Both the position numbers and the translations under genes were made by a program. Positions 1 to 64,000 of a stretch of 64,000 nt of DNA are shown piece by piece. The first letter of the stretch is position 1. Each line of letters begins with the position of its first letter. The stretch is from contig CAWACM010000014.1 of assembly GCA_963780455.1 (NCBI GenBank), positions 42,737 through 106,736 of the forward strand, written 5' to 3'. The notes under the pieces are model-generated. The model was not told the DNA's origin. It worked only from the letters and a program-made list of their open reading frames with translations, and did not search any database. Origin of the DNA: an uncultured Pseudomonadota bacterium (lineage in GTDB: Bacteria > Pseudomonadota > Gammaproteobacteria > Steroidobacterales > Steroidobacteraceae).

Positions 1-1092
1 GGGCCGCCGTCGATCGTGCCTGGACTCAACGCCGCAAGCGGTGGCATTCTGGGCTCGGATCTCATTTTCGCGCAGTTCAATCACACGCAGATCACCCAGC
101 CCGCGGCCTACGGCGATGTGTCGTGGCGCGCGACACGCAAGCTCGAGCTCACCGTCGGGCTGCGAGGGTACCGTATCAACACAACGAACAACAGCTATCA
201 GGCCGGGCTGGCCGTCGGCACTCCGATCACCGGCCCGGAAGCGACCACCTCTTCCCATGGGGTGCTCCCGAAGTACGATGTCGAATACCGGTTCACACCG
301 GACCATACGGCCTACGCGCTCGCGTCGAAGGGATTGCGGCCTGGGGGATTTCAAATCGAGATTCCGCCGGCGCCTTTGCTCGGGTGCGCAGCGGAGCTGG
401 CGCAGTACGGCCTTACGCCGGGCGATACGCGTACCTTCAGGCCGGATTCCATATGGAACTACGAGATCGGCAGCAAGAACAGCTGGGATGGACACAGGCT
501 CATGCTCAACGCGGACGTGTATTACATGAAATGGACCGACATTCAGCAGGCGGTCGCTTTGGCATGCGGCTACGCCTTTACCGGCAACGCCGGCGCGGCC
601 AAGAGCGAGGGGACGGAGATCGAGGCCGATCTGCGTCCGATCGAGGGTCTCGACGTATCATTGGGCGTAGGGTATGAGCACGCCGTGATCACGGAGCAAG
701 GCTCGGGAATTGGCGCACTGTCGCCGCAGCTGCCGGGCTCTCCCATCTACATGGTCCCTGCTTGGACGGCCGATATCGATGCGAACTACGTCCACGCTCT
801 TACGGACCGGTACAGGATGGTCTATCAGATCGGTTACTCATACGTGGGCGACCGCAGGAGCGGGAACGTTGACGAGTCCGAGCCGCGTCTCGTGCCCGCC
901 TTTGGGCTGCTCGAGGCCAACGTCGGACTGGAGTGGAGCCGCTACGAAGTGATGCTCACGGGGAAGAACCTGACCAACGCGCTCGCAAGCTACGGTGATG
1001 ACGTTGCCATCTCCGCGGAACTGCCCGGCAGGCCGCGGATCGCGATCGCTCCGCCCCGCACCATCGGCGTCGAGGCTCGCGCCGAATTTTGA
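1..1092 (+). CDS. TonB-dependent receptor, C-terminal portion (5' end outside window)
   Basis: The frame is open to the window edge. The sequence is beta-barrel-like and ends ...GVEARAEF with a terminal Phe, as in TBDR C-termini. Stop at 1090-1092. Confidence 0.75.
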   Translation, partial: GPPSIVPGLNAASGGILGSDLIFAQFNHTQITQPAAYGDVSWRATRKLELTVGLRGYRINTTNNSYQAGLAVGTPITGPEATTSSHGVLPKYDVEYRFTPDHTAYALASKGLRPGGFQIEIPPAPLLGCAAELAQYGLTPGDTRTFRPDSIWNYEIGSKNSWDGHRLMLNADVYYMKWTDIQQAVALACGYAFTGNAGAAKSEGTEIEADLRPIEGLDVSLGVGYEHAVITEQGSGIGALSPQLPGSPIYMVPAWTADIDANYVHALTDRYRMVYQIGYSYVGDRRSGNVDESEPRLVPAFGLLEANVGLEWSRYEVMLTGKNLTNALASYGDDVAISAELPGRPRIAIAPPRTIGVEARAEF

Positions 1093-1123
1093 AATGAGAT
1101 CTGGCCGCGGGAGGATGACGGGT

Positions 1124-3253
1124 ATGAGTACTCCGAAGAGCGTGGCCACACTGCTATGGCTCGCAGTCATCGCCTGTGGGCAGGAAGCGCTCGCGGGAGG
1201 GCAGATCGGTCAGTGGACGATGCCCGGAGGTGACTGGAGAGGCGGCTACTATTCCCCGCTCGCCACCATCGACGGGAAGAATGTGGCGCGATTGGGTCTC
1301 GCCTGGCAGTACTCGCTGGGTACCGACCGGGGTCTCGAGGCCACTCCCGTCGTCGTCGATGGCACCATGTATACCAGCGGGAACTGGGGACAGGTGTACG
1401 CGCTCAACGCCGCCACCGGCAAGTTGCTTTGGACCCTCGACCCGATGCCAGACGACCGGGCTTGGGGGCGCTACGCCTGTTGCGACGTTGTCAATCGCGG
1501 GGTTGTCGTATCACACGACCTGGTTTACGTGGGCTCGGAGGACGGCTATCTCCTTGCCATCGATGCCAAGACCGGGAAATTGAGGTGGCGGACTGACACT
1601 TTGCCGGCGCGTGGTCGCGCCGCGGTTCCCTACACGATTACTGGCGCCCCGCTGCTTGCTGGAGATCGCGTCATCATCGGGAACGGCGGCTCGGATTTTC
1701 GGGGGGCTCGCGGCTTCATCTCGGCTTTCGATGCACGGACGGGACGCCTGCTATGGCGTTTCTATGTCGTGCCGCGCGATCCGCGGCTGGGCGCCCAAGA
1801 GCAGGCGCATCTCTCGGGAGCGGTCGGTACATGGCCGAAGGACTATCACTGGGGTGATGGGGCCGGCGCCACAGTCTGGGACGCGCTCGCCTACGATCCG
1901 ACGCTTCATCTCGTGTACTTCGGCACTGCCAATCCCGCACCTTATCGCGTCGAGCTCAAGAAGCACGGCGGGTACCAAGAGCTCTACTCGGACTGCATCA
2001 TTGCCGTGCACGTCGGCAGCGGTAAGCTCGCCTGGTATTACCAGACCACCCCCGGGGATGGTTGGGATTACGATGCGACCGCGAAGCTCATTCTCGCGAA
2101 CCTCACGATTGGTGGGGAGCGTCGGAAGGCCCTGCTTCAGGCCAACAAGAATGGCTTTTATTACGTGCTCGACCGCCGGACGGGCGCCTTCATCGCCGCG
2201 CGACCCTTTGTTCCGGTGAACTGGACCAAGGGACTGGATCCGCGAACGCATCAGCCGATACCGCAGCCCAGGGCCAACTGGCAGCGCGCGCCAACCGTCA
2301 TGATTCCCGGGCCGGCCGGCGCGCACAGCTGGCAACCCATGTCGTATGACCCTCAGACCGGACTGGTCTACATTCCAGCCATCGATGCCGCTTGGGTATA
2401 CGTCGATACCACGAACCGCCCCGCCGGGCTGATCGAGGGTAACTTCGACCTGGCATTCTTTCCGACCGAGGACTATGACCCCACCGCAGTGGCGAGCGAG
2501 CTCGGAAAGCTGCCTGCGCTCAGTGCGCTAGAAAAGGGTTTGTCAATAAGGCCGGTGGCGCCGGGCGCGCTCATTGCGCTCAATGCGGGAACGGGGAAAG
2601 TGGCTTGGGAGAGGCCTGGCGTGAGCATGGCCGATGGAGGCGTGCTGTCCACGAAGGGCAATCTCGTGATCCGCGGCGACATCGACGGAAAGCTCAACGT
2701 GTACGCCGCCGATACCGGGAAGCTCTTGAAGCGCATCGATGTGGGTACGTCCATCATGGCCGCGCCGATGACCTATCTCATCGGTGGCGTCCAGTACATA
2801 TCAGTCATGGCTGGTTTCGGGGGCGGCTGGATGGATATGCCGATCTCGCCGCAGAGCGCCATCTACCGATATGGCAACGCAGGGCGAATCGTGACATTCA
2901 AGCTGGATGGTGGGCCAGTGCAAAAGCCCGCATTGCTCCCGGATCTGCCTTTTCCGACGCCGCCACGCCGCGAGGGAACGCATACTGAGATTGCGCACGG
3001 CGATATCCTGTACAACCGCTATTGCTCCCGCTGTCACGTATTCGGCCGCGGCGAGTTGCCGGATTTGCGCACGGTGGCATCGCTGACTCCGCAGGGTTTC
3101 GACGCCATCGTGCTCGCGGGGGCTCTGGAATCGAAAGGAATGGCGCGATGGGATGATGTCCTTTCGGCGGCCGACGCCACTGCAATCCATGACTACCTCA
3201 TCGACCAGGCGTGGCAGGCATACGCCGCACAGAGTACGGCCACGCGTAAGTAG
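1124..3253 (+). CDS. PQQ-dependent quinohaemoprotein (alcohol) dehydrogenase
   Basis: Lies within ORF 995-3253. Preferred start is ATG 1124, with GGGAGGA at 1108-1114 and a signal-peptide-like MSTPKSVATLLWLAVIACGQEALA. The sequence is PQQ beta-propeller-like with a vicinal Cys pair (RYACCDVVNRG) and a C-terminal CSRCH haem-c motif. Confidence 0.85.
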   Translation: MSTPKSVATLLWLAVIACGQEALAGGQIGQWTMPGGDWRGGYYSPLATIDGKNVARLGLAWQYSLGTDRGLEATPVVVDGTMYTSGNWGQVYALNAATGKLLWTLDPMPDDRAWGRYACCDVVNRGVVVSHDLVYVGSEDGYLLAIDAKTGKLRWRTDTLPARGRAAVPYTITGAPLLAGDRVIIGNGGSDFRGARGFISAFDARTGRLLWRFYVVPRDPRLGAQEQAHLSGAVGTWPKDYHWGDGAGATVWDALAYDPTLHLVYFGTANPAPYRVELKKHGGYQELYSDCIIAVHVGSGKLAWYYQTTPGDGWDYDATAKLILANLTIGGERRKALLQANKNGFYYVLDRRTGAFIAARPFVPVNWTKGLDPRTHQPIPQPRANWQRAPTVMIPGPAGAHSWQPMSYDPQTGLVYIPAIDAAWVYVDTTNRPAGLIEGNFDLAFFPTEDYDPTAVASELGKLPALSALEKGLSIRPVAPGALIALNAGTGKVAWERPGVSMADGGVLSTKGNLVIRGDIDGKLNVYAADTGKLLKRIDVGTSIMAAPMTYLIGGVQYISVMAGFGGGWMDMPISPQSAIYRYGNAGRIVTFKLDGGPVQKPALLPDLPFPTPPRREGTHTEIAHGDILYNRYCSRCHVFGRGELPDLRTVASLTPQGFDAIVLAGALESKGMARWDDVLSAADATAIHDYLIDQAWQAYAAQSTATRK

Positions 3254-3282
3254 CCCGCCGGTCGACTCATCACTCGCCCGCC

Positions 3283-3424
3283 AATGCCCGATGCGCGCCG
3301 AGTTGAACGTCTGCTCGTTCTGCCGAAAGTCGGAGCTGCCGATGAACCGCTGATCGTCGAGGTTGATGCGCTGGCGGCCGACGGTCACTGTCGTGTCAGG
3401 CAGCGAGGTGTTCACCAGCCGCAA
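3283..3424 (-). pseudogene. Short remnant of an outer-membrane beta-barrel gene (alginate-export/porin-like)
   Basis: The minus-strand translation TVTVGRQRINLDDQRFIGSSDFRQNEQTFNSARI resembles a conserved OM-barrel strand motif. Only about 45 codons are present. The rest of listed ORF 2801-3424 is antisense to the dehydrogenase gene. Confidence 0.3.
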
Positions 3425-3624
3425 CCATCGAGCGCGTGTGGGGCGTCTATGAATCGGCCGGCCGAGAGGTGCTGCGCCAGCACGTCAGCCGCAACAGGTT
3501 GCGGCTCCGCAGTTACCGGGATCGGCCATGTCGGGGGGCACGTTGGCGGGGGGGAGACCACCGGTTCGAAATACCGCTGGCCTGGAGGACGGCGCGATTA
3601 TGCGGCGCCGAAGTGCCGAAGATC

Positions 3625-5022
3625 TCATCCTTCCTTCCATTGCTTGAATTCGGACGGCCGCAGCCGAAATCGCGCGATGTTCCCCTCGTGCAGCCCCGCG
3701 AGTTCCTCGAGGGCAATATTCGTAAAGCGATTGAGGTCTTCAGGCAAGACCATGGATTTCGCCAGCCGCGCGAGCGCTGCCTTGGTGGGCGGAATCTTTT
3801 CGCGCACCGCGTGGCGCACGACATCAGCGATCTGACTGCGGTACTTGAGGCGGAGGGCATCGGGCTCCGGAAGCGAGTCGCGCACGGTCTTGTATCTGCG
3901 TGTCGAGCGCTCATAGGCCCACAAGTAGACATCTCTTAGTAGCTCGACCCGGTTGAGTTCGTGGACTCCGATAAGGCCATCGATGTAGAGCTCGTCAGGA
4001 ACATCGACGAACGACAACGGCACCAGATTGTTTTTTATCAGTGAAATGTTCGCTGCGAGCCGCGACGTTCGCTTATTGACGTCGACGAAAGGTTGCAGAT
4101 ACGGAAGGTGAACCATGAGGAAAAATGACTGCTCGAAGGGGTCGGGGATCGTCGCAGCAGTGTATAGCAACAGCGTGAACAATTCCTCGATGAGCTGGGG
4201 AATCGCTGTTGGCAGGTATGTCGTACCGCCGATGGCCACCGACGTAGTGCGCAGTCGCCCTGCGTTGCGGGAATCCTCGAGGAGGTTGTCGGCGAGGAGC
4301 GCGTGTAGGTTGGTAATAGTGTAGCGATTGACTCCGATCTCTTCGGCAGACTCCACCAGCAGTTCGATGGCCGCCTTGTGATTGAGGATCATCTGGGTTT
4401 CCTTCGCGTCCTTGCCCGGAGCGGCTTTGCCATGTTCGATGAGCTCACGGGTGTCGAGCAGCGAATAGGTATTGCCCTCGAGGCGGCTCGACGCCCAGGA
4501 GAGATCGATGAGCAGGCGATTCAGGATGTCTCGTGCATACGTGCCCGCCGGACGGTGCCCGTCAGACGTACCGCCTAATGCCCGCAGATGTGTCTTCAGG
4601 TTTTCGGGGAGGTATACGGTCTCGTTCGGCACATAGCGCTCGAGGAAGTCACGCTGATAGCCAATGGGCGCGCGGTCGGCGATCGGCCTGTGAACCAGAG
4701 CCTCGATCTGTCGGCCGGCCGCAGAAATGGGAACGGATGATGTGACGGCTTCTGGCTCCGAAGCGCTGACGGGTCGTCCCACGTGGGCTTCAGCTGCCGG
4801 CACGATATTGTTGCCGCCTGGAAAGTATCGGCGGCCCCGACGGATGCCCTCGGTTTTGATCGCACCGGAGCGTACCCACACATCCAGCCGGCGCTGCAGC
4901 GACCGGCGACTCACGATGTCTTTGAGAGCTTCTTGCAGCTCTGCCAGGCTCAAGCCTTGAGGGTCAGCGGCCAGCACGGTCGTGACGCGCTCGAGGAGGT
5001 CATCGGGAAGCAATTTTGGCAT
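3625..5022 (-). CDS. Fic/DOC-family protein with N-terminal winged-helix-like region and a degenerate Fic motif
   Basis: Lies within ORF 3625-5100. The likely start is ATG 5022 (MPKLLPDDLL), because the codons upstream of it cover a repeat array. The Fic core helix region reads ...HLPYLQPFVDVNKRTSRLAANI, against the canonical HPFx[DE]GN[GK]R. Local GC is visibly lower than the surroundings. Confidence 0.8.
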   Translation of the reverse strand: MPKLLPDDLLERVTTVLAADPQGLSLAELQEALKDIVSRRSLQRRLDVWVRSGAIKTEGIRRGRRYFPGGNNIVPAAEAHVGRPVSASEPEAVTSSVPISAAGRQIEALVHRPIADRAPIGYQRDFLERYVPNETVYLPENLKTHLRALGGTSDGHRPAGTYARDILNRLLIDLSWASSRLEGNTYSLLDTRELIEHGKAAPGKDAKETQMILNHKAAIELLVESAEEIGVNRYTITNLHALLADNLLEDSRNAGRLRTTSVAIGGTTYLPTAIPQLIEELFTLLLYTAATIPDPFEQSFFLMVHLPYLQPFVDVNKRTSRLAANISLIKNNLVPLSFVDVPDELYIDGLIGVHELNRVELLRDVYLWAYERSTRRYKTVRDSLPEPDALRLKYRSQIADVVRHAVREKIPPTKAALARLAKSMVLPEDLNRFTNIALEELAGLHEGNIARFRLRPSEFKQWKEG

Positions 5023-5029
5023 GGTGGTT

Positions 5030-5118
5030 TGGCGCAAATCCAATCTATACGCCAATAAACTACGCTTGTATGGCGCATAAATCAATATCGCGCCAAACAC
5101 GACGGTAGTATTGGCGCA
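5030..5118. promoter_or_regulatory. Array of five TTGGCGC(A) half-sites in alternating orientation, about 20-21 bp apart; putative operator in front of the Fic gene
   Basis: TGGCGCA occurs at 5030, 5071 and 5112. The inverted form (C/G)GCCAA occurs at 5050 and 5090. All five lie in the 100 bp at and upstream of the Fic start. Confidence 0.35.
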
Positions 5119-5314
5119 TAGATCACCGCATGCCGATCCGGTGACCTGCCTTCCGCCTCAGCCGGAGAGTTCGACGACCAGCGAAAGCTTGTGGGCGAAC
5201 GCGAACCACCTCGAGCGCCGATAGGCGCAAGTACTCGCGATGACAGGGCGGATCGCACCGCAGCCGGCCGGCCCGGTCACCGAGTCAAGCCGCCGCCGAC
5301 GACGGCATAGGGCT

Positions 5315-5340
5315 CTTGAATTTCCCGCGGCCACCCCTAG
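5315..5340 (+). promoter_or_regulatory. Sigma-32 (RpoH)-type heat-shock promoter
   Basis: CTTGAA (5315-5320), a 13-nt spacer, then CCCCTAGCT (5334-). This matches the consensus CTTGAA-N13-17-CCCCATNT. It lies about 50 nt upstream of the first Hsp20 gene. Confidence 0.5.
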
Positions 5341-5387
5341 CTTTCCGCCGGCCCAAGCGGCTCATTGAACCGATAGGAGGTGCTCAT

Positions 5388-5831
5388 ATGTTCGGTATTC
5401 CTTCGAATATGCCGAGCTCGGTCTTTGACGAGCTTTGGCGATTGCAGCAGGAGGTCGACGAGCTCTTCGGTAGCTGGAGCTCTCCCTTAGGTATCCGCTC
5501 TCTGCCCCGGGGCAGTTTTCCCGAGGTCAATGTCGGCCAAACGCCTGAGCGGCTGGACGTCTATCTTTTCGCCCCTGGCATCGATCCCAAGAGCCTCGAC
5601 ATTTCGATACAACAGAATCTGCTCACGGTATCGGGCAGGCGGGACCTCAGGGTCGAGGAGGAGGCGGACTACTATCGCCAGGAGCGCTTCTCGGGTGAGT
5701 TCCGGCGGGTCGTCAGCCTTCCCGAGGACGTCGACCCCGAGCGGGTGCAAGCGAAGTACGTCGACGGCATCGTGCAGATCGAGGTGCAGAGGCGCGAGTC
5801 CGCGCGGCCGCGCCAGATCGAGATTCGTTGA
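5388..5831 (+). CDS. Hsp20/alpha-crystallin small heat-shock protein
   Basis: ATG 5388 is preceded by AGGAGG (5375-5380). The alpha-crystallin domain sequence includes ...FSGEFRRVVSLPEDVDPERVQAKYVDGIVQIEV. Confidence 0.88.
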   Translation: MFGIPSNMPSSVFDELWRLQQEVDELFGSWSSPLGIRSLPRGSFPEVNVGQTPERLDVYLFAPGIDPKSLDISIQQNLLTVSGRRDLRVEEEADYYRQERFSGEFRRVVSLPEDVDPERVQAKYVDGIVQIEVQRRESARPRQIEIR

Positions 5832-5847
5832 ACCGGAGGTCGCTCAC

Positions 5848-6246
5848 ATGGCTACGAACACCGAAGTCACCCGCGGACCGAGCGCCGCGGTCCAGCATCC
5901 GTCCGGCTCCGCCGAGGCACCGATCCGTCCCCCGGTGGACATCTGGGAGGACACGCAGGGCATTACCCTACGCGCCGATATGCCAGGCGTGTCCAAAGAC
6001 CGCCTCAACCTGCGGATCGACGGCAACAATCTGATCGTCGAGGGCCAGGTTCAATTCGAGCTCCCGGAGAATGCGGAAGCGCTCTATGCCGACGTTCGCT
6101 CGAGCCTCTACCGCCGCAGCTTCTCGCTGGGCGGTGAGCTCGAGACCGGGAAGATCGAGGCGAGCCTCAAGGACGGCGTCTTGACCGTGCGCATTCCGAA
6201 GCGCTCGGAACTTCGCCCGCGGAAGATCGAGGTGCAGTCCTCCTGA
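5848..6246 (+). CDS. Hsp20/alpha-crystallin small heat-shock protein (second copy)
   Basis: ATG 5848 is preceded by GGAGG. The sequence reads PPVDIWEDTQGITLRADMPGV...ASLKDGVLTVRIPK. The listed ORF 5530-6246 is an over-extension. Confidence 0.88.
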   Translation: MATNTEVTRGPSAAVQHPSGSAEAPIRPPVDIWEDTQGITLRADMPGVSKDRLNLRIDGNNLIVEGQVQFELPENAEALYADVRSSLYRRSFSLGGELETGKIEASLKDGVLTVRIPKRSELRPRKIEVQSS

Positions 6247-6256
6247 TGGACGGACT

Positions 6257-6298
6257 CACGGAGCGCCACGGGTTCTGAGCGGCTCGTGGTGCTCCGTG
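6257..6298. terminator. GC-rich hairpin between convergent genes (putative bidirectional terminator)
   Basis: CACGGAGCGCCACG ... CGTGGTGCTCCGTG form about 13 bp of stem. There is no clear U-tract. Confidence 0.4.
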
Positions 6299-6325
6299 AC
6301 CTGCCCGCTGGCGCGCTCGGACCTG

Positions 6326-6895
6326 TTACCGTATCAGGTGCGCTTCGCGCGTCTCGGCGTAGCGGGTGTTGGCGGCAGTCCGAGTGCGCAGTCGGCCCTC
6401 GTAATCGCGCTTTCCGAGCGGCACACCCCGCGCGCGCAGGATGTCGTATGCGGTGACGGCGTGGAAATAGAAGTTGGGCAGCGAAAACGAAAGGATGAGG
6501 GTCTCCGACGTGAAGGCTAGCCTCCGCGGGCCGATCTGAAGGTCCAGGTCCTTGCCCGCCCAGCTGTTGACCTCATCGGGGGTGAACGACTCCAGCGCCG
6601 TTTCCGCCTTGCCGATCACGGTCTGCAGGTCGGCGAAAGGAACCGGTCCGACCAGTGCGGGCGGCGCGAACACGCCGGTCTTCACGGCCTCCAGCCCCCA
6701 CACCGAATGGTGCCACGCTGCTTCGATCTGGAAGTGGAAGGGCGCCATATCGTCGAAGAGCCGGGCGTGCACGAAGTCGTCCGGGTCTGCGTCGGTCTCA
6801 GTGCAGTGCCTGGCCGCACGGTCGAGGAAACCCCCGACGGCCTTCACGGTCTGCAGGAAGGTCGGCACGCTGAGGTCGTAGAGTGATGTCGCCAT
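6326..6895 (-). CDS. DUF1993-family protein
   Basis: The N-terminus MATSLYDLSVPTFLQTVKAVGGFLDRAARHC matches my recollection of the DUF1993 family. Intact 189-aa ORF. Confidence 0.7.
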   Translation of the reverse strand: MATSLYDLSVPTFLQTVKAVGGFLDRAARHCTETDADPDDFVHARLFDDMAPFHFQIEAAWHHSVWGLEAVKTGVFAPPALVGPVPFADLQTVIGKAETALESFTPDEVNSWAGKDLDLQIGPRRLAFTSETLILSFSLPNFYFHAVTAYDILRARGVPLGKRDYEGRLRTRTAANTRYAETREAHLIR

Positions 6896-6937
6896 CGGCT
6901 TCCCCTTAGCGCTGTACGAACAGCTGATACCGGTCGA

Positions 6938-7453
6938 TCAAAGTGCGCCTCCCCACAACCGGCTCTGGAACCGCCCCTCCAGCATCTTGAGCTGGCTGGT
7001 GAAGACCCTGATCGACGTCTCCGTGAACTCCTCGTTATGCATCGGCTCGATCGTGGTCACCATGCGCACGGCGTCGCCGGCCGGGAAGAATTCCACCGCG
7101 ATCGTGCTCTCGTATGGTTTCACTCCGGGCACAAAATCGATGACATGCGTGAGAGTAAGGCGCTGGTACGGCCTGAACTGTGTGAATCGTGCGCGCACTG
7201 AAGATGAGGGTGCCAAGCCCAACTGGTTCCTCGTGGCGGCGTCTGCAGGCTCCACGGCAATCATGTCGTAGTGAAGCATGCCGCCCTCGCGAGCCTCGAT
7301 GGTGTGGACCTCGACGCGGGAGCCCTCGCCTCCCCACCAGGACTCGAAGCCTTCCTTCGTGGTCCACAGCCACCACAGTTCCTCGACACGTGTCCGATAG
7401 GTGCGCTCGATCACCGCGCTGGCCCGGCTGGTGCTTCCCTTCTGCGTACTCAA
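6938..7453 (-). CDS. SRPBCC / AHSA1 (activator of Hsp90 ATPase-like) domain protein
   Basis: The sequence ERTYRTRVEELWWLWTTKEGFESWWG is typical of the AHSA1/SRPBCC family. It has a 4-bp ATGA overlap with the upstream arsR-family gene. Confidence 0.75.
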   Translation of the reverse strand: MSTQKGSTSRASAVIERTYRTRVEELWWLWTTKEGFESWWGGEGSRVEVHTIEAREGGMLHYDMIAVEPADAATRNQLGLAPSSSVRARFTQFRPYQRLTLTHVIDFVPGVKPYESTIAVEFFPAGDAVRMVTTIEPMHNEEFTETSIRVFTSQLKMLEGRFQSRLWGGAL

Positions 7454-7791
7454 GTGCGGGACCTCCTGCGCCGAGCTCGGGATGACTTGCGTTGCTCGAG
7501 CGCCTCTGCGAAGCGATCGAGCCGGCGCTCCCAGAGGCTGCGATAGCCGGTGAGCCAGTCTTCGAGCTCGCGGAAGGGCTCAGGCCTCAGCGAGTACAGT
7601 CGCTGCTGCCCTAGCGGGCGCATCGAGACGAAGCCCGCATCATTCAGTATCCGCAGATGTCGGGATACTCCGGACTGATGGATTCCGGAGTGCTTGACGA
7701 TCTCACCCACCGGCTGCGCACCGCTTTTCAGCGACTCGACAATGCGGCGCCGGGTGCGATCGGCAAGCGCTTCGAAGGTGTCAATATACAT
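7450..7791 (-). CDS. ArsR/SmtB-family transcriptional regulator
   Basis: The sequence LADRTRRRIVESLKSGAQPVGEIVKHSGIHQSGVSRHLRILNDAGFV is a wHTH of ArsR type. Confidence 0.88.
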   Translation of the reverse strand: MYIDTFEALADRTRRRIVESLKSGAQPVGEIVKHSGIHQSGVSRHLRILNDAGFVSMRPLGQQRLYSLRPEPFRELEDWLTGYRSLWERRLDRFAEALEQRKSSRARRRRSRT

Positions 7792-7829
7792 ATTGCTGTA
7801 TATATATACCTGTGCATATAATGCGTCAA
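7784..7829 (-). promoter_or_regulatory. Sigma-70-like promoter with overlapping palindromic operator for the arsR-SRPBCC operon
   Basis: On the minus strand: TTGACG (7829-7824), a 17-nt spacer, then TATATA (7806-7801). Only 9 nt separate the -10 box from ATG 7791, so the transcript would be near-leaderless. The palindrome ATATACA-N6-TGTATAT (7784-7803) spans the start codon. This is the most AT-rich spot in the window. Confidence 0.4.
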
Positions 7830-8046
7830 GCCCGCTCGCCGTGGCTGACGAAGAAACTGTTGCGCGCCGAGTCCACTCCCGAAGGCCAGAGGATCACGCC
7901 CCTGACAAAGGCAGAAGATGTGAAGCTCCAGAAGGAGTACGCCGGCACGGTGGTCTACGCCGAACCATAGAGTCGTGTTGCGGTTTGAGCTCATCTCCTC
8001 ACACCCCTGGACGCTAGCGTGAGGCTCGCTCGAGAGCCAGAGTCCA

Positions 8047-9039
<993 letters not shown>

Positions 9040-9330
9040 GCAGATGCTCTCAACGCGTTTCCGCGGTCATCACCTTCTGAACGATCTTCCAGGTACCGCC
9101 GACCCAAAGACAGGATAGAACATCAGTGAGCAGACGCGGCGGAATCTCGAATCTCAACTTCAAGATCGCGATTTCTCTTACGACCTCCAACGACAATATC
9201 TCATCGTGGCGCTGCAAGCTCAGTTGTTTGAGCGGTGTCACGCTCACGTTGCCGTCTTCGCCGACGGGCAACGACGATGCTGCCGCCGAGACTCAGTCCG
9301 ATAAAAGACGCGTGCCGCCGGTGGACTCGA

Positions 9331-12030
9331 CTACAAGCTCGCCCGTACCCCCGCGAGCAGTGTCACGTCGTAGAACTCGCGCTGGATCGGCCGCGATTCG
9401 CTCGTTCCCTCGGTGAACTTGAGCGGCGTATTGAGCAGATTCTTGGCATCGAAATAGAACTGCACGGCGTGCGTGATCGCGTAGCTCGACCCGAAGTCCA
9501 AGGTGAGGCGCGGGCTCGAGTAGTCGTCGAACTCATTGGTGAGATCGGGGCCGAAGCCGAACAGGTTCTGGCCGACGTAGTCGGCGGCCACCCGTAGCTC
9601 GAGGGGATTGCGCTCGTAGAACAGCGCCAGATTCCAGGTGAGCTCCGCTGTCGAGGGCAGCGGCCCGCGGATGCCCGGATGAACCTCCGCCTCCGAATGC
9701 ACGACGGTGGCGTTGGCGTTGACGCCGAAGCCGTCGAGCGGTGCCGGCAGCCACAGGAGCTGCTGTTGGAATTGGGCCTCCAGGCCATAGACGTGCGCAG
9801 TTCCGTTGCTGTAGGAGTCCACGAGCGTCGGTACGCCGACCAGGCCCGGAAAGTCGTAGCTCGGCAAGCTTTGCTGGGAGAGCAGGATGAAGTTGTCGTA
9901 CTTCTTGCCGAACAGATCGAGCTCGGCAATCTGCCCATGCCCCGGGTAGTAGCTGAAGGTCAGATCGAGATTCTGCCCGGTCGTCGGCTTGAGCTTCGGA
10001 TTGCCGATCGTGACGCTGGCGCCGCTCACGCTGACGTTCGCCCCGGGAGTGATCTGGTCGAATCCCGGCCGCGCGATCGCGGTCGAGTAGGCGATCCGCC
10101 CGAGCAGCGTGGGCAGCAGCTGGTAGCGCAGCTGCAGGGTCGGGAACGCGTTGGTGTAGGAATTCGACGTCGACGCGGGGGAGTTCGTGTCGTCGTCGGA
10201 GTTATAGAGGTTGCCGCGGTACGTGGCCTGAGTCTTCTCGACCCGCACACCGGTGAGCACCCCGAACTTCCCGAATGTGGCCGTGTATTGGCCGTAAGCG
10301 GCGTACACGTTCTCGTCATCATCTGTGCTGAGGGAGGCGTCCGCCGCGGCATCGTCCTGGTAGGACGTCAGATTACTGTTATCGGCAAGCTGCTGTACGT
10401 CGGGCAGGCTGATGGGCGGCCCGATGTTGTAATTGTCCTCATAGTAGATCTGCGACGGACCGCCGGCGTACGGGGCCAGGCTGATCGTGCCGATGGGGTT
10501 CCAGTACGGGTCGTGCTCGAGATGCGTTTTGTGCCGCAAGCGCGCCATCAGGCCGAACTTGAGCGCATCCGCGGGAATGGAGCCCATCGGAATGGTGAGG
10601 TCGAGCGCTCCGCCCCACTCGCGATCCCGATCGTATGACTGGCCACCGGTGATCTGCGTCAGAGTGTAGGTCGACGGATCGGCGGGATTGGTGCCGTCGA
10701 GCGTCTGGAACGTCGGAAAATCAGCGTTCGTATTGTTGTTGTATGCCACCGGCACCGGGTTCGGGTCGTCCCACTGGGAGCCGTAGTTGTGCGAGAACGT
10801 ATCGGTGCCGAGGACGTACGATAGCCGGTAATCGAGCGAGAAGCTCGGCAGGACCGTGCGGCCGCCCAGGATCGCCAGGCTGTTCTGGATGCGCTCGAGC
10901 GAGTCGGTCGTATCCTGCTGGACGTCCGTATCAGGGGAGTAGAACGCCGCCGGGTTGGACGGAGCCTCGACGCAGGACGGCTGTGGAGTACAAGGGGTCG
11001 CGGAGTCGAGGCCGTCCAGCACGAGGTAGTGCTTGCGCCCCTGCTCGAGGTAGCCGGAGTAGAGCAAGCGCAGATAGACGGAGTTGTTGGCGTCCACCTT
11101 GCCATCGATGTTCGCGGCCGTGCCGTAACGGCGGCGGTGATACTTATACCAGCGAAACTCCAGATCGCTCAGCAGCTTGCCCGGCACGCCGGCGCTTTGC
11201 TGGTCGGAGTAGGACTCTTCTATGTCGTCGACGCCGCGCTGGTCATCGTGGTAGACGGCCGTCAGCGCGACGCTCAAGGCCTCCGGGCCGGAAAAAAGTC
11301 CGTCGAAGCCGTCCCCGCCGTCGAGGCTCCCTCCCGCCGTCGCTTCGCCGTTGATCACCGGCGAGCCACGCAGCGTCTCATCGCCGCCGCCCAGGTCAAG
11401 GTCGAGGAACCGCCGCCCACCGTGCTCGGCACCGCTGACCGGCAGCAGATCGACGGTGCCGCCGAGGGACTCGGCGTCCATGTCGGGCTCGTTGGTCTCG
11501 ATCACCTGCACGCCGCTCACGATGCCCATGGGAAACGTATCGAGGGCGACCGCACGCCCGCCGCCGAAGGGCGAGGAGGGATTGGAAGCCGGCAGCGGCA
11601 CGCCGGCGTATTCCGTGGCGTTGAGATCCGGATCCATGCCGCGGATTTCGACGAACCGGCCCTCTCCTGAATCGGTCTCGAGCGAGACGCCGGGGACGCG
11701 CTGCAGCGCCTCGGCAAGGTTCGCGTCAGGCAGCTTCTGCATTTCGCTGAGCGGCTGCACCTCGATGATGTTGAGGGCCTGCTCTTTCGCCTCGATCGCC
11801 TGCGTCCGCGTGACGATGCGCGAAGCGTGGATCTTCACAGTTTCCAGCTTCTCGACACTTTGGCTGCTGTCGGCCGCGTCGGCCGCCGCTGCTTCGGCGC
11901 TGGCGATGGCGGGGCCCGGAATCGACTGGGCCCGAGCCTGCGGGATACTCGCCAGACCGATGGCGGCGCCCGCCAGAGCGCAAAACGACGGAGCAACCCA
12001 CACCAATCCGCGGGCACGACGCAGATGCAT
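9331..12030 (-). CDS. TonB-dependent receptor
   Basis: Lies within ORF 9331-12117. The likely start is ATG 12030 (MHLRRARGLVWVAPSFCALAGAAIGLASIPQARAQ signal peptide). It has a plug-like segment (VEVQPLSEMQKLPDANLAEALQRVPGV) and a long barrel. Confidence 0.88.
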   Translation of the reverse strand: MHLRRARGLVWVAPSFCALAGAAIGLASIPQARAQSIPGPAIASAEAAAADAADSSQSVEKLETVKIHASRIVTRTQAIEAKEQALNIIEVQPLSEMQKLPDANLAEALQRVPGVSLETDSGEGRFVEIRGMDPDLNATEYAGVPLPASNPSSPFGGGRAVALDTFPMGIVSGVQVIETNEPDMDAESLGGTVDLLPVSGAEHGGRRFLDLDLGGGDETLRGSPVINGEATAGGSLDGGDGFDGLFSGPEALSVALTAVYHDDQRGVDDIEESYSDQQSAGVPGKLLSDLEFRWYKYHRRRYGTAANIDGKVDANNSVYLRLLYSGYLEQGRKHYLVLDGLDSATPCTPQPSCVEAPSNPAAFYSPDTDVQQDTTDSLERIQNSLAILGGRTVLPSFSLDYRLSYVLGTDTFSHNYGSQWDDPNPVPVAYNNNTNADFPTFQTLDGTNPADPSTYTLTQITGGQSYDRDREWGGALDLTIPMGSIPADALKFGLMARLRHKTHLEHDPYWNPIGTISLAPYAGGPSQIYYEDNYNIGPPISLPDVQQLADNSNLTSYQDDAAADASLSTDDDENVYAAYGQYTATFGKFGVLTGVRVEKTQATYRGNLYNSDDDTNSPASTSNSYTNAFPTLQLRYQLLPTLLGRIAYSTAIARPGFDQITPGANVSVSGASVTIGNPKLKPTTGQNLDLTFSYYPGHGQIAELDLFGKKYDNFILLSQQSLPSYDFPGLVGVPTLVDSYSNGTAHVYGLEAQFQQQLLWLPAPLDGFGVNANATVVHSEAEVHPGIRGPLPSTAELTWNLALFYERNPLELRVAADYVGQNLFGFGPDLTNEFDDYSSPRLTLDFGSSYAITHAVQFYFDAKNLLNTPLKFTEGTSESRPIQREFYDVTLLAGVRASL

Positions 12031-12150
12031 AGAGGCTCCCGAGTTAGACTTCCCTGTGATGCGTTCGACCGAGTCCTCGGGAAACTGTAATGCGCGTGTA
12101 TTTCGGAAACGTGACAATGGCCGGTGTCGCCCGATTGGAACACCCTACAC

Positions 12151-13476
12151 ATGATCGATGAATCATCCGGCGTCCTGCCGCGCCGGTCGCTGCGGTACGC
12201 GCTCGCGACGCTGTTGATGGCAGCGAGCCTGTCCTCTGCGCACGCTGCCCCTGTTGCAACGGGCCCGTGGGTGCTCGAGCGAGCTGTGCTGCTGCAGCGG
12301 CACGGCGTGCGGGCGCCGACGGAAACGCCCGCCGCGCTCGCCCGCTATTCGGCCCAACCGTGGCCGCAGTGGCCCGTCGGTCCGGGAGAGCTGACGGATG
12401 GCGGCCGGCGGGCGCTTGCCGCGATGGCTTCCTACATCAGGGCGCGATATGCCGGGTTGGGGTTGCTGCCACGGTCAGGCTGCCCGGCGTCCGGAGGGTT
12501 GTATGTGTGGGCAGACAGCGCGGATCAGCGCACGCGCGCAAGCGGCGCCATCATGGCCGCGGGACTCGCACCGGGCTGCTCGATCACCGCTCAGCACGCG
12601 GTGACCCGGCGCGATCCGCTATTCCACTCGGCCGGGATCTGCCCGTTGGATGCGCGGGCGGCGCAGGCACAGATCATGGCGCGCGCCAATGGGAACCTGA
12701 ATGCGCTGGGACCCGAATACGAACGGGCGCGTCAGGCTCTGCAAGCGGTGTTGTGGCCCGGCGTTCGCGATTGCGGCGGCGACGGCGCGCGCTGCTCCAT
12801 ACTGCGCGCACGCAATCGGCTGACCATCGTGCACGGCAAATTGAAGCTCACCGGTCCCCTCGAAGTCGGCGCCTCGCTGTCGGAAAACCTTCTGCTCGAG
12901 TACACCGATGGCCTTCCGAGCAGCGAGGTCGGCTGGGGGCGGGCAGCTTCACCGTCGCAACTCGCGCAGGTTCTGCCGTTGCACGCTATTTCCGCCGACC
13001 TGATGCGCCGTACCCCCGCGATCGCCGCGAGCGGTGGCACTCCCCTAGCGCATCTCATGTTGCTGCTTCTCGAGGAGCGCCCCACCGCTGGCGCCTTTGC
13101 CGCCGCACCGCGTGTGCCTGCCACCGCGGGGCTCGTGGTCCTGGCGGGCCACGATACCAACCTATCCAATGTTGGCTCGATCCTCGGCCTCGATTGGACG
13201 CTCCCCCATGAGCCGGACAGCACGGCGCCCGACACGACCCTTGCTCTTGAGCTCTGGCGCAACGCGCATGACGGACGCCAATACGTCCGCGCCGTCGTCT
13301 TCTACCAGACGCTGGCCCAGCTGCGTGCGGAGGCAATGCGTGCCCGGGGTGATCCGCATGTCCCGACGGCGCACGCGCTTCCCCTCACTTTCCCGGGCTG
13401 TACGTCCTCACGCTGTCCGCTTGGCGTGGTCCGTGCACGCATCGAGAGCCGGATGAGTCGCAACTGTGCGCAGTAG
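12151..13476 (+). CDS. Histidine acid phosphatase (phytase/AppA-like)
   Basis: RHGVRAP (the RHGxRxP motif) and AGHDTN (the HD motif) are both present. Signal peptide starts from ATG 12151. The gene is divergent from the TBDR gene. Confidence 0.85.
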   Translation: MIDESSGVLPRRSLRYALATLLMAASLSSAHAAPVATGPWVLERAVLLQRHGVRAPTETPAALARYSAQPWPQWPVGPGELTDGGRRALAAMASYIRARYAGLGLLPRSGCPASGGLYVWADSADQRTRASGAIMAAGLAPGCSITAQHAVTRRDPLFHSAGICPLDARAAQAQIMARANGNLNALGPEYERARQALQAVLWPGVRDCGGDGARCSILRARNRLTIVHGKLKLTGPLEVGASLSENLLLEYTDGLPSSEVGWGRAASPSQLAQVLPLHAISADLMRRTPAIAASGGTPLAHLMLLLLEERPTAGAFAAAPRVPATAGLVVLAGHDTNLSNVGSILGLDWTLPHEPDSTAPDTTLALELWRNAHDGRQYVRAVVFYQTLAQLRAEAMRARGDPHVPTAHALPLTFPGCTSSRCPLGVVRARIESRMSRNCAQ

Positions 13477-13610
13477 ATCTCTCGCGCATTGTCAGTCGCC
13501 AGGCCGCGGTCAAGCTGCAGCCAGGCGAGGCACCACGGTCGCAGCCATCAGTGGCAATCGGCGTAACATGCGCGCTCCGGGCATCCACCATTGCCGGAAC
13601 GGAGAAAGCG

Positions 13611-13922
13611 ATGTTCGACATGAAGAATCTCTCTCGCCTGAAAAAGCTCGACGAGAACGCACCCCAGCCCATGAAGGCCTTCTGGGCTTTCGACAAAGCG
13701 GTGTTCACCGCGGGTGCGCTCGACGTGCTCACAAAGCAACTGATGGCGGTCGCCGTCGCGCTGACGACGCAGTGTCCCTACTGCATCGAGATCCACAACA
13801 AGGCGGCCCGCGAAGCCGGCGCCAGCGACGCGCAGCTGGCGGAAGCCGCCCTGGTTGCCGCCGCCATGCGGGCAGGCGCTTCCGTCACGCATGCCACGCA
13901 TCTTTTCGGACCTTCGGGGTGA
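13611..13922 (+). CDS. Carboxymuconolactone decarboxylase (AhpD-like) family protein
   Basis: ATG 13611 follows GGAGAAAG. The CPYCIEIH CxxC core is typical of the CMD/AhpD family. Confidence 0.8.
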   Translation: MFDMKNLSRLKKLDENAPQPMKAFWAFDKAVFTAGALDVLTKQLMAVAVALTTQCPYCIEIHNKAAREAGASDAQLAEAALVAAAMRAGASVTHATHLFGPSG

Positions 13923-14079
13923 AGCGATTCGCGGCCCCGTGACCGGCCGCTTCCTTCATCACAACAGTGTCGGTCGTCCTCGGGCTGGTGGTCATGACAC
14001 GCGACCTGAAGTGGTTATGGCAACTCCGACTCCAGTAAGCTCGCCGCAGGGGCTTTCGATGCTGTGAAGAGGGACCCAT

Positions 14080-14676
14080 ATGTCGAAGGTTCAGGAAGCT
14101 GCGCTGCAGGGCCTGCATCCGACGCAGCTCACCGTGGGAATGATCGTGGTCCAGGACAAGCGCAAGCACCTGGCCGGGATGAAGGCCGCGGAGCGGCAGG
14201 ACTTCATGGAGGCGCACCCCATGCCGGCCGTGGTCGGGCCGCAGGGAAGGCTCTACATCACCGACCATCATCATCTGGGGCGGGCGGCTCTCGAGGCCGG
14301 GGTGCCCACGGGGTTCTTCCTCGTGGAGGCCGATCTCTCCAAGAGCACCGAGGAATCTTTCTGGAAGGAGATGAACGAGAACCTTTGGGTGCACCCGCTG
14401 GACGGGAACGGGGTGCGGCACTGCTACTCGAGCATTCCCGACAGCCTCGGCAGGCTGGTCGACGACCTCTATCGCTCCCTGGCCGGGTACGTGCGGGATG
14501 AGGGCGGCTTCGACAAGACGCCGACCGCCTTCGCCGAATTCATCTGGGCCGACTTTTTCCGCCGCAACATCGCGATCGAGACGGTGCACTCAGACTTCCA
14601 GACGGCGGTGCATGCGGGCGTCCAGCTTGCCCATAGCAAGTGGGCGAAGAACATACCGGGATACAACGCCAAATAG
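14080..14676 (+). CDS. ParB-like nuclease domain protein (ParBc_2-type)
   Basis: The sequence LHPTQLTVGMIVVQDKRK...RLYITDHHHLGRAALEAGV matches my recollection of the putative ParB-like nuclease family. Intact 198-aa ORF. Confidence 0.7.
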   Translation: MSKVQEAALQGLHPTQLTVGMIVVQDKRKHLAGMKAAERQDFMEAHPMPAVVGPQGRLYITDHHHLGRAALEAGVPTGFFLVEADLSKSTEESFWKEMNENLWVHPLDGNGVRHCYSSIPDSLGRLVDDLYRSLAGYVRDEGGFDKTPTAFAEFIWADFFRRNIAIETVHSDFQTAVHAGVQLAHSKWAKNIPGYNAK

Positions 14677-14847
14677 CGGCGGCCCGGCATGGCAGGCTGT
14701 GCAGGGCTTGGAAAGTGCTCCGGGGCAGCCCGATTGGGAGTAAAGTGCTCGGCAGTGGTACGCAGGTCTGGGAGAGCCTGTGCTCGCGGGTCAAGACGCT
14801 GACCGCTCCACAATGCATCATCCCGACCCGCCACGCCAGAGGAAACC

Positions 14848-15024
14848 GTGCCCAAACAGAACTACCGGCAAGCCAAGAAGCAGAAGGAGCAGAGCCGGAA
14901 GGCTCGCCAGCTCGAGAAGCAGCAGCGCCGGGCTGCGCGCCCGAATGCTTCCGGGGAGCTCGCGACACCGTTGCAGGATCCGACCGTCGCCCCCAGCGAT
15001 CCGACCCTGAGCAGCGGGACGTGA
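14848..15024 (+). CDS. Hypothetical small basic protein (58 aa, K/Q/R-rich)
   Basis: GTG 14848 follows AGAGGAAA. The translation is VPKQNYRQAKKQKEQSRKARQLEKQQRRAARPN.... Third-position G/C is high in this frame but not in the listed overlapping ORF 14640-15425. Its stop overlaps the next start (GTGA). Confidence 0.4.
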   Translation: MPKQNYRQAKKQKEQSRKARQLEKQQRRAARPNASGELATPLQDPTVAPSDPTLSSGT

Positions 15025-15425
15025 GGCTCGGTAACGCCCGCGGGGCGCCTCCTCGTCACGATCGCTCCTACCAGCTCCGCCGCGACCAGGAGGCTGCGCC
15101 CAAGCTGCGCGCGGCGTTCCCCGCGGTCGAGCAGCTGCGTTTTGAGTTGAGCTTCGAGGGTCGTGGGGTGAGTACCCCCGTTCCTCAATCGCATGTCCTC
15201 CACCCTCCGGCCCGCGCGTTCTTTTCTTTCCGTTGTCCGTACGCTGACTGCGACGGCCGGTTCGACCTGGCCGCGGCCGTGAACGCGGCAGTGGAGGACC
15301 CGTCACATCGGACCGAAGGCGTGCTTGAATGTGCCGGCTCGCGCGCGAGCGATTTCGCGTCGAAACCGGCGTGTCAGTTGCGCCTTCACTTTACGCTCAC
15401 GGCGGTGTGCTCACAGGCTCACTGA
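15021..15425 (+). CDS. Hypothetical protein with four Cys (CPYADC...C...C), family not recognised
   Basis: In-frame GTG 15021 overlaps the preceding stop. Third-position bias is coding-like. The upstream part of listed ORF 14640-15425 looks non-coding. Confidence 0.5.
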   Translation: MRLGNARGAPPRHDRSYQLRRDQEAAPKLRAAFPAVEQLRFELSFEGRGVSTPVPQSHVLHPPARAFFSFRCPYADCDGRFDLAAAVNAAVEDPSHRTEGVLECAGSRASDFASKPACQLRLHFTLTAVCSQAH

Positions 15426-15503
15426 CCGAGTGCCCGCCACCCCGGCGGGTATCGAGAGCGACTCGACACCGGCGCCGCTCAGGGCGCCAGGGATTTCATC
15501 ACC

Positions 15504-15848
15504 ATGCGCGAAACCAGAATTACCTCCGCGCAAGCGCTCGTCGCGGATTCAAGCGCGCTCAGGCAGCTGCTCGACGAGGTGCCGGACGCGGGCGAGATCT
15601 GCCCCGAGCTGTCCAAGCCATACTTCACGCGACGCTGGCGGCACACCGACCAGCACAGCTTCTGGATCGCAAGCGACGGCACGACCGCCGTCTGCCATAC
15701 GCTCACCGGCCTGGAGCTCGACGAGGTGATTGCTCTTTGGCTCAGCTTCGACGATTACCGGCGGCGACCTGGATTCAGGCTGTCGGCGCAGGCGCTGAGC
15801 GGGATCATCGAAACGGAATTGGGCCTGTCAGTCGAGCTCGACGGGTGA
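15504..15848 (+). CDS. Hypothetical protein (114 aa)
   Basis: ATG 15504. Codon bias is coding-like. No family recognised. Confidence 0.55.
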   Translation: MRETRITSAQALVADSSALRQLLDEVPDAGEICPELSKPYFTRRWRHTDQHSFWIASDGTTAVCHTLTGLELDEVIALWLSFDDYRRRPGFRLSAQALSGIIETELGLSVELDG

Positions 15849-16210
15849 TCACCCTGAGCTTTCGACCGCTGAGCGGCGAATCGGCGATCCTCGTCCGCGG
15901 CATCTATTTCAGGATCTGCGCCGATGGGACGCTGCGCGGGCCCGACAACGCAGTCACCGCAAGCTTCGTCGACGGCCTCTGGCAGCTCGGGCGCAAGCAG
16001 CATAGGACCGTGGAGTGTCGCGAACCGGTGTATCTGCGCGTGACGACCACGGGGGGCCGGCGCGAATGCATCGGACCTTACGAGAGTCTCAAAGTGGCCG
16101 GCGGCGCGATCTTCTCCAACGAGACCTATCTCGGCGCGCACGCGCGTGGGGAGTCATACGGATCGGAGAACGACATCTGGAAGGAGATCGCGCTTCTGTC
16201 TGAGATATGA
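15845..16210 (+). CDS. Hypothetical protein (121 aa)
   Basis: GTG 15845 overlaps the stop of the previous ORF (GTGA). It is the coding-like distal part of listed ORF 15329-16210. Confidence 0.5.
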   Translation: MITLSFRPLSGESAILVRGIYFRICADGTLRGPDNAVTASFVDGLWQLGRKQHRTVECREPVYLRVTTTGGRRECIGPYESLKVAGGAIFSNETYLGAHARGESYGSENDIWKEIALLSEI

Positions 16211-16343
16211 GGCGCGATCAGACTCGGCCGTTGCCAGTCAGTCGCCTGCGGGCGTCCGCGGCAGCCTGATCATCGTCTGCTGAAGGTGATCTGGTCGATA
16301 TGCTCGGATCGGTCCAGCCGCAGCGCTTTGCCGACACGGTAGA

Positions 16344-17420
16344 ATGCCGCCACGGTTCACCCTGAGGTCAAGCGTGCCAGACGTCGCTCCACAACCCGTG
16401 GTCGCCACCCTCACGCGCGCTGCCATTTTTCTCGTCGCGACCGTCAACCCCGGAACGGAGAACGAAGCCCGCGTGCGGGCGGTGTGCGGTGACGTGGCTT
16501 CCCTGCTGCGCGCAGTCGGGTTTCGGGATCTCGAGGGGCGGCTGTCTTGCGTCATGGCCTTTGGCTCCGACGCCTGGGACCGTCTTTTCGGGACGCCCAA
16601 GCCGCAGGGATTGCATCCGTTCCGCGAGATTCATGGGCGCCATCACGCGGTCTCTACTCCAGGGGATATTTTTCTTCATATACGCGCCGTCCGCATGGAT
16701 CTGTGTTTCGAGCTGGCAACACAGATCATGTCGCGGCTCGAGGGCGCGGTCGCCGTCGTTGACGAGGTACACGGCTTCGGTTACTTCGATGACCGCGACC
16801 TGCTCGGCTTCGTCGATGGGACGGAGAACCCGGTCGATGAGGCTGCCGCCCGCGCCACCCTCATCGGCGAAGAGGATGCGGCCTTCACCGGCGGCAGTTA
16901 CGTGATCACGCAAAAGTATCTGCATGACCTCTCAGGATGGAATGACCTTCCGGTCGCGCAGCAGGAGAAAATCATCGGCCGGACCAAGCTGTCCGACATC
17001 GAGCTCGACGACGCGGTGAAGCCCACCTACGCGCATAACGCACTCACCACGATCATCGAGGACGGCGAGCAACTCGAGATCGTGCGCGACAACATGCCTT
17101 TCGGCGAGCTCGGCAAGGGCGAATTCGGCACGTACTTCATCGGCTATGCGCGCTCGCCGCACCGCATCGAGCAGATGCTCGAGAACATGTTCATCGGTAA
17201 GCCACCGGGAAATTACGATCGGCTGCTCGACTTCAGCCGTGCGGTGACAGGCACGCTCTTCTTCGTGCCGTCGGCGACGTTCCTGGAGGACGTTGCCCCG
17301 GGGGCTTCGCCGCCGCCGACTGCAGGCCCGACATCTGCGCCGGATCCAGCGGGCGACTCCGCATCGCGGCCGTCGCCATCCGATGGCTCACTTGGTATTG
17401 GTTCTTTGAAGAAAGGGTAG
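16344..17420 (+). CDS. Dye-decolourising (DyP-type) peroxidase, encapsulin cargo
   Basis: The DyP-like sequence includes FGYFDDRDLLGFVDGTENP. A disordered Pro/Ala/Ser tail ends in SDGSLGIGSLKKG, matching the encapsulin cargo-loading peptide consensus. An alternative start is GTG 16374, after GAGG. Confidence 0.88.
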   Translation: MPPRFTLRSSVPDVAPQPVVATLTRAAIFLVATVNPGTENEARVRAVCGDVASLLRAVGFRDLEGRLSCVMAFGSDAWDRLFGTPKPQGLHPFREIHGRHHAVSTPGDIFLHIRAVRMDLCFELATQIMSRLEGAVAVVDEVHGFGYFDDRDLLGFVDGTENPVDEAAARATLIGEEDAAFTGGSYVITQKYLHDLSGWNDLPVAQQEKIIGRTKLSDIELDDAVKPTYAHNALTTIIEDGEQLEIVRDNMPFGELGKGEFGTYFIGYARSPHRIEQMLENMFIGKPPGNYDRLLDFSRAVTGTLFFVPSATFLEDVAPGASPPPTAGPTSAPDPAGDSASRPSPSDGSLGIGSLKKG

Positions 17421-17423
17421 CCC

Positions 17424-18230
17424 ATGAACAATCTGCATCGGGAACTCGCGCCTGTCTCCGAGAAGGCCTGGGCTCAAATCGAAGAAGAGGCGACGCGTAC
17501 CCTGAAGCGCCATCTGGCCGCGCGGCGAGTGGTGGACGTGGTGGGCCCGAAGGGAACCGACCTTGCGGCCGTCGATACCGGGCATGTCCGCGAGATCAAA
17601 TCGCCTGCGGATGGCGTTCAGGCCACGCAGCGCGAGGCGAAGGCACTCGTGGAATTGCGGGTTCCGTTCCAGCTCACGCGCGAGGCGATCGACGACGTCG
17701 AGCGTGGTGCAACGGATTCGAACTGGGCACCGGTGAAGGAAGCGGCGCGCAGGATCGCGCTTGCCGAGGACAGCTCCGTCTTCGAGGGGTACGCCGCAGC
17801 AGGGATAGAGGGCATCCGTCAGGGATGCAGCAATCCGAAGTTGGTGCTGCCCGTCAGCGTGAAGGCTTATCCGGGCGCGGTGGCGCAGGCGGTCAGTCAA
17901 CTGCGTCTCGCCGGCGTGAATGGGCCCTACGTTTTATTGCTGGGTGCGGAAGCCTATACGGCCGCCACCGGCGGCAGCGACGAAGGCTATCCCGTCCTTC
18001 GGCATATCGAGCGGCTCGTAGAAGGCGAGATCGTGTGGGCGCCTGCCATCGAGGGCGGCTTCGTGGTCACGACCCGTGGCGGTGATTTCGAGCTGGATAT
18101 CGGCCAGGACATCTCGATCGGTTACTCCAGTCATTCCAGGACCGGCGTCGAGCTGTACCTGCAGGAGACCTTTACCTTCCGGATGCTGACGTCCGAGGCT
18201 GCTGCCGTGCTCACGCCTGCGAAGAAGTAG
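17424..18230 (+). CDS. Family 1 encapsulin shell protein (linocin M18-like)
   Basis: The N-terminus MNNLHRELAPVSEKAWAQIEEEATRTLKRHLAARRVVDV is typical of encapsulins. 268 aa. It starts 3 nt after the DyP stop. Confidence 0.9.
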   Translation: MNNLHRELAPVSEKAWAQIEEEATRTLKRHLAARRVVDVVGPKGTDLAAVDTGHVREIKSPADGVQATQREAKALVELRVPFQLTREAIDDVERGATDSNWAPVKEAARRIALAEDSSVFEGYAAAGIEGIRQGCSNPKLVLPVSVKAYPGAVAQAVSQLRLAGVNGPYVLLLGAEAYTAATGGSDEGYPVLRHIERLVEGEIVWAPAIEGGFVVTTRGGDFELDIGQDISIGYSSHSRTGVELYLQETFTFRMLTSEAAAVLTPAKK

Positions 18231-18344
18231 ATGCGATCCGACTCCGCCGGACCATGCGGTTAGGAGTTGGCGGCGGCCCGGTCAGGCACGCCCTTTGCTC
18301 TCCCACCCCTGGGTGCTCTCAACCTGTTGGGAGGAGCAAACATC

Positions 18345-18518
18345 ATGGATCTCGTTCTCATTCTGATTCTGCTGTTGCTGCTGTTCGGCGGCGGTGGCGG
18401 CCTGTGGTGGGGCTTCGGGGCGGGCTGGGGGATGGGCCCCATCGGGCTCATCGTTCTGGTCATCGTCGTAGCTGCGGTGCTGGGTGGATACCGCGGCCGG
18501 AGGGGGCCGCCGCTGTAA
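18345..18518 (+). CDS. Small hydrophobic Gly-rich membrane protein (57 aa, DUF3309-like)
   Basis: ATG 18345 follows GGAGGAG. The translation is MDLVLILILLLLLFGGGGGLWWGFGAGWGMGPIGLIVLVIVVAAVLGGYRGRRG, with two predicted TM segments. Confidence 0.55.
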   Translation: MDLVLILILLLLLFGGGGGLWWGFGAGWGMGPIGLIVLVIVVAAVLGGYRGRRGPPL

Positions 18519-18608
18519 GCAACACGCCCGCTACCAATGGCTCACCCTTGCGCCGTATAGTCAGGGCGTGCAAGGATCGCCGATCCAGTGTGGGGCTCGG
18601 GGTCGGCC

Positions 18609-20270
18609 ATGAAATACGGTTGGGGGAAGGCGTCGTCAATAGTCGCTGCTGCAGCGCTTCTTACCGTGATTGGTGTGGGCGCAACGGCTGGACAGCACCA
18701 GAAGCATGGTGCTCAGGTGCAGACGGCGACGCCGATCCGGCATCTGGTGGTCATTTACGACGAGAACGTCTCGTTCGATCACTATTTCGCCACGTACCCT
18801 CGGGCAGAGAATCCTGCCGGTGAGCCGCGGTTCGTGGCCGCCCCCGGAACGCCTTGGGTCAACAACCTTCGTACCGCGGGGCTTCTCACGAGCAACCCGA
18901 ACGCCAGCAACCCGCAAAACGGTGAGGAAGCGCATATTCCCTTTCGGTTGGACAGGACGCAGGCCGGGACGGTGGATCAGCAGCACGCCTACACGCCCGA
19001 GGAAGAGGCGGAGGACGGCGGCAAGGCGGATCTGTTTCCACTTTACACGGGCAACAGCCGGCCCGGCGCCGCGAGCCTCTTCGCGACCAGGGGCCTGGTC
19101 ATGGGCTACTACGATGGCAACACCGTGACTGCGCTCTGGAGTTACGCCCAACACTTCGCGATGAGCGACGACGCGTATACGAGCACGTACGGGCCTTCCA
19201 CACCCGGTGCGCTGGAGGTGGTTTCGGGGCAGACGAACGGCGTGGAGCTGGTGAAGTCATCGCAAAACTACTACTCCATTGCCGACGGTCAGGGCGGCCT
19301 GACACTGATCGACGACGTAGACCCGGCCGGGGACAAATGCTCGAAGAAGGATGAGGTGAGGATGCTCGGCAAGAACGTCGGGGACCTCCTGAACGCGCGG
19401 GGCGTATCCTGGGGCGGTTTCATGGGTGGGTTCGACGATACGGACTGCACACAAGCGTCCTTCTCCTCCGTCATCGATGGGTCGATACGCGACTACGTGC
19501 CGCATCACAATTGGTTTCAGTATTACGAGTCGACTTCGAACCCCGAGCATCTGTTACCGAAGACGACTGCCGCGATCGGCCATACCTACGATGCCGACGG
19601 GAAACCGGATCCGGCGAAGCACGAGTACGGCATGACGCAGTTCTGGAGTGCCGTCGACGCCGGCGATTTGCCCGCCGTATCCTTTCTCAAGGCTCCTGCT
19701 TATGAAGATGGCCATGCAGGTTATTCCGACCCGCTCGACGAGCAGACCTGGCTCGTTCAGGTGATCAGTCGCCTCGAGCGGCGTCCGGAATGGCAACACA
19801 CCGCCGTCATCATCACTTATGACGACTCTGACGGTTGGTATGATCATGCCTTCATACCCGCGGTTCGTACTTCCAGGGACCCGTCCGGCAATCCGTCTTT
19901 CGACCCCACAGCCGACCGTCTAAATGGTCAAGGCGCTTGCGGCAGTGGTACCGCGCTCCCCGGCTTGAAGGGCCGCCCGGTCAACGGGCGCTGCGGTCCG
20001 GGCGTGCGTATTCCATTCCTGGTGATTTCTCCCTATGCCAGGGTGAACTACGTCAGCCATCAGCTGATCACTCAAGCCTCGGTGATGCGCTTCATCGAGG
20101 ACAACTGGCTGCATGGCGAGCGCCTCGGCGGCGGCTCATTCGATGCCACGGCGGGACGCATTACCGACATGTTCGACTTCTCGAAGCGAAAGCCGGATGC
20201 GCCCCTCTTCCTGGATCCCCGGACGGGCAACCCGATCTCGGGGATCACCAAAGGCAATTCGCCCCGCTAA
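18609..20270 (+). CDS. Phosphoesterase-family acid phosphatase (AcpA / non-haemolytic phospholipase C family)
   Basis: The sequence VVIYDENVSFDHYFATYP... is typical of the AcpA/PLC phosphoesterase family. A signal peptide runs from ATG 18609. The listed ORF starts at GTG 18588. Confidence 0.8.
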   Translation: MKYGWGKASSIVAAAALLTVIGVGATAGQHQKHGAQVQTATPIRHLVVIYDENVSFDHYFATYPRAENPAGEPRFVAAPGTPWVNNLRTAGLLTSNPNASNPQNGEEAHIPFRLDRTQAGTVDQQHAYTPEEEAEDGGKADLFPLYTGNSRPGAASLFATRGLVMGYYDGNTVTALWSYAQHFAMSDDAYTSTYGPSTPGALEVVSGQTNGVELVKSSQNYYSIADGQGGLTLIDDVDPAGDKCSKKDEVRMLGKNVGDLLNARGVSWGGFMGGFDDTDCTQASFSSVIDGSIRDYVPHHNWFQYYESTSNPEHLLPKTTAAIGHTYDADGKPDPAKHEYGMTQFWSAVDAGDLPAVSFLKAPAYEDGHAGYSDPLDEQTWLVQVISRLERRPEWQHTAVIITYDDSDGWYDHAFIPAVRTSRDPSGNPSFDPTADRLNGQGACGSGTALPGLKGRPVNGRCGPGVRIPFLVISPYARVNYVSHQLITQASVMRFIEDNWLHGERLGGGSFDATAGRITDMFDFSKRKPDAPLFLDPRTGNPISGITKGNSPR

Positions 20271-20288
20271 TGTGGGCGACGCGCCGTC

Positions 20289-21179
20289 TCAATTGATGAC
20301 CCGAAGCGCGCTCAGCTGCTCCGCGGCCAGGTCGAGAAACGCTCTGACCTTTGGTTGCACGTAGGCCCTACTCACGTGAACGAGCTGCACGGGCAGCGGT
20401 GGTGGCTCGAAGGGACGCAGCAAGCGAACCAACCGTCCGGCTTCGAGGTCCTCGAATACTTGATATGACAGCACGCGGACGATCCCTTGTCCGCTCCTTG
20501 CCGCCGCGAGCCGCGCCTCGACATCGTTCACGAGGAGACGAGGCGAAAGCCGCACGACTGACCGGCCGCGCGGGCCGAATCGCCACTCGAGCGAATCCGA
20601 GCTGCTCGCGCTGAAGATCGTATCGTGAGCGGCCAGATCGGCGGGCCTGGCCGGCGTGCCACGCCGCGTCAGATAGCCGGGACTTGCGACGAGCACCTGG
20701 TCTACCTCTCCGACACGCCTCACCAGCAGCGAAGAATCCGCAAGGGGGCCGATCCGGACCGCGACGTCCAGCGCTTCTTCGATCAGATCGAGCCGGCGGT
20801 CGTTGAGTACCAGCTCCACCTGGGTATCGGGAAAATTCCTGAGAAAGGCGGTGACGAGCGGCGCCACGTGCCGCCGGCCGAATTGCACCGGAGCGGTGAT
20901 GCGGATGAGACCGCGAACAGGAGCGGGTGAGCTCTCGGCAACGGACTGATCGTACGCACTCAAGAGAGCTCGAGACTCATCCGCAAGCTTCCGCCCCGCC
21001 TCCGTCGGCGAGAGCTGGCGCGTCGTCCGTGCCACCAGACGGGCGCCGACCCGGCTCTCTAGGGCCGATAAGGCTCGCGTCACGGCAGGCGGCGAGCGGC
21101 GCAGCCGGCGCGCGGCGGCGACCAGGCTCCCCTCATCGACTACCGCTACGAGCACCGCCAGCTCATCGAGACGGTCCAT
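20289..21179 (-). CDS. LysR-family transcriptional regulator
   Basis: The N-terminal HTH reads LDELAVLVAVVDEGSLVAAARRLRRSPPAVTRALSALE. A LysR substrate-binding domain follows. Confidence 0.9.
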   Translation of the reverse strand: MDRLDELAVLVAVVDEGSLVAAARRLRRSPPAVTRALSALESRVGARLVARTTRQLSPTEAGRKLADESRALLSAYDQSVAESSPAPVRGLIRITAPVQFGRRHVAPLVTAFLRNFPDTQVELVLNDRRLDLIEEALDVAVRIGPLADSSLLVRRVGEVDQVLVASPGYLTRRGTPARPADLAAHDTIFSASSSDSLEWRFGPRGRSVVRLSPRLLVNDVEARLAAARSGQGIVRVLSYQVFEDLEAGRLVRLLRPFEPPPLPVQLVHVSRAYVQPKVRAFLDLAAEQLSALRVIN

Positions 21180-21191
21180 GGGATTATTCCG

Positions 21192-21212
21192 GAAAGTGAA
21201 ATTATCACTTTC
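21192..21212. promoter_or_regulatory. Perfect palindrome GAAAGTGA-N5-TCACTTTC, candidate LysR operator
   Basis: It lies 13 nt upstream of the LysR start, in the divergent intergenic region. The arms are 8 bp and perfect. Confidence 0.45.
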
Positions 21213-21277
21213 AAGCGTGCCAGATTGATGGCGCTCTGCGCAACGATAAAATAGGAGCGACTCTCTGCAGGATTCCC

Positions 21278-21415
21278 ATGAGCGACCCCCGGATCACCGT
21301 GTACGGCACCGAGTACTCTGGCCATGCGCATCGCGTGGTGTTGCTGCAGCGGTTTGAGCCGATGCGGCGCTCGCCGCTGCCACCGGAGATTGCAGATGAG
21401 CTTCCACAGGGATGA
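21278..21415 (+). pseudogene. Glutathione S-transferase N-terminal remnant (45 codons)
   Basis: ATG 21278 follows AGGAG. The first part, MSDPRITVYGTEYSGHAHRVVLL, resembles the GST N-terminal beta-alpha-beta. The similarity then ends, and the ORF stops inside the next gene. Confidence 0.3.
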
Positions 21416-22310
21416 GCTCGAAGCGCAGGCTCGCGCCGGCGTCAGCACCCGAAGCGCGGGCATTCGCGACTTCATGCCGGAACAGCACCGGACCTTCTTT
21501 GCAGCCCTGCCTTACCTTTTCCTCGCAACGACCGACGCCGAGGGCTGGCCCCTTGCGACCATGCTGGAAGGCGAGCCAGGCTTCGTAAGCTCGCCTGATC
21601 AAAGGACGCTGCGCATCCGGGCGCTTCCCGGGCCCGGTGATCCCGCCTGCGAGACAGTCCGCCAGGGCCAGGAGATTGGCTTGCTCGGAATCGACCTCGC
21701 GACCCGGCGGCGCAATCGCGCGAACGGAGTGATCTCTGCCGTCGAGACAGCCGCGTTCAGCGTCGCCGTGCAACAGAGCTACGGGAATTGCCCGCAGTAC
21801 ATCCAGCGCCGCATCGCGTCACGAGCCGAGGCTGCCGGCGGGCGGGTTCGTAGGCTCGAATCTCTCGGTGACGACACGCGCGAACTGCTCGCGCGCGCCG
21901 ATACGTTCTTCGTCGCAAGCCGTTCGCGAGCTGGCGTGGGTCCGGCTGGAGGCGTCGACATCTCGCATCGCGGAGGACGTCCCGGTTTCGTGCGCCTGGA
22001 AGGCGACGTGCTGTCCATTCCGGATTTCCGCGGCAACCGCTACTTCAATACGCTCGGCAATCTGTTGGGGGAGCCGCGGTCATCGCTCCTGTTCCCCGAT
22101 TTCGCGACCGGCGACCTGTTGCAGCTGCAGGGCGTCGCCACGATCGACTGGAGTCCCTCGGCCGCGGAACGGTTCGAGGGCGCCGAGCGCATCTGGCACT
22201 TTCGCGTCGCCCGCGGCTGGTTCCGTCCGCAGGCCGCCGCGCTGCGCGGGGCTTTCATCGATTATTCGCCCGGCACCCTCCGCACGGGAACGTGGATGAC
22301 CCGCGCCTAG
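21396..22310 (+). CDS. Pyridoxamine 5'-phosphate oxidase-like FMN-binding protein
   Basis: ATG 21396 follows GGAG. The sequence reads ...FLATTDAEGWPLATML...HRGGRPGFVRLEGDVLSIPDFRGNRYFNTLGNL, which is split-barrel type. Confidence 0.7.
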   Translation: MSFHRDELEAQARAGVSTRSAGIRDFMPEQHRTFFAALPYLFLATTDAEGWPLATMLEGEPGFVSSPDQRTLRIRALPGPGDPACETVRQGQEIGLLGIDLATRRRNRANGVISAVETAAFSVAVQQSYGNCPQYIQRRIASRAEAAGGRVRRLESLGDDTRELLARADTFFVASRSRAGVGPAGGVDISHRGGRPGFVRLEGDVLSIPDFRGNRYFNTLGNLLGEPRSSLLFPDFATGDLLQLQGVATIDWSPSAAERFEGAERIWHFRVARGWFRPQAAALRGAFIDYSPGTLRTGTWMTRA

Positions 22311-22388
22311 CCGGCGCGCGGTTGCAGTCGACATGCGCCCGGACGTATTGGATAGTGCGCCTTGGAAATCCGCACCAAGAGTCCGTTC

Positions 22389-23597
22389 ATGTTTCGCAAA
22401 ATCTTCGCGGCCGTCGTCGCAGGAATGCTGCTGGTACTCACTTTCACTCCGGCCTGGGCGCTGGACAACGGCCTGGCCCGGACGCCGCCGATGGGCTGGA
22501 ACAGTTGGAATAGCTTTCACTGCGACGTCAGCGCGAGATTGGTAGAGGCAACCGCTGACGCGATGGTCACGTCCGGGATGAGAGCCGCCGGCTATGTCTA
22601 CGTGAATATCGACGACTGCTGGCTGCTCAAAAAGCGCGGCAGCCATGGAGAATTGGTGCCGGATCCGAGGAAGTTTCCGCACGGCATCGAGGCGGTGGCC
22701 GCCGATCTACACCGCAAGGGCCTGAAGCTGGGCATCTACGAGTCGGCGGGCGCCACTACGTGCGCCGGCTATCCCGGCAGCATCGGCCACGAGAAGCAGG
22801 ATGCGGCGCAGTTTGCCCGCTGGGGCGTCGATTATCTGAAATACGACAACTGCGGTGACTATCACGGCGAAACCTACCTGCAACGCTATACCGCCATGCG
22901 CGATGCGCTCGCCCAATCCGGCCGCCGGATCGTGTACAGCCTGTGCGAGTGGGGCAACAAAGAGCCGTGGAACTGGGCGCAGCCCGTCGGCAACCTCTGG
23001 CGCACGACCCAGGACATCACGCCGCGCTGGCGGACCGACCAGCCCGAAAATTCCTACCCCCAGGGCATCCTCGACATCCTGGATCAGCAGGCAAAGCTGT
23101 CCACCGCCTCGCATCCGGGCGCCTGGAACGACCCGGACATGCTGGAGGTCGGCAACGGATATCTGACTGACGATGAGAGCAAGGCGCATTTCAGCCTCTG
23201 GGCATTGCTCAACGCGCCGCTGATCGCCGGCAACGATTTGCGTGACATGCCGCAGGACGTCCGCGCCATCCTCACCAATCGCGAGGTGATCGCGGTCGAC
23301 CAGGACTGGGGAGGCCGTCAAGGCTACAGAGTGCGCGATGATGGCAACACGCAGGTGTGGGCGAAGCCGATGTCCGACGGCTCCGTCGCGGTGATTCTGC
23401 TCAACAGCCGCCGCGGACCGGTGAAGATCGCCACCACGGCGCAGGCAGTCGGCTTGCGGACTGCCGGCGGCTACAGGCTCCGTGACTTGTGGAATCATAC
23501 TGATAGCGCCAGTGATGGCCGCATCGAAGCGACCGTCGGTACCCACGCGGTTGCGATGTTCCGCGTCTGGGCAGGCGCGAAAAGCGGGACGAGTTGA
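22389..23597 (+). CDS. Alpha-galactosidase, GH27 family
   Basis: LDNGLARTPPMGWNSWNSFHCDV and YLKYDNC are motifs typical of GH27. A signal peptide runs from ATG 22389. Confidence 0.9.
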   Translation: MFRKIFAAVVAGMLLVLTFTPAWALDNGLARTPPMGWNSWNSFHCDVSARLVEATADAMVTSGMRAAGYVYVNIDDCWLLKKRGSHGELVPDPRKFPHGIEAVAADLHRKGLKLGIYESAGATTCAGYPGSIGHEKQDAAQFARWGVDYLKYDNCGDYHGETYLQRYTAMRDALAQSGRRIVYSLCEWGNKEPWNWAQPVGNLWRTTQDITPRWRTDQPENSYPQGILDILDQQAKLSTASHPGAWNDPDMLEVGNGYLTDDESKAHFSLWALLNAPLIAGNDLRDMPQDVRAILTNREVIAVDQDWGGRQGYRVRDDGNTQVWAKPMSDGSVAVILLNSRRGPVKIATTAQAVGLRTAGGYRLRDLWNHTDSASDGRIEATVGTHAVAMFRVWAGAKSGTS

Positions 23598-23687
23598 GTC
23601 ACGGCCGGCGATGAGCCGGCGATGAGGTGGGCCGGCGATCGATTTTTGCGGTACGCTCATTGGGATGGCGCTTGTGGAGTGCAAATC

Positions 23688-24551
23688 GTGGCGAGTCACA
23701 CCTACCGGCTGCTGAATGTCTTCACGCGGGGAGCGGAGGTGCTTTCCGGCAACCCGCTCTGCGTATTCGAGAACGGGGAGGCGTTCGACGACCAGACGAT
23801 GCAGGCGCTCACGCGACAGTTCAATCTGTCCGAGACCACATTCATCCTGCCCTCCAGCCGCGCCAGCGCGCGCGTCCGGATCTTCACGCCCTCCTATGAG
23901 ATGCCGTTTGCGGGCCATCCCACGCTCGGCACCGCGCATGTCTGCCGAGCGCTCGGGTTGGGCGGCAACGAGCTGACGCTCGAGATGAAAGCCGGGGTGA
24001 TTCCGGTGGCCGCGCAGGGGGATCGCTGGACGCTGCAGGCGAATGCGCCGAAGTGGCGGGAGGTAGCGGAATCACGGGGCGCCATCGCCGCGACGCTCGG
24101 CCTGGAGCCGAAGGACATCGGCGAGCGTCCGCTCTGGGTGAGCACCGGCCGCGAGCAGTTGATCATTCCGCTGACCACCGAGGACGCCGTCCGCCGCGCG
24201 CGACCGCAGCCGGATCTGCTGACTCGCTTCGAGAGTGAAGAGGGAGGGAGCATGGCGTACGTATTCGCGCCGCGGAAGGGCGCCGCCGCGGGCAAGCGGG
24301 AGCTTCTCCTGGCGCGGTTCTTCTTTCCGCAGGGACCGGCGGTGCTCGAGGATCCGGCGACCGGCTCCGCCACCGCCGGTCTCGGGGGATGGTGCATCGC
24401 CATGGACCGCGCGCGGCCGTGGCGATTCGAGATCGCGCAGGGCGAGCAGGCGGATCGGCCGTCGATTCTCTATCTCGACGTTGATGCGGATCAGCGCATC
24501 CGCGTCAGCGGTGATGTGGTCGAGCTCGGACGGGGAACCATCACGATCTAG
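23688..24551 (+). CDS. PhzF-family isomerase
   Basis: GTG 23688 follows GGAG. The sequence YRLLNVFTRG...NPLCVF...QFNLSETTF is typical of the PhzF family. Confidence 0.85.
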   Translation: MASHTYRLLNVFTRGAEVLSGNPLCVFENGEAFDDQTMQALTRQFNLSETTFILPSSRASARVRIFTPSYEMPFAGHPTLGTAHVCRALGLGGNELTLEMKAGVIPVAAQGDRWTLQANAPKWREVAESRGAIAATLGLEPKDIGERPLWVSTGREQLIIPLTTEDAVRRARPQPDLLTRFESEEGGSMAYVFAPRKGAAAGKRELLLARFFFPQGPAVLEDPATGSATAGLGGWCIAMDRARPWRFEIAQGEQADRPSILYLDVDADQRIRVSGDVVELGRGTITI

Positions 24552-24672
24552 GCGCTCGCTGCCCACTGCGCGCGCGCTCTAGCTCGCTGAAGAGCACGTT
24601 CAGAGCATAGTGACGCCAAATCTGGATCGCCGTGGAGGTTGGAAAGCCTGTTCAGTAGAATCGGAGAACAGC

Positions 24673-25344
24673 ATGAAGCACTTCCTTTTGTTTTACGAAG
24701 CCGCCGACGATTACGTGGCAAGACGCGCTGAGTATCGGGCTCAACATCTCACCAAGGCGTGGCAAGCCAGTCAACGCGGTGAGCTGCTGCTCGGGGGAGC
24801 CTTGGCGGAACCGATCGATGGAGCGGTCCTACTCTTCAAGGGCGAGTCCGCGAGCGTTGCCGAGGACTTTGCAAGAGCCGACCCCTATGTCACCTCCGGC
24901 GCGGTCAAGCGTTGGTACGTGCGGGAATGGACGACTGTAGTTGGTGACGAAGCGATGACGCCGGTCCATCCGGAGGGCGTGCCGAAAACGCAGGACGCGG
25001 CGCAGGCACAGACTCCCGTCTCGGGTGGAATTCTGCGGCTATGGAAGGGCCGCGCCACGGCGGCCAAGGCAGGGGACTACGTTCGGCACGCCAGCCAGAC
25101 CGTGTTTCCAGAGGTCCAATCCCTCCCCGGGCATCGTGGTGCCTATCTGCTGCGACGCTCCGTCGGCAATAGCGTCGAGTTTACGGTGCTGACACTGTGG
25201 GATTCCATGGATGCGGTGCGGGGATTTGCCGGACCTGACCCGGACAGAGCCGTGGTGGAGCCGGCGGCGCGCGCGGCACTGTCGGACTTCGAGGACACAG
25301 TCACGCACTATGAAGTCGTCGTGCATAGCGGCGAAAACCCGTAG
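24673..25344 (+). CDS. YciI-like domain fused to an ABM (antibiotic-biosynthesis-monooxygenase/Dabb) domain
   Basis: ATG 24673 follows GGAGAA. The N-terminal part, MKHFLLFYEAADDYVARRAEYRAQHL...DPYV, is YciI-like. The C-terminal roughly 95 aa (ILRLWKGRAT...FTVLTLWDSMDAVRGFAG) is ABM-like. Confidence 0.65.
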   Translation: MKHFLLFYEAADDYVARRAEYRAQHLTKAWQASQRGELLLGGALAEPIDGAVLLFKGESASVAEDFARADPYVTSGAVKRWYVREWTTVVGDEAMTPVHPEGVPKTQDAAQAQTPVSGGILRLWKGRATAAKAGDYVRHASQTVFPEVQSLPGHRGAYLLRRSVGNSVEFTVLTLWDSMDAVRGFAGPDPDRAVVEPAARAALSDFEDTVTHYEVVVHSGENP

Positions 25345-25386
25345 CGCTTGTGACCAGCGCATCCTGGCGCCTTTTTGCGGCACTTC

Positions 25387-27372
25387 TCAAAAGTCCGTCG
25401 TCAGGTAGGCGAAGACCGTGCGCGGCCCCGGAGTCAGGAAGTATCCGGGCGTGTTGGCGACCGTCCACCAGGAGGAGTCGGACACGTTCTGGACCTGCAG
25501 GCGCAGAGTGCTGTTCCTGCCGAATATCCTGAATTCGTAGCGCCCGCCGAGATTCAGGATCGTGACCGCCGGCACGTAGATACGATTGTCGACGGTGGCC
25601 GGGGCGACCCCGAAATGCTGGGCCGACAGGTCCAGTGAGGCGACCGGCCACCACGGTATCGTGTAGTTGACATTGGCGGAGTACGTCAATCGGGGTTGTC
25701 CCAGGGCCACGGGGCCTACCCCTGCAGCGGCCAGGTCAGACCCGACGATCGAGATCCTGTTGGCGAGAATGCCGGCATTGATGTCGAAAGGGCCCACGCG
25801 TTGGCCCGAAATCGAAAACTCGAAGCCCTTGGCGCGCTGCACTCCGAGCTGGCGGTCGACGTTGCTCGTGTCCACATTGAAGTAGGGCTTCTGCAGCTCA
25901 TAGATACCTGCGATGACCTTCAGCCGCGGTGTCAGCAGATAGCGCACTCCCGACTCCACTTGCCAGGTGCGTGATGCGGGCAGGATGGCGTTGCGATTCT
26001 GTGCCGAGCTGGGCACCACCCCCGAGTCTTCGAGCCCCTGGGTGTAGCCCGCGTAAAGCGTCAGCAGGTGCGTGAGCGCGAGCGCTGAGTTCGCATAGCC
26101 ACGCAGCGGACGGTCCGACAGCCTTCCCTGCGGTTCGCCCGGGGTGATGACGTCCTCCCGGTAGTTCTCCTGCTGAATGCCCACCTCGAGCTCGGCAAAC
26201 CTGTCCCAGTCGACGTGATATGCCGACCCGACGCTCCAAAGCTTCGTGCGATCAGCCGTGCGCGCGGAATAGGTGAAGGTCGGCGGCGGCACCTGCAGTC
26301 CGGAGCGGATGTTGGCCGGCCCCACATCGACGACGTCGTCACCGCCATAGCGCGCTGATACGTCGCGGCCGCGGGCCAGCAGGATGAGCTCATGATGCCA
26401 GTCACCCGTCTGGAAGTGACCCGTCAGGCGCACTTCTCCGGATGTGGAAGCGTTGTTCTGATCCGGATACCCCACTACCAGATGCTCGGACTGTCCGTTC
26501 GGTTGCACGGCCGTGTAGAAATCCGAGAAGCTCAGCGGATTGTCGGCGCTCGAACGGAAGATGCCCGCGTTCAGCGACCACACCCGGGTCAGCTGCGCCG
26601 CAACGAGGGCGCCGAAGTTTTCCGTCAGGCTGCGGCCCTGGGCCCAATTTTGGCCCAGGTAGCCCCGAGGGATCGCAGGAGGCAGGAAGTCGCCGCTGGA
26701 AAAGACCTCCGGAAGCGTGGTTGCATCCCGGGTTTGCTGCCAGTCGAACAGCCCCCGCACCGTCACCCTGTCGTTCGGCGACCATTGCGGCGTCGCACCG
26801 ATGCTCGTCACGTGTGAGGTGTACCCGGGCAGATTGCTGAACTGAGTCTGCGTGCTGACCTGCGTGGCCACCCCGATCGGCAGGATGAGCTCCTTGCCCG
26901 CCAACGGCACGACGCCATCGACGCTGACACCCCAGGCATCGTATGGACCGACGTTGGCGATGACAGTGGCGCCGGGCGTTCCGTCTCCCGGGTGGCGCAG
27001 GTCATAATCGACGATGCCCGTCGGTGCCGGGAAAGCATAGCCGATCTCACTCACGCCCACCCGCGTCGTGGACCCCTCGACCACGCGATTGGAGAGCCCG
27101 CCCTGCTCATCGAAATACAGGCCGTCGATCCGTATGTTGCCGGCCGCCTGCGGGCTGAAGCCGCGGATGCCACCCGGGCCGTAGAGACCGATGGACTCCA
27201 GTCCCAGCGTCAGGCCGAACGCATCCTGAGCGGTCGTGACCGGGTTGTCGGCCGCATGCTGCTGGGCTCGCGCCGCGGCTACATGCAGGATGGCGGCAAC
27301 GGTGGCTACGACAATGGGGACCCGGGTAATCCTTCGCTCGCCTGTGATTCTCAAACGCTGACCAGCAGACAC
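25387..27372 (-). CDS. TonB-dependent receptor (short form)
   Basis: 661-aa ORF with a GTG start and a signal peptide ending AARAQQ. The barrel sequence ends ...VFAYLTTDF with a terminal Phe. Confidence 0.8.
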   Translation of the reverse strand: MSAGQRLRITGERRITRVPIVVATVAAILHVAAARAQQHAADNPVTTAQDAFGLTLGLESIGLYGPGGIRGFSPQAAGNIRIDGLYFDEQGGLSNRVVEGSTTRVGVSEIGYAFPAPTGIVDYDLRHPGDGTPGATVIANVGPYDAWGVSVDGVVPLAGKELILPIGVATQVSTQTQFSNLPGYTSHVTSIGATPQWSPNDRVTVRGLFDWQQTRDATTLPEVFSSGDFLPPAIPRGYLGQNWAQGRSLTENFGALVAAQLTRVWSLNAGIFRSSADNPLSFSDFYTAVQPNGQSEHLVVGYPDQNNASTSGEVRLTGHFQTGDWHHELILLARGRDVSARYGGDDVVDVGPANIRSGLQVPPPTFTYSARTADRTKLWSVGSAYHVDWDRFAELEVGIQQENYREDVITPGEPQGRLSDRPLRGYANSALALTHLLTLYAGYTQGLEDSGVVPSSAQNRNAILPASRTWQVESGVRYLLTPRLKVIAGIYELQKPYFNVDTSNVDRQLGVQRAKGFEFSISGQRVGPFDINAGILANRISIVGSDLAAAGVGPVALGQPRLTYSANVNYTIPWWPVASLDLSAQHFGVAPATVDNRIYVPAVTILNLGGRYEFRIFGRNSTLRLQVQNVSDSSWWTVANTPGYFLTPGPRTVFAYLTTDF

Positions 27373-28446
27373 TCCACCCCTCCACTCGGATCCTGCCGGC
27401 AGTGTAAGTGCTGCGAGCCGAGCCGCCTAAGGCCGTTCACTGCACGCGGCTGGCGATTCGCTGCAGGGTGAGTTCGCAGCGGCGGCGCATTGGCGTAGAG
27501 TGGCCGCCATGGTGCGTCGTGACGTAACGAAAGCTGAGGCTGCGACCGTGGCGGAGGCGATCGTTACTCGCTGCGCTTCTTCAGTGGGTGTAAATCCCAT
27601 TCCGGTAGGCATCGGTGCGCCGGGTAGCAGGCCCCAGGTATGAAGGGAGACCTTCATGCCCAAGCGGGGCATCAAAAGCCCGCTGCACGGCGTGAGCCGC
27701 GTAGCGGGGAGCGAGCACACGGGCTGCAACTTAAGGTGAAGCCTGCAGCCTCGTCATACTCACAATCCGGAGGCCGAGCCGCTCATGTCACGGCGAAGGC
27801 AACACCGGTCACGGGAGCACCGAAGTCCGTGGCCAGCTCCGGCGGGGTATGGGGCGCAGCACGTGTGTCAGGAGAAGCGCGGAACACGAGAGACCCGTCT
27901 GCACCGCCCGGCGGCCTTGAGCCGCGCGAGAAAGTGCGACAACTGCAACGTCGGCTATGGGCCGCAGCCAAGCGTGCCCCGGGAAGACGTTTTCACGCCC
28001 TGTATGACCACATCTGGAGAGGTGACGTGCTCCAGGAGGCGTGGAGGCGAGTGAGGAGCAACCGCGGCGCCGCGGGGGTCGATGGCCAATCGATCCGCGA
28101 TGTCGAGCAGTACGGAGTCGAGCGGTTCTTGGAGGAACTGGGTTCCGAGCTGCAAGCGGGCAAGTACCGTGCGCAGGTGGTGAGGCGGCGGTACATACCG
28201 AAGGCTGATGGGAAGAAGCGGCCGCTGGGGATACCGACGGTAAGGGACCGGGTGGCTCAGATGGCGGCGAAGCTGGTGCTGGAGCCGGTGTTCGAGGCGG
28301 ATTTTCTACCGTGCTCGTACGGCTTTCGGCCCAAGCGCAGCGCGACGATGGCCCTTGAGACACTGAGGAAGCTCGGTGCCAAAGGAGGCCATTACGTGCT
28401 GGATGCCGACATCCGGGATTACTTCGGGAGCATCGATCACGAGAAG

Positions 28447-30210
28447 TTACTGAAGCTCGTGGGGTTGCGTATCTCGGACCGAGGGATGCTCAAGTTGCTG
28501 AGGCAGTGGCTCGAGGTAGGGGTGATGAACGAAGGCGCCGTCGAGCGGACGGTGGCTGGCACACCGCAGGGCGGGGTGATTACCCCCCGAACGCAAAAGG
28601 TAAGTTTCACCCGCGGGCCCACCGCCCGGAGGCGAAGGTGCCGGCGGGACCGGGATCGAATGGCGGATCGTGATGGTCTGATCACCGACGAGAACATCCT
28701 TGACGAGCAGTCGAACGATTCGCTGACGCTCCAGCACTTCGATGGTACCCGCCGAGACGCGCAGGCGCTCGAGGAACGCCGTCAGGGTCTCTGCGAGGCG
28801 CAGGTAGGCGGCACGGTCATTGACCTGGTCAACGATCGCCTGCAACTCGGCCTGCATCACCTGCTCTCGCTGGCGCAGATCTGGAATGCGTCGACGCAGC
28901 TCGTCAATCGACAACAGGTCTTCCTGATAGGCAGTGAGCATCCGCTCCATGCTCTTGCGCACGCGCGCCAAGTCGCGCTGCAGCGCTTTCTCGCGCTGCT
29001 GCGCAGGGTCGGCGGTGCGCGCGGCTGCGAGCCGACGGTCGAGCTCCTGCTGGATCAAGCTCGGATCCTCGAGCAGACGCACGACTTCGGTCCACACGAC
29101 CTGATCGAGCAGGTCCTGTCGGACCGGACGGTTGTCGCACACGGGACTCGCGAGTCCTCGCCACTGATCAGAGCCGATGCATCGGTAGTAGTGGATGTTG
29201 CGGGCACTCGAGCGGGTCGAGGTGCGCGACAGCGCGTAGCCGCACTTGCTGCACGATACGAGGCCCTGCACGATACTTGGGGTGATGGTCCGGCGCCGCG
29301 AGAGGATCTTGTTCTGCTCGAGCAGTTCTTGCGCGCGCTCGAAGCTCTCTTCGGTCACGAGTGCGGGAACCGGGATGGTGATCCAGTCGGCCCGCGGCCG
29401 CTCGTGATGTGCGCTGTCGCGCGATCCAACGCGGCCACGTTGGCGGATCGGACGCGTGATGCGTTGACGCGGTGCCGTGCGAGTTTTGCCAAAGCACGCG
29501 GTGCCGATGTACGCGGGGTTGCGCAGGATCGCCCATACCGTCGAGCGCTCCCAACGCGACAGTCGCTTGCGGGTTGGTATCCCATCATCGTTGAGTTCGC
29601 GGACAATCGCGCCGATGCTCAGGCCGTCAATGCTGTAGCGCTCGTAGACCCGTCGCACGATATCCGCCTCGGCGTCGAAAACCTCGTAAAATGCAGGGCT
29701 ATCCTCGCCCTTGCGGACATAGCGGTAACCATACGGGGCGCCGCTCAGAACGCTCACCTGGCCCTGGCGCGCACGGTGTCGCTTGCCGCGGCGGGAACGC
29801 TCGAGAATCTGCGCGCGTTCGTACTCGGCGATCATGCCCTGGAACTGTACGAGCAGTTGATCCTCCGGTGTGGCGTTCGCCGGTGCGTTGAGGAACACGG
29901 TCTCAACCCCATGACGCGCGAACTCCTCGATCAGCAGAACCTGATACGCGTACTTGCGGCTCAGGCGGTCGGGTCCGTAGACGAGCACCGCCTGGATCTG
30001 GCCTTCGGCGGCAAGGTCACGGATACGCTCGAGACCAGGACGCACAAGGCTCGCGCCGCTATAGCCTTCGTCCTCGAACACCCAGGCGTCGGGTACCTGG
30101 AAGCTCCGCGTCTTCGCAAACTCGATCAGTGCCGCCGTCTGGCTCGCGATCGTGTGTTCCTCCCGCTGTTTGTCCGAAGATACGCGAGCGTAGATCGCTG
30201 CTGCTGTCAT
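28447..30210 (-). CDS. Large serine recombinase (resolvase/invertase N-domain + recombinase domain + zinc ribbon + coiled coil)
   Basis: The N-terminus is MTAAAIYARVSSDKQ. A Cys cluster reads CSKCGYAL...YYRC...PVC. A long coiled-coil tail follows. The last 44 codons and the stop lie outside the element, beyond the left TIR. Confidence 0.9.
   Translation of the reverse strand: MTAAAIYARVSSDKQREEHTIASQTAALIEFAKTRSFQVPDAWVFEDEGYSGASLVRPGLERIRDLAAEGQIQAVLVYGPDRLSRKYAYQVLLIEEFARHGVETVFLNAPANATPEDQLLVQFQGMIAEYERAQILERSRRGKRHRARQGQVSVLSGAPYGYRYVRKGEDSPAFYEVFDAEADIVRRVYERYSIDGLSIGAIVRELNDDGIPTRKRLSRWERSTVWAILRNPAYIGTACFGKTRTAPRQRITRPIRQRGRVGSRDSAHHERPRADWITIPVPALVTEESFERAQELLEQNKILSRRRTITPSIVQGLVSCSKCGYALSRTSTRSSARNIHYYRCIGSDQWRGLASPVCDNRPVRQDLLDQVVWTEVVRLLEDPSLIQQELDRRLAAARTADPAQQREKALQRDLARVRKSMERMLTAYQEDLLSIDELRRRIPDLRQREQVMQAELQAIVDQVNDRAAYLRLAETLTAFLERLRVSAGTIEVLERQRIVRLLVKDVLVGDQTITIRHSIPVPPAPSPPGGGPAGETYLLRSGGNHPALRCASHRPLDGAFVHHPYLEPLPQQLEHPSVRDTQPHELQ
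28581..28609. repeat. Left terminal inverted repeat TACCCCCCGAACGCAAAAGGTAAGTTTCA
   Basis: It is the reverse complement of 30768-30796 with one mismatch. Confidence 0.9.
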
Positions 30211-30367
30211 CGATCACCTCCGTTACGCGGCTTCGCTCACCAGCGACTCGCACGCGGTCTGAGACGAGAAGCTCGTACGCCTGGGCGAGCTTGCTCTGCA
30301 GGCGCCGATCGAAGAAGTAGTCGAGGCGAACCTCGTAGTGGCTTGCGCGTCTTTGGCGCTCAGCCAT
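30059..30367 (-). CDS. Hypothetical small ORF between the RHH-like gene and the recombinase gene
   Basis: ATG 30367 overlaps the stop of the upstream ORF. About 52 codons precede a 150-nt out-of-frame overlap with the recombinase gene. The true extent is unclear. Confidence 0.25.
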   Translation of the reverse strand: MAERQRRASHYEVRLDYFFDRRLQSKLAQAYELLVSDRVRVAGERSRVTEVIDDSSSDLRSRIFGQTAGGTHDREPDGGTDRVCEDAELPGTRRLGVRGRRL

Positions 30368-30689
30368 GCCTGCCCACGGCGACGAGGAAGGCCGTGATCG
30401 CGCGGGTGACAATCTGCCCCAGCGTCAGTCCGCTCGAGGCTGCGTATGTTCGCAGGTCGCGAACAACGTTCGCAGGGATCTTGAACGTCACCGGGATCGA
30501 CGACTCGATCTCCGGCACCGGATGGCCAATCGCCTGGGCCTCCTGCACGTACCGATATGCTTGACGCTGCGATAGATCGAACTCGCGGATCAGGGTCTGC
30601 ACCGCATCCGGCACGCTCAACCCGCGGGCGACGAGGCGGTGCGCAGCGTTCAATCGCTCGGCCTTTTCGGCGGCAGTGGCTCTTGACAT
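30360..30689 (-). CDS. Small HTH / ribbon-helix-helix-like protein (possible regulator or directionality factor)
   Basis: 109 aa. The C-terminal part, IPVTFKIPANVVRDLRTYAASSGLTLGQIVTRAITAFL, looks RHH/CopG-like. An AT-rich region with palindromes (ACATATGT) and TTGACT lies upstream. Confidence 0.55.
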   Translation of the reverse strand: MSRATAAEKAERLNAAHRLVARGLSVPDAVQTLIREFDLSQRQAYRYVQEAQAIGHPVPEIESSIPVTFKIPANVVRDLRTYAASSGLTLGQIVTRAITAFLVAVGRHG

Positions 30690-30767
30690 ATGTCATATAT
30701 GTATTACCGTTTACGTCTAAAGTCAAGCAACGGCATGTTCCGCCACCCGTCAACGAGACGGTCGAAC

Positions 30768-30796
30768 TGAAAGTTACCTTTTGCGTTCGGGGGGTA
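30768..30796. repeat. Right terminal inverted repeat TGAAAGTTACCTTTTGCGTTCGGGGGGTA
   Basis: It is the reverse complement of 28581-28609 with one mismatch. Confidence 0.9.
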
Positions 30797-31488
30797 ATCT
30801 CGCCGTTGCTGTCGAACATCTACCTGCATCTGCTCGACGTGCTGTGGACGCGCCATAGTGGCCCGATGGGGACGCTGGTGCGATACGCAGACGACTTTGT
30901 GGTGCTGTGCCGCACCAAGAAGGATTGCGAGCAGGCCGAGGCGCGTATCAAGGTGATCTTGAAGCGTTTGGGTCTCGAACTGCATCCGGAGAAAACGAGG
31001 CGAGTCGAGCTCTACGATGGCAAGGAGGGCTTTGACTTCCTCGGTTGTCACCTGCACAAGCGCCTGAGCGGCCGGATATGGGAACAGGAGCGGAAACGCC
31101 GCTACTTCCTGCATCGCTGGCCGAGTCGACGTGCGATGGTGCGGGTCCGACAGCGCGTGAAGGAGCTGACCACCCGGTCGCGGTGTCATGCGGATATGCG
31201 CATGGTCATCGCGGACCTCAACCCCGTTCTGCGCGGTTGGGGCAGCTACTTTCGCACCGGCACTGCCGCTCGCCAGTTCGAGGGTCTGGATAGCTACGTC
31301 GTGGGTCGGCTGCGCCAACTGCGCCTAGCTCGCAAAGGGCGCCACCTTCGGGCCGTTGAATCCAGAGACTGGACGCGCGAGTACTTCGAACATCTGGGCC
31401 TTCATCGCCTGCGCGGGAGTATCTGTTACCCGGAGCGAGCCTTTTGGCAGGAGAGCGCATAATGCTGCGTGCCGACCAATCACCGGTA

Positions 31489-31519
31489 AGCCGTGTGCGG
31501 GAAATCCGCATGCACGGTT
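31489..31519 (+). ncRNA. Group II intron domain V
   Basis: AGCCGUGUGCGG-GAAA-UCCGCAUGCACGGUU. It has the AGC catalytic triad, a 2-nt bulge on the 3' strand and a GAAA loop. It starts 26 nt after the IEP stop. Confidence 0.85.
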
Positions 31520-31580
31520 TGAAAGGGGGCCCTGACCGCTCCTGCCGGAATCCGGCTTCATCAGTGGTCAGGGTCTACCA

Positions 31581-32678
31581 ATGACCTCGGCCCAGGGTGA
31601 CATGCGCTCGACCAGCTGGCGCTGGATTGTCGGAATCTGGTCGGCCTACGCGCTGTGCGATGCCAGTCAGACGGTGCTCTCCATGCATGCGGACGGAAAG
31701 CATCAGCCGTGGCTGCCGGTCTTTGCAACCGACTTCGTGTCCTGGCTTCCCTGGGCGCTGGCCACTCCGCTCGTGATTGCCGTGGCGCGGCGCTATCCCC
31801 TGTTGCGCGGCCTCAGCGCCCGCTCGATCGGCGCGCACCTCGCGGTCTTCGCGGTCGTCGGCGCGGTTACCGAGACGTGGTCTTCAGGGCTGACGATGCT
31901 CTTCAACCCCTGGGGCGATCCACAGCGACCGACGTTCGTCGATACCTGGACCATGATGTGTCTCTACCAGTGCGTGACGTTCCTCACCGCGTATGCGCTG
32001 ATAGTAGCAGTCACCTTCGTCATGGATGCAAAGGCAGGCATGGCGCGCCAGATGACCGAGGCCGCGCGCCTCAATGCGGAGCTCTCGAAGGCGCAGCTCG
32101 CCGCGCTGCGCCGGCAGATCGATCCGCACTTCATATACAATACGCTCAACTCCATAGCCGGCCTCGTGCGCGAGCATCTCAACGACGCCGCCGTGAGCAT
32201 GATAGTCGGGCTCAGTGAATTCCTCCGCCGCGCTTCCGAGGATTCTCACCGGCCGCAGGTGGCCCTGCAGGAGGAAGTCGAGTATCTGCAGCGCTACCTC
32301 GACATTCAGAAGGTTCGCTTTGGCGAACGACTGCAGGTGAGCGTGGACATCCCTTCGGATCTGCTGCGCGCGCAGGTTCCCACTCTGCTGCTGCAGCCCC
32401 TGGTGGAGAATGCCATCAAGCACGGCATCGCGAAGCGTGTTGCCGGAGGCGCCGTGCGCGTGGCGGGGGCGTGCCACGACAGCCGGCTTTGCCTCAGCGT
32501 CTACAACGACGGCCCCAACCTGCCGACGGATTGGGAAGCGGCCCAGAGCGGTGTCGGCATCCGCAATCTGCGCAACCGTCTGCAGATCCTGCACGGCAAC
32601 GATTCCGAGCTGCAGCTGACGCGCGCCAATTCCGCCGGAGTGGAAGTACTCGTGACGCTGCCTTTCCGGGTAGCGTAA
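31581..32678 (+). CDS. LytS/YehU-type sensor histidine kinase (membrane, His_kinase + HATPase)
   Basis: It has N-terminal TM segments. LRRQIDPHFIYNTLNSIAGLV is the PF06580-type H-box region. LLLQPLVENAIKHG is the N-box. An alternative start is ATG 31602. Confidence 0.88.
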   Translation: MTSAQGDMRSTSWRWIVGIWSAYALCDASQTVLSMHADGKHQPWLPVFATDFVSWLPWALATPLVIAVARRYPLLRGLSARSIGAHLAVFAVVGAVTETWSSGLTMLFNPWGDPQRPTFVDTWTMMCLYQCVTFLTAYALIVAVTFVMDAKAGMARQMTEAARLNAELSKAQLAALRRQIDPHFIYNTLNSIAGLVREHLNDAAVSMIVGLSEFLRRASEDSHRPQVALQEEVEYLQRYLDIQKVRFGERLQVSVDIPSDLLRAQVPTLLLQPLVENAIKHGIAKRVAGGAVRVAGACHDSRLCLSVYNDGPNLPTDWEAAQSGVGIRNLRNRLQILHGNDSELQLTRANSAGVEVLVTLPFRVA

Positions 32679-33443
32679 ATGGAGCCGGTCGAGCAGCGGC
32701 GCTCGCCGATTCGGGTGCTCGTGGTCGATGACGAATCATTGGCGCGGCGCAATCTGACCGTGCTGTTGCGTCGTGACCCGGACATTGGATCGATCGTCGA
32801 ATGCTCCTCCGGACCCGAGGCCATCGAGGAGATCAGGCAATCGAGGCCCGACGTCGTCTTTCTGGACGTGCAGATGCCGGAATGCGATGGCTTCGACGTG
32901 CTGGAGCTCCTGGGCGGCGATCTGCCGCCGGCCATCATCTTCGTGACTGCCTATGATGAGTACGCGCTGCGCGCCTTCGAGACGGGAGCGCTCGACTATC
33001 TGTTGAAGCCCTTCGATGACGCGCGCTTTGCGCGCGCGCTGAGCCGGGCCAAGGAGAAGCTCGCCCATTACCCGCCGGCGAAGCCGCGGGCGGCCGAGCA
33101 GCTCGTGGTCCGCAATCAGGGCCGGGTGCTCTTCCTCAAGGCCGCGGACATCGATTGGATCGAGGCTGCCGGCTACTACGCCTGCCTGCACGTGGGTGCG
33201 GACACCCATGTCCTGCGCCGGCCGCTGGCGGAGCTCGAGCAGGAGCTGGGTGAGGAGAAGTTCGTCCGCATTCACCGCTCGACCATCGTCAACCTCGAGC
33301 GGATTCGGGGGCTCGAGCTCCAGACCGGCGGCGAGTACGAAGTGGTGCTGGGATCCAAGGTCCGACTGCGGCTGAGCCGGCGTTATCGCAAGCGGCTGCA
33401 GGAGCGCATGGGCGCAAGGTACCGACCGTTGGCACTCTCCTGA
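32679..33443 (+). CDS. LytR/AlgR-family response regulator (REC + LytTR DNA-binding domain)
   Basis: The REC domain reads VLVVDDE...DVVFLDVQMPECDG. The LytTR region reads IDWIEAAGYYACLHV...FVRIHRSTIVNLERI. The gene starts immediately after the kinase stop. Confidence 0.9.
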   Translation: MEPVEQRRSPIRVLVVDDESLARRNLTVLLRRDPDIGSIVECSSGPEAIEEIRQSRPDVVFLDVQMPECDGFDVLELLGGDLPPAIIFVTAYDEYALRAFETGALDYLLKPFDDARFARALSRAKEKLAHYPPAKPRAAEQLVVRNQGRVLFLKAADIDWIEAAGYYACLHVGADTHVLRRPLAELEQELGEEKFVRIHRSTIVNLERIRGLELQTGGEYEVVLGSKVRLRLSRRYRKRLQERMGARYRPLALS

Positions 33444-33740
33444 TCACCACAAATCCACGTCGGCCGTAAGCTGGTACGTGCGGCCAATGATGCCCGCGGG
33501 TGGAGAGGCTCATCCGGGTCTTGGGCGCGAGGACGTTGCCGGTGTTGGCGAGCTCGCCGGCCTCGTTGAGGGGCACCGAGGCGCCGATCTGCAGCTTCAG
33601 CGTCTTGGTGTCGAGATAGTTGCCGGTGAACGACATCCTGCCGAGCTTCCACGGCAGCTCCGTCTGATGCAGAAGCATGTCAGTCACGGTGTCTGGCTCT
33701 GCGCCGCGCGACTGCTCGAGGCGACCGGTACCTCCCAAAC
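33444..33740 (-). pseudogene. Frameshifted C-terminal remnant of an outer-membrane beta-barrel gene
   Basis: One minus frame ends ...GIIGRTYQLTADVDLW*, an aromatic terminus. A second frame upstream reads ...LPWKLGRMSFTGNYLDTKTLKLQIGASVPLNEAGELANTGNVLAPKT. There is no N-terminal part. Confidence 0.3.
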
Positions 33741-33844
33741 TGAGGGCTATGCTTCATGCCCGGGCGACGGCGCATGGCGTCGGGTGAACGGATCGAGGGT
33801 TGCGCCGCAGACTGGCTGGCTCGTCTAGACCGGCCGGACACCCT

Positions 33845-34417
33845 TCAGGCGTCCGGCCGCCTGCCCACCAGGCCGTAATGATAGGGAGGCAGTTGGACTA
33901 CCGGTCCCGTCAGATCGAACCCCGCCGCCTGCATCCATTGCCGACACTGCTGCGGGGTGGGCCGGACATCCAGAGGCGGTCCGCGCGGCGTGTCGGAGTC
34001 CGTAACCCAGTGAATGACGGCCACCAGGCCGCCCGGGCGGAGAACCTCGTGGGCTTTCCCAAGCAGTCCGAGCGCGTCCTCCGCGTGCAGGATGTTGAAG
34101 AGCATCGCATAGCTGCAGCTGCCCGCCGGCAAGCCGGCTCCGCGGGCGACGAAATTCCGTTCCACCGCTCTCACATTGCTCAGGCCGGCCTGCTGCGCGC
34201 CCCTGGCGGTGGTTTGCACCATTTCAGGGTCGATGTCGATCCCATAAACCGTGCCCCTGGTGAGCGTTGCCGCCGTCAGCGTGAAGGTGCCGTAGCCGCA
34301 GCCGAAGTCCACGACGTCTCCCGCCAGCGGCAGGGAGAGCAGCTCGAGGATCTCCGTGGGCTCGAAAAACGACTCCCACAGGACCTGTTCCGGCATGCCG
34401 CTGTCGCGCACCTTCAT
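33845..34417 (-). CDS. Class I SAM-dependent methyltransferase
   Basis: Motif I VVDFGCGYGTFTL is present. 190 aa. Confidence 0.85.
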   Translation of the reverse strand: MKVRDSGMPEQVLWESFFEPTEILELLSLPLAGDVVDFGCGYGTFTLTAATLTRGTVYGIDIDPEMVQTTARGAQQAGLSNVRAVERNFVARGAGLPAGSCSYAMLFNILHAEDALGLLGKAHEVLRPGGLVAVIHWVTDSDTPRGPPLDVRPTPQQCRQWMQAAGFDLTGPVVQLPPYHYGLVGRRPDA

Positions 34418-34563
34418 GCCGGAAAGGTAACACGGCCAGTGCGCCAGTCCAGGGACTTCGCCTGCCGCCGCCGCAATCGCGGCATACTTGTAACTCCCCC
34501 CAGTCGCCAGTCCGTGTCAACCTGTCGCACGTCCACCGACCTTACACCGCCACGGAGACCGCC

Positions 34564-35361
34564 ATGACCACGACCCCGCAGTCCGCTTCTCAGGCCGCTT
34601 TTCAGGGCCCCCCGATCGTGTCTTCCGACGCCTGGGAGGCCGCGCGCCAGCAGATGCTCGTGAAGGAGAAAGCGCTGACGCGGGCCCGCGATGCCCTGGC
34701 TGCGGAGCGCCGGCGGATGCCGTGGATGGCCGTCGAGAAGGCGTACGAATTCCAAGGGCCCGGCGGCAAAGCCAGCCTGGTAGATCTGTTCGAGGGCCGC
34801 CGGCAACTGATCATCTATCGCGCGTTCTTCGAGCCCGGGGTGTTCGGCTGGCCGGACCATGCCTGTCGCGGCTGCTCCCTCGGCGCCGACCAGGTCGGTC
34901 ACCTTGCCCATCTGAACGAGCGGGATACGACGCTCGCCTATGTCTCACGGGCGCCGCAGGCCGACATTGCGCGCCTCAAGGCGCGGATGGGTTGGAAAAT
35001 GCCCTGGTACACGCTCACCGACAGCTTCGATGCGGACTTCGGCGTGCGCGAATGGCATGGCCACAACGTGTTCTTCCGGGATGGCAACCAGGTGTTTCGC
35101 ACTTACTTCGTCAACAACCGCGCCGATGAGGCGATGGGGACCATCTGGAGCTACCTCGATATCACGCCGCTCGGCCGGCAGGAGACATGGGAGGACTCGC
35201 CCAAGGGTTACCCGCAGACCGCGCCGTACAAGTGGTGGAACTGGCACGACAACTATGATGCCGAGCCGTCGCTCGACCCGCGGTGGCTCGACATCCTCAG
35301 CGATCCCGCAGGCGCCGCCGCCCGCAGGAGCGCGGCGGAAAAGAAGGAATGCGGCTGCTGA
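34564..35361 (+). CDS. DUF899 thioredoxin-like protein
   Basis: The sequence EKALTRARDALAAERRRMPWMAVEKAYEFQGPGGKASLVDLFEGRRQLIIY is typical of the DUF899 family. Confidence 0.8.
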   Translation: MTTTPQSASQAAFQGPPIVSSDAWEAARQQMLVKEKALTRARDALAAERRRMPWMAVEKAYEFQGPGGKASLVDLFEGRRQLIIYRAFFEPGVFGWPDHACRGCSLGADQVGHLAHLNERDTTLAYVSRAPQADIARLKARMGWKMPWYTLTDSFDADFGVREWHGHNVFFRDGNQVFRTYFVNNRADEAMGTIWSYLDITPLGRQETWEDSPKGYPQTAPYKWWNWHDNYDAEPSLDPRWLDILSDPAGAAARRSAAEKKECGC

Positions 35362-35372
35362 TGCGCCGCGCC

Positions 35373-35906
35373 TCAGTCGCTCAGCGCACGCCATGCCGCC
35401 AGCGCCGCCAGCTTCTGGTCCCGACCCCACGGTTTGGTAGCGATCTTGCCTACCGCGGTCAAGTCGAGCGAGGCGGGCGGCGTGATGCGACAGGGAATCC
35501 GACAGGCTTCGCGGAAAACATCGCGGTAGAAGAGACCTTCCGCCAGATGGATTCGCATGTGCGTCGCCAACGCCACTTCCGGCACCGGCAGAGCACTGTC
35601 TTTCGCAACGATGGCGCCGACACGCACAGCTGGAGTTAGTAGCGGCGCGAGTGCGCTTCGCGCCTGGGCCAGCGCTCGCGCCCGCACGCTCCCCAGCCAC
35701 TGCGGAACGGACGCAGCTTTCATCTCGGCGGCACGGTGGTAGCAGAAACGCTCGACACCGTCCAAAAGGTCGATCACCTCATTGGCGATGATCTGCGGGT
35801 TGCGAAGCGACCCGCCCACGACGACGCAGGCCCCCCAGCCGGTGTGGACGGTGATGCCGATCGCGCACTCCATGGCGCGACTGCGTTCGCTGTCGCCCTT
35901 TTTCAT
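35373..35906 (-). CDS. Hypothetical protein
   Basis: Intact ORF 35373-35924 with coding-like bias. The start is uncertain (35906 or 35873). No family recognised. Confidence 0.5.
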   Translation of the reverse strand: MKKGDSERSRAMECAIGITVHTGWGACVVVGGSLRNPQIIANEVIDLLDGVERFCYHRAAEMKAASVPQWLGSVRARALAQARSALAPLLTPAVRVGAIVAKDSALPVPEVALATHMRIHLAEGLFYRDVFREACRIPCRITPPASLDLTAVGKIATKPWGRDQKLAALAAWRALSD

Positions 35907-36105
35907 GAGTGAACCGTAACACATACACCAACATGGCCGTACCCGATTGCGGTGAACCTCCTGCGGGGACGCCGCTCCGAGCGCTGTCGTTGTTCAGCGA
36001 CGGCCGCCGGAAGTGTGAGCTGCTGTGCACCCCGGCATCCGTGGCGCGTTCATCATGCAGAGGCGGTAATCAGCGCCGCAACGGTAGTTTTGACAAGAGG
36101 TTCAC

Positions 36106-36441
36106 ATGACCCGTGTCATCTCGCGCGCTCGCAATGCAGCAATCGTTCTCGGGCTCGCCGCGGCTCTCGGAGGCTGCGTCATAGCGCCGGCCCCAGGGCC
36201 TTACTACGGCGGCGGCTTCGTGGCGGTGGCGCCTCCCACGGCGCGTGTCGAGTATTACGGGGCGGCACCGTACCCCGGCTACTTCTGGATGGGCGGCTTC
36301 TGGCGTTGGGGACCGGGCGGCTACGTCTGGGCTCCCGGACACTGGGCCGCTCCGCGCGCCGGGTATCGCTGGGTGCCGAACCACTGGGTGCGTGGCGGTC
36401 ACGGCTGGCACATGGCCGGCGGCCGCTGGGCTCGTCGCTGA
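36106..36441 (+). CDS. YXWGXW-repeat lipoprotein
   Basis: A lipobox LGGC is present. Repeats read GYFWMGGFWRW, GYVWAPGHW and GYRWVPNHW. Confidence 0.75.
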   Translation: MTRVISRARNAAIVLGLAAALGGCVIAPAPGPYYGGGFVAVAPPTARVEYYGAAPYPGYFWMGGFWRWGPGGYVWAPGHWAAPRAGYRWVPNHWVRGGHGWHMAGGRWARR

Positions 36442-36449
36442 GCTGCTGA

Positions 36450-37397
36450 TCAGTCGCGCCGCCCTGGCCGCCTGAGAGCGGAGGGCGGCGCGCCCAGCAC
36501 GCGCAGGAAGCTGCGCCGCATCCGCTCCGGATTGCCGAAACCGCACGCCGCGGCCACCTGTTGGATGGTAGGGTTGCCGCTCTCCAGGTCGGCGCGCGCG
36601 GTGTCGACGCGCAGCCGCTCGACCGCTTTGGCGGGCGCGATGCCCACCTCCTCCTTGAATGCCCGCGAGAAGTTCCGCGGGCTCATGCAACTCACGCGGG
36701 CGAGCTCGTCGATGCTGAGCCGGTCGCGAAGATGCGTCCTGACATGGTCCCACAGCTTGCCGAAACGCCCGTCGGCGCGCTCCATCTGCAGTAGCGGCGA
36801 GAACTGCGACTGACCTCCGGGCCGGCGGTGGTAGACCACGAGCTGCTGCGCCGTGCGCCGGGCGATGTCCTCGCCCAGGTCCTCACCGATCAATGCCAGC
36901 GCGAGGTCGATGCCGGCCGTGATGCCCGCTGAGCTCCAGATCTTGCCGTCCCTGACAAAGATCCGGTCGGCATCCAGCCGCACCTTGGGAAACCGCCGGC
37001 TGAAGTCCGCCGTCAGGCTCCAGTGAGTCGTCGCGCTCCTGCCGTCGAGCAGGCCGGCGGCGGCCAGCACGTAGGTACCCGAGCAAACGCTCGCGACCCG
37101 GCGCGAGCGCTGCGCGCAGCCCGACACGAACCGCAGTGTCCTGCCGCAGACCGCGGCCTGGCGCGAGCCTTCACCGCCCGCGACGATCAGCGTATCGATG
37201 GCCTGCGCCGGGCCGAGCGCCGCAGCCTGCAGGCAGACACCCGATGAGCTCGCCACCGCACCCGGTGCGGTCGCGACGGTGCGCAGCGTGTACGTGCCGG
37301 GGCGGTAGCGCTCCGCGATCTCGAAGGCCGCGATCGGCCCGGTCGCATCGAGGATCTGGAACTGCGGAAAGACGAGCAATGCGATGCGGCGGGGCAT
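36450..37397 (-). CDS. GlxA-family transcriptional regulator (DJ-1/PfpI domain + AraC HTH)
   Basis: The likely start is ATG 37397 (MPRRIALLVFPQFQILDATGP). The C-terminal AraC HTH reads LSIDELARVSCMSPRNFSRAFK. Confidence 0.85.
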   Translation of the reverse strand: MPRRIALLVFPQFQILDATGPIAAFEIAERYRPGTYTLRTVATAPGAVASSSGVCLQAAALGPAQAIDTLIVAGGEGSRQAAVCGRTLRFVSGCAQRSRRVASVCSGTYVLAAAGLLDGRSATTHWSLTADFSRRFPKVRLDADRIFVRDGKIWSSAGITAGIDLALALIGEDLGEDIARRTAQQLVVYHRRPGGQSQFSPLLQMERADGRFGKLWDHVRTHLRDRLSIDELARVSCMSPRNFSRAFKEEVGIAPAKAVERLRVDTARADLESGNPTIQQVAAACGFGNPERMRRSFLRVLGAPPSALRRPGRRD

Positions 37398-37481
37398 GGC
37401 ACGAAAGGTGGGAAAAATGTCGTTTACGCCAACAGCGTACCGAGGCATGCTGGCCGCGTCAACTGCGGGCGAGGAAGCATC

Positions 37482-38189
37482 ATGAGCGCCGATTTTCCGG
37501 TGGTGTTCGCGCTGTATCCGAACATCACGCAACTCGACTTCACCGGTCCCCACGAAGTGTTCGCGCGTCTGCCGGGGGCGAAGTGCATTCTCGCGTCGGT
37601 CGCGGGAGGTACCCTCGAGGCGGGCGGCGGCATGACGTTCGCGGGCCTTCGCAGGCTCCAGGACGTCGAGTCGTGCGGGCTGCTCTGTGTTCCGGGCGGC
37701 TACGGCACCATCCAGGCGCTGGAAGACCGGGAATTCCTGGCCGCGCTGCGCCGCCTCGCCGGCTCGGCGCGCTACGTGACATCGGTCTGCACCGGCTCAT
37801 TGCTGCTCGCGGCAGCGGGACTCCTGAGCGGGAAGCGCGCGGCATGTCACTGGGCGTGGCGCGACTCGCTGGCGGCTTTCGGCGTGACCCCCGATCCCGC
37901 CCGCGTGGTCCGCGACGGCAACACCATCACGGGCGGTGGTGTGACCGCCGGCATCGATATGGCGCTGACCGTGTTGGCGGAGATCGCAGGGGCGGAATAC
38001 GCGCAGGCCGTCCAGCTGGCGATCGAGTACGCGCCCATGCCACCCTTTGACTCCGGACGGCCGGAGCGCGCTCGCCCGGAGATCGTGGCGGCGGCCAGGC
38101 AGCGGTTGGACGCTACGAGAGCGGAGCGCGATGCGGCCGTCCGCCGCGCCGCTGCCGCGCTCGCTGGGCAGCAGGTTCAGGTCGCGTAA
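37482..38189 (+). CDS. DJ-1/PfpI-family protein (isocyanide-hydratase-like)
   Basis: The sequence VVFALYPNITQLDFTGPHEVF...VTSVCTGSLLLAAAGLL has a nucleophile-elbow Cys. The gene is divergent from the GlxA-type regulator. Confidence 0.85.
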   Translation: MSADFPVVFALYPNITQLDFTGPHEVFARLPGAKCILASVAGGTLEAGGGMTFAGLRRLQDVESCGLLCVPGGYGTIQALEDREFLAALRRLAGSARYVTSVCTGSLLLAAAGLLSGKRAACHWAWRDSLAAFGVTPDPARVVRDGNTITGGGVTAGIDMALTVLAEIAGAEYAQAVQLAIEYAPMPPFDSGRPERARPEIVAAARQRLDATRAERDAAVRRAAAALAGQQVQVA

Positions 38190-38578
38190 TCGCCGCGGCC
38201 GCGCGGATACTGCTCCTCCCAATCCTGGCCGTTGAACGATGTGACGGTCATCTCCGCGACCGTACCGGGATCCAGGCAGCGGGCGTTGACGCTGAAGCCG
38301 TCGGGATGGGAGCGCGGGACGTAGAAGGACTTGATGCCGCAGACCGAGCAGAAGAGATGCTTCGCGGTGCCCGTATTGAAGGTGTAGGTCGTGAGCACGT
38401 CGCCGCCGGAGAGCAGCTCGAACTGCTCGGCCCGCACGATCAGGTGCAGATACCCCGCCATGTTGCAGATCGAGCAGTTGCACTCCGAGACCTGCACCCG
38501 CGCGGGAGCCTGTACCTCGAACCTGACTCGGCCGCAGTGGCAGCCGCCGCGGTGTGTGACCGGTGGTAGCTCTGACAT
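38177..38578 (-). CDS. GFA (glutathione-dependent formaldehyde-activating/CENP-V) family protein
   Basis: The zinc-binding Cys pattern GGCHCGRVRFEV...CNCSICN...CSVCG is present. Confidence 0.85.
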   Translation of the reverse strand: MSELPPVTHRGGCHCGRVRFEVQAPARVQVSECNCSICNMAGYLHLIVRAEQFELLSGGDVLTTYTFNTGTAKHLFCSVCGIKSFYVPRSHPDGFSVNARCLDPGTVAEMTVTSFNGQDWEEQYPRGRGDYAT

Positions 38579-38812
38579 CGACGGCTCCTATCGGTTTCCT
38601 CAGCGGCAAGTACGGGCGACAAACGCGGTGTTGCCGAGCAGACTGCATTGCATTGCTGGACTCCCCGGGGCGGCGACCCCGCCAGCCCATTGTAATGCGG
38701 ATATAGTAAAACCGGACGAGCCGTTCAGCTCGGGCTCAGGTACCTTGCGGCAGTCTGTCGGCAAGTCTCTTGCTGTCATTCTCTTGCCGTAATCACGTGG
38801 AGGGTGTTCAAA

Positions 38813-39193
38813 ATGAAGCGAATGATCATGGGAGCGATGGTGCTGTCGCTGGCTGTGGGATCCCTGGCACTGGCCGATCCCCCAGGCTACGACCGGGACC
38901 ATCATGACCAGCATCACCATATGGACGAGCATCATCGACCGATGGAACATCACGGAAGGTGGGGCGGCGACAGGTATGTGCGGCCGCACGGATATTACGC
39001 GCGCACGTGGCGTCGCGGTGATCGGCTACCGCCGGCGTACCGTGCTTCTGCCTATGTCATCCCCGACGTCGCCGTCTATCACCTCCGTCCGCCGCCCCGG
39101 GGTTACTACTGGATCCGGGTGGATGGCAACGCGGTCCTCGCGTCCATGGCGACAGGGGCTGTGCTGGACGTCCACGTCAACTTGTTCCCGTAG
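38813..39193 (+). CDS. RcnB-family periplasmic protein with His-rich segment
   Basis: ATG 38813 lies 8 nt after GGAGGG. It has a signal peptide and a His-rich stretch (HHDQHHHMDEHHRPMEHH). The C-terminal part, LPPAY...YHLRPPPRGYYWIRVDGNAVLASMATGAVL, is RcnB-like. Confidence 0.75.
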   Translation: MKRMIMGAMVLSLAVGSLALADPPGYDRDHHDQHHHMDEHHRPMEHHGRWGGDRYVRPHGYYARTWRRGDRLPPAYRASAYVIPDVAVYHLRPPPRGYYWIRVDGNAVLASMATGAVLDVHVNLFP

Positions 39194-39202
39194 CAATCAG
39201 CG

Positions 39203-39238
39203 ACGCCCGTGCCCGGGATCGGGCCCCGGCACGGGCGT
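39203..39238 (+). terminator. GC-rich hairpin after the rcnB-like gene
   Basis: ACGCCCGTGCC...GGCACGGGCGT is a perfect 11-bp stem, and further pairs are possible. There is no U-tract. Confidence 0.4.
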
Positions 39239-39651
39239 TGCGCCTGACGGCTCGCCCGCCTCTTTTCGTCACAATCCTTCATTGCCTGGCCACCGTTGCA
39301 TCCTCAGGGATGCGCGGATCGAGGCGCTCAATGCTCCCAGTCCCACCACCGGGAGTATGCCGTGGTCCGCTCACCGATCCCCCTGACTGGTCCGTCGCAA
39401 CGGTTGCATAGGCTCACGCTGCGGGCGCTGTATCTCAGGCCCGGCCTGATCGCGAAGGTCCTGGCCATCGTCGCATTCTTCACTGTCGGCATCGTGTAGC
39501 GCATCTGTTGCGCGCGCGCACTGCCGCTCGTCGCGGCGGTGGCTCGGCTGGCCTTGCGGGAAGGCGGAGGCTGAGCAAAACGGGCCGCGTCCGGATAAAG
39601 TGGCGCCCCTCGCCCCACTGTGCTGGGGATTCTGGGAGGCTGCCCTTGCGA

Positions 39652-42600
39652 ATGCGCGGTCTTGCATGGCTCGTGGTTGGATTGTCCGTGGCGAACCTCG
39701 CGTGTGCCGCCGCCGGCGCGAGCGCGGTCGATCCGTCGAATTATCAGGCGCTGCACTGGCGGCTCATCGGCCCCTTCCGCGGCGGGCGCGTGCTCGCGGT
39801 CACGGGCATCCCCGGTGACAGCCACGACTTCTACTTCGGCTCCGTGGATGGCGGCGTCTGGAAGACGCAGGATGCCGGCCGGACCTGGCAGCCGATCTTC
39901 GATGGCCAGCCGGTAGGCTCGATCGGCGCCGTCGCAATCGCGCCCTCCAGCCCGGCGACGATCTACGTGGGCACGGGCGAAGCCGACATGCGCTCCGACA
40001 TCGCGCAGGGCAACGGCATGTACAGGTCCACGGACGGCGGCGCGCATTGGACGCACATCGGCCTTACCGACTCGCGCCAGATCGCGCGCATTCTGGTCGA
40101 TCCGCATGACCCCAACCTGGTGTACGTCGCCGTCCTGGGCCATCCGTATGGTCCCAGTGCGCAGCGCGGCGTATTCCGCTCCCGGGATGGCGGCCAGCAT
40201 TGGACCAGGGTTCTTTACCGGAATCCCAACACCGGTGCGGCCGACCTCGCCCTCAAGCCGGGTGACCCCAACACTATCTATGCCGCACTGTGGCAGACCC
40301 GGCGACCACCCTGGAACGTCTATCCGCCATCCAACGGGCCCGGCAGCGGCCTTTACATCTCTCACGACGGCGGTGACCACTGGAGCCACGTCGCGGCTCA
40401 CGGCTTGCTGACGAATCCCGGCCGCATCGGTCTGGCGGTCTCGCCTGCGAGTCCGGACCGGGTCTACGCGCTTGCCGATGGTCCACGCACCCAGGGCGGC
40501 CTATATCGGTCGGATGACGGCGGCGCCAGCTGGCGCCATATCTCGGCTGATGACCGGATCTGGGGACGCGGCTGGTACTTCTGCGCGCCCACGGCCGATC
40601 CGGTCGACGCCGACCTGGTGTATGTGATGAACACCATCGTCCTCGAGTCGCAGGATGGCGGCGCGCATTTCATCGCCCTGAAAGGCGATCCGACCGGTGA
40701 TGACTTCCATGCGCTGTGGATCGATCCGACGGATTCCAGGCGGCGCATCCTCGGCAGCGACCAGGGCGCGCAGGTCACCCTGAATGGCGGCAAGACCTGG
40801 AGCAGCTGGTACAACCAGCCCACCGCGCAGATCTATCACGTCAGCACCGACGACGAGTTCCCCTACTGGGTCTTCGGGTCGCAGCAGGATTCCGGCGCGG
40901 TGGCACTGCCGAGTCGTGCGGCGAGCTACGACGGCATCACGATGGAGCAGTTCCACGAGATCACACCGGGCGGTGAGAACGGCATGATCGCCGCCGATCC
41001 GCATGACCCTGACCACATTTATGGTGATGGCAGCGATGCCGGCGCCAGCGTCGAGATGCTCGATCGCAAGAGCAATCAGGTTCGCGACGTCAATCCGATG
41101 CTCGCGTACCCATGGGATCATTACCGCACCACCTGGACGATGCCGCTCATCTTCTCGAAGCGCGACCCGAAGACGTTGTACTTCAGCAACCAGCGGCTCT
41201 TCAGTACGGATGACGGCGGCACGCACTGGAAGCCGATCAGTCCGGACCTGACGCGGGTCGATCCCGGCACGCCGTCGAATCTCGATCCGACGACCGCGTC
41301 GGATGACTTCCACATCGGCAAGCGCCGTGGCGTGATCTACACCATCGCGCCCTCACCCCTGAGCGCCAACATCATCTGGGTCGGAACGGACGACGGACTG
41401 GTCTGGCGCACCGACGATAGCGGCGCACACTGGGTGCAGGTGACACCGACCGCATCGACTCCGTGGTCGAAGATTGGCGGCATCGACCTGTCCCACTTCC
41501 AGCAGGGAGTGGCCTACCTTGCGATCGACCGCCACCGCCTGAATGACGATACACCCTATATCTACCGCACGAATGATGACGGCAGGAATTGGACGCGCAT
41601 CGATTCCGGCATTCCGCGCGGCAGCTTCGTCAACGTGGTGCGGGAGGATCCCGTACGGCCGGGACTCCTCTATGCCGGCACGGAGTTCGGTATCTACGTC
41701 TCTTTCGACGATGGCGCCCATTGGCAGTCGCTGCAGCAGAGCCTGCCTGTCACTTCGGTGCGCGACATCGACGTGCACGGCAATGATCTCGTGATCGCCA
41801 CGCATGGCCGCGGATTCTGGATCATGGATGACGTCAGCGCGCTGCGCCAGATGGATGATGTGCATTCCGGGGCGGTCACGCTCTTCAGGCCCGCGGATGC
41901 GATCCGCGTACGCGCCGCGTCCTTCACGGGAACGCCGATGCCTAAGGACGAGCCGATGGCCGCCAACCCTCCCGACGGCGCAGTCATCGACTACGTGTTG
42001 CCTGCCTCGGTACAGGGCCCCGTGGAGGTGACGATTCGCGACGCGAGCAATCAGGTGGTGCGATCGTACAGCAGCGCGGATCACGTGCCGCCGCCCGATG
42101 CGGCGACGCTGGAGTTTGCTCCGGAATGGGTTCCTCCGGCTCCGCTTCCATCGGCAGCGCCCGGCATGCAACGGTTCGTATGGGATCTGCGCTATGCCAC
42201 GCCCGTCGCGCCCGGCTCCAGGCACCCGTCGCGGGATGGCGGAGTGTGGGGGCCGCCCGGCCAGTACACCGTCGAGCTGACAGTGGACGGACACAGCTAT
42301 CGCCAGCCTCTCATGGTGAGGCCCGATCCGCGCGTGAAGCTGCCGCAAGCCGCTTACGAGCGCGAGTTCGAGCTGGCACGCAAGGTCGAGGCCGCGAAGC
42401 TGCAGGCGTCGGCGGCTCTAGGCCGTGCGGTGACCCTGCTCAATGCGTTGGATGCGCGACTCGCCGGTGCCGGCGCGGCGCACCGGCAGATGGCGGCTCT
42501 GCTGGCCAAGGCCAGCGACATCTCCGGAACGACCCCGCATGCCATTCCCTTCCCGGCGGTGCCGTCACTGCGGACTGACAGCCTGCAGGCGCTCTCCATG

Positions 42601-42786
42601 GACCTCGACACTCTCGAGTCGGCCGTGGATGGCGCGGATGCGGATCCCAGCCCCGACGCGTTGGCTTCCTACGCGACGCTGTCCCAGAAGTTGGCGGCGA
42701 CGATCGCGGAGTGGACGCGTCTCGAGACGGTGGACGTGCGCAAGCTCAACGAGCGGCTGAAGGCCTCGGGGGGGCAGCCCATTTAA
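39652..42786 (+). CDS. Secreted BNR/Asp-box repeat protein (sortilin-VPS10 / GH74-like double propeller)
   Basis: A signal peptide runs from ATG 39652. There are about 10 Asp-box repeats ([45 protein letters not shown], ...). Confidence 0.8.
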
Positions 42787-43297
42787 AGCTCGATTGCGGG
42801 CTCGAGTCCTCCGGGCCCGCGCCTTCGAGCGCCAGCAGCTTGCGCTTGATCGGCAGGCCGCCGCCGAACCCCGTGAGGCTGCCGTCGGCGCCGATCACGC
42901 GGTGGCAGGGCACGATGATGGGCAGGGGATTGGCGCCGTTGGCGAGTCCGACCGCGCGCGGGGCGCTCGGCTTGCCGATGCGCCGCGCGAGCTCGCCGTA
43001 GGAAACCGTCTTCCCGTAGGGAATCTCCGTCAGCGCGCGCCACACCCGGCGCTGAAATTCAGTGCCCTGCGGTGCGAGCGGCAGCTCGAATCGGCGCCGC
43101 TCCCCGGCGAAGTATTCGCCGAGCTGCCGGATCGCCAGGCGAAACGGCGCAGCAGCGGCGATCCAATCGTCCGCCGGCTGTCGCGGATGCGGACCGGACT
43201 GGAAGCACACCTGGATCAGGCTGTCGCCGTCGCCGGCGAGGAGCAGCCTGCCGACGGGTGAGTCGAACTCATGCCAATAAAGGGCTGGGGTTTTCAT
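42746..43297 (-). CDS. ogt: Methylated-DNA-protein-cysteine methyltransferase
   Basis: The active site IVPCHRVIG is present. ATG 43297 forms an ATGA overlap with the upstream ada/alkA gene. Confidence 0.88.
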
Positions 43298-44781
43298 CGG
43301 GCATCTCCACGAAGTTGGCGGTCGCCGGCCGCGCACCAGAGGTGCATGACCGCATAGCCGCGCCAGGGCCGCCACGCCTCGGCGCGGCGTTCCAACTCTT
43401 TCAGCGTCAGCGGCGCGCCGCCACCGGCTGCCATGCGCCGCACGACCAGATCGGCGGTCAGGAATGCGTCAGGCTCACCGAGCGCGCGCAGCGCAATGTA
43501 CTGCGCCGTCCATTCGCCGAAGCCCGGCAGCTCCACCAGGCTGGCGATGACCTCATCGGCGGGCCGGTCGAATGTGACCCGACCCTCGGCCACCGCCTGA
43601 CCCAGGGCCTTGAGCGCCGCGACCCGTGCTCCGGTGAGCCCCAGGCCATCGAGATTCGCGGCCGCGAGCGCCCGCGGGGTTGGAAAGAGGCGATCGAGTC
43701 CGCTTACCGCGGTCGCGACCGGGTCGCCGACGCGCTCGACGAGGCGCCCCGCCAGAGTGCGTGCGGCTGCCACGGTGACTTGTTGACCCAACACCGCGCG
43801 CACGGCGCACTCGAACGCGTCCCATGTGCCCGGAATGCGTATCCCGGGCCGGCGGCGCACCAGCGGACGCAGCAGCGGATCCGATTCCAGACCCGCGGCG
43901 ACGAGCGCCGGGTCGGCGGCGAGATCGAACACGCGCCGCGCGGCGGTGGCGATCTGGAAGAGCGCCGTGGGCGGCGCCCCCTGGACGCGAAGCTGCAGCG
44001 CGTCCTTCCCTGCCACCGGCTGCACCTGGATCACTGCGTGACCGGCATCGGTGCGGATCAGCCGGCCGTAGCTCTGCTCATCCATCCGCTCCACGGCCGG
44101 TGTGGCGCGCAGCGCGAGAAAATCGCGCAGGTGATCCCAGTCATAGGGCGGGCGGTAGGAGAGGGTGAGCGAGACCTCCTCGCCCCTGCCGTGAGCCGGC
44201 GGCTCGCGGCGGTCGCGGCGCAGGTCCCGCGGCGGCCGGCCGTAGGCGTTGCGGAACGCATCATTGAAGCGGCGCAGGCTGCCGAACCCGGCGGCCAGCG
44301 CGATCTGCGTCATCGGCAGATCGCTCTCATCGATCAGCCGCTTGGCGAAGTGCAGGCGCCGCGTCTGCGCGACCGCGAGCGGCGAGGCGCCGACGTGCTG
44401 CAGGAAGAGGCGATCGAGGTGCCGCGCGCCAACACCGACACGGGTGGCGAACTCCCCGACGCTGACCTCATCGAGCGCGCCCTCATTGATGAGGCGCAGT
44501 GCCCGTCTCACGACCGCGGACGTCCCGAGCCACGCCGGCGTACCCGGCGCGGCCTCCGGGCGGCAACGCAGGCACGGCCTGAAGCCCGCTTCGGCCGCCG
44601 CCGCGGCGGAACCGAAATAGCGGACGTTGCCCTTCCTGGGGGAAGGCGAGGCCGGACAGATGGGGCGGCAGTAGATGCCCGTCGAAGTCACGGCGATGAA
44701 GAATTTGCCGTCGAAGCGGGGGTCGCGGCTCAGCCGCGCCCGCTCCAGCACCGTCGGATCGATTGGCAGCGTCTCTTGCAT
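43294..44781 (-). CDS. Ada-type regulator fused to AlkA DNA-3-methyladenine glycosylase II (Ada Zn domain + AraC HTH + HhH-GPD)
   Basis: The N-terminal part, [25 protein letters not shown], is the Ada Zn-binding domain. The HTH reads [18 protein letters not shown]. An AlkA-like domain follows at the C-terminus. Start is ATG 44781 or 44811. Confidence 0.85.
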
Positions 44782-44849
44782 GGGGGCGACGATACGCCCT
44801 GCTGCCGCCACAAACTAGCCATTTTCGGACGTGGATGGGCGCTACGCTT

Positions 44850-44862
44850 TTGCGACGCAATT
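44850..44862 (-). promoter_or_regulatory. Candidate Ada box (AAT-N6-GCAA)
   Basis: The minus strand reads AATTGCGTCGCAA, 40-70 nt upstream of the ada/alkA start. It matches the E. coli Ada operator consensus AATnnnnnnGCAA. Confidence 0.4.
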
Positions 44863-44959
44863 CACAACATTGCCAACAGGCAGGGGAGCTTGCCATAGTA
44901 TCCGCGGAGCGCTTCGCATAGAGCCCATTTGCGAGGCATAGGATCGCAGGGGGGAACTC

Positions 44960-46999
44960 ATGACGCTCTCTACCTCGACTCACGGGCTCGGGCCCACCAG
45001 AGGCGCGCTGCGCGCCGTGATCGTCATCGGCGCGCTCGCCGCGACGTCGCCGGTGCTGCACGCCCAGCAGTTGGTCGCCAATCAGGTCAACCAGCTCAAG
45101 CAGCTCAGCATAGAGCAGCTCACCGACGTCATGGTGACCTCCGTGACGCGCGGTCCGGAGCCGTTGTCCCGCTCCGCTGCCGCGGCCGCCGTCGTCACCA
45201 GCGGCCAGATCGAAAGCTCCGGCGCAATGAACGTCCCCGAGGCGATCCGCTACGTTCCCGGAATCAACGTCGCACAGCTGACGGCGAGCCAGTGGGCGGT
45301 CAGCTCACGCGGCTTCGCCAGCGCCAACTCCCCGGATCTGCTCGTATTGAGCGACGGGCGAAGCATCTACACGCCGCTCTTCTCCGGTGTGTTCTGGGAC
45401 GTGCAGGATTACCTCATGCCGGACATCGACCGCATCGAGGTGGTCCGAGGCCCCGGCGCGGCGCTCTGGGGATCCAACGCGGTCAACGGAGTGATCAACA
45501 TCATTACCAAGAGCGCCGAGGAGACACAAGGTGGCTGGGCCGAGGTGGGAGGCGGCTCCGCGACGAACGCACTGGCGGCGGCTCAATACGGCGGCGAGAC
45601 CGGCGATCAGATGTACTACCGCGTGTTCGCGAAGTATCAGAACGACGCCCCGGAGGACTACCCGGCCGGTGCCAGCTCGGACGGATGGGATCTCGGCCAC
45701 GTTGGGTTCCGCTCGGACTGGAAGCCTGACTCAGCGGATGCGTTCACCGTCCAGGGCGATGCCTACGACGGTCGCATCGGGCAAGTGAGTCCGGCGATCA
45801 ACGTCATCGGCCAACCCGGGCCGCCGCCGCCGCTGGTAGTCGGCGTAGGCGGCGGCAACGTGCTCGCACATTGGCAGCACACGATGAGCGATGACTCGGA
45901 TTACGAGGTGCGCATCTATTACGATTACACGCACCGTGACGATCCCGTCTTCATCGACGACCTCGCCACCCTCGATCTCGATTTCCTGGAGCATCTGCCG
46001 CTCGGCCGTGACCAGACGATCACGTGGGGGCTCACCGGCCGGACCATGAACGACATCAATCACGGCAAGGGGATCTTCACCCTCGATCCGCCCGACACCC
46101 GCGACAACCTCGCCAGTGGCTTCGTACAGGATGAGGTCTCTCTGCCGCACGCGGTGCGGCTGACGCTCGGCACCAAGCTCGAGCACAACGACTTCAGCGG
46201 CTTCGAGGTGCAGCCGAGCATGCGGGCGGCCTGGGACCTGTCGGACACGCGGACTCTCTGGGGCGCAGTGTCCCGTGCCGTCAGGGTACCGACAAGGATC
46301 GAGCAGGACGAGGAGATCGTGGTCACCAATCCCGCCGCGAGCGAGGTCGGCGTCTTACTCGGCAACCGCAACTTCCATGCAGAGCAGGTGCTTGCCTTCG
46401 AGCTCGGGTACCGCTGGCGGCCGCTCGCCGATCTCTCACTCGATCTTGCGGCGTTCCGCAACCGCTACACGGGACTCGCGGCGCTCCAGCTCGGCACACC
46501 GTACCTCGACGCTGCGACGGGGCAGATCATCCTGCCGATCTACACCGAGAACCTCATCGATGGGCACGCGACAGGTCTCGAGGGCCTCGCCCTGTACTCC
46601 CCGGTCGACTGGTGGCGGCTGTCGGTGAGCTATTCCTACATGCAGATGAGCCTGTCGCCGCTCGGCGAGGACCTCAATCGCAACCGTTTCTACGCCGGCT
46701 CGACGCCCCGCAACCAGGCCGGAATACAGTCCTACTTCGATCTGCCGCACAACGTGGAGCTGTACGGCGGTGTGCGCGTGTTGTCGGCCGTCGAAACGCT
46801 GCCCGAGATCGTCGACGGCACCGGCGACCCGGGTTATCAGGAACTCGATCTCAACGCGATCTGGCACGCCACGCCGCACCTCACCCTCTCGCTGGAGGGA
46901 AACAGCCTCCTCCACTCCAGCCACATCGAATTCGGCGACCCTGACGAGCGCAGCGCAATCAAGCGGAGCATCTTCGGACGGTTGACATGGGACCTCTGA
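44960..46999 (+). CDS. TonB-dependent receptor
   Basis: It has a signal peptide. The plug region reads VTSVTRGPEPLSRSAAAAAVVTSGQIESSGAMNVPEAIRYVPGINV. A barrel follows. 679 aa. Confidence 0.88.
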   Translation: MTLSTSTHGLGPTRGALRAVIVIGALAATSPVLHAQQLVANQVNQLKQLSIEQLTDVMVTSVTRGPEPLSRSAAAAAVVTSGQIESSGAMNVPEAIRYVPGINVAQLTASQWAVSSRGFASANSPDLLVLSDGRSIYTPLFSGVFWDVQDYLMPDIDRIEVVRGPGAALWGSNAVNGVINIITKSAEETQGGWAEVGGGSATNALAAAQYGGETGDQMYYRVFAKYQNDAPEDYPAGASSDGWDLGHVGFRSDWKPDSADAFTVQGDAYDGRIGQVSPAINVIGQPGPPPPLVVGVGGGNVLAHWQHTMSDDSDYEVRIYYDYTHRDDPVFIDDLATLDLDFLEHLPLGRDQTITWGLTGRTMNDINHGKGIFTLDPPDTRDNLASGFVQDEVSLPHAVRLTLGTKLEHNDFSGFEVQPSMRAAWDLSDTRTLWGAVSRAVRVPTRIEQDEEIVVTNPAASEVGVLLGNRNFHAEQVLAFELGYRWRPLADLSLDLAAFRNRYTGLAALQLGTPYLDAATGQIILPIYTENLIDGHATGLEGLALYSPVDWWRLSVSYSYMQMSLSPLGEDLNRNRFYAGSTPRNQAGIQSYFDLPHNVELYGGVRVLSAVETLPEIVDGTGDPGYQELDLNAIWHATPHLTLSLEGNSLLHSSHIEFGDPDERSAIKRSIFGRLTWDL

Positions 47000-47547
47000 G
47001 ATCCCGCGTTCGGGCCACGGCAGTCGCGCTTCTCATCGCCGCGGGCCTGCTCGGCGGCCGCAGCGCGCTCGCGGCGCCCACGGCGCAGCAGGTCGAGGCC
47101 GTGTTCCTGTTCTATTTCTCGCAGTTCGTCGACTGGCCGCCGGGATCCTTCGCCGACCAAAGCTCCCCGATCGTGATCGGCGTGCTCGGCGATGATCCCT
47201 TCGACGGCTCCCTCGATCAGGCGGTCGCGGGCGAGCGCGTGAATGGGCGGCCGGTCGTGGTGCGCCGCCTGAAGAGCCTCGCGGATGCGAGCGGCTGCCA
47301 GATTCTCTACATCAGCTCGTCGGAGGCGGCGCAACTGGCGCAGATCATGAGCGCGCTCAAGGGACGCAACGTGCTGACCGTGAGCGATCTCGACGATTTC
47401 GTGCAGAGCGGCGGCATGATCCGCTTCGTGCTGAGCGATCAGCACGTGCGGCTGGTCATCAACCCGCAGGCGGCGCAGGCTGCCGGTCTCAAGCTGAGCT
47501 CGAAGCTGCTGCGCGCCGCGGGCTCGGCCGCGCCGGGGGAGGGTTAG
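46987..47547 (+). CDS. YfiR/DUF4154-family periplasmic protein
   Basis: The sequence VEAVFLFYFSQFVDWP is typical of the DUF4154 family. The gene overlaps the TBDR gene end by 13 nt. Confidence 0.75.
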   Translation: MGPLRSRVRATAVALLIAAGLLGGRSALAAPTAQQVEAVFLFYFSQFVDWPPGSFADQSSPIVIGVLGDDPFDGSLDQAVAGERVNGRPVVVRRLKSLADASGCQILYISSSEAAQLAQIMSALKGRNVLTVSDLDDFVQSGGMIRFVLSDQHVRLVINPQAAQAAGLKLSSKLLRAAGSAAPGEG

Positions 47548-47550
47548 CCG

Positions 47551-50001
47551 GTGGCGCTGCGCAACACCCCGATCCGGCGCCGGCTCATGATCATGCTGCT
47601 GGTCACGAGCGGCGCGGTGCTCGCGCTCACCTGCGCGGCCTTCATCCTGTATCAGTACGAGGGCTATCGCGCCGCCGCGCGGCATACCGTGCAGACTCTC
47701 GGCGAGGTCATCGCAAGCAACAGCACGGCGGCGGTCGCCTTCGACAACGCCTCTGACGAGACGGATGTCCTGGCAGCGCTCCATGCGGAGGGGCGGGTCA
47801 GCGTGGCCGCGGTATACGACTCCGCAGGGGCGCTCTTTGCACACTATCCCGCGAATGCGCCGGCAACCGCCTTCCCGCCGCATCCGGCGCCCGATGGCGT
47901 GCGCTTCGATGCGGGCATGCTGATCTACTATCAGCCGATCCGCCAGGGCGGCAATGCCCGGTTGGGTACGCTCTATCTGCGTTGGGATCTGACCTCGCTG
48001 CACCGCGAGATCGCCCTTTACGCGCTGATTGCGGCGGCCATGACCCTCTTTGCGATGCTGATCGCATACATTCTCGGCCGCTCGCTGCAGCAGCAGATCT
48101 CGCGGCCGCTGCAGACGCTCGGACGTGCGGCGCGCGCGGTCTCGGAGAAGCGGGACTATTCCGTGCGGGCACCGAAGCTCGGCAATGACGAGCTGGGCGC
48201 GCTCACGGACGCCTTCAACCATATGCTGGATCAGCTCACCGCCGACATCACGGAGCGTCAGGCATTCGGGACGCGGCTGCAGCGACAGCTCTCCCGCCTC
48301 GATCTGCTGCATCGGATCACGCGGGCGGTGGGCGAGCGGCAGGATCTGCGCAGCATCTTCCAGGTGGTGATCAGGCATCTCGAGGAGGACGTGCCCGTCG
48401 ATTTCGGCTGCATCTGTCTCTACGACCCGATCGAGGAGATACTGACCGTCACGAGCGTCGGTGCGCGCAGCCGGGAGACGGCGCTCGAGCTGGCGCTGAC
48501 CGAGAAGGCGCGGGTGCCCGTCGACCGCAACGGCCTGAGCCGCTGCGTGCGTGGCGAGTTGGTGTATGAGCCCGATATCGCGGCGAGCACGTTCCCGTTC
48601 CCGAGCACCCTGGCGAAGGGCGGACTGCGCGCCCTGGTCGCCGCGCCCCTGCGCGCCGAGAGCAGGGTCTTCGGCGTCCTCGTGGCTGCACGCCGTCAGC
48701 CGGAGTCCTTCAGCAGCGGCGACTGCGAGTTCCTGCGGCAGTTGAGCGAGCACGTGGCGCTGGCAGCCCACCAGGCGCAGCTCTATGACGCGCTGCAGCT
48801 GGCCTACGAGAACCTGCGCCAGAGCCAGGAAACGGTGGTGCAGCAGGAGCGCCTGCGCGCGCTGGGACAGATGGCGAGCGGTGTCGCGCACGACATCAAC
48901 AACGCGATCTCTCCGATCGCGCTCTATACGGAGTCGCTGCTCGAGCGGGAGCCCACACTGAGCGAGCGCGCACGCTCATACCTGACGACGATTCAAACAG
49001 CAATTCACGATGTGGCGCGGACCGTGAGCCGCATGCGCGAGTTCTATCGCCCGCAGGAAGGTCATGCGGCGCTCGCGAAGATCGAGCTCGATCGCGTCAT
49101 CCGCGGGGTGCTCGAGCTCACGCAGGCGCGCTGGCGCGATCTGCCGCAGGAGCGCGGCGCGGTCATCGATCTGCAGACGGACTTCGTGCGGCCGCCGGCC
49201 GTGATCCTGGGTGCCGAGAACGAGATCCGCGACGCCCTCACCAACCTCATCTTCAACGCGGCCGACGCAATGGCCGACGGCGGCACTCTCACCGTGCGCA
49301 CGAAGAGCGTCGTGCGACAGGCGAAGGCCGCGGCTGAAGCCGAGGCGCCGGCCGAGATGGTCTATCTCGAAGTATCGGACACGGGTGTCGGCATGGATCC
49401 GGAAACCCGGCGGCGCTGTCTCGAGCCGTTCTTCACCACCAAGGGCGAGCGGGGCACGGGAATGGGTCTCGCCATGGTGTACGGCATGGCGCAGCGTCAT
49501 CGGGCGGAGCTCGAGATCGACAGTGTCCCCGGCGAAGGCACCACGGTCAGGGTCGTGTTCCCCGCCGCGCCGGGGGCGGAGGATGAGACGGTAAGGCAGC
49601 TCGCGCTCGGTCTGCCGGTGCGACCGATGCGCATCTTGATCGTGGACGACGATCCCCTCATCATCGAATCGCTGCGCGAGACATTGCGTGGGGACGCTCA
49701 CCGCGTGACGGCGGTAGAGGGGGGACAGGCAGGCATCGACGCGTTCGAGGCGGCGCGAGCGAATGGCGAGTCGTTCGAGCTCGTGATCACCGACCTCGGC
49801 ATGCCCTACGTGGATGGGCGACGGGTGGCCGCCGCGATCAAGGCAGCGTCGCCCACCACGCCCGTGATCCTGCTCACCGGCTGGGGTCAGCGGCTCACGG
49901 CGGAGAACCAAGTGCCGCCCCACGTCGATCGCGTCCTCAACAAGCCGCCGCGGCTGAAGGAGCTGCGGGCTGCGCTGGCGGAGCTCGGCCGCCGGGCCTG
50001 A
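47551..50001 (+). CDS. Hybrid sensor histidine kinase/response regulator (periplasmic sensor, HAMP, GAF, HisKA, HATPase, REC)
   Basis: GTG start. The HAMP region reads DELGALTDAFNHML. The H-box is GVAHDINNAISPI. The G-box is DTGVGM...GTGMGL. The C-terminal REC reads ILIVDDDP...ITDLGMP. Confidence 0.88.
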   Translation: MALRNTPIRRRLMIMLLVTSGAVLALTCAAFILYQYEGYRAAARHTVQTLGEVIASNSTAAVAFDNASDETDVLAALHAEGRVSVAAVYDSAGALFAHYPANAPATAFPPHPAPDGVRFDAGMLIYYQPIRQGGNARLGTLYLRWDLTSLHREIALYALIAAAMTLFAMLIAYILGRSLQQQISRPLQTLGRAARAVSEKRDYSVRAPKLGNDELGALTDAFNHMLDQLTADITERQAFGTRLQRQLSRLDLLHRITRAVGERQDLRSIFQVVIRHLEEDVPVDFGCICLYDPIEEILTVTSVGARSRETALELALTEKARVPVDRNGLSRCVRGELVYEPDIAASTFPFPSTLAKGGLRALVAAPLRAESRVFGVLVAARRQPESFSSGDCEFLRQLSEHVALAAHQAQLYDALQLAYENLRQSQETVVQQERLRALGQMASGVAHDINNAISPIALYTESLLEREPTLSERARSYLTTIQTAIHDVARTVSRMREFYRPQEGHAALAKIELDRVIRGVLELTQARWRDLPQERGAVIDLQTDFVRPPAVILGAENEIRDALTNLIFNAADAMADGGTLTVRTKSVVRQAKAAAEAEAPAEMVYLEVSDTGVGMDPETRRRCLEPFFTTKGERGTGMGLAMVYGMAQRHRAELEIDSVPGEGTTVRVVFPAAPGAEDETVRQLALGLPVRPMRILIVDDDPLIIESLRETLRGDAHRVTAVEGGQAGIDAFEAARANGESFELVITDLGMPYVDGRRVAAAIKAASPTTPVILLTGWGQRLTAENQVPPHVDRVLNKPPRLKELRAALAELGRRA

Positions 50002-50072
50002 CCGGCGAACTTCCGCGGCTCTCGCGGATTCTAATTGGGGCTGCACGCCGTCGTGCCCGGGAGGAGGTTCCC

Positions 50073-51626
50073 ATGGTTCGCCTCATCAAGCTCCTGGCAG
50101 CATTCGCTGCCGCAGCTCTGCTCGCGGCTTGCAACGGCAGCATCAGTGCCTCTTCGTCCCCGCCGCAGTCCACGACTCCGCAGGAGGGGCAGCTCCTCCA
50201 GAGCCCGCCTGCCCGGACGGGCTCCTATTCGGTGTCCGACCTCCTGTCGCTGCTGAGCGGCGACAGCGATGCCGCACAGCTCCTGCAGCTCGCCTTCGAC
50301 CCGGCGTGCACGGTCACCGTCTACCACCTGCAATACGAGACGGTGGGCGGCCAGGGCGAGGCAACGACTGCTTCGGGCGCCCTGATGGTGCCCAGCGGCG
50401 CCGATCCGTCCTGCCAGGGACCGCTGCCGGTGGTGCTCTACGCGCACGGCACTTCGGCGGCGAAGGACTACGACATCGCCAATCTCACGGGCGCGCAGGG
50501 TGAAGTCAACGACGAGGCGGTGCTGATGGCGACGGTCTTTGCCGCACGGGGATATATCGTGGTCGCCGCGAACTACGCGGGATACGACACCTCGACTCTT
50601 TCCTACCATCCCTATCTCGTGGCCGCCCAGCAGTCGCACGACATGATGGACGCGTTGACTGCGGCGCGCAGTGCGCTCTCCTCGCTGGGCGCGGCGGCGA
50701 GCAGCAAGCTCTTCGTCACGGGATACTCCCAGGGCGGTTACGTGGCGCTCGCGACCTTGAGCGCCATGCAGTCGGCCGGGATCACCGTCACCGCAGCAGG
50801 TCCGATGTCAGGACCCTACGCGCTCTCCGCCTTCGGCGATGCCGTCTTCATGGGTCAGCCGAATGGAAGCGCGGTACCCAACTTCACCTTCGTCGTCGAC
50901 TCCTACCAGCACTCATACGGCAACGTCTACACCGATCCCAGCGACATCTTCTCGCCGCAGTACACCACCAATATCGGGTCGCTCCTGCCGAGCACCACCT
51001 CGACCTCCGACCTGTATGCGCAGGGCCTGCTCCCCGAGAACACTATTTTCGACAGCACGCCGCCAGCGCCCCAATACGCGTCCATCACGCCCGCAACCAC
51101 GCCCGCGAATCTGGCGCCGGTATTCGCCCTCGGCTTCGGCGCCAGTCCGCTGGTGACCAACGCCTATCGCCTGAGCTACCTTCAGGACGAGCAGGCGAAT
51201 CCCGACGGCGGCTTTCCCACGACGACCACGGACGTGCCGCCGGCGAACGCAGGCGTTGCCTTGCGTCAGGACTTGGCAAGAAATGACCTGCGCAACTTCA
51301 ATCCCTCGGCCCCCGTGCTGCTCTGCGGCGGCGACAGCGACCCGGTGGTGTTCTATTTCAATACGTTGCTCGAGCAGGAATACTGGGCCGCGCATGCGCC
51401 GAGCGCGCCGGTCACCGTGCTGGATGTCGATTCGGCAGTTGGCCCCAACGACCCCTACACCGACGTCAAGGACGCCTTCGCGGCCGCCAAGGCGGCGGTC
51501 ATTGCCGCTGCCATCGCGGGAGGGGCCACGGATGGCGGGCAGACGGCCGTGCTCACCGACTACCACACGGGGCTGGTGCCGCCCTTCTGTCTCTATGCCG
51601 TAGAGCGCTACTTCGGCAGCTTCTGA
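50073..51626 (+). CDS. Secreted alpha/beta-hydrolase (lipase-like) lipoprotein
   Basis: RBS GGAGGAGG. A lipobox LLAAC is present. GYSQGG is a GxSxG nucleophile elbow. Confidence 0.65.
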   Translation: MVRLIKLLAAFAAAALLAACNGSISASSSPPQSTTPQEGQLLQSPPARTGSYSVSDLLSLLSGDSDAAQLLQLAFDPACTVTVYHLQYETVGGQGEATTASGALMVPSGADPSCQGPLPVVLYAHGTSAAKDYDIANLTGAQGEVNDEAVLMATVFAARGYIVVAANYAGYDTSTLSYHPYLVAAQQSHDMMDALTAARSALSSLGAAASSKLFVTGYSQGGYVALATLSAMQSAGITVTAAGPMSGPYALSAFGDAVFMGQPNGSAVPNFTFVVDSYQHSYGNVYTDPSDIFSPQYTTNIGSLLPSTTSTSDLYAQGLLPENTIFDSTPPAPQYASITPATTPANLAPVFALGFGASPLVTNAYRLSYLQDEQANPDGGFPTTTTDVPPANAGVALRQDLARNDLRNFNPSAPVLLCGGDSDPVVFYFNTLLEQEYWAAHAPSAPVTVLDVDSAVGPNDPYTDVKDAFAAAKAAVIAAAIAGGATDGGQTAVLTDYHTGLVPPFCLYAVERYFGSF

Positions 51627-51796
51627 ACGCCCGATCCCGGTCGCCGGCAACCGTTGCGCGCACGCAACGGATGCTGAAATTGCCAAGCTAATAGGCTATC
51701 TTCCTGGCCACTCATGGGCCACATGAGGACGGGCCGGCTGACTGGTCCCGGTCTCGACGGCCCACGGCCCATTCACGCCAAAATCGGGGTCAACAA

Positions 51797-54403
51797 ATGA
51801 AGCGAAAAATTCACCTGGTCTCCGTCGCCGTCGCAGCCGCGCTCGCAAGCAGCCTCGGTGGCGTCGCTTTGGCCGATCAGCAATCCGGACCGTCGGCAAC
51901 GACCGCAACGGCGACGGAAGCAGCGACGCCCTCCGACCAGCTGGCCACGGTCGTGGTCACCGCCACGAAGCGCAAGACGCTGGCGCAGAACACGCCGATC
52001 AGCATGACGGTGCTCACCGCCGCGAACATCGCCGATCGTGGCGTGACGGATTTCAACACTCTGTCGCAGGGCATCCCGGACCTCGCGATGCGCACCTCCG
52101 GCCCCAATCAAACCGAGTACGAGATGCGCGGTCTGAATTCCGCGGGCGGCAACACTTCGATGGTCGGCGTGTACCTGGACGAAGTCCCGCTGTCGTCTCC
52201 CGCCTCGGAACAGCTCGGCAAGGTGATCATCGATCCGAACCTCTACGATCTCGATCGGGTCGAGGTTCTGCACGGGCCGCAGGGAACCCTGTACGGATCG
52301 AGCTCGATGGGCGGCACGGTCCGCCTCATTCCGGCGGCGCCGGAGCTCGGGATCTTCGACGCCTCCGGTGAGACGACGGTCTCCGACACCGGCTCCGGCG
52401 GCAACATCAACTTCGCACAGAACGGTATGGTGAACCTGCCGTTCGGATCGACGGTGGCCCTGAGGCTCGTCGGTTCCGCATCCTCGCAAAGTGGTTGGCT
52501 CAACCGCTACGTGCTCGCCGACGGCTCCGTGACGTCGGACGCCGGCTCGAACCCCACGAATTCCCGCCCCGCCAATTTCTACACGGCGCCGATCCTCTCG
52601 ACTCAGACGGGCGCGAACTCGGCCACCAACGATACGGTCCGCGCGTCCCTGCTCTGGAAGCCGAACGATCAGCTCTCGATCACGCCGATGATCATGTGGC
52701 AGCAGGGCTCGAGCGGCGCACCCAACGCGGTGGACGTCAACGGCTCGCCGACCGACCCGACCATGCCGAGCCCGAAAGGCCATTACGAGATCTATGACAC
52801 CGGCGAGCCGCAGTGGGATCGCTTCACGCTGGGAAGCCTGAAGGTCGAATACGCGCTCACCCCCGATATCGCCCTGACTTCCATAACCGCCCTGTGGTCG
52901 AATGACTCGCTGATCTCGCAGGACGGCACAGAGGAGAATTCGAGCTCGACCGCGCTCGGTCCCTCCGACCCCACGGCGGCGCCTCCTCCATACGACACCT
53001 CTGCCGGCGGCATCGGTCCGACCGGCCCCGGACCGTACGGGCCCGGAGTCGAGGAGCGCGATGACACCAGACAGGTGAGCGAAGAGTTGCGCGTCGCCTC
53101 CACGGGCAACGGGCCGCTGCAGTGGCTGGCGGGCTATTATTATCAGGATCTGCAGTCAAATTGGGACATGTGGTCGGTCAATCCGCAGGCCGGACCGATC
53201 GCCGACATCTACGTCGACTATATGCCCCAGACCATCCTGCAGAACGCCGCCTTCGGCAACGTCTCCTGGGAGTTCCCGCACGGGCTCAAAGCCAGCGTGG
53301 GAGCGCGCTGGTACCACTACTCGTATTCACAGAGCAACTCGGAGTGGGGTGACTTCACGCCGTATGGCTTCGATAACCTGCTGAGCGGCGCGCCGACGGT
53401 GGCCGGAAACACCACGCCGTTCAACACCAGCGCCGGCAGCAGTTCCAGCGGAACCAACCCGCGATTCAACCTGACCTGGCAGATCGACCCTGACCACATG
53501 GTGTACGGCACCGTCGCCAAGGGCTTCCGCCTGGGCGGCACGGATCAGCCGTTCGTCGGCTTCCTGACCTCGGTCAGCGCAGCAACGTGTCCGTATGGGA
53601 ACCCGCCGTCCCTGGCCGGCCTCGAACAGTGCGGTCTGCAGGAAAAGCTCTCGGCGACGCCGACCCGGCCGGGTGCCATTTACACGTCGACGGCGAACTT
53701 CCCGAATGTCAACGGCCAGGGCGTGCCGCAGTTCAACTCGGATTCAGTGTGGGACTACGAGATTGGAACCAAGAACGAGCTCTTCGACCAGCGCGCCCTG
53801 TTCAATCTGACCGCGTTTTTCGAGCGTTGGATGGATCCACAGGTCGCGACGAATATCTCCGGCTTCGGGTTCACCGTGAATGGCGCAGACGCCAATATCT
53901 ACGGCCTCGAGGCGGAGTTCCGCGCCAATCTCGGTTACGGCTTCGACTTTTCAACGGACTGGGGATACACGCACAGCAAGTTCCTGAGCGACAGCCCCAT
54001 CGACGGTATACCCAACGGTTACGCCGTTCCCGATACGCCGAAGGTCACCGGCTCGGCGTCGGTGAACTACCATTATGAAATCGATGACAACATGGCGTTC
54101 TTCGGGAACGTCACCTATAGCTACGTCGGATCCCGGTACGATCTGCCTTACGGCGTCACGGTCTTTCTCAACAATATCAACCAGACTGCGATCAATCTGC
54201 CCGCTTATGGAATCGTGAATCTCCGTGCCGGGCTGCGTACGGCGCGCTGGAGTGTGGCCCTGTTCGTCAACAACGCGACGGATAAGCAGGTGCTGCTCGA
54301 TCCGCTGCCGCAGATCAACCTGGCGATTCCGCAGTTCACGCGCTATATCGTGAATCAGCCGGTCACATACGGCATGGATGTGAGCTACAATTTCGGGAAG
54401 TAG
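51797..54403 (+). CDS. TonB-dependent receptor
   Basis: It has a signal peptide. A TonB-box-like segment reads LATVVVTATKR. The plug reads ISMTVLTAANIADRGVTDFNTLSQGIPD. 868 aa. Confidence 0.9.
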   Translation: MKRKIHLVSVAVAAALASSLGGVALADQQSGPSATTATATEAATPSDQLATVVVTATKRKTLAQNTPISMTVLTAANIADRGVTDFNTLSQGIPDLAMRTSGPNQTEYEMRGLNSAGGNTSMVGVYLDEVPLSSPASEQLGKVIIDPNLYDLDRVEVLHGPQGTLYGSSSMGGTVRLIPAAPELGIFDASGETTVSDTGSGGNINFAQNGMVNLPFGSTVALRLVGSASSQSGWLNRYVLADGSVTSDAGSNPTNSRPANFYTAPILSTQTGANSATNDTVRASLLWKPNDQLSITPMIMWQQGSSGAPNAVDVNGSPTDPTMPSPKGHYEIYDTGEPQWDRFTLGSLKVEYALTPDIALTSITALWSNDSLISQDGTEENSSSTALGPSDPTAAPPPYDTSAGGIGPTGPGPYGPGVEERDDTRQVSEELRVASTGNGPLQWLAGYYYQDLQSNWDMWSVNPQAGPIADIYVDYMPQTILQNAAFGNVSWEFPHGLKASVGARWYHYSYSQSNSEWGDFTPYGFDNLLSGAPTVAGNTTPFNTSAGSSSSGTNPRFNLTWQIDPDHMVYGTVAKGFRLGGTDQPFVGFLTSVSAATCPYGNPPSLAGLEQCGLQEKLSATPTRPGAIYTSTANFPNVNGQGVPQFNSDSVWDYEIGTKNELFDQRALFNLTAFFERWMDPQVATNISGFGFTVNGADANIYGLEAEFRANLGYGFDFSTDWGYTHSKFLSDSPIDGIPNGYAVPDTPKVTGSASVNYHYEIDDNMAFFGNVTYSYVGSRYDLPYGVTVFLNNINQTAINLPAYGIVNLRAGLRTARWSVALFVNNATDKQVLLDPLPQINLAIPQFTRYIVNQPVTYGMDVSYNFGK

Positions 54404-54571
54404 TCGCGCGCAACGGCCGTTGCGCCAAATGGTTCGGGCCGCCCCTGTGCGTACAGGGGCGGCCGGTTGGTCGACCAAGACCCTCCAGCAGTACGGCAAC
54501 TGGGTCCACGGCCGTATTTCCGCCCCGAGCCGCTATAATCCCGCAGGCTTGGCTCAGGGGAATCGATCTCT

Positions 54572-55111
54572 ATGACGTGGCTTCTTCGGCAGGCTACTCC
54601 CGCGGACTGCGCGGAGATCCAGGAATTGATCGGCAGATCCATCCGGGCGCTCGGCGCCGAGGATTACTCCGCGGACCAGATCGAGGGGGCGCTCAAAGGT
54701 GCCTTCGGCCTCGACAGTCAGCTGATCGCCGACGGCACCTACTTCGTGGTGGAAAGCGATGGCCAGCTCCTCGGCTGCGGCGGCTGGAGCTATCGGCGGA
54801 CGCTCTTTGGCGGTGATGCGCGCACGGAACGGGACGCCGGAACCCTCGATCCGGGCACCGATTCCGCCAAGATCCGGGCTTTCTTCGTCGATCCTGCGGC
54901 GGCGCGTCGCGGCGTCGGCAGCGCAATCCTCGAGCGTTGCGAAGACGAGGCGCGCCGCCACGGCTTCAAGCGCGCCGAAATGATGGCGACGCTCCCAGGC
55001 AGGAGACTCTACGAGGCGCGCGGCTACGTCGGGTCCGAAAAAGTGCACTATCCGGTCGGGCCTGGTGTCACGATCGAATTCGTGCCGATGGCGAAGAGCC
55101 TGTTCCGCTAG
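54572..55111 (+). CDS. GNAT-family N-acetyltransferase
   Basis: The acetyl-CoA motif FFVDPAAARRGVGSAILERCE (Q/RxxGxG/A) is present. Confidence 0.85.
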   Translation: MTWLLRQATPADCAEIQELIGRSIRALGAEDYSADQIEGALKGAFGLDSQLIADGTYFVVESDGQLLGCGGWSYRRTLFGGDARTERDAGTLDPGTDSAKIRAFFVDPAAARRGVGSAILERCEDEARRHGFKRAEMMATLPGRRLYEARGYVGSEKVHYPVGPGVTIEFVPMAKSLFR

Positions 55112-55854
55112 GACGCCGCGCCGGCCGGCTCCGGCCCCTCCGCCAGGGTGAAGTAGAAGGTCGCACCGCTATCGGGTGCGGCTTCCGCCCAGATGCGCCC
55201 ACCATGGCGGCGAATGATGCGCTGCGCCGTCGCCAGCCCGATACCCACACCTTCAAACTCCTGCTCGGAGTGCAGACGCTGGAACGGGCTGAAGAGCTTG
55301 CCGGCGTAGCGCATGTCGAAGCCCACGCCATTGTCACGCACGAAGAAAACAGGCGGGGTGGCGGCTTGCACGCCGACCTCGACACGCGCCGGCTCGTGGC
55401 CACGGGTGAACTTCCAAGCGTTTTGCAGCAGCGCTTCGAGTGCCGCCGATAAGAGCGCCGTGTCTGCCTCCGCAGCGATTTTCTCAACGATCGCAACCTC
55501 GACGTGGCGCGCCGGCTCCGCGGCTCGCAGCCGATCGACGATGTCACGCGCGATACTCGCCAGCTCGAGCGGCACCGGATGAAACTCCGCGCGGTAAATC
55601 CGCGCGAGGCTGAGCAGCCCCTCGAGCATGGCCGACATCTTGTGAGACGCATCCAGCACATGCTGCAGGTAACGACGGCCGTCCTCGCCCAGCCCCTCGC
55701 TGCTATCTTCGCTCAACGCGCGGGCGAACCCCTCGATGGTGCGCAGCGGCGCGCGCAGGTCGTGGGCGATGGTGTAGGTGAGTGATTCGATCTCGCGACG
55801 GGATTCCGCGAGAGCCGCGCGAGCCTTGTCAGGGTTGGTCTGCTGGTCCGCCAA
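55108..55854 (-). CDS. Cytoplasmic histidine kinase (HisKA + HATPase only, no sensor domain)
   Basis: The H-box reads FTYTIAHDLRAPLRTIEGF. The G-boxes read DNGVGFD...GVGIGLA. 248 aa. Confidence 0.85.
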   Translation of the reverse strand: MADQQTNPDKARAALAESRREIESLTYTIAHDLRAPLRTIEGFARALSEDSSEGLGEDGRRYLQHVLDASHKMSAMLEGLLSLARIYRAEFHPVPLELASIARDIVDRLRAAEPARHVEVAIVEKIAAEADTALLSAALEALLQNAWKFTRGHEPARVEVGVQAATPPVFFVRDNGVGFDMRYAGKLFSPFQRLHSEQEFEGVGIGLATAQRIIRRHGGRIWAEAAPDSGATFYFTLAEGPEPAGAAS

Positions 55855-55864
55855 AATGCGCGCG

Positions 55865-56146
55865 TCAATTCGCGCGGGCGCTGTAGCTTTCCATCATGAG
55901 GCCGGTGCCGCCGCGCGAGACATGCGCCACCACCGCAGTCCGGCGGTGCAGCTTGGTGACGGCGCCCAGATTGATCGCGAACGAGAGCACGACAGTCATG
56001 CCCTTGCGCAGCCCAAGGTTGGTGGTCTCGATGAACACGCCGGTGGCGCTCAGATTGACCGCTTTGCACAGCTTCCGGGAGCCACCGGGAACGGTGATGT
56101 AGACAGTCGTGCGGGCTCGATGCCTCGTATGCAGCCGGCGTTCCAT
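55865..56146 (-). CDS. PilZ-domain protein
   Basis: The sequence ERRLHTRHRAR...CKAVNLSATGVFIET carries the RxxxR ... D/NxSxxG c-di-GMP motifs. Confidence 0.75.
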   Translation of the reverse strand: MERRLHTRHRARTTVYITVPGGSRKLCKAVNLSATGVFIETTNLGLRKGMTVVLSFAINLGAVTKLHRRTAVVAHVSRGGTGLMMESYSARAN

Positions 56147-56287
56147 TCAGGGCCTCGCGGAAAGTTCTGGCTTTTCTAGTTCGCGAACGGCGGCATTATG
56201 CCTCGGCGGCGCAGAGAGAGCACGCCGGTTGAACTTAATCACGGGCGAAAACGCCAGCCCGACGGCGCCGCAAGGCGACCTCCCCAA

Positions 56288-57403
56288 TCAACCCAGAAAT
56301 GACTTCAGCTCCCGCCCGAAACGCTCTATGTCCAGCAGGAAGGAGTCGTGGCCTTCGACGCATTGCAGGGGTGTGAAGCGCGTGGCGGCGCCGCCAGCCC
56401 GCAGCGCCTCGGATACGGCCCGCTGCTCCGCTATGGAGAAAAGAAGATCGGACTCCACGCCGATGACCAAAGCCTGCTCCAGGCCGGCTTTGCCGAGCAC
56501 GGCTGCAGGGTCCCCGTGAGCGGCCAGCTCGAAGCGGTCCATCGCCCGCGACAGGTAGAGGTAGCAATTGGCGTCGAAGGCATTTACCCAGCGCCGCGCC
56601 TGCGCCTCGAGGTAACCCTGAACCGCGAACTCCGCAGTGAACGGCCCGTTGTGCTCATGGTCAGGCCGGGCCGGCTGGCGGTCGAAGCGCTGCTGCCACT
56701 CCGCGGCGGAGCGGTAGGTAACCGTGCCCAGTTTACGGGCCAGGCTCATCCCGGTGCGGGGCGGCCGGTCGGACGCGTAGCTGCCATTGCGCCAGTCCGG
56801 GTCGCCCGTGATGGCTTCCCGCTGGATGGATCGCAGCGCGATGGCAAAGGGTGATGCGGCCAGCGTGCCCGATATGCTGACCAATCGCCGCGAGGCCCCA
56901 GGAAAGAGCGCCGCGTAAGCCAATACGACCATGCCGCCGAGCGATGGGCCCATGACCGTGTCGAGCCGCTGGATCCCCAGCGAGCGCACGACCTCGTACC
57001 CCCCGCGCGCAATATCCTCCACCGAAAGATCCGGGAAAGTCAGCCGGTACGGCCTGCCTGCAGCGGGGTCGATCGATGCGGGGCCGCTCGATCCGAAGCA
57101 ACTGCCGAGGGAATTGACGCACACCACGAAGCGCTGGTCGGTGTCGATCGCCAGCCCGGGTCCAACCATGCGTTCCCACCACCCTTCGCGAGGGTCGTCG
57201 GGGGAGGACGCGGCGTGGGCGGGGGGCGAGAGTCCAGTGAAAAGGAGCAGCGCATTGTCCCGCGCGGCGTTCAGTCGCCCCCAGGTCTCGTAGGCTATCC
57301 GCGCGCCATGCAGCGCACCGCCCCGCCACATCGGGAAGGGGTCGGACAGTGTCGCGTAGCGCCTGGCATCAGGCTCGCGCTGCTCTGCTTGCGGCATCGG
57401 CAT
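56288..57403 (-). CDS. metX: Homoserine O-acyltransferase MetX
   Basis: The sequence ...FVVCVNSLGSCFGSSGP...VMGPSLGGMVVL... is an alpha/beta hydrolase of MetX type. 371 aa. Confidence 0.88.
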   Translation of the reverse strand: MPMPQAEQREPDARRYATLSDPFPMWRGGALHGARIAYETWGRLNAARDNALLLFTGLSPPAHAASSPDDPREGWWERMVGPGLAIDTDQRFVVCVNSLGSCFGSSGPASIDPAAGRPYRLTFPDLSVEDIARGGYEVVRSLGIQRLDTVMGPSLGGMVVLAYAALFPGASRRLVSISGTLAASPFAIALRSIQREAITGDPDWRNGSYASDRPPRTGMSLARKLGTVTYRSAAEWQQRFDRQPARPDHEHNGPFTAEFAVQGYLEAQARRWVNAFDANCYLYLSRAMDRFELAAHGDPAAVLGKAGLEQALVIGVESDLLFSIAEQRAVSEALRAGGAATRFTPLQCVEGHDSFLLDIERFGRELKSFLG

Positions 57404-57512
57404 TTTGGTTTCGATCGGGTTCCGTGGGGCTGCTGCTGAGGCGATCTTCTACCCTGGCAGCCGAGGCCCCACAAGCACCGGAGGGCTATCTATTGAGACC
57501 GTGGGATTATAA

Positions 57513-64000: not shown

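Follow-up and report, generated by a model that had tools for sequence, protein, structure and literature searches.

Large serine recombinases (LSRs) move DNA in several settings. The clostridial transposons Tn4451/Tn4453 and Tn5397 are moved by such an enzyme (TnpX and TndX, respectively); elements of this type are 6-21 kb long, carry resistance, mobilisation or conjugation genes (catP/mob), have a GA core and choose their targets loosely, and the circle junction of Tn4451 reportedly forms the tnpX promoter (Lyras & Rood 2000, cited in PMC13023037). Phage and ICE serine integrases move tens of kilobases, with an asymmetric attP, a non-palindromic core that fixes orientation, and matched cores, while gene interruption by an LSR element is known from skin (SpoIVCA) and the fdxN element (XisF). 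IS607, which is small and for which a circular intermediate has been proposed, is to our knowledge the only serine-recombinase family recognised among the insertion sequences (IS) of ISfinder. Regarding specialised landing sites, the IS1111-attC group targets integron attC sites, and some group II introns home into IS elements.

LSRs of the multi-targeting clade usually carry a DUF4368 domain (Durrant et al., PMC10083194), and we infer that TnpX and TndX belong to this clade. In IS607 the DNA-binding domain of TnpA is N-terminal and the catalytic domain C-terminal; terminal inverted repeats (TIRs) are lacking and target specificity is minimal (PMC6188088, PMC4058570). REP-targeting IS use a conserved multicopy sequence as landing site (PMC1525189). 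In the "suicidal" tyrosine integrases of the archaeal SSV type the site lies within the gene, integration splits that gene and intact enzyme comes only from the episome; such recombinases are stated to be known only from Archaea (PMC8371274).

Within the window (the whole stretch of DNA analysed, 64,000 nucleotides) a 2216-bp element with 29-nt TIRs (28581-30796) sits inside the reverse transcriptase (RT) gene of a group II intron. Its likeness to Tn4451/Tn5397 would lie in an LSR that alone excises the element to a circle and reinserts it with a 2-nt crossover, which for the present element is our proposal, and, with regard to Tn4451, in the importance of the joined circle ends for recombinase expression, although here an ORF and not a promoter is completed across the junction. 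It differs from these transposons in its 2.2-kb size, its long near-perfect TIRs and its single protein-coding target motif, and it has AT, GT, GC or CT cores and no cargo in place of a GA core and accessory genes. The similarity of the LSR to TnpX is limited to the catalytic domain (E 3e-5), and DUF4368, the feature of the multi-targeting clade, has no match in it at E <= 0.01 (Pfam). Small size and a serine recombinase are shared with IS607, from which the element is set apart by an N-terminal catalytic domain, recombinase and zinc-ribbon domains, TIRs and strict specificity. The serine integrases of phages and ICEs (phiC31, Bxb1, A118, SPbeta SprA), SpoIVCA of skin, XisF of the fdxN element and CcrAB of SCCmec agree with the present LSR in domain architecture and presumably in chemistry, and integration in conserved coding sequence with precise excision recalls both the phage/ICE integrases and the gene-interrupting LSRs. 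In contrast to phage and ICE integrases, however, the present element is cargo-less, has a symmetric attP, lies in both orientations and in many copies, and shows frequent core mismatch; a mere 2218 bp is inserted between symmetric ends. Target-specialised IS (the IS1111-attC group, REP-targeting IS) and IS-homing introns likewise use a conserved multicopy landing site whose disruption is presumably cheap for the host, but their enzymes are DEDD or DDE transposases, or they move by RNP retrohoming. In the literature searched we found no element described as having the coding sequence of the intron RT motif for its target.

The element, its genes and its empty site

The TIRs (TACCCCCCGAACGCAAAAGGTAAGTTTCA and, at the other end, its reverse complement) are identical at 28 of 29 positions, with one mismatch, and form an inverted repeat of 38 nt (92% identity) when the flanks are included. 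No further copy occurs in the window at up to three mismatches, nor in 100 shuffles. Together with an AT on either side (table 1), these repeats are placed exactly as in an earlier note made from the sequence of this DNA.

Table 1. Features of the element and of its host intron in the window
Feature	Position	Strand	Basis or remark
Host group II intron, D1-D4	27591..27856	+	Rfam RF02005 group-II-D1D4-6, 69.9 bits, E 1.7e-17; intron 5' end further upstream
RT gene, N-terminal half, ending ...GTPQGGV plus AT of Ile codon; attB left arm	27901..28580	+	Pfam RVT_1 positions 1-124
Core dinucleotide AT, LSR-3' junction copy	28579..28580	.	Sequence; deleting one AT plus the element gives the empty site of L090/L091
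TIR, LSR 3' end; also codes ...TYLLRSGG of the recombinase	28581..28609	.	About 26 nt conserved across 74 elements
LSR, codons 1-543, stop-free inside element; integrated ORF continues into flank to 28447	28582..30210	-	Pfam domains, catalytic residues, open frame
ORF2, small conserved protein, motif DYxFDRLxxSKLAQAYxxLVP	30059..30367	-	Detected in 72/74 elements
ORF1, 109 aa, N-terminal three-helix (HTH-like) and C-terminal ribbon-helix-helix-like domain	30360..30689	-	In 74/74 elements
Promoter-like box, family TTGAY-N17-TATGTT-like, window TTGACT-N17-TACATA	30698..30726	-	Alignment of 66 left ends
Detached 3' end of recombinase gene, 30 codons (YPPNAKGNFQFDRLVDGWRNMPLLDFRRKR) plus TAA	30704..30796	-	In frame with LSR only after ends join via 2-nt core
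TIR, ORF1-side end	30768..30796	.	Repeat match in window and family conservation
Core dinucleotide AT, ORF1-side junction copy	30797..30798	.	Sequence and empty-site comparison
RT gene, C-terminal half, (I)SPLLSNIYL... and maturase domain; attB right arm	30799..31462	+	Pfam RVT_1 positions 125-205 and GIIM
Host group II intron, D5/D6	31486..31536	+	Rfam RF00029, 43.4 bits

The RT gene is split between GGV and ISP. The Pfam RVT_1 match reaches profile position 124 at 28578 and is taken up again at 30797 with position 125, ahead of the GIIM maturase domain; this bears out the suggestion that the RT ORF breaks within this motif and resumes in frame. Once healed, the RT ORF is 98% identical to the intact RT P0125, and the intact RTs of two metagenome contigs, L090 and L091, show 98% and 96% amino-acid identity to it. 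The two contigs are 97.3% (L090, gap-free) and 96.3% (L091) identical in nucleotides to the healed intron across the junction, and their empty site reads ...CCGCAGGGCGGGGTGATCTCGCCGTTG...; empty sites lack exactly 2218 bp, the element plus one AT. The product of clean excision had been predicted in the earlier note, and uninterrupted homologous introns do read GGGGTGATCTCG, those 97% identical reading exactly GGGGTGATCTCGCC. The boundaries and the empty site are in this way established by comparison of sequences. Since empty introns lack the TIR and 74 related elements in unrelated introns have it conserved at either end, it is not ordinary intron sequence.

The element is filled by ORF1, ORF2 and the LSR gene and remains below about 2.5 kb; as previously listed, it holds no genes besides the recombinase and the two small upstream ORFs. 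The LSR matches the Pfam families Resolvase (E 7e-34, residues 4-151), Recombinase (2e-23) and Zn_ribbon_recom (8e-10), an N-terminal resolvase-type catalytic domain with C-terminal recombinase and zinc-ribbon domains, and residues R9, S11, Q15, D81, R82 and R85 are invariant in an alignment of 24 homologues. A heptad-like stretch at 380-500 of the alignment suggests a coiled coil embedded in the zinc-ribbon region. Among solved structures, the SPbeta integrase matches best (E 1e-12). Among NCBIfam models none reaches its cut-off: the best, CcrB and XisF, are both far below, and transpos_IS607 reaches 34.8 bits (cut-off 110) with a match to the catalytic core only. The 587-aa recombinase of the earlier note is indeed a minus-strand LSR ORF, but only 543 of the 587 codons lie within the element; the last 44 are flanking antisense RT sequence, because the element has no stop codon for the recombinase ORF.

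ORF1 (codon entropy 0.85/0.58/1.44) is probably a DNA-binding regulator: its RefSeq homologue on pUSDA76 is named "ribbon-helix-helix protein, CopG family", and its AlphaFold model (pLDDT 79) gives weak fold matches of HTH type. The ATG of ORF2 overlaps the ORF1 stop (ATGGCTGA), while the 3' part of ORF2 shares its sequence, in a different frame, with the LSR start; codon-position entropy in the non-overlapping part is 0.84/0.85/1.34. ORF2 has no match in Pfam, NCBIfam or PHROG and its AlphaFold model is a single, uninformative helix; it is possibly a directionality or accessory factor. Immediately upstream of ORF1, within the last codons of the detached LSR tail described below, lies a box that we call promoter-like only, since a generic promoter scan of the window did not call the window copy, which is weak.

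Copies, targets and orientations across the family

A genome scan yielded 497 relatives; 79 of these loci were retrieved, and in 71 a TIR pair could be delimited (one weak pairing was later discarded). Together with two plasmid copies and the copy in the window, the delimited loci make up 74 elements, 2213-2303 bp in length (median 2231), with the TIR consensus cACkCCCCttACrCAAAAGGTAAyTT. The hosts cover at least eight phyla, and the family is also found on rhizobial and Streptomyces plasmids; Bradyrhizobium elkanii USDA 76 and Telmatobacter bradus DSM 23630 are among its carriers. The further TIR copies and LSR paralogues for which the earlier note proposed a search do exist, and the source assembly itself contains four LSRs on four contigs, identical over the 543 element-encoded residues and with four different flank-encoded tails. 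Copies within one metagenome-assembled genome (MAG) are 99.9-100% identical, yet lie in different introns and orientations, so that near-identical multiple copies are apparent from the sequences and movement appears to have been both recent and independent.

The family comparison also bears on whether the recombinase might serve as integrase to a larger unit (prophage, ICE or genomic island) with ends elsewhere, the 29-nt repeats being incidental. Phages and ICEs account, with their integrases, for most of the characterised LSRs, and the best phage-family match of this one is PHROG 95 "integrase", but the same boundaries and TIRs, about 2.2 kb apart, recur in all 74 copies across many phyla, exactly 2218 bp is missing at the empty sites and the two flanks are halves of a single RT gene, leaving this explanation with a vanishingly small probability. 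The small size, the restriction to genes for its own mobility and regulation, the TIRs and the near-identical multiple copies are the operational marks of an IS, and transposition itself is indicated by comparison, through empty sites and identical copies in different introns; 28581-30796 is probably an autonomous, cargo-less, IS-sized mobile element driven by a large serine recombinase.

Of 67 loci whose flanks were healed, 59 gave an RT-like ORF spanning the junction, in every case with the break at GTPQGG(V)|xSPLL, and group II ribozyme domains were found on the matching strand in all 15 loci tested (Rfam; classes D1D4-2, -3, -4, -6 and -7). Even the Streptomyces plasmid copy, with 51% LSR identity, lies within an intron RT. 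The resemblance of the target half-site to the element end, first noted in the window, is retained in the family consensus. Relative to the RT gene the LSR is antisense in 30 cases and sense in 29; target specificity and the use of both orientations are evident from these alignments. An even split could also result if the element were a switch that the intron or its host has domesticated, whose LSR flips or removes DNA in situ and so turns the RT on or off, orientations changing by inversion and not by transposition. Inverted sites with a palindromic core would allow inversion, XisF gives a sub-threshold NCBIfam match, and two loci (L067 and L068), both in one intron family, carry elements that are 100% identical but oppositely oriented. 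The RT is, however, restored in neither orientation, empty introns are common, the family crosses phyla and intron classes, and identical elements occupy unrelated introns of one genome (e.g., L002/L003/L004). A switch is accordingly very unlikely, and transposition the preferred reading, with in situ inversion as what may well be a side reaction.

The core AT proposed in the earlier note is present on both sides of the window copy, but is not a constant of the family, where cores are AT, GT, GC or CT and often mismatched: the dinucleotides on the two sides agree in just 26 of 56 copies and differ in 30. Characterised serine integrases need matching cores, and the present LSR may tolerate mismatches. 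Matched non-palindromic pairs (GT/GT, CT/CT) do occur, and TIRs with a short direct repeat are the classic signature of a DDE-type transposase, which might act in trans and leave a 2-bp target-site duplication, the LSR being a passenger or resolvase. Nevertheless, a true duplication should match, which fails in those 30 of 56 pairs; in no copy does a transposase gene accompany the element, and the LSR ORF runs through one TIR and ends in the other. Typical LSR sites measure about 50 bp (attP) and about 40 bp (attB), lengths that the TIR and the conserved target fit, and the target specificity is extreme. We regard such a transposase as extremely unlikely, and keep to the LSR as the enzyme that moves the element.

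A recombinase reading frame continued across the joined ends

In none of the 74 copies does the recombinase ORF have a stop at the element end; one has an internal stop, and the frame is open to the end in 73. If the two ends are joined via the 2-nt core, the ORF gains 30-32 conserved, codon-periodic codons followed by a conserved TAA, the stop falling at this distance past the junction in 69 of 74 elements. The 1-nt remainder at the element end is constant in 74 of 74 copies, so that the frame is kept only by a spacer of 2 mod 3 length. Since the ORF continues across the joined ends, integration splits the recombinase gene.

Conservation of the 93 nt at the ORF1-side end could instead be that of DNA, as recombinase sub-sites and promoter, the stretch never being translated with the recombinase and ORF continuity being a by-product. 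The stretch overlaps the TIR and the promoter-like box, its TAA lies inside the conserved GGTAATAT motif, 52 of 64 ends are open in the antisense frame of these triplets as well, and none of the best 120 database homologues carries the native tail. Against this, variability concentrates at third positions (0.72/0.52/1.27, p=6e-5) in the LSR-continuing frame alone and indels come in multiples of three. That frame is open in 60 of 64 distinct ends, compared with 7 and 1 for the other frames, and 0.40 of its codon differences are synonymous, compared with 0.10 and 0.07. Besides the constancy of the stop position, the Streptomyces copy, at 51% LSR identity, has an open, stop-terminated tail of 35 codons. 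Conservation as DNA only is thus unlikely, and comparison at the sequence level establishes coding constraint on the detached tail and points to a recombinase gene that spans the joined element ends.

Joined ends are themselves represented by seven metagenome contigs in which two family ends meet via 2 nt, the only spacer covered by the search pattern. Two of these (L083, L080) are head-to-tail junctions of the same element, with the LSR frame running into the conserved tail; at least L084 and L085 join two different elements, those of L085 in tandem, with the LSR frame running through to the stop codon. Such contigs could equally well be tandem insertions or circles, and we infer a free circular intermediate. 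Along with the 30:29 orientation split, they fit the earlier proposal of a symmetric attP unable to set orientation.

An attP placed within an open recombinase ORF (73 of 74 copies) with a 30-32-codon continuation of coding signature would recall the "suicidal" integrases. Membership of the archaeal family is ruled out by enzyme class: SSV-type enzymes belong to the tyrosine recombinases and come from archaeal viruses and plasmids, and their gene is cut into two inactive parts, whereas here a bacterial serine recombinase has its last 30 codons and stop detached and all recognised domains left intact. Integration removes these codons, and so the native 574-aa enzyme can come only from a circle or a head-to-tail tandem. 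Integrated copies would make an enzyme with a flank-encoded tail in place of the native 30-codon end, and must either excise with this non-native tail or rely on the enzyme of another copy.

Proposed mechanism and significance

We propose that LSR dimers bind the two inverted ends, about 26-29 nt each, and that recombination of attL with attR, through cuts staggered by 2 nt, as serine recombinases typically make, would release a 2218-bp circle and precisely restore the RT gene. The joined ends in the circle would form a near-palindromic attP of about 56 bp, which would recombine with an attB of about 40 bp, the DNA coding for the RT motif GTPQGG(V)|(I/V/L/A)SPLL(A/S)N of group II introns, with the crossover at the first two bases of the I/V/L/A codon. 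Insertion in either orientation would follow from the equivalence of the attP arms and the often palindromic core (AT, GC). The element would be a parasite of another selfish element, and intron parasitism would provide a multicopy, horizontally travelling target whose disruption should be cheap for the host.

In this context, we put forward tentatively that this may be the first bacterial and first serine-recombinase case of a recombinase gene spanning its own attachment site. The circle would yield the native 574-aa enzyme, while in integrated copies the conserved 30-residue C-terminus would be swapped for flank-encoded junk, and the two forms might set the direction of integration versus excision without, or besides, a classical directionality factor, the assignment of each form to a reaction being presumptive. 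The enzyme would be orientation-blind and core-mismatch-tolerant at a coding motif of about 40 bp that eight or more phyla have in their group II intron RTs, and the family possibly an obligate hyperparasite of introns.

The literature searched, curated family models and the annotation of RefSeq, which names the protein only "recombinase family protein", gave no description of the family, in agreement with the supposition that a cargo-less 2.2-kb LSR element is not a described IS family. It would be the second serine-recombinase IS family, with an LSR as the driving enzyme for the first time. The LSR comes with a defined attP (about 56 bp) and attB (about 40 bp), and its natural variants, which number in the hundreds, form with their natural target variants a ready data set for studies of specificity and integrase engineering; core mismatches, if truly tolerated, would challenge the rule of identical central dinucleotides in serine integrases. 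From the split recombinase gene follows a simple model, open to testing, of how direction is controlled. Soil bacteria carry the family in abundance, and it is also present on symbiosis-type plasmids of cultured rhizobia; it is relevant to how group II introns become inactivated and to the many "interrupted IEP" sequences of intron surveys, and offers a clear example of one selfish element specialised on the conserved coding motif of another.

A 2.2-kb insertion in a group II intron reverse transcriptase gene

The terminal inverted repeats (TIRs), the AT flanks, the break in the reverse transcriptase (RT) gene and the domains of the large serine recombinase (LSR) described in an earlier note were all borne out by our analysis (see table). 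The two TIR copies are 29 nt long with one mismatch, and each is adjoined by AT; no further occurrence was found within the window, nor any match in 100 shuffles. Positions 1-124 of the Pfam RVT_1 domain end at 28578, while position 125 onward is encoded from 30797 and is followed by the maturase domain.

Features of the window that bear on, or were recorded alongside, the element
Feature	Position	Strand	Basis or remark
Group II intron D1-D4	27591-27856		Rfam
TIR, LSR 3' end	28581-28609		
LSR ORF	between the TIRs	minus	Resolvase, Recombinase, zinc-ribbon domains (Pfam)
12-nt perfect palindrome	30691-30702		overlaps ORF1 start codon
TIR, ORF1-side end (inverted copy)	30768-30796		
Group II intron D5/D6	31486-31536		Rfam
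Four tRNA genes	58744-60426	+	Rfam RF00005; unrelated to the element

The element plus one AT was deleted in silico, and the healed RT was used as a search query. Two intact RTs match it at 98% (P0125) and 96% (P0126) identity, and their contigs align with the healed intron across the junction at 97.3% and 96.3% nucleotide identity, respectively, one of them (L090) gap-free. These uninterrupted homologues read CCGCAGGGCGGGGTGATCTCGCCGTTG, the empty site that had been predicted, and so the insertion measures exactly 2218 bp. For the same reason the TIRs are not ordinary intron sequence, a possibility the note had raised, since the empty introns align across the junction without the repeats. Compared with the window's intron, the one on L090 has approximately 213 nt more ahead of its RT region (L090:402-616).

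Extent, hosts and targets of the family

Thousands of LSR relatives are present in the database. The best 120 are at least 72% identical, except for one aligning at 67% (P0069); many lie on 2-3 kb contigs, as collapsed repeats do. In all of them, similarity ends directly after ...SYLLRSG, a stretch encoded by the TIR itself. A scan of species-representative genomes returned at least 497 relatives, 79 loci of which were fetched and examined. Of these, 71 yielded TIR pairs (one weak pairing was later dropped); together with two plasmid copies and that of the window, the search for further copies proposed in the note yielded a large family with 74 delimited elements, 2213-2303 bp long and with ends conserved over some 26 nt. 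Hosts in the genome scan include Alpha-, Gamma- and Deltaproteobacteria, Acidobacteriota, Gemmatimonadota, Verrucomicrobiota and Eremiobacterota, and plasmid copies occur in Bradyrhizobium elkanii USDA 76, Rhizobium and Mesorhizobium. A Streptomyces copy with 51% LSR identity likewise resides inside an intron RT. LSR relatives at approximately 41% identity, found on TOL plasmids, lie outside RT genes and set the outer boundary of the clade that targets RTs; on Pseudomonas putida pDK1 (L089) and pWW0 (NC_008275) they are located between the ben genes and xylS and adjoin two further "recombinase family" genes. In a Candidatus Udaeobacter MAG, a second terminal-repeat copy lies 215 nt outside a complete element, on its LSR side (L063:2452-2475).

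With their flanks healed, 59 of 67 loci have an RT-like ORF that spans the junction, and the insertion invariably lies between GTPQGG(V) and (I/V/A/L)SPLL(A/S)N. Relative to the RT, the antisense orientation accounts for 30 copies and the sense orientation for 29. Group II ribozyme domains were found on the matching strand in all 15 loci tested (Rfam). These domains represent five D1-D4 classes; the target is therefore the protein-coding RT motif and not one particular intron. Within a single MAG, copies share 99.9-100% identity across their 2.2 kb, yet reside in different introns and orientations. The source assembly contains four LSRs on four contigs, identical over the 543 element-encoded residues (compared as proteins), with four different flank-encoded tails and both orientations represented. 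Judged from these sequences, movement of the family appears to be recent and independent. Directly upstream of one occupied intron is a tandem array of three group II ribozyme units that lack an ORF (D1D4-7 plus D5/D6; L042:505-2674). Seven loci, mostly short-read contigs, have the same RT half-site on both flanks, either two PQGG or two SPLL sides (L005, L038, L040, L041, L045, L077 and L079); they could be assembly chimeras, or could have arisen when copies in opposite orientation inverted or recombined homologously, and were set aside.

Read in the RT sense, the dinucleotides flanking the element are mostly AT, GT, CT and GC, the first two bases of an I, V, L or A codon. Atypical dinucleotides, AC and AG among them, are each the reverse complement of a typical one. 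The two sides agree in just 26 of 56 copies (AT/AT in 13, GT/GT in 7). This pattern is consistent with exchange between mismatched cores and later segregation of the heteroduplexes; the mismatches could also stem from homologous recombination among copies or from assembly chimeras. The proposal that the element always carries the dinucleotide of one particular side was rejected, the informative atypical ones being split 4:4 between sides by eye.

Gene content and the split recombinase

Two small genes precede the LSR gene. ORF1 (109 aa), present in all 74 copies, combines HTH-like and ribbon-helix-helix features, and a homologue is annotated in RefSeq as CopG family; it has no sequence match in PDB, and HTH-type fold matches of its AlphaFold model are non-significant (best E 0.27). 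ORF2, with the motif DYxFDRLxxSKLAQAY, is present in 72 of 74 copies and is modelled by AlphaFold as a single helix; its called homologues in the protein database number just two, and it matches no Pfam, NCBIfam or PHROG family. Both genes vary mainly at the third codon position in the family alignment. A generic sigma-70 scan called no promoter in the window's element; the family alignment, used after that scan came out empty, reveals a conserved TTGAY-N17-TATGTT-like box upstream of ORF1, weak in the window. The palindrome TGACATATGTCA at the ORF1 start is not kept as such in other members. In the Bradyrhizobium erythrophlei copy (L023:3345-5648), 57 nt are inserted between the TAATAT box and ORF1, and the left ends of three acidobacterial copies (L034, L066, L074) carry an 18-nt duplication there.

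At the element end, the LSR frame is without a stop codon in all 74 copies, with exactly one base left over each time (L078 has an additional internal stop further upstream). When the ends are joined through a 2-nt core, the ORF gains a further 30-32 codons before a TAA in 69 of the 74; these encode a conserved tail (...KGNFQFERxxxGWRxxxxxLDLRLKR). Beyond the TIR, this tail has codon periodicity in the LSR-continuing frame only (entropy 0.72/0.52/1.27, p=6e-5), its indels are multiples of three, and 40% of its codon differences are synonymous in the LSR frame versus 7-10% in the others. Because the ORF is open at the element end and completed across joined ends, the predicted native LSR (574 aa in the window) can only be made from joined ends. 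None of the 120 best LSR homologues, whose tails were inspected, carries the native tail. According to a review, the only known recombinases whose integration breaks up their own gene are archaeal tyrosine integrases (PMC8371274).

A degenerate TIR-NN-TIR pattern, its spacer fixed at 2 nt beforehand, retrieved seven metagenome contigs with joined ends and had no match in viral contigs. Two of them (L083 and L080) contain head-to-tail junctions of the same element adjoining an RT flank, with GT and GC cores; across these junctions, the LSR frame continues into the conserved tail. Two others join different family members, head-to-tail in L085, where the LSR frame reads through as far as the stop codon, and head-to-head in L084. 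The remaining three (L081, L082, L086) share one junction across three samples, in which an element end is joined to a further TIR followed by an MmeI-like gene. There, the ORF1-side end is joined through AT to this additional TIR copy (L081:2647-5978), and some 450 nt beyond it lies an MmeI-family type IIL restriction-modification gene with a frameshift (Pfam MmeI_N, MmeI_hel, MmeI_Mtase). This structure may represent a cargo-carrying or non-autonomous relative using the same ends. The joined-end contigs prove recombination at the element ends; a free circle and a tandem insertion fit them alike.

Relation to known recombinase-driven elements

In its mode of working, the element resembles the LSR transposons Tn4451 and Tn5397. 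However, these have a GA core and cargo genes, and the element is without both. They belong, we infer, to the multi-targeting LSR clade. The DUF4368 domain is usual in that clade (PMC10083194); it has no match in the element's LSR (Pfam). By NCBIfam comparison, the element is not IS607-like either. The family it represents is real, IS-like, widespread and LSR-driven, and the novelty claimed for the element stands as far as curated family models, RefSeq names and the literature searched are concerned, with no description found in any of them. LSR-driven transposition itself is already known, and the family is an addition to that known kind.
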